Assembly (NCBI GenBank): GCA_007375915.1 | Contig: VMFF01000002.1 | Span: forward strand, 1-26,672 | Direction: 5' to 3' | Source: Candidatus Doudnabacteria bacterium Gr01-1014_77 | GTDB taxonomy: Bacteria > Patescibacteriota > Doudnabacteria > UBA920 > VMFF01 | DNA: 26,672 nucleotides | In this document: positions 1 to 26,672 of the stretch, in pieces | Layout: every line of letters begins with the position of its first letter | Numbering within the stretch: the first letter of the stretch is position 1 | Notes under the pieces: model-generated | Told to the model about the DNA's origin: nothing | The model's input: the letters and a program-made list of their open reading frames with translations, nothing else | Database searches by the model: none | Position numbers and translations under genes: made by a program

Positions 1-751
1 AGCGGGGGAGTTTTTTGTATAGCGAGTAAACACGTTTAACCCTTCCTTTTAAGTCTTCAAACTTAACGCCTTCTGTTTTAAGGATAGTTGAAACATCTCT
101 TTGAAGCTTCTTTAAAGCAGACTGTCTTCCTGAAAGCGCAGCTTCCAAAATGTCTTTAGTTTTCTTAAATGCCTCTGGGTTTGCAATCTCAAATGCAGAG
201 TCTTCTAATTCGTCCTTCCATTCCCCAATACCTAAACGGTTTGCTATAGGGGCGAAAATTTCAAGAGTTTCTTCAGCGATTCTTTTTTGTTTTTCTTTTT
301 TTACATACTGAATGGTGCGCATATTATGCACTCTGTCAGCAAGCTTAATTAAAATCACACGAATATCCTTAGATGTTGCCACAAACATCTTGCGTAAATT
401 TTCAACATAATATTTGTCTTTGCTGTTTCTTAAACGCACTTTCCCAAGTTTAGTTACTCCATCAACTAAAGATGCGACCTCTTTCCCAAATTCTTTTTCA
501 ATTTCTAAAAGACCAACTTTTGTATCTTCAGGGACATCGTGCAAAAGTGTTGCAGCTATAGTTGTTGCATTCGGGAAAATCCTTCCAAGAATCAAAGCAG
601 CTTCTTGAGGGTGTATGACATATTCTTCTCCGGAAAAACGTTTCTGCCCTTTATGTGCATCCACAGCAAACTTAAAAGCACGCTCTAAAAGCTCTTTGTC
701 CTTGTCTTTGAACTTAAATTGAATCTTGGTTATAAACCCGTTGAAATCCAT
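1..751 (-). CDS. relA: RelA/SpoT homologue, bifunctional (p)ppGpp hydrolase/synthetase; N-terminal part only, runs off the window
   Basis: Absent from the ORF track because it is truncated. Manual translation from ATG at 751 gives MDFNGFITKIQFKFKDKDKELLERAFKFAVDAHKGQKRFSGEEYVIHP...LLHDVPED...VDGVTKLGK...VILIKLADRVHNMRT...IFAPIANRLGI...GRVKRVYSLYKK, which contains the RSH HD-domain motifs. Confidence 0.96.
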   Translation of the reverse strand, partial: MDFNGFITKIQFKFKDKDKELLERAFKFAVDAHKGQKRFSGEEYVIHPQEAALILGRIFPNATTIAATLLHDVPEDTKVGLLEIEKEFGKEVASLVDGVTKLGKVRLRNSKDKYYVENLRKMFVATSKDIRVILIKLADRVHNMRTIQYVKKEKQKRIAEETLEIFAPIANRLGIGEWKDELEDSAFEIANPEAFKKTKDILEAALSGRQSALKKLQRDVSTILKTEGVKFEDLKGRVKRVYSLYKKLPR

Positions 752-891
752 ATATTTCTATCTCTTCCTCTAATTATATGCTACAACTAGCATAACCAGA
801 AACAAGCTGTCAAAGGTGAAAAATTTTAGTTTTAAGACTTAATCCATTAATTTGATATACTGCTTAAAGAAGCCTTAAACAAGGAGCATTT

Positions 892-1242
892 ATGCAAGAT
901 GATAAATGGAACATGCTGATAGAACATGCTAAAAAGTCCTTTAGAGACGTGGATTTAAGGACAGAGGATTTAACTGCTGAAACAGCCGATGGATTAGTAA
1001 AACAGGGAACAGAGGAAATCCTCGAGTTTACGAATGACAAAGGGAGATTTAGGTTAATACGAGAAACAAAGCCTGTGGTATTAGAAAAAAAGATGCACTA
1101 TTCTCACAGACAAGGGGATAGCGCTAGAACTGAATATGTTTTTTCAGACACAGAGAAAACACACAGAATGCGTTTCTTCAAAGAAGACGGTTATGATGAA
1201 TGGAGAGAGTTAGAAGCAGATAACATCACTCATATATTTTAA
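892..1242 (+). CDS. Hypothetical protein, 116 aa, acidic and soluble
   Basis: Clean ORF with AAGGAG SD upstream of the ATG; 2-nt gap to the next gene. Confidence 0.85.
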   Translation: MQDDKWNMLIEHAKKSFRDVDLRTEDLTAETADGLVKQGTEEILEFTNDKGRFRLIRETKPVVLEKKMHYSHRQGDSARTEYVFSDTEKTHRMRFFKEDGYDEWRELEADNITHIF

Positions 1243-1244
1243 CA

Positions 1245-2096
1245 ATGCTTGCTGAACAAATATTAAAAACCATAAAGTATTTTGATGTTCAAAATCACCC
1301 TTTGACGCTTTTAGAAATACACAAATATCTACTTGCAGACAGAGGAACAAAAGCAACGGTTTCAGAAATACTCACTATTCTAGAAACAGATTTAAAAGAC
1401 AAAATTCAAACCTCAAATGGTTTCTACTATTTAACAGGACGTGATGAAATCTCAGAACAAAGACTAAAGAATAATCTTTTTGCAACCAAACGACTTAAAA
1501 GAACAAAAAGATATTTGTCTAAAATTAAGTACCTCCCGTTTATAACAGGGATTGCGGTTGGCGGTTCAGAAGCAATAACCAACACAAGAGAAACAAGTGA
1601 CATTGATATATTTGTTTTAACCAAACCAAACAGAATTTGGCTTGCAAGGCTTTTTCTTACTGCATACTTTCAGATATTAGGAGTCAGAAGGCATGGTAAA
1701 AAAACAGCAAACCGTTTTTGCTTAAACCATTACATAGAACAAGGCAAACTACTTAACAGAGAACAGCATATATATTCAGCAGTAGAATATATCTCTTTAA
1801 TCCCATACTTTGGTGGAGGTGAAATCTATGAGTTTCAAAAAACAAACCTTTCTTGGATGAAAGAATATTTAGCTCAACCACAAATTGTTCAGTACACAAC
1901 ACCAAAAGCATCAGTGATAGCAAAGATATTTGAAAAGATATTAGATAACAAAGTAGGGGACTTCTTAGAAAACATAGCAGGAAAATTACAGACAAAAAAA
2001 ATACACCTACAAGATAGTATAGTGCTAGAAAAAGATGAACTTGCTTTTCACCCAGGAAACAAGGGAAGGCAAGTAATGAGCAAATTCAACCCTTAA
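1245..2096 (+). CDS. Nucleotidyltransferase (Pol-beta superfamily) domain protein, 283 aa
   Basis: GGSEA...SDIDIFVL matches the GS-x(n)-DxD motif; the N-terminal region looks like a winged helix. Confidence 0.75.
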   Translation: MLAEQILKTIKYFDVQNHPLTLLEIHKYLLADRGTKATVSEILTILETDLKDKIQTSNGFYYLTGRDEISEQRLKNNLFATKRLKRTKRYLSKIKYLPFITGIAVGGSEAITNTRETSDIDIFVLTKPNRIWLARLFLTAYFQILGVRRHGKKTANRFCLNHYIEQGKLLNREQHIYSAVEYISLIPYFGGGEIYEFQKTNLSWMKEYLAQPQIVQYTTPKASVIAKIFEKILDNKVGDFLENIAGKLQTKKIHLQDSIVLEKDELAFHPGNKGRQVMSKFNP

Positions 2097-2104
2097 AATG
2101 AACC

Positions 2105-2137
2105 GAGGCCCCGCAGACAGATTCGTCTGGGGGCCTC
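2105..2137. terminator. GC-rich hairpin between convergent genes
   Basis: GAGGCCCC-g-CAGAC-agattc-GTCTG-GGGGCCTC, 13 bp with one bulge. Confidence 0.7.
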
Positions 2138-2146
2138 ATGTGGTGC

Positions 2147-2311
2147 TCACGGCGCCTTCGTGTCGACAGCGGTCGCGGCGGCCGGCGTCTTGTTGGCCGA
2201 CTTCTTCGTGGGAAGGTTGTTGACCACGAAGAAACCGATGACAGCCACGATGACGATGACAAACGCGATCAGCCCAATGCTTGGGCCTTCGGGCTTGGAC
2301 TCCTTGTACAT
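2147..2311 (-). CDS. GC-rich small single-pass membrane protein, 54 aa (MYKESKPEGPSIGLIAFVIVIVAVIGFFVVNNLPTKKSANKTPAAATAVDTKAP)
   Basis: CAGGAGGAACC-ATG gives a strong SD at the internal Met of the 80-aa track ORF; one hydrophobic helix; promoter upstream and hairpin downstream. Confidence 0.75.
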   Translation of the reverse strand: MYKESKPEGPSIGLIAFVIVIVAVIGFFVVNNLPTKKSANKTPAAATAVDTKAP

Positions 2312-2379
2312 GGTTCCTCCTGCGATCCCTCGCAGGTTGAGGTGAAAATCTACTGCATACTGCGTGGGGGTTTCATTGC

Positions 2380-2408
2380 ATATTGCCACATCTATTTTAA
2401 AAAATCAA
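2380..2408 (-). promoter_or_regulatory. Putative sigma70 promoter for the 54-aa gene
   Basis: On the minus strand, TTGATT-N17-CAATAT with an extended -10 TGn. Confidence 0.5.
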
Positions 2409-2414
2409 GCACAG

Positions 2415-2448
2415 AAAAACATCCTAAAGAACGCTCTTTAGGGTATTT
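2415..2448 (-). terminator. Intrinsic terminator after the NERD gene
   Basis: CCTAAAGA-gcgt-TCTTTAGG followed by ATGTTTTT on the minus strand. Confidence 0.65.
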
Positions 2449-2461
2449 AGATTACACTTAT

Positions 2462-3115
2462 TTAAACTTTCTTTATTATTTCTGCAATATATCCAGGTTC
2501 CGAAACCGCGTGTTTGTAGCTGTTTAGTATTAAATCAACTAACTGATCTTTATGTACAAAAGAAACATCAGCAGAAGTATTTTCAATTCCACCCCTCCTG
2601 TTATTAGGCATAACTAAAAGTGCTTCTACCCAAACTTTTTTTCTACAATATGCATTAATGAAATGTTTTAACTTCATTGCACCGCGATGTGATTGGTTTA
2701 AGAAAGCGTGCAATTGTCCGGCATTTGGATGGTAGTGACTCTTAACTTCAATTGCAAAAATTCCTGTTGGACCAATTACTGCAAAATCAATATCACCACC
2801 GTGTCTTAAAGAAAGATCTTGGAAAACATAAAAGTCATGAGGTAATCTGAGAAGCTCTCTTTTGATACTTTCTTCTCCCCAAATTCCTCTTGAAAATCTA
2901 TGAGATCTTTTTTCAAAGAGTTTTGCCAAAGAGTATCCAAGTGGAATTAAAAGAACAATTAAAAGCATCCAATCAGAAAGAGAAGAATAGCTATCAATGT
3001 CTCGTTGGCTTAAATAGCTTAGAAACAAAAACAATCCCAAAGTTATTACAAACAGAAGAATGAAAAGAGTTTCTTTTCTTTGCAGGAAACTGCTTTTTTT
3101 AATGTATATAGCCAT
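2462..3115 (-). CDS. Membrane-anchored NERD (nuclease-related domain) protein
   Basis: Two N-terminal hydrophobic helices, then GIWGEE...GDIDFAVIGPTGIFAIEVKSH, a NERD/PD-(D/E)xK-like signature. Confidence 0.85.
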   Translation of the reverse strand: MAIYIKKSSFLQRKETLFILLFVITLGLFLFLSYLSQRDIDSYSSLSDWMLLIVLLIPLGYSLAKLFEKRSHRFSRGIWGEESIKRELLRLPHDFYVFQDLSLRHGGDIDFAVIGPTGIFAIEVKSHYHPNAGQLHAFLNQSHRGAMKLKHFINAYCRKKVWVEALLVMPNNRRGGIENTSADVSFVHKDQLVDLILNSYKHAVSEPGYIAEIIKKV

Positions 3116-3155
3116 TACTGTATTATTCTAGCACTTTTAAGCCCCTTTTGGAGCC

Positions 3156-3185
3156 TTGACAGGAGTGCTATTTTATTGTTAATAT
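3156..3185 (+). promoter_or_regulatory. Putative sigma70 promoter for the GC-rich 3.2-3.56 kb element
   Basis: TTGACA-N18-TAATAT with an extended -10 TGn. Confidence 0.6.
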
Positions 3186-3187
3186 GC

Positions 3188-3307
3188 TTTTTCTACAGTA
3201 TATTCCTGCAGCCGCTCGCGAGAGCGAAGCGGAAGTAACAACGAGCCCAGAGGGCGAGTGGCTGTAGGAAAAACCTTCGTTCTGGCACTAAGGTCCAGAC
3301 ACGGAGG
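3188..3307 (+). promoter_or_regulatory. Structured RNA leader or ncRNA candidate
   Basis: A 17-bp helix (3203-3219/3254-3270) with two G-U pairs that form only on the + strand, and a 12-bp bulged hairpin at 3274-3307. Confidence 0.6.
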
Positions 3308-3334
3308 ATCACGTTCCAAAGGAGGATCACCCAG

Positions 3335-3484
3335 ATGACCACGACGAGCACCGGCCGACCGCGGACGCGCAAGCCCCAGACGAATCCGAATTCCGTTGAC
3401 GCGACGACCCAGGGCGACGGCAGCGCGCAGCAGGGCACCGACAAGCCTGCCACGCAGTCCGACGGCAGCGGCACCGCGCAGTAG
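3335..3484 (+). CDS. GC-rich small ORF, 49 aa, predicted disordered (MTTTSTGRPRTRKPQTNPNSVDATTQGDGSAQQGTDKPATQSDGSGTAQ)
   Basis: Below the track cut-off. AAGGAGG-atcacccag-ATG start, third codon positions almost all G/C, stop TAG followed by hairpins. Confidence 0.7.
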   Translation: MTTTSTGRPRTRKPQTNPNSVDATTQGDGSAQQGTDKPATQSDGSGTAQ

Positions 3485-3511
3485 CAACAGCGGCGCCGGG
3501 TCACCAGGGAA

Positions 3512-3601
3512 GCTCGCCCCGAGGCGCTCGGGGCGAGCAACCCCAGGTTTTACCTGGGAACAAGCAAGAAAGCAGCAACCAACCGGTTTGTCTGCTTTTT
3601 T
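3512..3601. terminator. Three tandem hairpins, the last followed by a U-run
   Basis: GCTCGCCCCGAG-gcg-CTCGGGGCGAGC (12 bp), CCCAGGT-ttt-ACCTGGG (7 bp), and AAAGCAG...CTGCTTTTTT. Confidence 0.7.
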
Positions 3602-3620
3602 GACGCCTTGCTTTAGGCTC

Positions 3621-3649
3621 TTGACAAAGTACCAATATTTAGTTAATAT
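3621..3649 (+). promoter_or_regulatory. Sigma70 promoter upstream of rpmF-nusB
   Basis: TTGACA-N17-TAATAT. Confidence 0.75.
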
Positions 3650-3671
3650 TCCGAGTTAAAACAAAATATTA

Positions 3672-3768
3672 GTTATGGCTCCTGATTTCGTACATACGGA
3701 TTGGGGGCAACCCAAAAGGCTTGTGTAAGAGCATTTATTTATGAGGCTCTATGGCACGAGTCTTTTTG
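3672..3768 (+). ncRNA. Two-hairpin leader or sRNA candidate upstream of rpmF
   Basis: Long G-U-rich hairpin at 3672-3711, and a 13-bp helix (3714-3726/3754-3766) ending in a U-tract. Confidence 0.45.
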
Positions 3769-3838
3769 TTTTGCATATTTAATATTTTGTTAACAAGTTT
3801 TTAATGTTTTTTGCGTATTAATAGTAAATCATAAAACT

Positions 3839-4015
3839 ATGGGTGTTCCAAAAAAGCACAAGACCAGATCAGGAAGAGACCAGAGAAGATCTCACCATGC
3901 TTTAAAAGCAAAGATATATGCAGCTTGCAAAAACTGTGGCGCTCCAACAAGAACGCATGAAATTTGTCAGAGCTGTGGTTTTTACAAGGGACGTCAGGTC
4001 CGTAAAGTTAAATAA
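3839..4015 (+). CDS. rpmF: 50S ribosomal protein bL32, zinc-binding C+ form, 58 aa
   Basis: Absent from the track. Translates as MGVPKKHKTRSGRDQRRSHHALKAKIYAACKNCGAPTRTHEICQSCGFYKGRQVRKVK, with two CxxC pairs and GFYKG. Confidence 0.97.
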   Translation: MGVPKKHKTRSGRDQRRSHHALKAKIYAACKNCGAPTRTHEICQSCGFYKGRQVRKVK

Positions 4016-4024
4016 CCGAGAAAC

Positions 4025-4459
4025 ATGGCAAACCGACATCTCTCACGAACAGTAACAATGCAAACCCTGTATGAGTGGGATTTTAACGGTAGAAAAGAAC
4101 AACTCAAAGATTTAGCAAAGCATAATATAGAACAGCTGGCTCCAGGAATGGAAGATACTGCATTCATCTATGATTTGTTAGGCGGGGTTGAATCTCATCT
4201 TGAAGATATAGACAAAACAATTATTGAGACTGCTCCAGAATGGCCATTGGATCAAATTACAGTAGTTGATAGAAATATCTTACGCATCGGAATATTTGAA
4301 CTTCTCTATGAAAAGCAGGTGCCTCCAAAAGTCGCTATAAACGAAGCAGTAGAATTAGGAAAGACATTTGGTGGAGAGTCATCTGGCAAGTTCGTAAACG
4401 GTGTGTTGGGAACTCTTTATAAAAAACTATTTCCTGAAGAGACTTTAAAGGTAGAGTAA
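4025..4459 (+). CDS. nusB: Transcription antitermination factor NusB
   Basis: RHLSR...[35 protein letters not shown] and KFVNGVLG are NusB motifs. Confidence 0.97.
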
Positions 4460-4473
4460 AGTCGACTTCTAAC

Positions 4474-4502
4474 AAAAAGACCTTCCTAAAGAAGGTCTTT
4501 TT
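4474..4502 (+). terminator. Intrinsic terminator after nusB
   Basis: AAAAAGACCTTC-ctaaa-GAAGGTCTTTTT. Confidence 0.85.
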
Positions 4503-4529
4503 GTTTTGTCATTAAAAGAGGGGAGAAAT

Positions 4530-5081
4530 ATGAAATATATCACAATTGCCTTAATGGCAATAACAGTGTTGCTAACTGGAAGTATTGCTTTAGCACAAGA
4601 AATACCGGTACATGCTCAAGCACAGTCTGTTGAGAGCGCTGAATTAACAACAGAGATTCAATCTCAAAGTAGTACAACCACAACAAAGCCAAAGCAAGCA
4701 ACCAAGAAGAAAAAGACCAAGAAAAAAGCAACCAAAAAACAGACTAAGGCAAAGAATACAAATGCAAAAAAAGAAGTTAAGCCCAAGAAGACTACAAAAA
4801 AGACAAGCACGAAGAAACCGAAGAAAAGCAAAAGCATTTCAACAAATACAACATCAGATGTTGAAAGAGCTAACCTTGGGACAACCAAAGATACTTTAAA
4901 GGTCGAACAACCTGATGCTTTAGGACAGTTAATAAACAGCGGAACGATTGATTTGCAAGCACAGTCTACTGAAGATCCGGTTCCTCGAAAAACCGCTCGA
5001 AAAGGATTAGCTGTAGTTGGGATATCAGGGTTTAGTGGCTTGGGTTTGATGCTCCTACTTAAGAAATTCTTCCCACATTAA
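4530..5081 (+). CDS. Exported Lys/Thr-rich low-complexity protein with a C-terminal membrane anchor
   Basis: GAGGGGAG SD before ATG 4530; signal peptide ending ALA-Q; central KKxTKK-rich tract; C-terminal hydrophobic helix followed by KK. Confidence 0.8.
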   Translation: MKYITIALMAITVLLTGSIALAQEIPVHAQAQSVESAELTTEIQSQSSTTTTKPKQATKKKKTKKKATKKQTKAKNTNAKKEVKPKKTTKKTSTKKPKKSKSISTNTTSDVERANLGTTKDTLKVEQPDALGQLINSGTIDLQAQSTEDPVPRKTARKGLAVVGISGFSGLGLMLLLKKFFPH

Positions 5082-5163
5082 TCAAGCATTAAGCGGTTGC
5101 CAAAAGGCCTCTGCTTAAGGTATACTAGTGGGGAATTATTTTAAGAAAAGCAGTACAAAAGAA

Positions 5164-5445
5164 ATGAATAAAAATGAACTAATAGAAAGCCTTGCAGGAA
5201 AGCTTGCTCTGCCAAGATCAGAAGCAGAGAGAATGCTTAATACCTTGGTTGATGTAATTTCTGAAACTCTTAAAAAAGGTGACGAAGTAAACATTACTGG
5301 GTTTGGTCAGTTTTCCGTAAGTAACAGAGCAGCAAGAGCAGGAGTAAATCCTCAGAACCCAACAGAGAGAATTCAGATTGCTGCAACAAAAGTTCCAAAG
5401 TTCAGAGCAGGCAAGAGTTTGAAAGAAGCGGTAAAAAGCGAATAA
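5164..5445 (+). CDS. hup: DNA-binding protein HU
   Basis: MNKNELI...ITGFGQF...RAARAGVNPQ...VPKFRAGKSLKEAV. The start is placed at ATG 5164 because the track's GTG 5128 abuts a -10 box (TTGCCA-N18-TATACT, 5097-5126). Confidence 0.97.
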   Translation: MNKNELIESLAGKLALPRSEAERMLNTLVDVISETLKKGDEVNITGFGQFSVSNRAARAGVNPQNPTERIQIAATKVPKFRAGKSLKEAVKSE

Positions 5446-5456
5446 CTAGAAATATG

Positions 5457-5480
5457 TTTGGCCAGAAGTTTCTGGCCAAA
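5457..5480. repeat. Perfect 11-bp inverted repeat 6 nt upstream of tRNA-Pro
   Basis: TTTGGCCAGAA-gt-TTCTGGCCAAA. Confidence 0.9.
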
Positions 5481-5486
5481 CTTTAA

Positions 5487-5563
5487 CGGGAACTGGCTCA
5501 ATTGGCTAGAGCGCTCGCTTTGGGAGCGAGAGGTTCCGGGTTCGAGTCCCGGGTTCCCGACCA
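5487..5563 (+). tRNA. tRNA-Pro (TGG)
   Basis: Cloverleaf with acceptor CGGGAAC/GTTCCCG, anticodon arm CTCGC-ttTGGga-GCGAG, TTCGA T-loop and encoded CCA. Confidence 0.97.
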
Positions 5564-5614
5564 AAATAATTCCGGTTTCTCCGGTTTTTATTTAAGTTCA
5601 AATTAGGAGGTTTT

Positions 5615-6289
5615 GTGAGAGCACATTTAAAACAAAAGGCTTTAAAGCTACGAAAAGAAGGTTGGTCGTACAGCGTCATTAAGAGAAGAACAGGAGTGCC
5701 TAAAAGTACTCTTAGTAATTGGCTTGGCAATTTACCGTATAGACCAAACTCAGAAGTTAGAAAGAGCATGAAAGAAGGACCTTTGCGTTCTGCTGTCATG
5801 CGCAGAAAAGCAAAGATCAGGAACACAAGAGAGATTAAAACATCGGCAGCAAGAGAATTAGGTAAGCTTTCCAAAAGAGATAAATGGATGTTGGGTTTAG
5901 GTATTTATATGGGCGAGGGTTCAAAGACCCATGATAACATCCGGGTTATAAACTCAAATCCAGAAATAATTAAAAGTGCTGTTAAATGGTTTAGTGATAT
6001 TTGTGATGTTCCATTAGAAAATTTTGGTATAAGGGTACATTCGTATCCAGATATTGATGAAAAGGAATGCAGGGCATATTGGTCCAAAGTTTCTGGTATA
6101 CCTTTAAGTCAGTTTTTTAAGAGTCACATAGATACAAGGACAAACAAGTCAGTTTCGAAAAAACATAAGCTACAATATGGAACAGCGCATTTAATAATTA
6201 AGAGTTGTGGAAAAATAAAATTTGGGGTAATCTTACATAGAAGAATTATGGGCTGGATCGAAGAAGCCTATAAGCAAATGCGGGTATAG
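5615..6289 (+). CDS. HTH plus LAGLIDADG-like (homing-endonuclease-like) protein between two tRNAs
   Basis: AGGAGG SD with GTG start; N-terminal HTH (ALKLRKEGWSYSVIKRRTGVPKSTLSNWL); LGLGIYMGEGSK...RVINSNPEII resembles a single LAGLIDADG helix. The stop codon lies inside tRNA-Gly. Confidence 0.7.
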   Translation: MRAHLKQKALKLRKEGWSYSVIKRRTGVPKSTLSNWLGNLPYRPNSEVRKSMKEGPLRSAVMRRKAKIRNTREIKTSAARELGKLSKRDKWMLGLGIYMGEGSKTHDNIRVINSNPEIIKSAVKWFSDICDVPLENFGIRVHSYPDIDEKECRAYWSKVSGIPLSQFFKSHIDTRTNKSVSKKHKLQYGTAHLIIKSCGKIKFGVILHRRIMGWIEEAYKQMRV

Positions 6290-6353
6290 TTTAGTGGTCA
6301 AACGCCTCCCTTCCAAGGAGAAGTCGCGGGTTCGATTCCCACTACCCGCTCCA
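6280..6353 (+). tRNA. tRNA-Gly (TCC)
   Basis: Acceptor GCGGGTA/TACCCGC, loop ctTCCaa, TTCGA T-loop and encoded CCA; contains two C-A mismatches (see findings). Confidence 0.92.
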
Positions 6354-6543
6354 GATATCAATGAATTTAAATTGCGGAATATCCGCATTTTTTTGTCCAC
6401 AAGAATTTTTGGTTGTTCTCATTTGAAACCATGGGGCATAGTCATTGATAAGTAGATATATACTAGATCGTCATGAAGGATGGATAACTAAATTAGCTGA
6501 AAAAGTTGGTTTTACATCTAAGTCACTAAATATAGGTAAACAC

Positions 6544-6565
6544 AAAACCCCCGAAAGGGGGTTTT
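6544..6565. terminator. Symmetric intrinsic terminator
   Basis: AAAACCCCC-GAAA-GGGGGTTTT. Confidence 0.85.
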
Positions 6566-6573
6566 GTTATGGT

Positions 6574-6602
6574 TTGACAATATTACCAAAAGATTATATA
6601 AT
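6574..6602 (+). promoter_or_regulatory. Perfect consensus sigma70 promoter with no credible ORF behind it
   Basis: TTGACA-N17-TATAAT. Confidence 0.85.
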
Positions 6603-6608
6603 GCTTTC

Positions 6609-6777
6609 ATCTTAAACCTTTGTACCAGGTTTATCCACATTATGATTTGTACCATCATAACCATTTTCAAGGGCATTCTGCTGAATACCTTAGGAGTCAA
6701 AGAAATCAGGAAAGTAGAACCAACCACGCTTAAATAGGGGATTTTAAGCGACTTTGTTATACTTTCCTGGTTTTTTT
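6609..6777 (+). ncRNA. Candidate ncRNA of about 170 nt with twin UUGUACC-loop hairpins
   Basis: Consensus promoter; hairpins at 6613-6633, 6640-6660 and 6670-6691; an 11-bp helix (6706-6716/6760-6770) enclosing an 8-bp helix and followed by T7. Confidence 0.65.
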
Positions 6778-6784
6778 ATGCAGA

Positions 6785-6813
6785 TTGTGTTTGCACGCAC
6801 ATGTACGTATAAA
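6785..6813 (+). promoter_or_regulatory. Putative promoter of the surface-protein gene
   Basis: TTGTGT-N17-TATAAA, which implies a 5' UTR of about 250 nt. Confidence 0.45.
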
Positions 6814-7073
6814 AGGAACCGGGCGGTTATTTGAATCAATATATAGAGTGTGTAACAACGCTCTAAGATAGGCGTCAAATAATACGCAACTAGCACTGGA
6901 GTGTCTAGTGTTCTTTATTAATGAAGATTGGTCGATCTCTAGGCGAAAGGCCTTGTAATAGGCTTGCCAGAAGCTAGTTGAAACAGAAAATATATTAATA
7001 ACACTTTTTTTAGACAAAGATTGATTGTCGCATATGAACAATTAATCATACGTTTAAAAAAACGGAGTAAAAC

Positions 7074-10000
7074 ATGCAAACCTCTTTAGCAAAGAAAATC
7101 TTTGCAATAGGTTCAACTTCAGCCATGTTGTTAGCTGCTGTCCCTTTTGTGGCTTCAGCTGCAGTTCATTCTGCTGGAACAAACGTAGTTTCTAACGGAA
7201 CCGTTTATTTCATAAACAGCAATGGTCAGAAACAACCTTACACTTCTGCTGGCGCATTTTTGTCCTATGGTTTTAACACCTGGGCAGATGTAGTAGCAGC
7301 TTCCGCTGAGGATTTGGCTTTGCCTACTGGTTCTTTCGTTCCACCATCAGATGGTTCCCTTATCAATGATAAAGGCACTGTATATTTGATGGTTAACGGA
7401 ATGCCATCAGGCTTTACTACAGAACCAAACTTCTTAGGCTTAGGCTATTCTTACAAGAATGTCTTAGCTGGTGATGTTTCTTTCTTAGCAAAAGGCTCAA
7501 ATATCAGCACAACAGCAATGTCCCACCCAGTTGGTACATTAGTAAACGACAAAGGTACAGTTTACTTAATGACAGCAAGTGGAAAAATGGGCATTCCTTC
7601 TCTTTCAACATTTAATTCCTGGGGTTACAGCTTTGCAAAAGTCGTTCCTGCAAACAGCTACGACTCAGCAATTGCTATGAGCTCTGGAATTATGAATGCA
7701 AGAGTAGCAGGACAATTGAACCCAACAGGTTCAACAGTCAACATTCCCCCAGTATCTGGTAACCTATCTGTAAGCGCAGCTTCAGATATGCCAGTTACTA
7801 GAACATTAGTAATAGGCGAAGCAGTAGCTGATTTGGCTCACTTCACTTTCTACGGTACTGGTACAGTAACCGCAGTTACTTTGAAGAGATTTGGCGTTTC
7901 AGCAGATGCTACTTTGAACAATGTCTACCTCTTTGACGGTTCAACAAGACTTACAGATTCAGCATCAGTCTCATCTGGAAGCACAATCAACTTCACTAAC
8001 GCAAATGGTTTGTTTACAGTTAATGGTTCAAAGACCGTTGCTGTAAGAGCTGACATCCTTTCAACTGCAGCAGCAGGTGAAACAGTCGGTGTTCAGTTAA
8101 CATCAGCAATGAGTGGTTCTAACTCTGTTAGTGGCACTCCTGTATCAGGTAACTTACACACTGTTGCAACAGCTACTTTAGCTACTGTAGCATTGGGTGC
8201 AGTTACTCAATCTGGTGCAACAAACCCAGGCACAGACATCAATGTCTGGCAATCAACAGCAACTGTCTCAACAAGAGACGTATTGATGACAAGATTAGCA
8301 TTGCGCCAAGTTGGCTCAATTGTTTCTGCTGACGTCAATAACTTCAAGTTGTTTGTAGATGGAGTACAGGTAAGCTCAGCAGCTTCCTTGGATTCTAATG
8401 GCTATGTAACTTTTAGCTTTAGCAAAGCATTGACAACAGGCAACAGAACTTTGAAGGTAACAGCAGATGTTATCGGTGGTTCTGGAAGAAATGTAGAGTT
8501 CTCTCTACGTGGTGCTTATGACATCTCATTAACTGATACTCAGTACAATGCAGGTGTTACAGCAACAGCTTCTGCATTCCCATTGGATGGTGGTGCAACA
8601 TTTGCCATTAGCGCTGGTTCTATGACAGTTGTTAAAGCAACTGATTCACAGTCTCAGAACGTTACTTTGGGTTCAACTGACCAATCTTTGGCAAAGTACA
8701 CCTTCACCGCTTATGGTGAACAAATCAAGGTTGAAACCTTGAGAGTCGGTGTTATAACAACTGGTGGAACTGTTACTGAACATACATTGAGAAATGTAAG
8801 AATCTTAGTTAACGGTTTACAAGTTGGTAGCACAACAAACGTCCCAGCTGCTGCAACATTTGCATCAGGTGCTGGAACACAATTCACAACAAACTTCACA
8901 GTAGTCCCTGGTACACCAGCTACAGTTGAAATTCGTGGTGACATTGTAGACTCTGAAGGTACTGACAACATTGCAGCTGGAACAGTTACTGCTGTCCAAG
9001 CTTTGTTGATCGGTGGTACATCAGCAAACAACGCAATTCCACAGGTATCCTTAGGAACCTTGGATGTGCCAACTTCTGACAACACATTAGGTAATAGCTT
9101 AACAATTGCTTCTGGTTCTATGAGCTTGACTCAACAGTCAACCTACGCAAACCAGACAGTTGTTGCTCCTCAAACAGCATACAAAGTAGGTGCTTACAAC
9201 CTAACTGGTAACAGCACTGAAGCAGTCAACCTCAATACTCTTGAGATAGACTTTACTGGTACTACTGCTGAAGAAACTGTCTTAACAGACGTTTACGTAA
9301 AGTATGGTAACCAGACAACAGCTGTTAAAGGAACTGTAACTGCATCAGATAACACATGGTCCATAAGCAGAACATTGGCAGTTAACGAAACAATGCCAAT
9401 TGAAGTTTATGCAACTGTTTCTTCTGCATTGTCTACAGCCACAATCATTACTCGTTTGACAGTCACTGGTATAACAGCATCATCTGGTATTACCACTTAT
9501 GCTGATACCAACTCTGACACAACCAAAGATGCTAACGGCTTCTTGGGTCAAACAGTTACTGGTGTTGCAAACGGAACTTTGACAGCAACTGCTGACGCTT
9601 CAACTCCTGACTCAGCTATAGTTGATGATTCAGGTACAGTAACAACAGCAGCTATTAAGTTTAATGCAGTCAATGATTCATTCACAATCACTGATATAAC
9701 ATTGACACTAGCAGACGCTTCTGCAGTTTCAACTGTTACTTTGATGGACGCTGGTGTAGCAGTAACTGGTGGTTCAAAACCAGGTGCCGCAACTCTAACC
9801 TTCAGTGGTTTGAACATTGCAGTAGCAGCAAACAGCACTAAAGTTCTTGATGTCCAGTTAGCTATGTCTTCAGTAGGCGTAGGTTCTGGTACAGCAGGTT
9901 CTTCATTGCTTACAACATTGACTTCCTTCACATCTCGTTCCTCAAATGGAACATCTGATGTTTCAGGAAACGATGCAGGTCCTTCAATCGAGAACGACCC

Positions 10001-11087
10001 AGCTGGTAACGTTATGTACGTTTACCATGCAATTCCTACAATCACAAACGTAACTTTGCCAACTTCAATTTTGGCAGCAGGTACACAGGTTGTATCCAAG
10101 TTCACCGTTTCTTCTGGTGGAACTGGAGCAATTAGCTGGCAGAAACTTGTATTCACAGTTGCAAGAAGCATCGGTGGTACAGATACTCTTGCCACAACTC
10201 AATTGTGGAATTCTGATACAAACACTCAGATTAGTGGTACTGTTGCATACACTGGCAGCGTAGAAGCTGACAATGGAACAGCTGGTACTATTATCTTTGT
10301 TGCAAACTCAGAACAGGCCGTTAGCGGTGCTAAGACCTATGAATTGAGAACAACAATTGCTGGAACCGTAGGAACAGGCGATTACATCTCTGTTAAAATC
10401 GCTCAACCTTCTACTTTCGCAGCTTCAGCAGCAGCATTTGCTTCACATACTGATAGCAGTGCTTCATACGCTGACGTTGACGCAAGCGGAGCAGTAACTG
10501 CAAACGATATTCGTTTGACAGCTCAAGTAACAGTGGCTTCTGGGTACGCTCAGACAAACACTGGTGTAGCTACATTCTTAACATCAGACACAACAGATGA
10601 AGTTCAGTCTTGGGGTACAATTACCACAGGCAGAACAATAATCTTGACTGAAACTGGTGCTACAAGCAACATAATTGGTGCAATCACTGGTACTTTAGTA
10701 TCAACTGATGCATGGACCTGTGCTGCATATACTGCTGCAAACGGTGGTGGTTCAACAACTACAACTATTGCAAGCATTCTTTCCATCAAATGTACCAAAG
10801 CTTCTGTTGGTCAAGTTATCTTGAACACAGCAGCTCTAGGTGCTAACGCTGGTATCGAAGAAACAACAATTACTTTGACAACCACAGCTGGTGGATTGGC
10901 AGCAAACGCAGTCGTCGCTTCAACTGATTCCGATCTCGGATTCACATTGACCGGCGGTGTTGCTGGTGCTGCAAGCTTTGTCTGGTCTGACCAGAATAAA
11001 GCTGCTCACAGCTCAACAACAACTGACTGGACCAACGGAGTATTGGTTAAGAACTTACCAACTTCAACTCAAACATTGAGCAAATAG
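7074..11087 (+). CDS. Large exported S-layer-like surface protein, 1337 aa
   Basis: Signal peptide ending ASA-A; duplicated N-terminal module (INDKGTVYLM / VNDKGTVYLM); T/S/A/G/V-rich beta-strand repeats; strongly biased codon usage suggesting high expression. Confidence 0.8.
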   Translation: MQTSLAKKIFAIGSTSAMLLAAVPFVASAAVHSAGTNVVSNGTVYFINSNGQKQPYTSAGAFLSYGFNTWADVVAASAEDLALPTGSFVPPSDGSLINDKGTVYLMVNGMPSGFTTEPNFLGLGYSYKNVLAGDVSFLAKGSNISTTAMSHPVGTLVNDKGTVYLMTASGKMGIPSLSTFNSWGYSFAKVVPANSYDSAIAMSSGIMNARVAGQLNPTGSTVNIPPVSGNLSVSAASDMPVTRTLVIGEAVADLAHFTFYGTGTVTAVTLKRFGVSADATLNNVYLFDGSTRLTDSASVSSGSTINFTNANGLFTVNGSKTVAVRADILSTAAAGETVGVQLTSAMSGSNSVSGTPVSGNLHTVATATLATVALGAVTQSGATNPGTDINVWQSTATVSTRDVLMTRLALRQVGSIVSADVNNFKLFVDGVQVSSAASLDSNGYVTFSFSKALTTGNRTLKVTADVIGGSGRNVEFSLRGAYDISLTDTQYNAGVTATASAFPLDGGATFAISAGSMTVVKATDSQSQNVTLGSTDQSLAKYTFTAYGEQIKVETLRVGVITTGGTVTEHTLRNVRILVNGLQVGSTTNVPAAATFASGAGTQFTTNFTVVPGTPATVEIRGDIVDSEGTDNIAAGTVTAVQALLIGGTSANNAIPQVSLGTLDVPTSDNTLGNSLTIASGSMSLTQQSTYANQTVVAPQTAYKVGAYNLTGNSTEAVNLNTLEIDFTGTTAEETVLTDVYVKYGNQTTAVKGTVTASDNTWSISRTLAVNETMPIEVYATVSSALSTATIITRLTVTGITASSGITTYADTNSDTTKDANGFLGQTVTGVANGTLTATADASTPDSAIVDDSGTVTTAAIKFNAVNDSFTITDITLTLADASAVSTVTLMDAGVAVTGGSKPGAATLTFSGLNIAVAANSTKVLDVQLAMSSVGVGSGTAGSSLLTTLTSFTSRSSNGTSDVSGNDAGPSIENDPAGNVMYVYHAIPTITNVTLPTSILAAGTQVVSKFTVSSGGTGAISWQKLVFTVARSIGGTDTLATTQLWNSDTNTQISGTVAYTGSVEADNGTAGTIIFVANSEQAVSGAKTYELRTTIAGTVGTGDYISVKIAQPSTFAASAAAFASHTDSSASYADVDASGAVTANDIRLTAQVTVASGYAQTNTGVATFLTSDTTDEVQSWGTITTGRTIILTETGATSNIIGAITGTLVSTDAWTCAAYTAANGGGSTTTTIASILSIKCTKASVGQVILNTAALGANAGIEETTITLTTTAGGLAANAVVASTDSDLGFTLTGGVAGAASFVWSDQNKAAHSSTTTDWTNGVLVKNLPTSTQTLSK

Positions 11088-11130
11088 TTAGTAGTTCATA
11101 CTCAACTTTTCTAGAAGTCTAAACTAGATC

Positions 11131-11158
11131 AAAAGCCGCCCTTTACTGGGCGGCTTTT
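11131..11158 (+). terminator. Intrinsic terminator
   Basis: AAAAGCCGCCC-tttact-GGGCGGCTTTT. Confidence 0.9.
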
Positions 11159-11271
11159 GTAATGTGTATAAGTTAAAACAAGATACCATATTAACTAGTT
11201 ATTAAATATTTTGACTGCAGTTTTACCTTTGCGCTACAATGAATCTCCAACAATATTAATAGGAGTTTTTT

Positions 11272-11865
11272 GTGGATATTGAGATGAAAAAAGAGTTCGA
11301 GAAGATAAGCTCAGAGTTTAACAAAATGCATCTAGAATTCAGGAAAATAGATGCAAGATTTGATCAGGTGGATAAACGCTTTGAGCTAGTTGATGAGAGG
11401 TTCGACCAGATGGATCAACGATTCAACGAAGTAGACAAACGTTTTGAACTTGTAGATCAAAGGTTTGACGAAGTAGACAAACGTTTTGCAAAAGTTGATG
11501 CGAGATTTGAGCTGATAGATAAGCGATTCGAGCAAATAGACCAACGGTTTGAGCAGGTGGATAAACGCTTTGAAGAAGTAGATAAGCGATTCGAGCAAAT
11601 AGACCAAAGGTTTGATCAGGTTCATAAACGTCTTGATGGGATAGATCAACGCTTTGAGCAGGTAGATCAAAGGTTTGATCAGGTTGATAATGATATATCC
11701 TTAGTATTGATGACTGTGAGTAAAACATACGAAGAAATGGAAACAGAAATCAAAACAATCAATGCTCGTATGGTAACCAAAGATTACCTCGATCGTCGCT
11801 TAGAGAGGTTTGCTAGCGTAAATCATCTCATGTTAAGAGAACAAGGCCCTGATTACAAGGTTTAA
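11272..11865 (+). CDS. Heptad-repeat coiled-coil protein
   Basis: AGGAG SD with GTG start; 16 tandem RF(E/D)x(V/I)D(K/Q) heptads; upstream TTGACT-N18-TACAAT at 11211-11240. Confidence 0.85.
   Translation: MDIEMKKEFEKISSEFNKMHLEFRKIDARFDQVDKRFELVDERFDQMDQRFNEVDKRFELVDQRFDEVDKRFAKVDARFELIDKRFEQIDQRFEQVDKRFEEVDKRFEQIDQRFDQVHKRLDGIDQRFEQVDQRFDQVDNDISLVLMTVSKTYEEMETEIKTINARMVTKDYLDRRLERFASVNHLMLREQGPDYKV
11356..11691 (+). repeat. Degenerate 21-bp coding tandem repeat, 16 units
   Basis: Heptad codons; an exact 27-bp copy GATAAGCGATTCGAGCAAATAGACCAA occurs at 11518 and 11581, 63 bp apart. Confidence 0.9.
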
Positions 11866-11872
11866 TTTGGCA

Positions 11873-11901
11873 TTGAAAAAATAACGAATCTTTGGTAATA
11901 T
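11873..11901 (+). promoter_or_regulatory. Promoter for tRNA-Arg and tRNA-Lys
   Basis: TTGAAA-N17-TAATAT with an extended -10. Confidence 0.65.
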
Positions 11902-11930
11902 TACGTTTGTACTTAGTGTTTTAAACACAT

Positions 11931-12007
11931 GCGCCCGTAGCTCAACTGGATAGAGCGTGTGGCTTCGGACCACAAGGCTGTAGGTTCGACTCCTGCCGGG
12001 CGCACCA
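11931..12007 (+). tRNA. tRNA-Arg (TCG)
   Basis: Acceptor GCGCCCG/CGGGCGC, anticodon arm TGTGG-ctTCGga-CCACA, encoded CCA. Confidence 0.96.
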
Positions 12008-12030
12008 CTTAGGTTTACAAACGAATATGC

Positions 12031-12106
12031 GGGTTGGTAGCTCAGTTGGTAGAGCAGTTGCCTCTTAAGCAATTGGTCGTGGGTTCGAATCCCACCCAAC
12101 CCACCA
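12031..12106 (+). tRNA. tRNA-Lys (CTT)
   Basis: Acceptor GGGTTGG/CCAACCC, anticodon arm GTTGC-ctCTTaa-GCAAT, encoded CCA. Confidence 0.97.
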
Positions 12107-12158
12107 AGAGATCAAATATACGCCCCTTGTAGGCGTTTTTTTGATATACTGGAGGTAT

Positions 12159-12380
12159 ATGCAGGATCACATCCTAACAGTCCCTGAAATATCCAAGTTT
12201 TTCGGGGTTAGTAAAAAGACAGTCTACGAATGGTGCCGTTTTGGGCACCTGCCGGCCTTTAAAATTGGACAAGAATGGATGCTTAGACAAAGTGATTTAC
12301 AGAAGATGATAAACGCGAAAGTAAGCTCAGCAGGGCGCAAACAACAAGACTTGTTTGGTAAAAACAAGGGAGGTAAGTAA
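12159..12380 (+). CDS. Excisionase-like (HTH_17 / MerR-like) DNA-binding protein
   Basis: GGAGG SD before ATG 12159; ILTVPEISKFFGVSKKTVYEWCRFGHLPAFKIGQEW is a typical Xis-like HTH; the stop overlaps the holA start (TAATG). Confidence 0.85.
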   Translation: MQDHILTVPEISKFFGVSKKTVYEWCRFGHLPAFKIGQEWMLRQSDLQKMINAKVSSAGRKQQDLFGKNKGGK

Positions 12381-13345
12381 TGGCGCACTTGTTTTTAGGA
12401 GAAGACGACTTTTCCAAAAAAGAAGAGATAAAAAAAACAGCACAGAAAGAATCATTAGAGGTTGTTTCTTTTTTTGATTATGACTCAGAACAAGAGATTA
12501 GACAGGCTGCAATGGATAGCACGCTCTTTGGTGGTAAAAAGTTAATCTGTGTATATGATTACTTCTCAAGAGGATTTGATCAGAGTATTTTAGATGATAT
12601 TAAAAACAGTATAAACAGCGTTGTGTTCTTAGAGAAGAAACTTGATAAAAGGAAAGCAGAAACCAAAAAGATCCTAGCAAATAAAAACTTAAAAGTCGTT
12701 GAATTTAACATTCCAACAGGTTCAGAGTTTTCTTCTTGGGTTAAGAATCAAGCAAAGAAATACAATTTGAAGCTTTCTGGGAAAGCAATGGACCTGTTTT
12801 TAAACCGTCTTGGTGTTTCATTCAATACATCAAACTATTCAGAACCATTGTATGATCTTTGGCAAGCTGATTCAGAATTAAGAAAATTAAAAAGCTTTGC
12901 TTCAGACAATATTGTTACAGAAAAAAATGTTTTAGATCTTGTTTCTGAAAACACTGATGATGATATATTCAGGATTACAAACGCAATAGGGGAGAAAGAC
13001 AAGGCTAATGCTACTAAGTTTTTGGTTGAATATATGGACAAGTATGCTGGTAGTGATGAAAAGAGTAAAATCATCGGACTCTCTGGTTTACTTTCAGAGC
13101 AATTTAGAAATATATTAGTTTTTCAAAAGCTATTAACTCAAAAAACTTCTGACAAAGAAATAGCTAACCTTACAGGCTATGCTCCAGGAAGAATATTTGT
13201 TTACAAAAAATTAGCCTCAAGATTTACAGAACAAAAAGTTTTGGAGATATTAAGAAAAATAGAGCTTCTAGACTTAGAGGTTAAAACAACACAAGGACCA
13301 GCGTCTCTCCAGTTCTTTATGATCATAGATTCAGCTATGAAATAA
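12380..13345 (+). CDS. holA: DNA polymerase III subunit delta
   Basis: HLFLGEDDF N-terminus, SELRKL, DDDIFRITNAI, and a C-terminal D-x-x-x-KT motif; length is typical. Confidence 0.88.
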   Translation: MAHLFLGEDDFSKKEEIKKTAQKESLEVVSFFDYDSEQEIRQAAMDSTLFGGKKLICVYDYFSRGFDQSILDDIKNSINSVVFLEKKLDKRKAETKKILANKNLKVVEFNIPTGSEFSSWVKNQAKKYNLKLSGKAMDLFLNRLGVSFNTSNYSEPLYDLWQADSELRKLKSFASDNIVTEKNVLDLVSENTDDDIFRITNAIGEKDKANATKFLVEYMDKYAGSDEKSKIIGLSGLLSEQFRNILVFQKLLTQKTSDKEIANLTGYAPGRIFVYKKLASRFTEQKVLEILRKIELLDLEVKTTQGPASLQFFMIIDSAMK

Positions 13346-13351
13346 CCGGAG

Positions 13352-13398
13352 AAAAGAGCAGAGGGCCACATCCTTACGGAAGTGGCCCTCTTTGCTTT
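13352..13398 (-). terminator. GC-rich terminator of the lipoprotein cassette, convergent with holA
   Basis: On the minus strand, GAGGGCCAC-t-TCC-GTAA-GGA-t-GTGGCCCTC-tgctctttt, with a GNRA tetraloop. Confidence 0.8.
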
Positions 13399-13411
13399 CG
13401 CCCGAAGCCAA

Positions 13412-14770
13412 TTACGGCGCGGGCGGGTTAATGCAGAGTGACGGTGCAACAGCACCGGAGATCCCAGGCTGCGCGCAGCTGTTGCTACCAGCTGCGTTCG
13501 GGACCTGGTTGTTGTTGATGAAGACGAACTGGAGCCGGAACCAGACATCGTTCGCGGTCCAAATTTTGTCGGCGACGTAGCTGATGGTCAGACCACCAGA
13601 TGCAGTCGCCATGCAAGTCTGGAAGGTGATGAAACCATTCGGCGACATCTGCCCGCCGTTTATCGCCACGTTGTTGTTGCAGCCAACGACACCGCTTTGC
13701 AGCAACCCGAGTTTGCTGCTTGAGATGCGGTGCGTCGTCGTGCCTGTGACGAACCAGGAATTCGCGAGTGTGGGCGGTGTGGTGCCGCCAGTGAACTGCG
13801 TCACCGGTTGCACAATTGCGGGGGTGATACCAGTGATTGCGCCGAGGGTGACACCGGCTTTCGAAACCAGGTCGACACCGACTGAGGCGGCGCTCGTTTG
13901 GTTGGCCGTGTGACCTTGCGTTCCTTGTAAGAACGCCTTGACCACGGTTGTTCCAGTCGAACTGTCGGCGCGCGTTTCGAGTGTCACGCGCTGGCATTCG
14001 TCGATCGGACGCCCCACCGCAGCCGGCGGGGTCAACCAGTCGACACACCCTTCGTACGTGTTGACGATTGTAGCCGGTGTGCCCGTGGAAGTGAATTCGA
14101 CGGTGTTCGTAATACCAGCCGCGGCCGCCCGGAGCTTGTGTATGCCTCCGATGGGACCAGCGAGCCAGTTGCCAACAGTCGCGATTCCCGTGGCGTTCGT
14201 GGTCGCCGAACCACCGGTGATGCTTCCAGAGCCACCAGTGACAGTGAACGTCACCGAGACTCCAGCCATTGTGGCACCGGTTTCATCGAGCACCTTGACC
14301 GACGGTTTCGTCGCGAATGCGGTGTTGCCGGCAGCCGTTTGTCCGTCGCCGGACAGCTTCTGGAGTGACGTAGCGATCGGTACAGTCGCTGTTGCGGTAA
14401 ACGTCGCACATGTCGTGACGCCCGCGACGCAGGCGTTAACCGACTGGCTTCCCGGCGCACTGCCGAGTGTCCAGTTGGTCTGCGCGTTGCCCGAGGCGTT
14501 GGTGGTGGCATTTCCAGTGACCGTGCCTCCGCCGATTGCCGTGAACGTGACCGAGGCGCCTGAGAACGCAGCGCCGTGCTGGTCGAGCACCTTGACGACG
14601 AGGGCGTTGGTCAGCGCTACGTTGATGCGCGCTGTCTGACCGCTGCCGGATACAGCGACGATGCTTGCTGCCTTCAGCGGTTCGACCGGTGAGTCCTTCT
14701 TGCAACTCGCCGTGAACAACGTTCCTGCGGCTGCGAGTGCAGCCATGAGGTACTGCAACTTCGTTCGCAT
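13412..14770 (-). CDS. GC-rich lipoprotein with two Big-1/invasin-like Ig repeats, 452 aa
   Basis: Lipobox FTAS-C23; two SGxGQTA...VKVLD..GA...G.SVTFT...GG repeats; AGGAG SD. Confidence 0.85.
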   Translation of the reverse strand: MRTKLQYLMAALAAAGTLFTASCKKDSPVEPLKAASIVAVSGSGQTARINVALTNALVVKVLDQHGAAFSGASVTFTAIGGGTVTGNATTNASGNAQTNWTLGSAPGSQSVNACVAGVTTCATFTATATVPIATSLQKLSGDGQTAAGNTAFATKPSVKVLDETGATMAGVSVTFTVTGGSGSITGGSATTNATGIATVGNWLAGPIGGIHKLRAAAAGITNTVEFTSTGTPATIVNTYEGCVDWLTPPAAVGRPIDECQRVTLETRADSSTGTTVVKAFLQGTQGHTANQTSAASVGVDLVSKAGVTLGAITGITPAIVQPVTQFTGGTTPPTLANSWFVTGTTTHRISSSKLGLLQSGVVGCNNNVAINGGQMSPNGFITFQTCMATASGGLTISYVADKIWTANDVWFRLQFVFINNNQVPNAAGSNSCAQPGISGAVAPSLCINPPAP

Positions 14771-14982
14771 GACTTCTCCTGGAACGGGGTGGACCTGCGG
14801 TTATGTTGCGTTTTGTTACTCTGCTTCTCCTCCTATGTACTGTCAGAGAGCTAATCAGCCACAAAGGGCGATTTAGCCTTCCTTGTTTCTGATATACCAG
14901 TTAACCAAAAAAAGCCCTCTGTGTCAATGTTAACAGGGTGGTGATGAAAGAAAAATAAAAGAGCGGGGATACCGCTCTTTTC

Positions 14983-16827
14983 CTATCTATTTGCGCGTTT
15001 TCTTTCGGTTGCGTTCAGTATCTTTTTTCTGAGACGAATGCTTTTTGGTGTTACTTCTACAAGTTCGTCGTTGCCAATATATTCTAATGCAAAATCCAAA
15101 GTTATTTCTTTCGGAGGAGTTAAGATTATAGCATCATCATTTCCAGATGAACGCATGTTTGTAAGCTTCTTCGTTTTGTTAACATTTATCTCTAAATCTG
15201 TATCAAAGTTATTTTTGCCAACAATCATTCCTTCATAAACATCAACAGCAGGAGCAATGAATAGGGTTCCGCGTTCCTGAGCATTGTTTAAACCATATGC
15301 ATTTGAAACACCGGTTTCAGCTGCAATTAATGATCCGTGTGAATTTGTTGTGTCGCTATTTATATTTGCAACTGGTCTGTAAGAATCAAAAAGATTGTTT
15401 AATATTGCTGTACCGCGGGTTTTTGTTAAAAGAGAATTCTTTAAACCAATTAATCCTCTTGTTGGGATTAGGTATTCAGCATGGATTTCATTTGATTGAG
15501 ATGTTTCCATGTGTCTTAATTCACCACCTCTTTTTCCAAGTTCTTCAATTACTGGACCTTGATATTCACTAGGAACATCAACTGTGAGGATTTCGTATGG
15601 TTCTTCCTTAACACCATTTTCTTCTTTGTATATAACTTCTGGTTGGGAGACTTGAAGCTCAAAACCTTCTCTTCGCATTGTTTCAATCAAGATGCCAAGG
15701 TGCAATTCACCACGTCCGGAAACTAGGAAAGAATCTGTGCTTCCTGTTTCTTCAACTCTTAAAGCAACGTTAGTTTCAAGCTCTCTCATTAAACGTTCTC
15801 TTAGATTTCTGGATGTAACAAATTTTCCTTCTCTTCCTCCAAAAGGGGAGTTGTTAACAGAAAAAGTCATTCTAACTGTTGGTTCTTCAATATGTACTGG
15901 ATCAATTTGAACTGGATTTGCGGCATCTGCAATTGTTTCTCCGATTGAGATATCATCAAAACCAGAGATTGAAACAATGTCACCTGCAACTGCTTCCATA
16001 ACCTCTGTTTTGCTTAATCCTTCAAAACTCATGATGTTTCCGACTTTGCCGTTTACTTTAGTTCCATCTGTCTTTATCTGGACAACATTTTGGGCTTTAG
16101 TTACTTTTCCAGCTTGTATTTTTCCTGTTCCCATTTTTCCTTTGTAGGAATCGTATGCTATTGCAAGGACTAACATTGCAAAAGGATCTTCTGCGTTTAC
16201 TGTTGGGACTGGTATATGTTTTATTATTGCTTCAAAAAGAGGAACAAGATCAGAGCTTTGTAAGTCTTCTAATGCTTTTGCTCCTGGGTGGTGTGGTTGA
16301 TGTATTGATGCAACTCCATTTATTCCCGATGCATAGATGATTGGGAAATCAAGTTGGATATCTGTTGCTTTTAAATCAACAAAAAGATCAAAGGTTTTGT
16401 TAACAACCTCTTCTGTTTGAGCATCAGCACGGTCAACTTTGTTTATGACAACAATTGCTTTGTGACCAAGTTCTAAAGCTTTCTTAAGAACGAATTTGGT
16501 TTGAGGCATAGGGCCTTCTTTTGCATCTACAAGAAGAAGAACACCATCAGCCATTTTAAGAGTTCTTTCAACCTCTCCGCCAAAATCTGCGTGTCCTGGT
16601 GTGTCTATTATGTTTATCTTAACGTTATTGTAAAGAACGCTGGCATTTTTTGCTTTTATGGTAATACCACGTTCTCTTTCGAGGTCCATTGAATCCATGA
16701 TTAAATCAGCACCTTCTGGTCCGTCTTTAACCGTGTGTGTTTGTTTAAGCATGGCATCAACTAATGTTGTTTTGCCGTGGTCAACGTGTGCTATTATTGC
16801 GATGTTTCTGATTAGCTCTCTTTGCAT
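14983..16827 (-). CDS. typA: Translational GTPase TypA/BipA
   Basis: [43 protein letters not shown] and [12 protein letters not shown]. Confidence 0.98.
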
Positions 16828-16933
16828 TGTGTCTTTTAAAATTAAAAGCGCACTCTTGCGCCCCGTTATTCTCGCATATTTTGGTTAAAAAGTCAACAAG
16901 TTTAGTTTGGTCGGAATTTGTCGTAGTTTTTAA

Positions 16934-17191
16934 TTATTTGTATAGATTACTGTGTTTGTCTAGTGTAATGAAAAAAGCCAAGTCATCATTGATGGATTCG
17001 TAAACCGCTCGATAGTCCGCGGTTATATTAATGCTGCGATACCCTTTGTATTTACCGATTAAAGGGTGATTGTTCAAAATTGGGTTAAAGGGGTCTTCCA
17101 TGAATAAAAAGAGCCTTTGTTCTATCTTTGTTTTTAAGGCTTTAAGTTTTTTTGTTTGTTTCTTGAAGTTTTTATGAAATACAACCTGCAT
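16934..17191 (-). CDS. Type II TA toxin, YafQ/RelE-family mRNA interferase
   Basis: F.KQ.KKL, NHPLIGKYKGYRSINITADYRAVY and LDKHSNLY; lies directly downstream of an antitoxin. Confidence 0.88.
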   Translation of the reverse strand: MQVVFHKNFKKQTKKLKALKTKIEQRLFLFMEDPFNPILNNHPLIGKYKGYRSINITADYRAVYESINDDLAFFITLDKHSNLYK

Positions 17192-17196
17192 TTGGT

Positions 17197-17469
17197 CTAA
17201 GAGTTAAGATAATCAAGAGCTTCTTTGGCACTACTAAAGACAGGGGAAATATTTTTTCCCAATACATAGTCCTTTTTAACGCTCCCAATAAGTTCTTCTA
17301 GTTCTGGCGTCATTCTTGGAATTGCGGAAAAATATACTTCTTTGCTCCTAATAAACTGTTTTAGAGAAGCGTTTATAACCGCACTTAAAGTTAGTCCCAA
17401 ATCTGCAGCGACTTTTTGGGCGTTTTCTTTGACTTGTTTGTCTGTTTTAATATTGATGATAGTTTTCAT
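17197..17469 (-). CDS. RelB/DinJ-family antitoxin
   Basis: MKTIINIKTDKQVKENAQKVAADLGLTLSAVINASLKQFI is a ribbon-helix-helix pattern; ATG 17469 is preferred over the track's 17508. Confidence 0.88.
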   Translation of the reverse strand: MKTIINIKTDKQVKENAQKVAADLGLTLSAVINASLKQFIRSKEVYFSAIPRMTPELEELIGSVKKDYVLGKNISPVFSSAKEALDYLNS

Positions 17470-17576
17470 ATCCAAAGTATATACAACGGATATTAGCTTG
17501 TCAAACAATGGTCTAGATGTAAGTTTGTCGTCTTCAGTTTTAACTTAATGGTATAATTAAAGGTGTAATTAATAAC

Positions 17577-18023
17577 TTGAACGATATGAATATGATTTGG
17601 TCTTGGTTTAAAAGGAATGTCCTGTATTTTGCTTGGGGAACTTCTTTTTCAGCCCTGGTAGGTAGTATGTATTTTAGTGAAGTTAAACATTTTTTGCCTT
17701 GTACTCTTTGCTGGTATCAAAGGATTTTAATGTATCCATTGGTTCTCATTATTGCCATAGCTATAGTTAAGAAGGACAGAAATATAGCAGATTATGTGCT
17801 TCCTTTCACTGTAATTGGTGGCTTAATCGCTTTTTATCAGTTTCTTTTAACAAAAGGTGCTATACCAGATACTCTGGCTCGTTGTTCTTTAAGTGGTATT
17901 TCTTGTACTACTAAATATGTTGAATGGCTAGGGTTCATAAATATTCCGTTTATGTCTTTTGTTGCTTTTGGTTTCATTGCCTTCTGCGTGGTAATATATA
18001 TTAAAGAAAATAAAGGGAGATAA
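17577..18023 (+). CDS. dsbB: Disulfide bond formation protein B (DsbB/BdbC-like)
   Basis: PCTLCWYQRI motif, four TM helices and a second Cys pair. Confidence 0.92.
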   Translation: MNDMNMIWSWFKRNVLYFAWGTSFSALVGSMYFSEVKHFLPCTLCWYQRILMYPLVLIIAIAIVKKDRNIADYVLPFTVIGGLIAFYQFLLTKGAIPDTLARCSLSGISCTTKYVEWLGFINIPFMSFVAFGFIAFCVVIYIKENKGR

Positions 18024-18025
18024 CT

Positions 18026-18676
18026 ATGAAAAAAGAAATCGGTGTTCTTTTAGGAGTTGGATTATTAATTGTAATTTTGGTTGGTTTAGGAATGTTTCTT
18101 GCAAAATCTAGTGGAGAAAGTGTAACAGCAAGCGTGAATGTTTTGCTTGATGGCGCAGTATATCAAACTAACTATCAGGGAGAAGGAAAGACAGCTAAAG
18201 TTAATGTTGTTGAGTTTGGAGACTATCAATGCCCAGCTTGTTCTGTAGCTGAACCAAAGGTTCAGGAACTACTAGCTAAGTACAAGGACAACAAAGAGTT
18301 TAATTTTGTTTTCAGAAGTTTTCCTTTACCACAGCATCCAAATGCAATGATTGCTTCAGAAGCAGCTTTGGCAGCAGGGGAACAAGGTAAGTATTTTGAA
18401 ATGCACAGCAAGCTATATACAAATCAAGCAGAGTGGGAAAACAGTCCTGATCCGCTCGATATATATACAAAGTATGCAACAGAGCTTGGTTTGAATGTTA
18501 ATGTTTTTAGAGAAGCAGTTCGCGGTGAAAAGTTTAAGGATCAGATTCTGAAAGACAGAAGTATTGCTGAATCAATAGGAGTAAATGCAACACCAACATT
18601 CTTTGTTAATGACAAGCCATTTGTCGGTATTCCAGGAGATGACATGTTCCAGGCAGTGGAAGAGGGATTGAAATAG
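18026..18676 (+). CDS. dsbA: Membrane-anchored DsbA/BdbD-like thiol-disulfide oxidoreductase
   Basis: N-terminal TM helix, EFGDYQCPAC, FRSFPL, and GVNATPTFFVN with the cis-Pro loop. Confidence 0.92.
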   Translation: MKKEIGVLLGVGLLIVILVGLGMFLAKSSGESVTASVNVLLDGAVYQTNYQGEGKTAKVNVVEFGDYQCPACSVAEPKVQELLAKYKDNKEFNFVFRSFPLPQHPNAMIASEAALAAGEQGKYFEMHSKLYTNQAEWENSPDPLDIYTKYATELGLNVNVFREAVRGEKFKDQILKDRSIAESIGVNATPTFFVNDKPFVGIPGDDMFQAVEEGLK

Positions 18677-18800
18677 CGTTGACTTATGTGGGTATTCTGG
18701 GGTATACTGTTTTAAGTAAATCCTTGAATACTCACGTTGCCTGACACAGCAAGCAACCAATCGGCTCTTACAAATCTGTGTAAGGGTTTTTTAATATCAT

Positions 18801-18879
18801 GGTGGGTGTAGCTTAATTGGTTAAAGCGTCCGCCTGTGGAGCGGAAGACCTGAGGGTTCAAGTCCCTTCACCCACCCCA
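18801..18879 (+). tRNA. tRNA-His (GTG) with encoded G-1
   Basis: G-GTGGGTG/CACCCAC-C-CCA; anticodon arm TCCGC-ctGTGga-GCGGA. Confidence 0.95.
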
Positions 18880-18953
18880 TAAATATATAAATGAAACTCG
18901 TCTAATGGGCGAGTTTTTGTTATGCTGTATATGTATTTATTAATGACACTCAT

Positions 18954-19256
18954 ATGAACAAACTTGTACAACGAAGTTTTTTAAATGCACTAGGCACAGT
19001 GGTTTATGTATCAGCAGTAGCGATAGTTATGCAAAACGGTGAAAAGATATTTGGAGGAAAGAGCAGTATAGTTGGTCCAATTAGTTTTTTGATGCTCTTT
19101 GTTCTTTCAGCAGCTATAACATCAAGTCTATTGTTGGGTAAACCGTTACTTATGTATCTTAATAATCAGAAGAGTGAAGCTGTCCGATTGTTCATTTACA
19201 CGATCTGTTGGTTAGCCCTTGCGGTTGTAATTTTGTTCGTTACAAATTTGCGATAA
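18954..19256 (+). CDS. Hypothetical membrane protein with three TM helices
   Basis: Clean ORF with hydrophobic helices, followed by a terminator. Confidence 0.8.
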   Translation: MNKLVQRSFLNALGTVVYVSAVAIVMQNGEKIFGGKSSIVGPISFLMLFVLSAAITSSLLLGKPLLMYLNNQKSEAVRLFIYTICWLALAVVILFVTNLR

Positions 19257-19291
19257 CATGCTTCAAGCGTAATATCTTTTACTATACAACT

Positions 19292-19326
19292 ATCAAAAAA
19301 CCTAGCAAATGCTAGTGTTTTTGATT
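19292..19326. terminator. Symmetric terminator; also the left copy of a direct repeat
   Basis: ATCAAAAAAC-CTAGC-aaat-GCTAG-TGTTTTTGAT. Confidence 0.75.
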
Positions 19327-19378
19327 TTATACCCCAAGTGCTCTAATATATCAAGACACTGAATCAAAGGAGGACACC

Positions 19379-20170
19379 GTGGAGTATTTCTGGGCCATGC
19401 GACCCAAGCAAGGAATATTTGCGGTGCTTCTTGCACTGACAAGTTTCCGGCTCACTGGTACACAGAATATCGTATACATGATCTTGGTTGCCTTGACCGT
19501 CTTTGTGATGGTTGGGGTTATCATGGTCTGGAACGATTACTGCGACCGTGACAGAGATGTTTTGAAAGACAAGACGTTTGTTCACAACAATCCGAGTAGG
19601 TACCTACGCTTTAGTATCCAGTTATGGTGCCTAGCAGGAGTTTTGAGTCTTGGACTTCTCGTCTTCAGCTGGCAAGCATTTGCACTCGCAGTATTCATGG
19701 GTTTGGTAGGGTGGCTCTACTCAGTTACGATTATTAAGATCCCACTACTCCCTGCATTTACAGTGGCGATGCTTTCATCGGCAGTGATTTTCTATCCTGC
19801 ATGTTTGCCTGGTGGCTACTCTTCTGAACTGCGGTATTTAGCTCAAATGACTTTCTGTCTCATCTTTGCTCGTGAACTCATGAGCGACATCGGCGATGTC
19901 GATGTGGATAGGGGGCACAAGGTCACTATCCCAGTTATGTTTGGAAGGGACGTGGCAACGGTGAGTGTTGTCATCGCTCTGATGGCTTTGCTCGTATCCG
20001 TTTCGCGTGCAGCTCCGGTTATCGGAGGAGCGTTGTCTGTTTTCCTGTTTGTGTTCATTCGTCAGCACGTGATGATCGAATTTGCAAACGGATACAAAGA
20101 AGGCCGTGAAATGCTTGATTTGATGACGCTCGGAACACTCCTCGCTCTCCTCGCTTTTGGCGAGATCTGA
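19379..20170 (+). CDS. UbiA-family intramembrane prenyltransferase
   Basis: Asp-rich motifs WNDYCDRDRD and SDIGDVDVD; multiple TM helices; AAGGAGG SD with GTG start; GC content higher than the flanks. Confidence 0.85.
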   Translation: MEYFWAMRPKQGIFAVLLALTSFRLTGTQNIVYMILVALTVFVMVGVIMVWNDYCDRDRDVLKDKTFVHNNPSRYLRFSIQLWCLAGVLSLGLLVFSWQAFALAVFMGLVGWLYSVTIIKIPLLPAFTVAMLSSAVIFYPACLPGGYSSELRYLAQMTFCLIFARELMSDIGDVDVDRGHKVTIPVMFGRDVATVSVVIALMALLVSVSRAAPVIGGALSVFLFVFIRQHVMIEFANGYKEGREMLDLMTLGTLLALLAFGEI

Positions 20171-20263
20171 CCCTGTCGTTACTTCCGTAGCTGCAGGGTC
20201 TCTCGTTTTGTATGACTTGATTCTTCTGTATCAAAATTAAAATATTTTTACTAGTCAGCTCCG

Positions 20264-20290
20264 AAAAACCTAGCAAACATTAGTATTTTT
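20264..20290 (+). repeat. Right copy of the 27-bp direct repeat flanking the UbiA gene
   Basis: AAAAACCTAGCAAACATTAGTATTTTT versus AAAAACCTAGCAAATGCTAGTGTTTTT at 19296-19322; 23 of 27 positions identical. Confidence 0.8.
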
Positions 20291-20320
20291 TGTTAGAATA
20301 TAGTTAATTAATTAAACAAT

Positions 20321-20494
20321 ATGCATAAAGATCACGCAACTTCTAATGCTGTTTATGGGCTAGGTCTCATTGGTGCGGCAGTATATTATATCCAGAATGC
20401 AACATCATTTGTGGATGGATTACTAGGAGTTTTAAAGGCTCTAGTCTGGCCTGCTTTTTTGGTTCACAAGGTGTTAGAGTTTTTACAGATGTAA
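20321..20494 (+). CDS. Small membrane protein, 57 aa (MHKDHATSNAVYGLGLIGAAVYYIQNATSFVDGLLGVLKALVWPAFLVHKVLEFLQM)
   Basis: Below the track cut-off. Two short hydrophobic segments; followed by the terminator AAAAATCGCC-tttga-GGCGATTTTT at about 20503-20527. Confidence 0.8.
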   Translation: MHKDHATSNAVYGLGLIGAAVYYIQNATSFVDGLLGVLKALVWPAFLVHKVLEFLQM

Positions 20495-20534
20495 TATTTA
20501 TTTAAAAATCGCCTTTGAGGCGATTTTTACTATT

Positions 20535-20942
20535 ATGGTTATACAAATCATTGTTAATTATTTAGTTGGTCTTTTTGCTGGCTATATTTTAGAGTTAGGG
20601 TACAGATCGTTTGAAGCCAAAAAGTTAGTCAAACCATTGTTGGTTAATGCTCAAATGTATGGGCTTTCTACAATAGGGTTGTATTTAACTTATACCTGGC
20701 AAATTCATCTGGTCATTAAAGTTGTTCTGATCCTTGTTCTTACAACAGGAGTAGAGTTTGTTTTTGGTTATTATTACCTTAAAGTTAAAAAAATTCGCCT
20801 GTGGGACTACTCGAAAGAAAGGTTTAATTACAAAGGAATTGTTAGTCTTAAATTTTCATTCTATTGGTTAATAATTGCTTTGCTTTATTATTATTTTGTT
20901 CTGCCGTCAGTAATTTTGTATAGTGATGAATTTATTAGGTAA
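20535..20942 (+). CDS. Putative ABC-transporter permease-like membrane protein (CmpB/DUF1113-like)
   Basis: GYILE..YR, MYG, T.VEF..G, LWDYSKERFNYKG.VSL.FS..W is the family pattern. Confidence 0.75.
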   Translation: MVIQIIVNYLVGLFAGYILELGYRSFEAKKLVKPLLVNAQMYGLSTIGLYLTYTWQIHLVIKVVLILVLTTGVEFVFGYYYLKVKKIRLWDYSKERFNYKGIVSLKFSFYWLIIALLYYYFVLPSVILYSDEFIR

Positions 20943-21561
20943 TCCAACTATCGAATTTTGCGAAAAAGCTTTTGATGGAATAATTAAAAGGCCGTTTTAT
21001 GCTTTGAGCAATTTATCGTATTTAATGGTTGGGTTTATTATTTTAGATCGGAAAACTAGATACTCAAAACCTTTTGGTTACATTGCTATATTAGTAGGTT
21101 TATTATCTTTTGGTTATGATGCCAGTTATACGTATTTATCCCAGTTACTAGATTTATTGGGAATGTTAATATTTGTGAATCTTCTGATTTATCTTTCAGT
21201 CAAAAGGCTTTTTTCGATTAAAACAAAAAAATTACTGATTTTTCAAATAATTGCAGTAATTTTAGGGATGTTTGCTATATTATATTTTAAATCTTTCTCT
21301 GGTGATTTTGTTTTTGGAGCTTTTGTATTAATAGCAATAATACTTGAGTTATCACTTTGGAAAGCGAAGAAAACAAGAGAAATGAAGATGTGGTTTGCTG
21401 GGCTTGCTGTTTTTATCCTAGCTTTTATAATTTGGTTGTTTGATGCAAATGGGTTATGGTGTGATCCCACGAACATGATTAACGGTAGGTCCATTTTCCA
21501 TATACTCACCTCCATTACAATCTTTTTGTTGTATAAATACAACGAAAGTCAAACTTCTTAA
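20923..21561 (+). CDS. Ceramidase-like (CREST superfamily) 7-TM protein
   Basis: N-terminal FCE, YALSNL.Y, LLD..GM, WLFD..G.WC and FHILT; seven hydrophobic segments. Confidence 0.7.
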   Translation: MMNLLGNPTIEFCEKAFDGIIKRPFYALSNLSYLMVGFIILDRKTRYSKPFGYIAILVGLLSFGYDASYTYLSQLLDLLGMLIFVNLLIYLSVKRLFSIKTKKLLIFQIIAVILGMFAILYFKSFSGDFVFGAFVLIAIILELSLWKAKKTREMKMWFAGLAVFILAFIIWLFDANGLWCDPTNMINGRSIFHILTSITIFLLYKYNESQTS

Positions 21562-21588
21562 AAAAGTAAGCTGTTAGCTTACTTTTTT
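21561..21588. terminator. Bidirectional terminator between convergent genes
   Basis: AAAAAGTAAGCT-gtt-AGCTTACTTTTT. Confidence 0.85.
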
Positions 21589-22037
21589 TGATTCTTTAGG
21601 GCTGCAATATCATTTGTTAGTTGCTTCATTGTTGACTCGATGTTTAGAAGCAGTTCTGCGTTTTTTCTTTCATAAATCGTATCTGCATGTTCTTCTTCCT
21701 GGATTTCACCAACATCCTCTTGAATCTCGTCAACATCTTTTTCAAGCTTTTCAACATCCTCTTGAATTTCATCGATGTCTTCTTCAACAGCAACCAAGCT
21801 TTGTGTGTTTCTGTTAACAGTCATTTGAATGAAGATTGAAAGGTATATTGCTTCTAGGGAAACAGCTGTTGTTAAGATCAAAAGAATGTCATTCGTAGAA
21901 ACATTAAAAAATCTTAAAGCAAATATTAAAACGAAAAGAGCCGTATGCAGAATTAACGACTTTGTTGAACCAACCCAATCAGTAATCTTAACAGGTAGTT
22001 GGTTTAGCTTTTTTAATTTATCTTTCTGTATTTCCAT
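21579..22037 (-). CDS. DUF1003-like membrane protein with an acidic coiled-coil tail
   Basis: WVGS, LILLTTAVSLEAIYLSIFIQM..NR, followed by EDIDEIQ/EDVEKLE/KDVDEIQ heptads. Confidence 0.75.
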   Translation of the reverse strand: MEIQKDKLKKLNQLPVKITDWVGSTKSLILHTALFVLIFALRFFNVSTNDILLILTTAVSLEAIYLSIFIQMTVNRNTQSLVAVEEDIDEIQEDVEKLEKDVDEIQEDVGEIQEEEHADTIYERKNAELLLNIESTMKQLTNDIAALKNQKK

Positions 22038-22081
22038 TGCTTTAATTATACCTCAGTGTTAACATATTTAAAAGGAGGCAT

Positions 22082-22612
22082 ATGAAAAAAATATTATTAG
22101 TTTTGCTATTCTCACTTTTGGCAGTGAGTTGCAACAAAACAGAGCAACCAAAAAAAGAAACATTTACAGGAACCTGGTATAGCGGATACGAGGGTTATTT
22201 TACTGATGTTTCGTATTCTCTAAGCTATGATCCATCAAAAGCAACAATTGTTAAGAATAGCGAGAACAGCGCTAAGATTACAGATATTCAAACAAAGAAA
22301 GATGGCAGGATCTTGTTTTTTAATAATGATGGTGCAGGTTTTTCGTCTTCTGAAGAGGTTTGGAAAGAGTATTTTCAAAAGACCAGTGGATGTACTGAGT
22401 GTACAACTACAACAAATATCTTAAGTTTCAACCCATCTAATTTTCAAAGTCCTGTAACCAATATGATTACCTTTGAAAACCTTTCAGAATATTGGATAAT
22501 TAGCAAAGTGTATCCAGGATATATTGCGATTATGGTTCCTAAACCAATCGGAACAATCAAGGAGATTTTAGAAACTCTTACCTGGCATTACACTAAAATA
22601 CAACCAACATAG
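22082..22612 (+). CDS. Hypothetical lipoprotein
   Basis: AAGGAGG SD; MKK followed by a hydrophobic stretch and lipobox LAVS-C. Confidence 0.8.
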   Translation: MKKILLVLLFSLLAVSCNKTEQPKKETFTGTWYSGYEGYFTDVSYSLSYDPSKATIVKNSENSAKITDIQTKKDGRILFFNNDGAGFSSSEEVWKEYFQKTSGCTECTTTTNILSFNPSNFQSPVTNMITFENLSEYWIISKVYPGYIAIMVPKPIGTIKEILETLTWHYTKIQPT

Positions 22613-22660
22613 CAAAAACTAGTGAATGGAGGGTATAAAATGCCATTCATTCACTAAATA

Positions 22661-22689
22661 TTGACGTTTTTGCGTGAATTGTGTATAAT
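22661..22689 (+). promoter_or_regulatory. Promoter of the Fic gene
   Basis: TTGACG-N17-TATAAT with an extended -10 TG. Confidence 0.75.
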
Positions 22690-22712
22690 ACTGATAGTAA
22701 TGGAAAATATCT

Positions 22713-23627
22713 ATGGCTATTAGCAAACCTATAAAAAACAGGCTCACTTTATTAAAAAGTGAATATGACACATTGCGTAAGGGTAAAGAATCACTGTTGG
22801 CAATAATAGATGACGCTGAAATACCAGAGAGCGTTTATAATTCGAATGCCATTGAAAATTCTACTCTTACGTTGAAAGAGACAGAAAAAATTCTTTTAGA
22901 TATGGAAGTATCCAGAGATGTTTCTTTGCGTGAAGTTTTTGAAGCCAAAAATTTAGCAAGAGTCATTGGATATATTCGAAACAAGAGCCAAGACACAGAA
23001 ATTAGCAAAGAAGTAATTTTGCTGTTACACCAAATGCTCATTGGTGGGATTGATGACGTAATCGCTGGACGTTTTAGAAAGACCGGCGAATATGTTCGTG
23101 TTGGAACTCATGTTGCTCCGGCACCTGAACATGTTGAGAGAATGATTGAAACAATTATTACTGAATATACAGGCGATCTATCAGATTATTTTTTGGACAA
23201 GATCGCTAAATTCCATTTGAATTTTGAAACCATACATCCATTCAATGATGGTAATGGTCGCATTGGACGCGTACTTATTTGTTTTCAGCTACAGAGGATT
23301 GGTTTTCCAATAATTATTATTCGTGATCGTGAAAAGAAAGAATATTATAATGCATTTAAAGAATACAACCATACCAAAAAAACTAAAGCAATGGAAAAAG
23401 TTATTTCCTTAGCCTTGATGGAGTCATTTAGTAAGAGAATAACATATTTGAAAGGTCAAAAGATAATTACATTGTCTGATTATACAAAAGCACATAACTT
23501 TTCGCCGTCTGGGATGATTAATGCCGCAAAACGACAGAATATACCAGCTTTCAGAGAAAAAGGTGTTTGGAAGATAGGCGAAGCCTTTGTTTATACAGCC
23601 ACAAAAAGACTACCAAAGAATAACTAG
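22713..23627 (+). CDS. Fic-domain protein (AMPylase type)
   Basis: Canonical HPFNDGNGRIGR motif; N-terminal inhibitory SNAIEN motif (class II); HTH-like C-terminal tail. Confidence 0.93.
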   Translation: MAISKPIKNRLTLLKSEYDTLRKGKESLLAIIDDAEIPESVYNSNAIENSTLTLKETEKILLDMEVSRDVSLREVFEAKNLARVIGYIRNKSQDTEISKEVILLLHQMLIGGIDDVIAGRFRKTGEYVRVGTHVAPAPEHVERMIETIITEYTGDLSDYFLDKIAKFHLNFETIHPFNDGNGRIGRVLICFQLQRIGFPIIIIRDREKKEYYNAFKEYNHTKKTKAMEKVISLALMESFSKRITYLKGQKIITLSDYTKAHNFSPSGMINAAKRQNIPAFREKGVWKIGEAFVYTATKRLPKNN

Positions 23628-24296
23628 CTACCTGCTCAGCTTATACCCAATATTATTCACTGTTTGGATCGTATGTATCCCAAATGGCTTATCAACCTTG
23701 TCTCTTAGATTGTGGACGTGCACATCGACAACATTAGTGAATCGTTCAGTGTTTGGTCCCCACGCATAACTTAAGATCATCTCTCTTGTTAAAACCTGTT
23801 CTGCATGTCTCATCATATATTCTAGTATTTTGATTTCTTTGTCCCTGAGTCGTATTTTGTTGCCTTGTCTTTCAACAGAGTGTCTTTTTAAGTCTAATCG
23901 AAGATCATCATACGAAAGGATTGTTCCAAACTCAATTCGTTGTTTTCTTAATGCTGCCTTTATTCTTGCAAAAAGTTCTGCTAGTTCAAATGGCTTAGTT
24001 ATATAGTCATCAGCTCCTACATCTAAGAGTTTAACCTTGTTTTCATAATCATTTATTGCAGAGAGAACAATAATGGGTAAATCAAAGCTTGCATTGCGTA
24101 GTTGCAAGCATATTTCGTCTCCATTTTTATCCGGCAGCTTATAATCCAGGATTATTAGGTCATATTTATTTGCAACTGCCATTCGTAGTCCTGCATTACC
24201 GCATCTCGCTATATCAACGGTTATTCTTTCGTATTTAAGTGCAGAGGAAATGATTTTTGCAATAGCTAGCTCATCTTCGATCAGCAAAATCTTCAT
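23628..24296 (-). CDS. OmpR/PhoB-family response regulator
   Basis: LLIEDE, LIILD (phospho-Asp), GADDYITKPF and NVVDVHVHNLRDK. Confidence 0.96.
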   Translation of the reverse strand: MKILLIEDELAIAKIISSALKYERITVDIARCGNAGLRMAVANKYDLIILDYKLPDKNGDEICLQLRNASFDLPIIVLSAINDYENKVKLLDVGADDYITKPFELAELFARIKAALRKQRIEFGTILSYDDLRLDLKRHSVERQGNKIRLRDKEIKILEYMMRHAEQVLTREMILSYAWGPNTERFTNVVDVHVHNLRDKVDKPFGIHTIQTVNNIGYKLSR

Positions 24297-24353
24297 ACCT
24301 GAATATTAAAAGAAAACCTTTTCGTTAGTCAAAAAGTTTAATAATTTTTTAAT

Positions 24354-25622
24354 CTATATGATGATCTGGCCGTACCTAAGTTCTGATAAAGTTTTTATAA
24401 CTTCTGAATAATTTTCTTCTTTGTTTTTTTCGCTAGGAGCATTCCCTTTAGCCATAAATGGGGGATATGGAGCCCCATCAATTGTTGTCTTTATATAAAA
24501 CTCTCTAAGAGGAACATTTTGTAGATCGTTTTCATCTAATGGCTGCATTTCTTTTTTTAAGAAGTCTGCATCCTGTGCTCCAATTTGAAAAGTAATTAAT
24601 GTACCTATGTTTCCAAGCACAGCATTTCTAATGTTTTCTGGGAGTTGAGCTATGTATTGGTTTGTTAGATGAACACTTAAAGCATACTTCCTTGATTCGG
24701 AAAGCATTGAGATAAAAGCATCGGTTAATAGGTTTTGAAACTCATCAACATATAGATAGAAAGGATGGCGTTTTTCCTGCTCAATATGTGCTCTTTTGAG
24801 GACTGCTAATTGAAGTTTTGTCATTAAGATTAAACCAAGCATCTGAGCATTAACTTCACCGATTTTTCCTTTAGAAAGGTTAATTAATAGGATCTTTTCC
24901 CCATCAATGATTTCTTGAATGTTAAATGAACTCTTTTTTTGACCAATGATATTCTTCATCATTGTGTTAGTCATGAATCTTCCAAACTTTGAGGTAAAGT
25001 AGTTCAACATCTCTGAACGATGGAATTCTGCTGTTTTAGCCATTTGTTTTTCCCAGAACTCTTGAACAATCGGATCTTTAAGAAACTTTCTTTTGCTCAT
25101 TTCAAAGTTTTTGTCTACGAACAAACGTGGTATTTCTAAAAGAGTTCCGCCTTCAGGATCAGCCATAACTGTTAAGGCTGCATTTCTCATCCAGTGTTCA
25201 AACTGAGGACCAATAACTCCAGTTTGATCAGGATCAAAGATTTTGTAGAAGATTTGGATAGCTTCAGAAACAAGGAAGTCTTTGTCTGATTCATCTTTCC
25301 ATTCAAGAAGGTTTAAACCAACAGGGAAGTCAGTGTTTGCAGGATCAAACAAAACAACGTCATCAATTCTGTTTTTAGGAATTCTTTGTAGTATGAAGTC
25401 TATTGCTTCACCATGCGGATCAACAAAACAAACTCCACGACCAGCTTTAATGTCTTGTAACACCATGTTCTGATAGAGAGTTGTTTTTCCTGTCCCTGTT
25501 TTTCCTATCATATACATATGTCTAAAACGATCAGCTTTTTTCATACCAATGATTCTGGTTGTTTCTCGGTGTTTGCTTGTCCCTATCTCAATCTCGTATG
25601 GTTGTTTGTTTTCTGTAGACAT
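24354..25622 (-). CDS. Type IV coupling-protein-like (TraD/VirD4/HerA-FtsK) ATPase, soluble
   Basis: Walker A GKTGTGKT, FVDPHG, Walker B LYVDEFQ, SESRKY.L...LTNQY and LGNIGTLI.F. Confidence 0.88.
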   Translation of the reverse strand: MSTENKQPYEIEIGTSKHRETTRIIGMKKADRFRHMYMIGKTGTGKTTLYQNMVLQDIKAGRGVCFVDPHGEAIDFILQRIPKNRIDDVVLFDPANTDFPVGLNLLEWKDESDKDFLVSEAIQIFYKIFDPDQTGVIGPQFEHWMRNAALTVMADPEGGTLLEIPRLFVDKNFEMSKRKFLKDPIVQEFWEKQMAKTAEFHRSEMLNYFTSKFGRFMTNTMMKNIIGQKKSSFNIQEIIDGEKILLINLSKGKIGEVNAQMLGLILMTKLQLAVLKRAHIEQEKRHPFYLYVDEFQNLLTDAFISMLSESRKYALSVHLTNQYIAQLPENIRNAVLGNIGTLITFQIGAQDADFLKKEMQPLDENDLQNVPLREFYIKTTIDGAPYPPFMAKGNAPSEKNKEENYSEVIKTLSELRYGQIII

Positions 25623-25625
25623 ATA

Positions 25626-25952
25626 TTAATCAATCCTAATGCTTCTTGGTTTCATTAATTGTAGTTCAAAAAACGCTTTTGGAAGGCTTTGCTCTTGGTT
25701 CTGTATTTGAGCCTGTTTTTGTTTAACTGTTATGGTTTTGTTTAATGCCTGGCTTTCAGAGTGTAGTTTTTCAGCAATAAGGTTGTATGTTTTTAGAGGG
25801 ATGAATTGTTTTATGTTTTCAAGCTTTTCAAGGCGGATTTTAATTAGCCTTTGGTATTTGTTCGCATCAAAGCTGGTAGAATGTGCTTCTACGTGTTCGT
25901 TGTTGTTTTCCTGTTTTTGTTCAGGTTCTTTTAGTAGTTCTTCTTGTGTCAT
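25626..25952 (-). CDS. Hypothetical protein, 108 aa
   Basis: Tightly packed ORF between the Clp ATPase and the coupling-protein gene, with gaps of 1 and 3 nt. Confidence 0.7.
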   Translation of the reverse strand: MTQEELLKEPEQKQENNNEHVEAHSTSFDANKYQRLIKIRLEKLENIKQFIPLKTYNLIAEKLHSESQALNKTITVKQKQAQIQNQEQSLPKAFFELQLMKPRSIRID

Positions 25953-25953
25953 A

Positions 25954-26672
25954 TTATTCTAGTAATTTCATTGCGATTAAGCTTTCACAAGTTTGTTCAA
26001 CAAAACGTTTAACGGGACGTGCGCCAAAGCGCAAATCATTGATGCTTTGTATCTTCTCTTTTAATATCTCAGGGTCGATATTGAATCGAATATTGTGTTC
26101 TTTTACTCTCTCCTCAATTTTTTTAATTTCCAATTCAGCTATTTCTACAAGTTTGTCTATGCTTAAAGGATTGAAAACAACTATTGCATCAAAGCGATTT
26201 AAAAACTCTGTTCTAAAGTTTTTCATCAAGATTGGCATTAGAGTTTTTTCCATGAAAGAAGCAGAAGAAACATCAACGCCCTTTTTAAAAGCCTGAACTA
26301 TTTCTTCAATACCAAGGTTTGAAGTAGCTATTACTATTGAGTTTGTGAAGTTAACTGTTTTTCCTTGCCCATCTGTTAATCTTCCATCGTCAAACACCTG
26401 AAGGAATATATCAAAGATTTTAGGATGTGCTTTCTCTATTTCATCAAGAAGAATTAAGGAATATGGTTGTTCTGATATAGCGTTTGTTAGCTGTCCGCCT
26501 GTTTCAAAACCTATGTATCCAGGAGGCGCTCCTATCAATCTTTGAACAGTGTGTTGTTCGCTAAACTCTGACATGTCTATTCTTGTGAAAGAGCGTTCTG
26601 AACCATACACGGTTTTTGCTAATACTTTGCATGTTTCTGTTTTTCCAACTCCTGATGGTCCTAAGAACAGAA
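25954..26672 (-). CDS. ClpA/B/C-family AAA+ ATPase; C-terminal NBD2 only, starts outside the window
   Basis: Reading extends past the track start as LFLGPSGVGKTETCK...RIDMSEF...LIGAPPGYIG...GGQLT...LLDEIEKAHP...DDGRLTD...EFLNRFD...FGARP. Confidence 0.95.
   Translation of the reverse strand, partial: LFLGPSGVGKTETCKVLAKTVYGSERSFTRIDMSEFSEQHTVQRLIGAPPGYIGFETGGQLTNAISEQPYSLILLDEIEKAHPKIFDIFLQVFDDGRLTDGQGKTVNFTNSIVIATSNLGIEEIVQAFKKGVDVSSASFMEKTLMPILMKNFRTEFLNRFDAIVVFNPLSIDKLVEIAELEIKKIEERVKEHNIRFNIDPEILKEKIQSINDLRFGARPVKRFVEQTCESLIAMKLLE

Follow-up and report, generated by a model that had tools for sequence, protein, structure and literature searches.

A genus-restricted leader RNA with comparative support for two alternative folds, upstream of a predicted small gene in Doudnabacteria

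Upstream of a small open reading frame in the 26,672-nt stretch of Doudnabacteria DNA analyzed here (the window), we find a leader RNA that is real, previously undescribed, and restricted to one genus, and that has good comparative support for bistability. It is very probable that the region is the conserved leader, with two folds, of a real small gene. The element is probably the 5′ leader of a small, fast-evolving orphan protein gene that sits in a self-contained G+C-rich cassette of a CPR/Patescibacteria genome, and the leader is probably an RNA switch, new and confined to its genus. The initial annotation had suspected a bistable structured RNA at this place, and the comparison of homologues upholds this suspicion: bases covary with two different partners, and the energies of the two folds (states A and B) are near-equal across homologues.

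A G+C-rich cassette and its small gene

The window is contig C68 of a 600-kb genome assembly (82 contigs, 86.7% complete, 37.6% G+C) whose relatives carry the labels Patescibacteria or Doudnabacteria. A sharp G+C island at 3200-3600 peaks at ~69%, against 37.6% genome-wide, and lies between a divergent NERD-domain gene on one side and the rpmF-nusB genes on the other. It is among 47 stretches of at least 150 nt with at least 58% G+C in this genome (G000). Genes for rRNA or tRNA will account for some of these 47 stretches, but many resemble further GC-rich cassettes. The island is organized as one transcription unit, in which a consensus promoter is followed by a leader of ~140 nt, an SD, a 49-aa ORF, and three 3′ hairpins, yielding a highly structured transcript of ~410 nt with a small ORF (Table 1). 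In a consensus scan, the promoter matched at 10 of 12 positions and had an extended -10, and its TTGAC and TAATATG are invariant across every homologue that extends that far 5′. A second promoter-like site at 3176-3204 was rejected, as its conservation is absent in relatives.

Table 1. Features of the transcription unit, in window coordinates
Feature	Position	Strand	Description
Promoter	3156..3185	+	-35 TTGACA 3156-3161; 18-nt spacer with TG at -15/-14; -10 TAATAT 3180-3185
U-run UUUUUC	3188..3193	+	Predicted transcription start, 3-8 nt past -10; outer U-A/U-G part of P1
P1 5′ strand (state B)	3190..3199	+	Pairs with 3261-3270
State A 17-bp stem, 5′ strand	3203..3219	+	3213-3219 doubles as 5′ strand of the state B GNRA hairpin
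State B arm P2/P2a	3207..3237	+	P2 3207-3209/3235-3237; hairpin 3212-3232, GAGA cap 3220-3223, bulged A3227
State B arm P3	3238..3259	+	3238-3239/3258-3259; P3a GCCC/GGGC hairpin 3245-3248/3252-3255
Shared 3′ strand	3254..3272	+	Partner 3203-3219 (A) or, via 3261-3272, 3188-3199 (B); then A-run
Hairpin 2	3274..3307	+	12-14 bp, bulged, present in both states
SD and start codon	3322..3337	+	GGAGGA 3322-3327, ATG 3335-3337, 7 nt apart; both invariant in all homologues
Small ORF	3335..3484	+	49 aa (49-71 aa in relatives), hydrophilic; open in every homologue
3′ UTR	3499..3601	+	Box GGUCACCAGGGAAG 3499-3512, H1 3512-3538, H2 3542-3558, terminator 3566-3601 with T-run

By blastn, the whole unit has homologues of 72-82% identity in each of the four remaining species genomes of the genus, and the same search found the unit absent from other genera. 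The covariance model R1, run over 146 genomes of the order together with our own, returned a single copy in each genome of the genus (n = 5) and none in the 141 others; a 13-bit match of this model on contig C58 was dismissed as noise. A leader pattern run over 185,579 species genomes gave 19 matches, 4 of them real and all in the same genus. A pattern scan of metagenomes gave 54 matches, and nhmmer, applied to these loci together with L010 and L011, kept four, of which only L043 and L062 derive from the metagenome scan, L010 and L011 having come from a protein look-up. In total, 7 distinct leader sequences were obtained, all from one genus and from ~3 lineages; L010 is truncated at the 5′ end of the leader, which the six other homologues reach. 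Phage and plasmid collections contained no blastn match to the leader, and two pattern scans of viral contigs gave 0 matches. Rfam 15 at the gathering threshold placed no family over the leader, the only matches in the window being five tRNAs, and a search of 3050-3900 at E ≤ 10 returned seven chance-level matches, the best scoring 22 bits where the threshold is 55, with the + strand over 3188-3307 free of any match. The initial annotation could not assign the structure to an RNA family, and this stands, with no described family matched at either setting; nor was its central claim refuted by the seven homologous sequences, in which covariation is present.

The 49-aa ORF is probably real, judging from how its sequence evolves. 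Insertions and deletions within the CDS are all multiples of 3 (3, 6, 9, 12, 15 or 48 nt; nucleotide alignment), whereas those in the leader and 3′ UTR are mostly of 1, 2, 4 or 5 nt. Its GC3 of 0.90-0.96, compared with a GC1 of 0.53-0.61, is specific to the frame of the ORF, and, of all six frames, this annotated one scores highest in synonymous fraction (0.27 versus 0.16-0.20). Thr, Ser, Gly, Gln, and Asp abound in the product, which has a basic N-terminus and no hydrophobic stretch and evolves fast. It opens with an invariant MTTTS (3335-3352), in which ACC and ACG codons vary synonymously, and an invariant RTRKP follows a few residues on; together, these form a Thr/Ser run and then an arginine-rich patch. 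Pfam holds no family for the product, and in two very large protein searches its relatives were confined to the genus. Two ORFs on the minus strand (102 and 115 aa) were rejected, as open frames are common in all frames here and these two carry no signal.

Conservation of the 3′ UTR exceeds that of the middle of the CDS, with H1 100% paired (including 2 compensatory pairs) and the terminator 99% paired. We also observed that this UTR (3499-3601) combines covarying hairpins with invariant single-stranded boxes, GGUCACCAGGGAAG and ACAAGCAA..AAGCAGCAACC. It could be the source of a 3′-UTR-derived RNA or act as a stability element. We considered, and rejected, an icaR-like interaction (PMC3868564) in which the start-codon region would pair with the box GGUCACCAGGG of the 3′ UTR: it comprises 8-9 of 11 pairs, lacks covariation, and is broken in two homologues.

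The surroundings of the cassette offered several further observations. On the minus strand at 2086-2400, a second GC-rich cassette has a promoter-like TTGATT-17-CAATAT, a hairpin CUGCGA-GGGA-UCGCAG adjoining the SD GGAGGAACC, an ORF (ATG at 2314) that encodes a single-pass membrane protein of 55 aa, and then a GC-rich terminator. In another genus of the same family (g4), the slot upstream of rpmF is occupied by other, non-homologous GC-rich small-ORF cassettes with structured leaders, located at L096:1300-2200 and L097:2300-3000 (both minus strand), with one cassette in G007 and two in G009. Each of these has a strong promoter, a structured leader, GGAGGA, an orphan ORF of 35-54 aa, and a terminator, without homology to the cassette in the window. 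The g4 cassettes and ours are alike in being GC-rich, with a small ORF and a hairpin-rich leader, but the g4 leaders are not homologous to ours and have no evident second fold. A search for a motif shared between our leader, the g4 cassette leaders, and the neighboring cassette at 2305-2372 found none; those leaders are structured.

On the other side, rpmF (L32; 3621-3838) is preceded by a conserved promoter of its own, TTGACA-17-TAATAT, and by a leader of ~190 nt. Within this leader lie a 17-codon ORF (ATG at 3675, stop at 3728) and, at 3743-3772, a hairpin that resembles a terminator and carries a T-run. The sequence AUGGCUCC at the start of this ORF is conserved in two other genera, and the L32-NusB operon could have a leader peptide or an attenuator here. 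Across the genus, NusB (4025-4459) keeps a protein identity of 93-98%, whereas the adjacent cassette (3190-3601) shows only 68-87% at the DNA level with a GC3 above 0.9. Hence, the cassette evolves much faster than core genes while its G+C bias is kept.

Two mutually exclusive folds of the leader

State A of the leader is a single long helix, in which UUCCUGCAGCCGCUCGC (3203-3219) pairs with GCGAGUGGCUGUAGGAA (3254-3270) over 17 contiguous bp. Two of these pairs, G3208-U3265 and G3214-U3259, are G-U and would become C-A on the minus strand; the helix and its strand-specific pairs had already been pointed out in the initial annotation and are present as described. The + strand of 3188-3345 folds at -57.9 kcal/mol, compared with -40.8 ± 3.7 kcal/mol for 200 dinucleotide shuffles (z = -4.66, none of the 200 as good), while the minus strand reached a z of only -1.14, with 26 of 200 shuffles as good. 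This folding excess on the + strand only is consistent with the G-U pairs existing only in the + sense.

State B uses the same 3′ strand differently. The rival pairing of 3188-3199 with 3261-3272 was confirmed at 12 bp, 2 of them G-U, as was the GNRA-capped hairpin formed by 3213-3219, GAGA, and 3224-3231. Together with P3, these helices form the three-way junction that had been proposed earlier; the linker described with it as unpaired, however, turned out to be partly paired, through P2 (3207-3209/3235-3237) and the P3a hairpin (3245-3255). Since 3261-3270 and also 3213-3219 are common to both states, A and B are mutually exclusive. Downstream of both lies hairpin 2, confirmed at -18.1 kcal/mol, which folds alike in all seven homologues (-15.7 to -19.8 kcal/mol) and is 98.8% paired; 7 of its changes are one-sided, and one pair is compensatory. 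The GGAGG at 3303-3307 that this hairpin was thought to sequester is incidental, being GAAGG or GAUGA in relatives; the real SD is the GGAGGA at 3322-3327.

The pattern of substitutions suggests that both rival folds have been preserved by evolution. The stem of state A is paired in 96.6% of alignment cells, a value that drops to 35-53% once the two strands are set out of register by one to three columns, and it carries compensatory changes at 3205-3268, 3216-3257, and 3217-3256. State B (P1, P2 with the GAGA hairpin, and P3/P3a) is paired in 98.3% of cells, with five compensatory pairs. P1 contributes 10 pairs, 100% of cells paired, with four one-sided changes and one compensatory pair at 3195-3265 (A-U, G-C, or G-U); P2 is 100% paired with one compensatory pair; P2a is 100% paired with two (3216-3228 and 3217-3226); and P3 has one (G-C or A-U), P3a being uninformative because it is invariant wherever it can be aligned. 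The outer part of P1 includes a run of U5-U7 that is conserved in the six homologues reaching the 5′ end. Shuffled alignments attained the state A score in 4 of 500 cases and the state B score in 0 of 500, a control that overstates significance for sequences as related as these. With effectively three independent lineages in one genus, each covariation represents one or two events, and statistical power is low. The RNA-level selection claimed in the initial annotation is borne out by these compensatory pairs, three in the long stem and five in the alternative fold, together with the covariation in the second hairpin.

The most telling indication that two folds are kept is, on the alignment, the double covariation of a single dinucleotide: 3216-3217 reads UC in one clade and CU in the others, and the change is matched both at 3228/3226, its partners in state B, and at 3257/3256, its partners in state A. 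Position 3265 adds a case in which the folds diverge. In one clade it changed from U to C, which P1 accommodates as a G-C pair whereas stem A acquires an A-C mismatch, and it tracks its P1 partner 3195 throughout (A-U, G-C, G-U).

Energetically, the two states lie close together. When only the first domain is considered, the gap between A and B is at most 2.3 kcal/mol in 6 of the 7 homologues, no larger than the 2-3 kcal/mol error of nearest-neighbor energies. In the seventh (G001), the first-domain value is skewed by an alignment column, and the analysis of its U-run favors A by 0.2-4.8 kcal/mol at every start position. In full-length RNAs, A is favored by ~1.6-8.5 kcal/mol in most homologues when all 5′ U are kept, and by more for later starts. 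A direct-path estimate puts the barrier between A and B at 12-16 kcal/mol. When prefixes of increasing length were folded, the GNRA arm appeared from ~34-46 nt and P3a at 64 nt; B was the best fold only at 74-76 nt, and an A-type fold was best from 78 nt on. The balance responded to the very first nucleotides: G(B)-G(A) climbs by ~1 kcal/mol for each 5′ U removed, and in 6 of the 7 homologues it changes sign within the U-run at 3188-3193, with the transcription start predicted 6-8 nt past the -10.

A candidate mechanism and its alternatives

What the leader might control is constrained by what its folds leave alone. The predicted accessibility of the SD and AUG (as unpaired probabilities) is equal in states A and B, and no terminator-like site was found in the leader, so that, in these models, the output would be neither SD masking nor termination. 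As neither fold touches the SD or a terminator, mRNA fate via the 5′ end would be the most likely output. An anti-SD role for a UUCCU tract freed in B was examined and dropped: the best duplexes, of about -8 kcal/mol, occurred in two homologues only, the scan had misplaced the start regions of L062 and L010, and, where one clade changed C to U, the compensating change lies in stem A and not at the SD.

Our tentative proposal, which we hold somewhat short of probable, is that the first 80 nt of the leader act as a conformational switch whose balance is set by the 5′ U count and whose output is the fate of the mRNA, through a paired or free 5′ end. State B would form first, during transcription, when the 5′ end (the U-run and CUACAGU) pairs with 3261-3272 as P1 and closes a three-way junction with the GNRA-capped arm and the GCCC/GGGC arm. 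State A, as the more stable fold, would then dissolve P1 and the GNRA arm and set free ~11 nt of the 5′ end. The number of 5′ U residues may bias the choice between the two, via start-site selection or slippage in the U-run. A paired 5′ end, as in B, would protect the mRNA; in A, either the free 5′ end or the long duplex would leave it open to attack by RNase J or RNase III. Genes for RNase J and RNase Y are present in the genome, as are two for RNase III. That pairing of the 5′ end affects RNase J is known from Bacillus, and we carry this over to CPR by analogy. Distinctly less likely is the bolder form of this proposal, namely that the leader is a new kind of 5′-end-length sensor, in which the U count at the start, through UTP-dependent choice or slippage, selects between junction and stem and so sets mRNA lifetime without involving the SD or a terminator.

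A ligand- or protein-binding riboswitch is a rather unlikely alternative. Here, the junction of state B would be an aptamer for a metabolite or a protein, for example the arginine-rich N-terminus of the peptide itself, and binding would hold B against the more stable A. A three-way junction closed by P1, with a competing helix and covariation in both folds, would suit such a design, and the conserved GNRA-type loop and the invariant, basic RTRKP would fit an autoregulatory peptide-hairpin pair. The unpaired junction bases, however, are few and vary within the genus (over the seven sequences, J1/2 reads AUAUUCC, AUUCUCC, or AAACUUUC), one clade has lost the internal loop of P2, the P3a loop is variable, and in G001 the loop is AAGA. 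An expression platform is missing as well, with no terminator in the leader and an unaffected SD, as is any Rfam match. Nothing in the leader supports a ribozyme or a metabolite-binding pocket. Inspection showed neither a hammerhead-type core nor, in the internal loop of P2, a kink-turn.

We regard as somewhat improbable, too, a programmed folding pathway of the hok/aapA type without any sensing, in which metastable B would delay A and thereby time the translation or processing of the nascent mRNA. That B is best only within a narrow window of transcript lengths, with a barrier of 12-16 kcal/mol, and that most homologues have A as their ground state at full length would both be expected of such a pathway, as would the ~410-nt, highly structured transcript with its small ORF; functional metastable structures are documented in small-ORF mRNAs (PMC6733600, PMC5416894). 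Against it, the SD and any anti-SD lie outside both folds, the hydrophilic product is no membrane toxin, an antisense promoter-like site was not found, and the start-codon region and the 3′ UTR box, although complementary, show no covariation and have lost the match in two homologues.

A plain 5′ structure that protects or insulates a strongly expressed mRNA would be simpler, the second fold then being a side effect of CUACAG and CUGCAG both complementing CUGUAG. We consider this quite unlikely. The same-slot cassettes of related genera do have hairpin-rich leaders without an obvious alternative fold, and an output domain was not found in ours, but B-specific compensation is present (the 3195-3265 G-C pair in the same three genomes that are mismatched A-C in stem A, as well as 3208-3236 and 3216-3228), and so are A-specific compensatory changes. 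As the compensation is specific to each fold, a by-product fold would not be so maintained.

It is very unlikely that the whole ~410-nt transcript is a non-coding or dual-function RNA with an incidental 49-aa ORF: although the leader and 3′ UTR are better conserved than the middle of the ORF, this GC-rich DNA has long open frames in most of its six reading frames, and the protein lacks relatives beyond the genus, indels keep to multiples of three in the CDS and not in the UTRs, the SD and ATG are invariant, the GC3 of 0.90-0.96 is specific to the frame, and this frame has the top synonymous fraction, including synonymous changes in the conserved MTTTST codons.

To our knowledge, regulatory RNAs of CPR/Patescibacteria are almost unknown, and these bacteria are hard to grow. 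The leader is a compact (80-nt) natural RNA with comparative data for two exclusive folds and a balance point at the predicted transcription start. It is therefore a tractable system in which to study conformational switching in vitro, and a way into the expression of the puzzling GC-rich orphan cassettes of CPR. If the proposed 5′-end-length sensing is true, it could be a general CPR means to tune such cassettes; if the switch merely stabilizes the mRNA, it is a minor addition to structured leaders.

Comparison with known systems

The leader shares single traits with several well-known classes. It resembles purine-class riboswitches in its P1-closed three-way junction, where the 3′ strand of P1 can join a competing helix, but differs from them in the absence of an Rfam match, in junction bases that vary among the seven sequences, and in having no terminator or SD-masking platform. 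A leader-peptide transcription attenuator has a short leader ORF with a run of regulatory codons and, after it, overlapping helices (1:2, 2:3, and 3:4) that end in a terminator ahead of a structural gene. In contrast, the Thr/Ser run MTTTST here occupies codons 2-6 of an ORF of 49-71 aa, the alternative helices lie upstream of this ORF, and the terminator at 3566-3601 is followed by the separate, conserved promoter of rpmF. The Bacillus aprE and ermC leaders stabilize mRNA by 5′-terminal stem-loops that are single, constitutive hairpins. State B similarly puts the first transcribed bases in a helix, in a genome that has RNase J and RNase Y, but, unlike those stabilizers, our leader has a conserved competing fold that frees the 5′ end.

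For control through the 5′ end, the nearest precedent, by analogy, would be start-site switching at pyrC and pyrD, to which reiterative initiation appears related. In E. coli and Salmonella, nucleotide-sensitive choice of the start site adds two 5′ residues to these transcripts and thereby decides whether a 5′ hairpin forms, which in pyrC masks the ribosome-binding site (PMC6524683). Where a start site falls within a homopolymer run, initiation becomes reiterative (PMC8812562). Likewise, a few extra 5′ residues would decide the 5′-terminal helix here, each U adding ~1 kcal/mol to P1. Unlike in pyrC, however, the folds of the leader leave the SD untouched, the run consists of U and not C/G, there is no tie to pyrimidine genes, and start-site heterogeneity is only proposed here.

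For conserved metastable folds, the closest analogy seems to be with the type I toxin mRNAs hok (plasmid R1) and aapA1/aapA3 (Helicobacter pylori) (PMC6733600, PMC5416894). As in these, a small ORF is carried on a structured mRNA of ~400 nt, a transient co-transcriptional 5′ structure would be replaced by a stable one, and single bases covary with two partners, so that coupled covariation of alternative folds is found here too. In contrast to hok and aapA, the product is hydrophilic, without a membrane helix, the SD lies outside the alternative folds, and pairing between the 5′ and 3′ ends is unsupported; a consensus scan of the minus strand over 2900-4100 found no promoter-like site for an antisense RNA. 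Because SD masking, a hydrophobic toxin, and an antisense promoter are all missing, the leader is a member of neither group, and it works partly like pyrC/pyrD and partly like the type I toxin mRNAs.

Follow-up and report, generated by a model that had tools for sequence, protein, structure and literature searches.

The window, that is, the whole stretch of 26,672 nucleotides that was analysed, contains on its plus strand a compact unit in which an open reading frame (ORF) of 224 codons is placed between two tRNA genes. The unit consists of the following features.

5487-5563, plus strand: tRNA-Pro(UGG), intact (ARAGORN, anticodon tgg; Rfam, 66.4 bits)
5605-5610, plus strand: Shine-Dalgarno sequence AGGAGG, 4 nt ahead of the GTG start (read from the sequence)
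5615-6289, plus strand: HTH-LAGLIDADG ORF of 224 aa with a GTG start, putative free-standing homing endonuclease
5615-5740, plus strand: N-terminal helix-turn-helix (HTH), residues 1-42 (Pfam HTH_23; structural HTH matches)
5867-6286, plus strand: LAGLIDADG-type domain, residues 85-224 (profile match to I-DmoI; VIA-align)
5885-5923, plus strand: LAGLIDADG-like motif WMLGLGIYMGEGS (LGLGIYMGEGS in the protein), with the E101 codon GAG at 5915-5917
6280-6353, plus strand: tRNA-Gly(UCC), intact (ARAGORN, anticodon tcc; Rfam), nucleotides 1-10 overlapping the end of the ORF
6373-6394, plus strand: terminator-like hairpin TGCGGAATATCCGCA (hairpin 6373-6387) followed by T7, downstream of tRNA-Gly and closing the unit
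5569-6310, plus strand: segment without a counterpart in an empty allele of the same genus (BLASTN against G413, L146)

The ORF at 5615-6289, on the plus strand, is the sole long ORF between the two tRNAs. It is separated from tRNA-Pro(UGG) by a spacer of 51 nt, which contains the AGGAGG sequence. At its 3' end (ATG CGG GTA TAG) the ORF coincides with nucleotides 1-10 of tRNA-Gly(UCC), and the stop codon TAG (6287-6289) is formed by U8-A9-G10 of the tRNA. A whole-genome ARAGORN scan showed that tRNA-Gly(UCC) is present in a single copy in this genome. No intron or other RNA family was found between tRNA-Pro and tRNA-Gly in an Rfam scan of the window, and a consensus scan revealed no terminator-like or promoter-like site among tRNA-Pro, the ORF, and tRNA-Gly. 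The hairpin at 6373-6394 is the first terminator-like hairpin of the unit, and G413, a relative with an empty site, has it as well in conserved form. The sequence-only reading had described this layout correctly in every detail (tRNA-Pro, 51-nt spacer, AGGAGG, 224-aa ORF, tRNA-Gly), including the last codons shared with the tRNA, and its remark that the genes are not separated by a terminator agrees with the consensus scan. Its statement that the ORF is neither an intron nor an intein also holds: both tRNAs are intact, Rfam reports no intron, and the ORF stands alone.

Alignment to G413 placed tRNA-Pro(UGG) outside the variable segment, as the upstream neighbour of the ORF and the left homology flank. 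The segment at 5569-6310 takes in the spacer and the ORF as well as some 31 nt from the start of tRNA-Gly, and from this comparison of alleles we infer that it is a mobile or co-converted tract. Two further ORFs of the window that are also adjacent to tRNAs (11272-11865 and 18026-18676) were considered as candidate relatives and rejected, as they show no kinship to the HTH-LAGLIDADG family.

Domain organisation and predicted structure of the protein

The N-terminal HTH was matched by Pfam HTH_23 at residues 5-37 (E 2.6e-5) with 24.3 bits, just below the gathering score of 24.6. In NCBIfam, the 224-aa protein gave only a weak IS3 HTH match. When Pfam models were searched up to E 1, only HTH families were returned for this protein and no LAGLIDADG model matched. 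Since Pfam and NCBIfam give only HTH matches, the family lies outside the existing LAGLIDADG models. A profile of 35 relatives was compared with the PDB sequences, and the sole nuclease matched was I-DmoI, at its second LAGLIDADG motif (E 0.0025). In this alignment, GlylGeGskt...NsdpeiiklaikW of the profile is placed on GLYVAEGDKT...NKNKALLEIVSRW of I-DmoI, and E101 falls on I-DmoI residue 117 (E117), which we take to be the catalytic acid of the second motif of that enzyme. In each of the 35 aligned relatives, the E101 column is occupied by an acid (D in three of them, otherwise E), and G100, G102, and K104 are invariant among them. The dN/dS of the ORF within the genus is 0.13, which means that the protein is under purifying selection.

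In the AlphaFold (AF2) model of the 224-aa protein, which is a confident one (pLDDT 86.8), a three-helix HTH (residues 1-42) is followed by a long helix (46-82) and then by an alpha/beta domain (85-224). The model was compared with 48,161 chains by VIA-align. For residues 85-224, the matches included the endonuclease domain of the TliVMA intein (Z 6.8), WhiA (6.1), and I-DmoI (6.0, 20% identity), followed by I-Vdi141I (5.2), PI-PkoII (4.9), I-Tsp061I (4.7), and I-CeuI (4.3). The matches to these seven LAGLIDADG entries (Z 4.3-6.8) would fit the alpha-beta-beta-alpha-beta-beta-alpha fold of that superfamily, but unrelated folds score alike, Z values of 6-7 being within the chance range. Residues 1-42 matched the HTHs of resolvase, Tc3, and TrpR with Z of about 5. 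A Foldseek search of the full-length model against the PDB returned weak OmpA-like and IspF-like rows and no LAGLIDADG entry. The LAGLIDADG assignment is thus supported by the recurrence of one fold family in the model comparison together with the motif alignment, the Z values being middling. The fold and the catalytic acid had been named as points to be checked by structure prediction; the acid at E101 is kept and VIA-align gives LAGLIDADG matches, while Foldseek does not return such an entry.

Two copies of residues 84-224 were also modelled together, with a score of 0.63 against 0.00 for the best control. This level was reached by 20 of 30 proteins whose solved structure is a pair of one and the same chain and by 1 of 23 whose solved structure is a single chain. 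The runs share at least 95% of contacts, with pLDDT of at least 82. The predicted symmetric interface is formed by residues 88-101, which is the motif helix, and the protein is accordingly modelled as a homodimer held together through the LAGLIDADG motif helix; the result may, however, reflect just a resemblance to solved dimers. The claim of an HTH combined with a single LAGLIDADG motif is therefore backed by the HTH_23 match, the I-DmoI motif match, the fold matches, and the predicted homodimer.

Linkage of the family to tRNA genes

The homologues, of about 223 aa, number more than 150, nearly all in metagenome-assembled genomes of Patescibacteria, and they are at present annotated as 'helix-turn-helix domain-containing protein' or 'hypothetical'. 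An exhaustive search (E up to 0.001) gave 2,963 clusters at 50% identity. The genomic context was analysed in 80 species-representative genomes with relatives 42-84% identical to the window protein; two contigs end directly after the ORF, which left 78 assessable loci. In all 78, tRNA-Gly(UCC) lies directly 3' of the ORF on the same strand, and it was called uninterrupted in each of them. Chance would come nowhere near producing such an arrangement. Only tRNA-Gly(UCC) is a conserved partner, as the 400 nt upstream of the ORF contain a tRNA-Pro(UGG) in no more than 23 of the 80 loci.

In most loci, the gap between the stop codon and the start of the tRNA measures -15 to +35 nt, with outliers at -98 and 69. 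The gaps in the 78 loci are distributed as follows.

-98 nt (read-through): 1 locus
-15 nt: 8 loci
-10 nt: 13 loci
-1 nt: 3 loci
0 to 12 nt: 34 loci
13 to 35 nt: 18 loci
69 nt: 1 locus

The stop codon is thus located inside the tRNA in only 25 of the 78 loci. It had been suggested from the sequence that RNase P cleavage of the precursor would remove the stop codon from the mRNA and so couple expression of the ORF to tRNA maturation. The geometry needed for this holds in the window; the coupling is not a family rule, since a stop codon within the tRNA is confined to those 25 loci. In the window and at 24 other loci, where conserved nucleotides of the tRNA supply the stop codon, RNase P cleavage would give a stop-less mRNA, which may limit expression. 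As a candidate promoter element in the end of the ORF, a -10-like box was found 4-14 nt ahead of the tRNA in 19 of the 80 occupied loci (9.1 +/- 2.8 in shuffles) and is equally frequent in empty loci (8 of 39). It is present in only 2 of 26 overlapping loci: the spacer-bearing loci often have such a box before the tRNA, and the overlapping ones, the window included, mostly do not.

Distant paralogues show the same preference for other tRNA genes. Forty copies from 24 genomes were sampled, and 37 of the 39 assessable ones lie directly 5' of a tRNA on the same strand, the gap ranging from -23 to +40. The tRNA species linked in this way number at least 17: Gly-GCC, Ile-UAU, Ile-GAU, Met, Val-GAC, Val-UAC, Gln, Trp, Tyr, Arg-UCU, Ala-GGC, Phe, Thr, Asn, Lys, Leu, and others. 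The overlap of 10 nt recurs across many tRNAs because U8-A9-G10 reads TAG. Adjacency to tRNA genes, which the earlier reading had put forward as the test to be made on homologues, is hence borne out both for tRNA-Gly(UCC) (78/78) and for other tRNAs (37/39). The best explanation is that the family belongs to a large undescribed superfamily of Patescibacteria, each branch of which resides immediately 5' of one particular tRNA gene, tRNA-Gly(UCC) in the case of the branch described here.

Several of the tRNAs linked to paralogues are split by group I introns, three of which (L162, L164, and L173) were confirmed by Rfam; most have no intron. The genome of the window itself carries one distant paralogue, on contig C11, between two intron-split tRNAs. 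On one side lies a tRNA-Tyr with a group I intron, the only one detectable by Rfam in this genome, and the second split tRNA begins 28 nt past the stop codon of the paralogue. Some LAGLIDADG proteins are intron maturases, and such an arrangement would suit an RNA-level helper, that is, a maturase-like or pre-tRNA-binding protein acting in the processing of the adjacent tRNA or in the splicing of group I introns. We regard this explanation as very improbable, because tRNA-Gly(UCC) is uninterrupted in 78 of 78 loci, an intron is missing from most linked tRNAs, and relatives without the gene possess the same kind of tRNA.

Occupied and empty alleles

The distribution of the family was determined in 401 Patescibacteria genomes with a match threshold of E up to 1e-5. 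A family member was present in 94 of them (23%), with 0-7 copies in each genome, and the Gly(UCC) type in about 12 (about 3%). In the genus of the window (g1), G043 and G251 are occupied, as is the window itself, and G413 is empty. The empty site of G413 consists of tRNA-Pro, 13 nt, and tRNA-Gly(UCC), with synteny on both sides. The homology between the window and G413 (BLASTN) stops at 5568, just past tRNA-Pro, and restarts at 6311 within tRNA-Gly, from where it continues through the terminator. The patchy presence with empty Pro-Gly sites, which the earlier reading had proposed to score, was found, with about 3% carriers and an empty site within the genus.

The comparison also revealed that the tRNA-Gly itself differs between the alleles. 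The tRNA-Gly of G413 is the same as that of G404 and G421, which represent two other genera examined in the same family, save for one base of the T-loop. The tRNA-Gly of the window differs from this type at about 22 positions, mostly between positions 9 and 46. In genus g2, the occupied genome G173 has a tRNA-Gly of a very different type, while eight congeners without the gene share the resident type of tRNA-Gly, with Pro-Gly spacers of 25 to 673 nt; tRNA-Pro is identical among G173 and the aligned congeners G092 and G015. The 673-nt spacer, that of G015, contains no recognisable remnant of the family. In genus g16, G345 is occupied and has a foreign tRNA type, and G436 has a resident-type tRNA with conserved downstream synteny; the C-terminus of the family is absent from the 140 nt ahead of tRNA-Gly in G436. 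Thus, in three occupied/empty pairs, the body of tRNA-Gly is very different in the occupied allele.

The tRNAs most similar to the tRNA-Gly of the window are those that accompany endonucleases of the same clade as its own (L047, identity 0.87; L007, 0.86; L046, 0.85), whereas its mean identity to tRNAs of gene-less genomes of its own order is about 0.70. The tRNA-Gly body thus tracks the endonuclease clade. Because tRNA-Gly(UCC) is a single-copy gene in each genome, the replacement tRNA must have come from outside. Replacement of the tRNA beside the ORF looks like homing with co-conversion of flanking markers. In G444, the gene is present and tRNA-Gly is identical to that of the gene-less G434, so the protection of an occupied allele cannot generally rest on changes in the tRNA body. 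Such protection would more likely come from the altered sequence 5' of the tRNA.

Decayed copies were found as well. G431 carries a remnant consisting of the last 46 codons only, directly before the tRNA and 70% identical to the window protein, and other family matches in the 401-genome sample are fragments or contain internal stops. The remnant and the broken copies fit the cycle of invasion and decay of selfish endonuclease genes. A groundwater contig of 6.3 kb, which spans positions 4806-6422, represents a related occupied strain, and the contigs of four groundwater runs over 4800-7000 contained no joint that skips the ORF.

A tRNA position that might confer immunity was sought by comparing 84 occupied with 39 empty tRNA-Gly genes position by position; no position fully separated the two sets, and no target site emerged from the comparison. 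A9 is enriched in the occupied genes because it makes the TAG stop codon. A flip of T12:A23 was seen only in occupied alleles (84 vs 39 genes, in samples that differ in taxonomic range). Upstream of the empty tRNA-Gly genes, no conserved sequence was found. The variable junction (gaps of -15 to +35 nt) contrasts with the fixed insertion point of intron homing. Both of these points count against a homing endonuclease.

The differing tract might instead be a cassette of tRNA and ORF moved by some other vehicle, such as a phage, an integrative element, or a transposon, with the ORF encoding an accessory DNA-binding protein. The tRNA body does move along with the ORF, and the HTH resembles those of resolvases and transposases. 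Nevertheless, synteny with the empty allele picks up directly on both sides, only about 0.75 kb differs, and this 0.75 kb contains no integrase, repeats, or other mobile genes. A tblastn search of 50,697 phage records gave no homologue and PHROGs yielded weak HTH matches only, and a phage origin was rejected on these grounds. Among the explanations considered, we assign the lowest probability to such a cassette.

In the protein tree, clear lineage clusters were observed (rows labelled Staskawicz-, Moran-, and Saccharimonadales-), and the AU test did not reject monophyly of the copies from the same order (p 0.116), from which it follows that much of the inheritance may be vertical. It is the comparison of alleles, and not the protein tree, that shows transfer. 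The tree bears on the second option raised in the sequence-only reading, a domesticated regulator. According to it, the ORF would encode a WhiA-like LAGLIDADG/HTH DNA-binding protein that regulates or marks its own tRNA operon, with no nuclease activity or mobility today. The lineage-coherent clusters with same-order monophyly not rejected are in line with such a role, as are the N-terminal HTH, the strong purifying selection (dN/dS 0.13), and the presence of WhiA among the structural matches. WhiA is similar to the window protein in combining a LAGLIDADG fold with an HTH (Z 6.1), but in WhiA two LAGLIDADG domains, both degenerate, are followed by a C-terminal HTH, whereas here one domain is preceded by an N-terminal HTH, the acid is kept, and the distribution is patchy. 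We take WhiA to be broadly conserved and to have lost the acid at the catalytic position; in the present family, this acid is kept in 35 of 35 relatives, the gene occurs in about 3% of the sampled genomes and the whole family in 23%, genomes of the same genus manage without it, and G431 has a truncated remnant. Furthermore, private regulators for single tRNAs in scattered genomes, with up to seven different copies in a single genome, would be hard to explain. The retained acid, the patchiness, the empty sites within the genus, and the remnant led us not to favour a domesticated regulator, which we consider unlikely.

Proposed homing in the tRNA leader

The other option of the sequence-only reading, a free-standing mobile gene tied to a tRNA, gained support from the patchy presence, the empty Pro-Gly sites, the co-replaced tRNA, and the decayed remnant. 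The gene of 224 residues is, in all probability, selfish and DNA-cutting; its family, undescribed so far and found in the ultra-small Patescibacteria, seems to spread along with the tRNA gene that it precedes. More specifically, we think it rather probable that the ORF encodes a free-standing homing endonuclease and resides in the 5' leader of tRNA-Gly(UCC), in analogy to SegB of phage T4. The protein would pair through the LAGLIDADG helix, with the HTH as an auxiliary element, and would cut a gene-less tRNA-Gly(UCC) allele in the 5' part of the tRNA gene or close to it. With the occupied allele as the template for repair, the ORF would then be copied in, along with more or less of the adjoining tRNA gene (co-conversion). 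The ORF would be transcribed together with tRNA-Gly, and in the window it would take U8-A9-G10 of the tRNA for its stop codon. The leader would be a harmless site, because RNase P releases the mature tRNA, and the host would in this way retain its only tRNA-Gly(UCC). The nuclease activity, the position of the target, the co-transcription, and the RNase P processing are elements of the model that we infer.

T4 SegB is a free-standing GIY-YIG homing endonuclease encoded in the tRNA gene cluster of phage T4; it cuts tRNA genes at a 27-bp site that includes the motif of the T-psi-C stem-loop, and it is inherited with the surrounding tRNA genes while the tRNA markers of the recipient are lost (PMC2330249). 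The ORF described here is likewise a free-standing gene among tRNA genes, and the co-replacement of the tRNA follows the same logic. The two systems differ in that SegB comes from a phage and is of the GIY-YIG type, whereas the present protein has a predicted LAGLIDADG fold with an HTH and is encoded in Patescibacteria chromosomes; in that the ORF here abuts the 5' end of one tRNA precisely and is part of a superfamily in which every tRNA species has its own branch; and in that cleavage by SegB was demonstrated, while the present family is known from sequence and models.

The protein resembles I-DmoI in its motif helix, which ends in the putative catalytic acid (E101 on 117), and in the modelled domain fold (Z 6.0). 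It resembles the single-motif enzymes of the I-CreI/I-CeuI type in the predicted symmetric dimer formed via the motif helices, with Z 4.3 to I-CeuI. These enzymes are intron-encoded, whereas the present ORF is free-standing and its product has an additional N-terminal HTH and a long linker helix; unlike them, the 224-aa protein goes unrecognised by any Pfam LAGLIDADG model.

Intronless homing and collaborative homing, in which a free-standing endonuclease acts with a group I intron that has no ORF, are established (PMC3984707). A neighbouring ORF-less group I intron can shield the target of the endonuclease, and some paralogues are arranged in this manner; by analogy, the intron-split tRNAs beside them fit collaborative homing. 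In contrast, the tRNA-Gly(UCC) of the window has no intron. Group I intron-bearing tRNAs in CPR genomes were noted in passing (PMC8172020). LAGLIDADG endonucleases in insertions of CPR rRNA genes have been characterised in a study in which tRNA is nowhere mentioned (PMC11270868). Their host phylum and their enzyme superfamily are those of the present family, and they likewise exploit conserved structural-RNA genes, but they lie inside rRNA genes as intervening sequences, whereas the ORF described here is outside the mature RNA, in the 5' leader. A full-text literature search found no description of a tRNA-linked HTH-LAGLIDADG family. The evidence leans towards the ORF being a free-standing homing endonuclease of a new family in a new niche.

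A broader proposal can be put forward tentatively, at somewhat less than even confidence. The 5' leader of a tRNA would be a third harmless home for homing endonuclease genes, besides introns and inteins, with RNase P in place of splicing and with the universal U8-A9-G10 of the tRNA providing a stop codon that yields a short-lived stop-less mRNA. Through retargeting, the superfamily would have diversified into branches, one for each tRNA species, dragging tRNA alleles between lineages and being sometimes paired with ORF-less group I introns.

If the homing interpretation is true, a very large family, which forms about 3,000 clusters at 50% identity and occurs in roughly one in four of the Patescibacteria genomes sampled, has so far escaped annotation, and the ORFs now labelled 'helix-turn-helix domain-containing protein' or 'hypothetical' could be annotated properly. 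The proteins of this family would be meganucleases of natural origin, with a tRNA locus of its own as the target of each branch, and the family would provide a natural series for the study of how LAGLIDADG specificity is retargeted and how endonucleases become associated with group I introns. The leader processed by RNase P would represent a new route by which selfish endonuclease genes become harmless, and the homing of such genes would account for the horizontal replacement of tRNA genes in the reduced genomes of Patescibacteria.

Promoter- and terminator-like sites around the tRNAs

The sequence 5′ of tRNA-Pro contains one hairpin, which is located past an HU-like gene (5128-5445):

5456-5481: hairpin with an 11-bp stem, directly 5′ of tRNA-Pro

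The hairpin is terminator-like only when read on the minus strand. Between it and tRNA-Pro, no promoter-like site for the unit of tRNA-Pro, endonuclease ORF and tRNA-Gly was found. In relatives in which the gap between the ORF stop codon and tRNA-Gly is 17-35 nt, a TATAAT-like box, sometimes TGTATAAT, was often observed in the spacer, 4-20 nt before the tRNA (loci L027, L029, L033, L041, L050, L059, L066, and L082). The presence of this box suggests that tRNA-Gly has its own promoter in these relatives.

The tRNA-Gly and its surroundings

In the tRNA-Gly of the window (6280-6353) and of the same-genus genome G043, the stem pairs 27:43 and 50:64 are C:A mismatches according to manual numbering. 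In the tRNA-Gly of G251, of the same genus, the T-stem pair has G on the 3′ side, also numbered manually. Despite its mismatches, the window tRNA still scores 62.6 bits with Rfam. These features may mark a recombination junction within the tRNA. In genome G431, the endonuclease gene is reduced to a truncated remnant, the final 46 codons, in the roughly 140 nt 5′ of tRNA-Gly. This remnant directly abuts a resident-type tRNA-Gly(UCC) on the minus strand (locus L132, 1487-1561).

A variable spot is located just past the tRNA-Gly terminator, at 6424-6568. The matching spot of the same-genus genome G413 spans 1.3 kb and carries a 223-aa and a 166-aa ORF, the latter with repeats of the SGVHSDISGIHEDL type. 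In a related strain from a groundwater run, 191 different letters are found between positions 6422 and 6571. Another repeat-containing ORF was observed elsewhere in the window:

11272-11865: 197-aa ORF, an 11-residue repeat (VDxRFxQxDxRF...) over nearly its whole length

It is followed, 65 nt past its end, by tRNA-Arg(UCG) and tRNA-Lys(CUU), and has no relation to the endonuclease family.

The distant paralogue between split tRNAs

The sole distant paralogue of the ORF in its own genome is carried by contig C11 (locus L002) and is flanked on both sides by split tRNAs:

about 2405-2110, minus strand: split tRNA-Tyr(GUA), whose intron belongs to group I (57 bits with Rfam RF00028)
about 2034-1441, minus strand: distant paralogue of the endonuclease ORF
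about 1412-1145, minus strand: second intron-split tRNA, beginning 28 nt past the paralogue stop codon

The tRNA-Tyr(GUA) intron is the single group I intron detected by Rfam in this genome. The second split tRNA was called by ARAGORN as His-gtg with a 192-nt intron, an anticodon assignment that is doubtful; it may be the genome's missing Thr-GGU.

Follow-up and report, generated by a model that had tools for sequence, protein, structure and literature searches.

The closest described relatives of the locus analysed here are the leader-peptide attenuators that couple transcription to a translating ribosome, of the type found at pyrBI in E. coli and also in the trp and his leaders. The region from position 6574 to 6777 (positions are those of the window, i.e. 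the whole stretch of 26,672 nucleotides that was analysed) resembles the pyrBI type in having a strong promoter and a short open reading frame of seemingly unimportant peptide sequence, which ends at or inside an intrinsic terminator; this terminator lies upstream of the gene that would be regulated, and a translating ribosome would occlude its 5' arm. It differs in that the reading frame is mostly leaderless, that no antiterminator alternative structure was found (by eye or in folds), that a second promoter, of the ECF type, follows past the terminator, and that the gene concerned, known from sequence, encodes a surface protein rather than belonging to a biosynthetic operon; in the genus of this genome, moreover, twin hairpins take the place of the canonical start.

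S-layer genes have been described with tandem promoters and long leaders of stabilising effect, namely slpA of Lactobacillus acidophilus and L. brevis (PMC3666127). The slpA sites, with two tandem promoters before a very highly expressed surface-layer gene and a long structured untranslated leader, are similar in outline to ours; here, in contrast, the two promoters belong to different sigma classes, a conserved terminator lies between them, the upstream unit carries a mini-ORF, and the protein is only a candidate for an S-layer.

Layout of the locus

The features of the locus, all on the + strand, are as follows:

6542–6567, +: upstream intrinsic terminator (11-bp stem, GAAA loop, T-rich tail), predicted to shield P1 from upstream transcription
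6574–6602, +: promoter P1, with TTGACA (6574–6579), a 17-nt spacer and TATAAT (6597–6602), matching the sigma-70 consensus at 12/12 positions
6613–6633, +: hairpin HP1 (TAAACCT/TTGTACC/AGGTTTA), 7-bp stem, 7-nt loop UUGUACC at 6620–6626, –5.1 kcal/mol alone
6631–6639, +: TTATCCACA box, consisting of the last 3 nt of HP1 and the single-stranded linker UCCACA
6640–6660, +: hairpin HP2 (TTATGAT/TTGTACC/ATCATAA), 7-bp stem, 7-nt loop UUGUACC at 6647–6653, –3.1 kcal/mol alone
6665–6696, +: hairpin HP3, three short helices with single-nucleotide bulges between them
6699–6777, +: long hairpin and U7, with core 6706–6770, a CAGG...CCUGG foot, inner helix 6727–6750 and U7 at 6771–6777
6851–6876, +: promoter P2 of the ECF-sigma type, with TGTAAC (6851–6856), a 16-nt spacer and CGTC (6873–6876)
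6884–7073, +: 5' UTR of the predicted P2 mRNA, with a 5' hairpin (6892–6912) and a conserved GGTCGATC (6930–6937)
7020–7067, +: 3' part of this UTR, with the hairpin ATTGATTGT...ACAATTAAT (7020–7046) and the Shine-Dalgarno sequence GGAG (7064–7067)
7074–11087, +: surface-protein gene, encoding a secreted protein of 1337 residues rich in Thr, Ser, Ala and Gly, a candidate S-layer or major surface protein

The consensus promoter, the insulating terminator before it, the twin hairpins, the third hairpin and the nested helix ending in T7 had all been described in a first-pass annotation, and each lies exactly where it had been placed. Besides P1, the whole genome has only three promoters that match the consensus perfectly. 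The –35 element of P1 is the exact point at which conservation between species begins; the DNA 5' of it is unalignable, relatives carrying inserts of 1.3–3.7 kb there. No further sigma-70 promoter with at least 9/12 matches occurs on the + strand between 6603 and 6964. Transcription from P1 would start at about 6609 and yield an RNA of ~169 nt ending at U7. The fold of a 172-nt segment reproduces HP1, HP2, HP3 and the long helix (–47.8 kcal/mol, z = –5.1, equalled by 0/200 shuffles) as four independent hairpins, the 5' end being unpaired with the 3' end.

The RNA had also been called undescribed, which agrees with Rfam: at the gathering threshold, tRNAs are the sole matches both in the window and in 20 orthologous loci, and at E ≤ 10 the region 6200–7200 yields only sub-threshold matches at chance level. 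RF00013 (6S RNA), RF00169 and RF01854 have no match in 13 genomes of the order; the idea that the P1 RNA might be the missing SRP or 6S RNA was dropped on anatomy, because it has neither a GNRA-capped domain IV nor the rod of 6S RNA (a structure of ~150–200 nt with paired 5' and 3' ends and a large central bubble). The reservation that the unit might prove to be a piece of 6S RNA or tmRNA found nothing in its favour. A three-way junction like that of purine riboswitches was rejected as well, as no closing P1 helix is seen by eye.

The unit had been regarded as an orphan, but it regularly accompanies the giant surface-protein gene throughout this CPR order, whose members are ultra-small. Orthologues of this gene, whose product shows a signal peptide by eye and matched no Pfam family, occur in 119 of 121 genomes of the order, and a copy of P1 (12/12 or 11/12) lies 320–830 nt before the orthologue in 28 of 29 loci. 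P1 and P2 are separated by a T-run hairpin in 27/29 leaders, and P2 is present in 29/30; the series of consensus P1, T-run hairpin and P2 recurs before the surface-protein gene order-wide. In one lineage, L052, P1 stands a mere 27 nt before P2 and the hairpin is missing, so that P1 would feed the gene directly there. The twin-hairpin RNA unit is probably a control unit of the surface-protein gene rather than a free-standing RNA.

P2, from which transcription would start at about 6883–6886, has a spacer of 16 nt in 23 leaders, 17 in five and 18 in one, the spacer sequence itself being free. In its AAC –35 and CGT –10 elements, which, set 14–17 nt apart, form the consensus of ECF-sigma promoters, in its fixed spacing and free spacer (TGTAAC-N16-CGTC) it resembles the promoters of the sigX/sigW/sigM/sigV type in B. 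subtilis (PMC5758882), and in two relatives from other families (G117, G042) the motif stands 3–7 nt before ECF-size sigma genes, as is the signature of autoregulation; P2 is accordingly classed here as a putative ECF-sigma promoter. It differs from the B. subtilis type in that the motif is a single copy in this genome, with one exact site per genome throughout the genus, and in that the local orthologue of the P2-motif sigma gene (contig C81) has an extended –10, sigma-70-like promoter instead; none of the three small sigma genes of the genome is preceded by a P2-like autoregulatory motif. The last ~95 nt of the 5' UTR can be aligned order-wide (nhmmer). When contigs of three metatranscriptome runs and one DNA-like run were compared over 6200–7600, the three RNA libraries gave contigs at 6909–7124, 6924–7600 and 6964–7210, all entering the gene; their starts fall 25–80 nt past the predicted P2 start, which is at most a weak hint. 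The interval 6388–6904 is covered by no RNA-library contig, the contigs being of low depth only, so that this proves nothing on expression.

The terminator hairpin and the candidate leader reading frames

The strong terminator-like 3' end reported for the P1 RNA is borne out. The long hairpin reaches –31.5 kcal/mol alone (z = –7.2), its U7 pairs with the A-tract 6699–6705, and with a stable hairpin, a G+C-rich foot and a U-tract it has the features of an intrinsic terminator, presumably that of the P1 transcript; a simple terminator scan misses it because its loop is long and branched. Among 14 lineages with the CAGG/CCUGG foot, compensatory double changes are seen at 12 of 17 pairs, and paired cells make up 93% of the alignment, as compared to 79% in shuffles (0/500 reach the observed value) and at most 55% when the alignment is slid. 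HP3 evolves in a similar manner within the genus, with compensatory double changes at two pairs (A-U to G-C in 3/6 variants, G-C to A-U in one) and several G-U intermediates, which pair on the + strand only.

The region had been said to hold no credible ORF, and this part of the annotation is unsupported. All six stop triplets of 6609–6730 fall into one frame, so two frames are open from 6609 to the apex of the terminator (152/20000 shuffles), and each contains a candidate leader ORF:

6620–6733, +: loop-UUG frame, 37 codons, with the UUGs of both loops in phase; its UAA (6731–6733) lies in the terminator inner helix
6642–6737, +: AUG frame, 31 codons, with its AUG (6642–6644) buried in the 5' arm of HP2; its UAG (6735–6737) opens the terminator apical loop

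Within its first 23 codons the loop-UUG frame has 12 for Tyr, His, Asn or Asp, and AY dinucleotides show a 3-nt periodicity, with a common phase for 16 of 20 (21/20000 shuffles); counted by codon position, the variable sites number 4/4/8. The frame is broken between the loops in variant G002, which carries a 1-nt insertion in the linker directly 5' of HP2. The AUG frame is open in 6/6 variants and its peptide begins with the hydrophobic MICTIITIFKGILLNTLGV; the peptide is unconserved (4/8/4). In both frames most substitutions alter the amino acid and, within the genus, they lower hydrophobicity. The genus leader has no 5' AUG, and no Shine-Dalgarno sequence precedes any candidate start in the genus, the starts being either a loop UUG or the stem-buried AUG.

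Other lineages show a plainer form of the same RNA. In 13 of 26 independent leaders an ATG occurs 9–12 nt after the –10 element, and hardly any elsewhere in the first 36 nt; the homologous RNA thus begins with a near-leaderless AUG, at +3 to +6, heading an ORF of 11–61 codons with no common length or motif. Each of the 13 ORFs either ends no more than 14 nt short of the hairpin foot or enters the hairpin, against 6.5 expected from shuffles and 7/13 in the +2 frame (joint P 4e-5 for this geometry, with a threshold that was set after the data had been seen). An ORF that stops at or within the terminator hairpin, as in leader-peptide attenuators, is thus found here and in 13/13 near-leaderless cases, and in lineages L054, L051, L043 and L042 it stops at the terminator apex, as do both open frames of the genus. 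Leaderless layouts are frequent in this order: more than 120 perfect promoters, spread over 78 of 146 genomes, have an ATG 8–11 nt behind them, compared to 4 for the reversed control.

We tentatively favor, at somewhat less than even chances, a reading in which the P1 unit is a cis-acting leader, specifically a translation-coupled attenuator, with a genus-specific module at its 5' end. The region 6574–6777 would then be the first of two tandem transcription units governing the surface-protein gene: P1 would yield the ~169-nt structured RNA ending at the terminator hairpin with its U7, while P2, about 75 nt beyond the terminator, would make the bulk of the mRNA. A short ORF of unconserved peptide would extend from the 5' part of the RNA to the terminator foot or beyond; a ribosome on it would prevent the terminator from forming, so that transcription from P1 would read through into the gene, and without translation P1 would give the short RNA alone. 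In most lineages the ORF would start at the near-leaderless AUG. In the genus, this AUG would be replaced by a strictly conserved module of HP1, the UUAUCCACA box and HP2, which bears the candidate starts, a UUG exposed in each of the identical loops and the AUG buried in HP2, and which would probably control the access of ribosomes or the stability of the 5' end, perhaps by way of a bivalent ligand or a loop-loop (GUAC:GUAC) contact. HP1 and HP2 are weak, and a ribosome could therefore melt them. Several points speak against the attenuator: P2 alone could account for expression of the gene; the genus has no Shine-Dalgarno sequence or canonical start, and G002 breaks the frame between the loops; substitutions mostly change amino acids, and HP3 evolves by compensation at the RNA level; no antiterminator has been identified; and the identity of the loops beyond their GUAC core is left unexplained.

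A short transcript whose ORF extends all the way to the terminator also resembles an ordinary small gene. The P1 RNA would in this case be the mRNA for a peptide of 28–37 residues, or for the hydrophobic 31-residue peptide of the AUG frame with its MICTIITIFKGILLNTLGV start, and the hairpin a common gene-end terminator. The two open frames with their periodicity and the AUG ORFs ending at the terminator in 13 other lineages would follow from this as well; the peptides, however, share neither length nor motif across lineages, the substitutions within the genus are mostly non-synonymous and reduce the hydrophobicity, and a Shine-Dalgarno sequence is missing, which makes a small-protein gene very improbable.

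The twin hairpins

HP1, which begins ~5 nt from the predicted 5' end of the RNA, and HP2 are the only neighboring hairpins with the same loop in the 600-kb genome (1852 hairpins and 88 neighboring pairs scanned); as permutation of the loops yields such a pair in 79/2000 trials, this is modest by itself. Their conservation is far more striking, in that the 49-nt block 6612–6660 has no variable site in six genus-level variants, whereas the flanking nucleotides have 19/47 (Fisher p = 1.2e-7). The first-pass annotation had read the divergence of the stems with identity of the loops as selection on structure plus loop; HP1 and HP2, however, are invariant across all six variants and there is therefore no stem covariation. 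Conserved UUGUACC loops on covarying stems, expected elsewhere, did not turn up in the leaders examined outside the genus: no twin loops occur upstream of 25 orthologues there, and when metagenomes were scanned with the box and the terminator foot as anchors, only three true matches were obtained, all with the identical block. As there are no twin-loop homologues beyond such identical copies, a covariation test is impossible for HP1 and HP2. Judging from these comparisons, the twin loops were added recently, in this genus only, and are under very tight constraint.

Such a block would also be expected in a stand-alone, non-coding RNA of ~169 nt, running from P1 to U7, always terminating and acting in trans or on a protein, in which either the twin loops would serve as a bivalent platform for a protein or the single-stranded linker UCCACA would be the seed; its constant place before the surface-protein gene would then reflect co-regulation, not read-through. 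The gene has its own promoter P2 downstream of the terminator, and the P1 unit may therefore well be a separately terminated transcript; the strong, covarying terminator directly at the 3' end of the RNA, the lack of a 5' AUG and of a Shine-Dalgarno sequence in the genus, the invariance of stems and loops alike, the position of HP1 near the 5' end, as in 5' stabilisers, and the compensation in HP3 and the terminator all suit this reading. It leaves unexplained, however, the conserved near-leaderless AUG and ORF geometry of the other lineages and the periodicity and two open frames of the genus, and the twin loops are seen in one genus only. Nor do partners or targets come into view. TTGTACC is not enriched, with 3 copies observed in the window as compared to 2.9 expected and 70 in the genome as compared to ~73 (estimated from composition), and its complement GGTACAA, proposed earlier as a target, is therefore unenriched as well; the genome holds no other hairpin-displayed TTGTACC; and in six lineages RNAduplex finds no significant pairing of the P1 RNA with the P2 5' UTR (z between –0.6 and +1.9). 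With these results, and with no preference for translation starts among the 12 genomic TTATCCACA/TGTGGATAA sites, the idea of an antisense RNA with seed loops was rejected. We regard a stand-alone RNA as rather unlikely.

Two known classes of RNA display a repeated sequence in this way. The CsrB/RsmZ sponges carry many GGA-containing loops and act with CsrA or RsmA as partner. The P1 RNA is like them in repeating a sequence in the hairpin loops of a small RNA, and had been likened to them; it differs in having two copies only, loops without GGA, and no Rfam match, and no gene for CsrA (PF02599) was found in the 4 genomes of the genus, one of them 100% complete, so this likeness is unsupported. 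In an ANTAR target, a pair of hairpins with hexaloops (conserved A1 and G4), of which the downstream one overlaps the terminator, works together with an ANTAR protein. The P1 RNA also has a pair of adjacent hairpins whose loops match, placed before a terminator, but the loops are UUGUACC of 7 nt rather than A1/G4 hexaloops, and HP2 ends 38 nt before the terminator, clear of it; on these grounds the ANTAR-like reading is unsupported. A search for the ANTAR domain (PF03861) gave no match, and its control likewise matched nowhere.

The loops also look like the anticodon loop of tRNA-Tyr, and as a pattern the likeness noted by the first-pass annotation does exist: positions 2–5 of each 7-nt loop read U-G-U-A, which is the least that tRNA-guanine transglycosylase (TGT) needs for recognition. 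HP1 and HP2 might thus be minihelices that mimic the anticodon arm and bind, titrate or are modified by TGT, so that the queuosine state would be linked to a leader frame rich in the four codon families decoded by Q. TGT substrates of this kind, the tRNA-Tyr anticodon arm and a hairpin in the virF mRNA of Shigella, share with the twin hairpins the U-G-U at anticodon-equivalent positions of a 7-nt loop, and a minihelix bearing UGU within a larger RNA is a substrate of TGT in vitro (PMC1950534); they differ in that here the stems have 7 bp, the equivalent of position 37 is C, and there are two copies. The significant phasing of the loop-UUG frame and its Tyr/His/Asn/Asp codons would fit, and all four genomes of the genus have a gene for TGT; the enzyme is near-universal in bacteria, however, and its presence therefore says little. 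Moreover, the argument is wholly post hoc, NAY codons are unenriched in the mini-ORFs of other lineages (about 19%), and both the C and the 7-bp stems depart from tRNA. The assembly has no tRNA-Tyr gene for comparison. Mimicry likewise appears very improbable.

The TTATCCACA box and the possible control of surface-protein output

The linker with the TTATCCACA box is the sole piece of the twin-hairpin block that is common to other genera. In at least 7 lineages the box stands at a fixed 28 nt after the –10 element, despite differing sequence in the 22 nt between, which is unrelated and folds differently; a constant distance over unrelated nucleotides is more in keeping with a position set relative to the RNA polymerase than with an RNA motif. 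We take the 9-mer to be identical to the DnaA-box consensus of E. coli and B. subtilis, the DnaA box being defined as the 9-mer TTATNCACA. Control may thus be exerted on the DNA, where the box, at +22 to +30, would be a DnaA box and DnaA binding would block or tune P1. Consistent with this, a dnaA gene is present in the genome, and in five relatives the motif occurs 64 times genome-wide as compared to 19 for the reversed control, with clusters of three boxes at G004:C5:88317-89302 and G002:C14:6581-7566. Against it, the box is kept in only about a quarter of the lineages; in several of them the conserved string runs on into ...TATGG, and in three it is in frame as Tyr-Pro; and no cluster of boxes lies within 1.5 kb of dnaA in the five relatives, so that the DnaA specificity of these organisms is only presumed. 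A DnaA box is thus possible but unlikely on balance. Control of P1 at the DNA level would be compatible with the readings at the level of RNA. Operators are conceivable as well, in the form of the two 21-bp palindromes, but unrelated arms around a shared asymmetric center are the opposite of normal operator design.

The separate strands can be joined into one picture, which we consider improbable as a whole. A previously undescribed switch of three parts would set surface-protein output throughout the order, which is Doudnabacteria-like: a consensus sigma-70 promoter that carries a DnaA box at +22; a mini-ORF without a leader, on which a ribosome would open the 65-nt terminator, so that transcription senses the capacity for translation; and a dedicated ECF-sigma promoter. 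In the genus, the start of the mini-ORF would have been replaced by twin tRNA-Tyr-like minihelices and a frame packed with Tyr, His, Asn and Asp codons, tying read-through to the queuosine/TGT state.

To our knowledge, almost no gene regulation has been characterised in the CPR/Patescibacteria, of which few are cultured. The locus corrects the picture of an orphan small RNA, in that conservation falls on the terminator, the geometry of the ORF and the TTATCCACA box, and the ligand of the twin loops would be worth finding. It offers an order-wide, sequence-defined regulatory architecture for what is probably the most abundant envelope protein of these organisms, comprising a sigma-70 consensus promoter, a covarying terminator, a leaderless mini-ORF, an ECF-type promoter with a likely autoregulated sigma factor, and a conserved 5' UTR hairpin, all of them amenable to work in vitro or in a surrogate host.

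The P1 unit and its gene

The genome, that of a groundwater CPR bacterium (600 kb in 82 contigs, ~87% complete), holds only four perfect promoters, one of which is P1, the consensus sigma-70 promoter of the unit at 6574-6777. Promoter, twin hairpins (HP1 and HP2), third hairpin (HP3), nested helix with its T7 and upstream terminator all lie where the first-pass annotation had placed them:

6542-6567: strong upstream terminator, 5' of P1
6574-6579 and 6597-6602, + strand: TTGACA and TATAAT of P1, with a 17-nt spacer; 12/12 in the promoter scan
6613-6633, + strand: HP1, perfect 7-bp stem, loop TTGTACC at 6620-6626
6640-6660, + strand: HP2, perfect 7-bp stem, loop TTGTACC at 6647-6653
6665-6696, + strand: HP3, 3' of HP2
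6699-6777, + strand: long nested helix with T7 at its end
7074-11087, + strand: surface-protein ORF, 1337 aa, with signal peptide, Thr/Ser/Ala/Gly-rich

RNAfold of 6609-6780 returns the same helices (-47.8 kcal/mol, z = -5.1); folded singly, HP1 and HP2 are of marginal stability (-5.1 and -3.1 kcal/mol), and the long hairpin is highly stable (-31.5 kcal/mol, z = -7.2). The Rfam comparison proposed at first pass matches the unit to no family, whether gathering thresholds are applied or hits up to E ≤ 10 are allowed. Separately, Rfam models detect neither SRP RNA (small and large bacterial) nor 6S RNA in 13 genomes of the order (G000-G013), some of them 100% complete; the order's SRP RNA may be too divergent for current models.

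The unit had been described as an orphan, which the orthologous loci contradict. Orthologues of the surface protein, which matches no Pfam family, occur in 119 of 121 genomes of the order, and among the 29 loci with sufficient upstream sequence, 28 carry TTGACA-N17-TATAAT 320-830 nt 5' of the ATG (12/12 in 21, 11/12 in 7). Between P1 and the gene, 27 of 29 leaders (the stretch from P1 to the ATG) have a strong hairpin, typically 60-80 nt and -20 to -39 kcal/mol, with a T-run behind it, implying P1 transcripts of 91-171 nt. Across 14 lineages with a common CAGG...CCUGG foot, compensatory double changes occur at 12 of 17 terminator pairs, and pairing holds in 93% of cells (79% when shuffled, 0/500 as good; at most 55% with the partner slid); the hairpin is therefore a genuine structure of the + strand RNA, under selection. 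The unit probably ends at U7, at least for the most part. We conclude with high confidence that 6574-6777 is this genus's own form of a conserved unit of consensus promoter, short structured RNA and covarying terminator. Downstream, at 13412-14770 (- strand), lies a 452-aa ORF with Big_1 Ig-like repeats, where local G+C is 50-58% (~36% elsewhere).

Short reading frames in the P1 transcript

In 13 of 26 independent leaders an ATG lies 9-12 nt past the -10 (+3 to +6 of the transcript), and the first 36 nt of P1 transcripts have almost no ATG elsewhere. The resulting near-leaderless ORFs are 11-61 codons long, with no peptide motif in common among the 13; every one of them stays open to within 14 nt of the terminator foot or runs into the hairpin (shuffles, 6.5/13; +2 frame, 7/13), giving a joint P of 4e-5, with the -14 threshold chosen post hoc. 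A perfect TTGACA-N17-TATAAT with an ATG 8-11 nt past the -10 recurs in >120 cases across 78 of 146 genomes (reversed control, 4), so that leaderless mRNAs from consensus promoters appear, by this count, to be a common design in the order. Ribosome-coupled attenuators are laid out in this way, with a short ORF of unconstrained sequence ending at the terminator ahead of the gene under control; less specifically, the layout also fits a small gene. We tentatively favor a cis-acting, translation-coupled attenuator, in which the twin hairpins would gate ribosome entry or 5' stability.

In this genus the P1 RNA has no 5' AUG and is 30-50 nt longer than elsewhere, the extra being the region of HP1, the linker box, HP2 and HP3. 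A stand-alone sRNA is a less probable reading that stays viable for this genus in particular, which has lost the canonical start and has a strong terminator. Coding-like signals are still present: the six stop triplets of 6609-6730 all fall in one frame, leaving two open for ~40 codons (152/20000 shuffles), and 16 of 20 AY dinucleotides share a single phase (21/20000 shuffles). The loops are 27 nt, or 9 codons, apart, and the stops of both frames coincide with the terminator apex:

6620-6733, + strand: open frame with both loop UUGs in phase; 12 of the first 23 codons are Tyr/His/Asn/Asp
6642-6737, + strand: second open frame, with its AUG inside the HP2 stem

Against translation count the absence of a Shine-Dalgarno sequence, a 1-nt insertion in one variant that puts the loops in separate frames, the predominance of amino-acid-changing substitutions and the evolution of HP3 by RNA-level compensation.

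Twin loops and the linker box

HP1 and HP2, with unrelated stems and the same loop, are the sole neighboring pair with identical loops among the 1852 hairpins of this genome; when loops are permuted among hairpins, such a pair arises 79 times in 2000, which is modest evidence beyond chance. Stronger evidence comes from comparison: among six genus-level variants (two metagenome contigs and four GTDB species), 0/49 sites vary in the block 6612-6660, against 19/47 in flanking nucleotides (Fisher p = 1.2e-7). Between species, the full 500-nt stretch that runs from -35 to ATG is 90-96% identical (flanking genes, 75-89%), and alignability starts exactly at the -35 of P1. Insertions of variable size occupy the stretch from tRNA-Gly to P1 (6384-6573): here it measures ~190 nt and holds a lone terminator, whereas it reaches 1.3 kb in G001 and 3.7 kb in both G002 and G004, with synteny picking up exactly at that -35. 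HP1 and HP2 never vary within the genus, and their stems differ between two sites, which is not covariation, so the earlier argument that stem divergence with loop identity indicates selection on structure plus loop gains no support from them. HP3 does vary: compensatory change is seen at two of its pairs, and its G-U intermediates can pair on the + strand only. Twin loops were not found in the leaders examined outside the genus.

The identity of the loops may reflect a bivalent protein ligand, or loop-loop pairing via the self-complementary GUAC, where equal 7-bp stems and a 6-nt linker would permit side-by-side packing. A third candidate, mimicry of the tRNA-Tyr anticodon arm, is of low probability: at minimum, tRNA-guanine transglycosylase recognizes U-G-U in a 7-nt loop, at positions 2-4 (PMC1950534), and the enzyme is encoded in all four genus genomes, but the argument is post hoc. 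Membership among CsrB-like or ANTAR-like RNAs fails on defining features.

The linker between HP1 and HP2 (6631-6639) is the box TTATCCACA, a 9-mer equal to the DnaA-box consensus. In three families, at least seven lineages have it exactly 28 nt past the -10, although the intervening 22 nt are unrelated and differently folded, and it is enriched in five relatives (64, against 19 for the reversed control). Clusters of three boxes (G004:C5:88317-89302; G002:C14:6581-7566) may mark oriC; no DnaA-box cluster was found within 1.5 kb of dnaA in five relatives. The box may act on DNA, as a DnaA site, with fairly low probability and not to the exclusion of the RNA-level readings. Just 3' of the tRNA-Gly terminator (6393-6401) is a second box, which reads TTGTCCACA in this genome and has the perfect sequence in G002 and G004.

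The second promoter, P2

TGTAACA and GCGTC surfaced in a k-mer analysis of leaders. TGTAAC and CGTC are spaced by 16 nt (23 cases), 17 (5) or 18 (1) in 29 of 30 leaders; with two boxes, fixed spacing and unrelated spacers, they are read as a promoter. They fit the consensus of ECF-sigma promoters, with AAC in the -35 box and CGT in the -10 box, CGTC being read by B. subtilis sigX/M/W/V (PMC5758882). Three copies matter here:

6851-6876, + strand: P2, TGTAAC-N16-CGTC, sole exact copy in the genome; predicted start ~6884
G117:C1:645848-645873: P2 motif at a sigma gene
G042:C1:900926-900951: P2 motif at a sigma gene

The latter two, in complete genomes of other families, each precede by 3-7 nt the start codon of a gene for an ECF-size sigma, and those genes are orthologous to the small sigma that this genome carries on contig C81. 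Such an arrangement is the classical signature of autoregulation, and it suggests an autoregulated sigma with a leaderless mRNA, dedicated to the envelope protein. Another sigma-70-family gene of ECF size (167 aa; G000, contig C40, ~2459-2908, - strand) sits in an unusual place, directly 3' of an apparent rplL (L7/L12).

P2 is the probable start of the surface-protein mRNA. In three RNA libraries, which come from different studies, contigs (6909-7124, 6924-7600 and beyond, 6964-7210) are contiguous with the ORF and start shortly 3' of the predicted P2 start, a weak hint of transcription from P2. Within the P2 5' UTR, GGTCGATCT (6930-6937) followed by CTCTAGAGC is kept in 12-15 of 25 cases. The best-conserved leader element in the order is a hairpin just 5' of the Shine-Dalgarno sequence (7020-7046; ATTGATTGT-N9-ACAATTAAT), part of which, TTGATTGTC, is present in 18 of 25 leaders; variants elsewhere, compared by eye, are compensatory and G-U (ATTGATTAT/ATAATCAAT; ATTGATTGT/ATAATCAAT), and it may be a translational operator or mRNA stabilizer.

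No description of the P1/P2 leader was found in Rfam (including orthologous loci) or in the papers retrieved. The single parts are of known kinds (intrinsic terminator, leader-ORF geometry, ECF promoter, and tandem promoters as known for S-layer genes; PMC3666127); new here are their combination and the twin-loop module. With high confidence, the P1 unit is fixed, throughout the order, upstream of an ECF-type promoter and a giant surface-protein gene.
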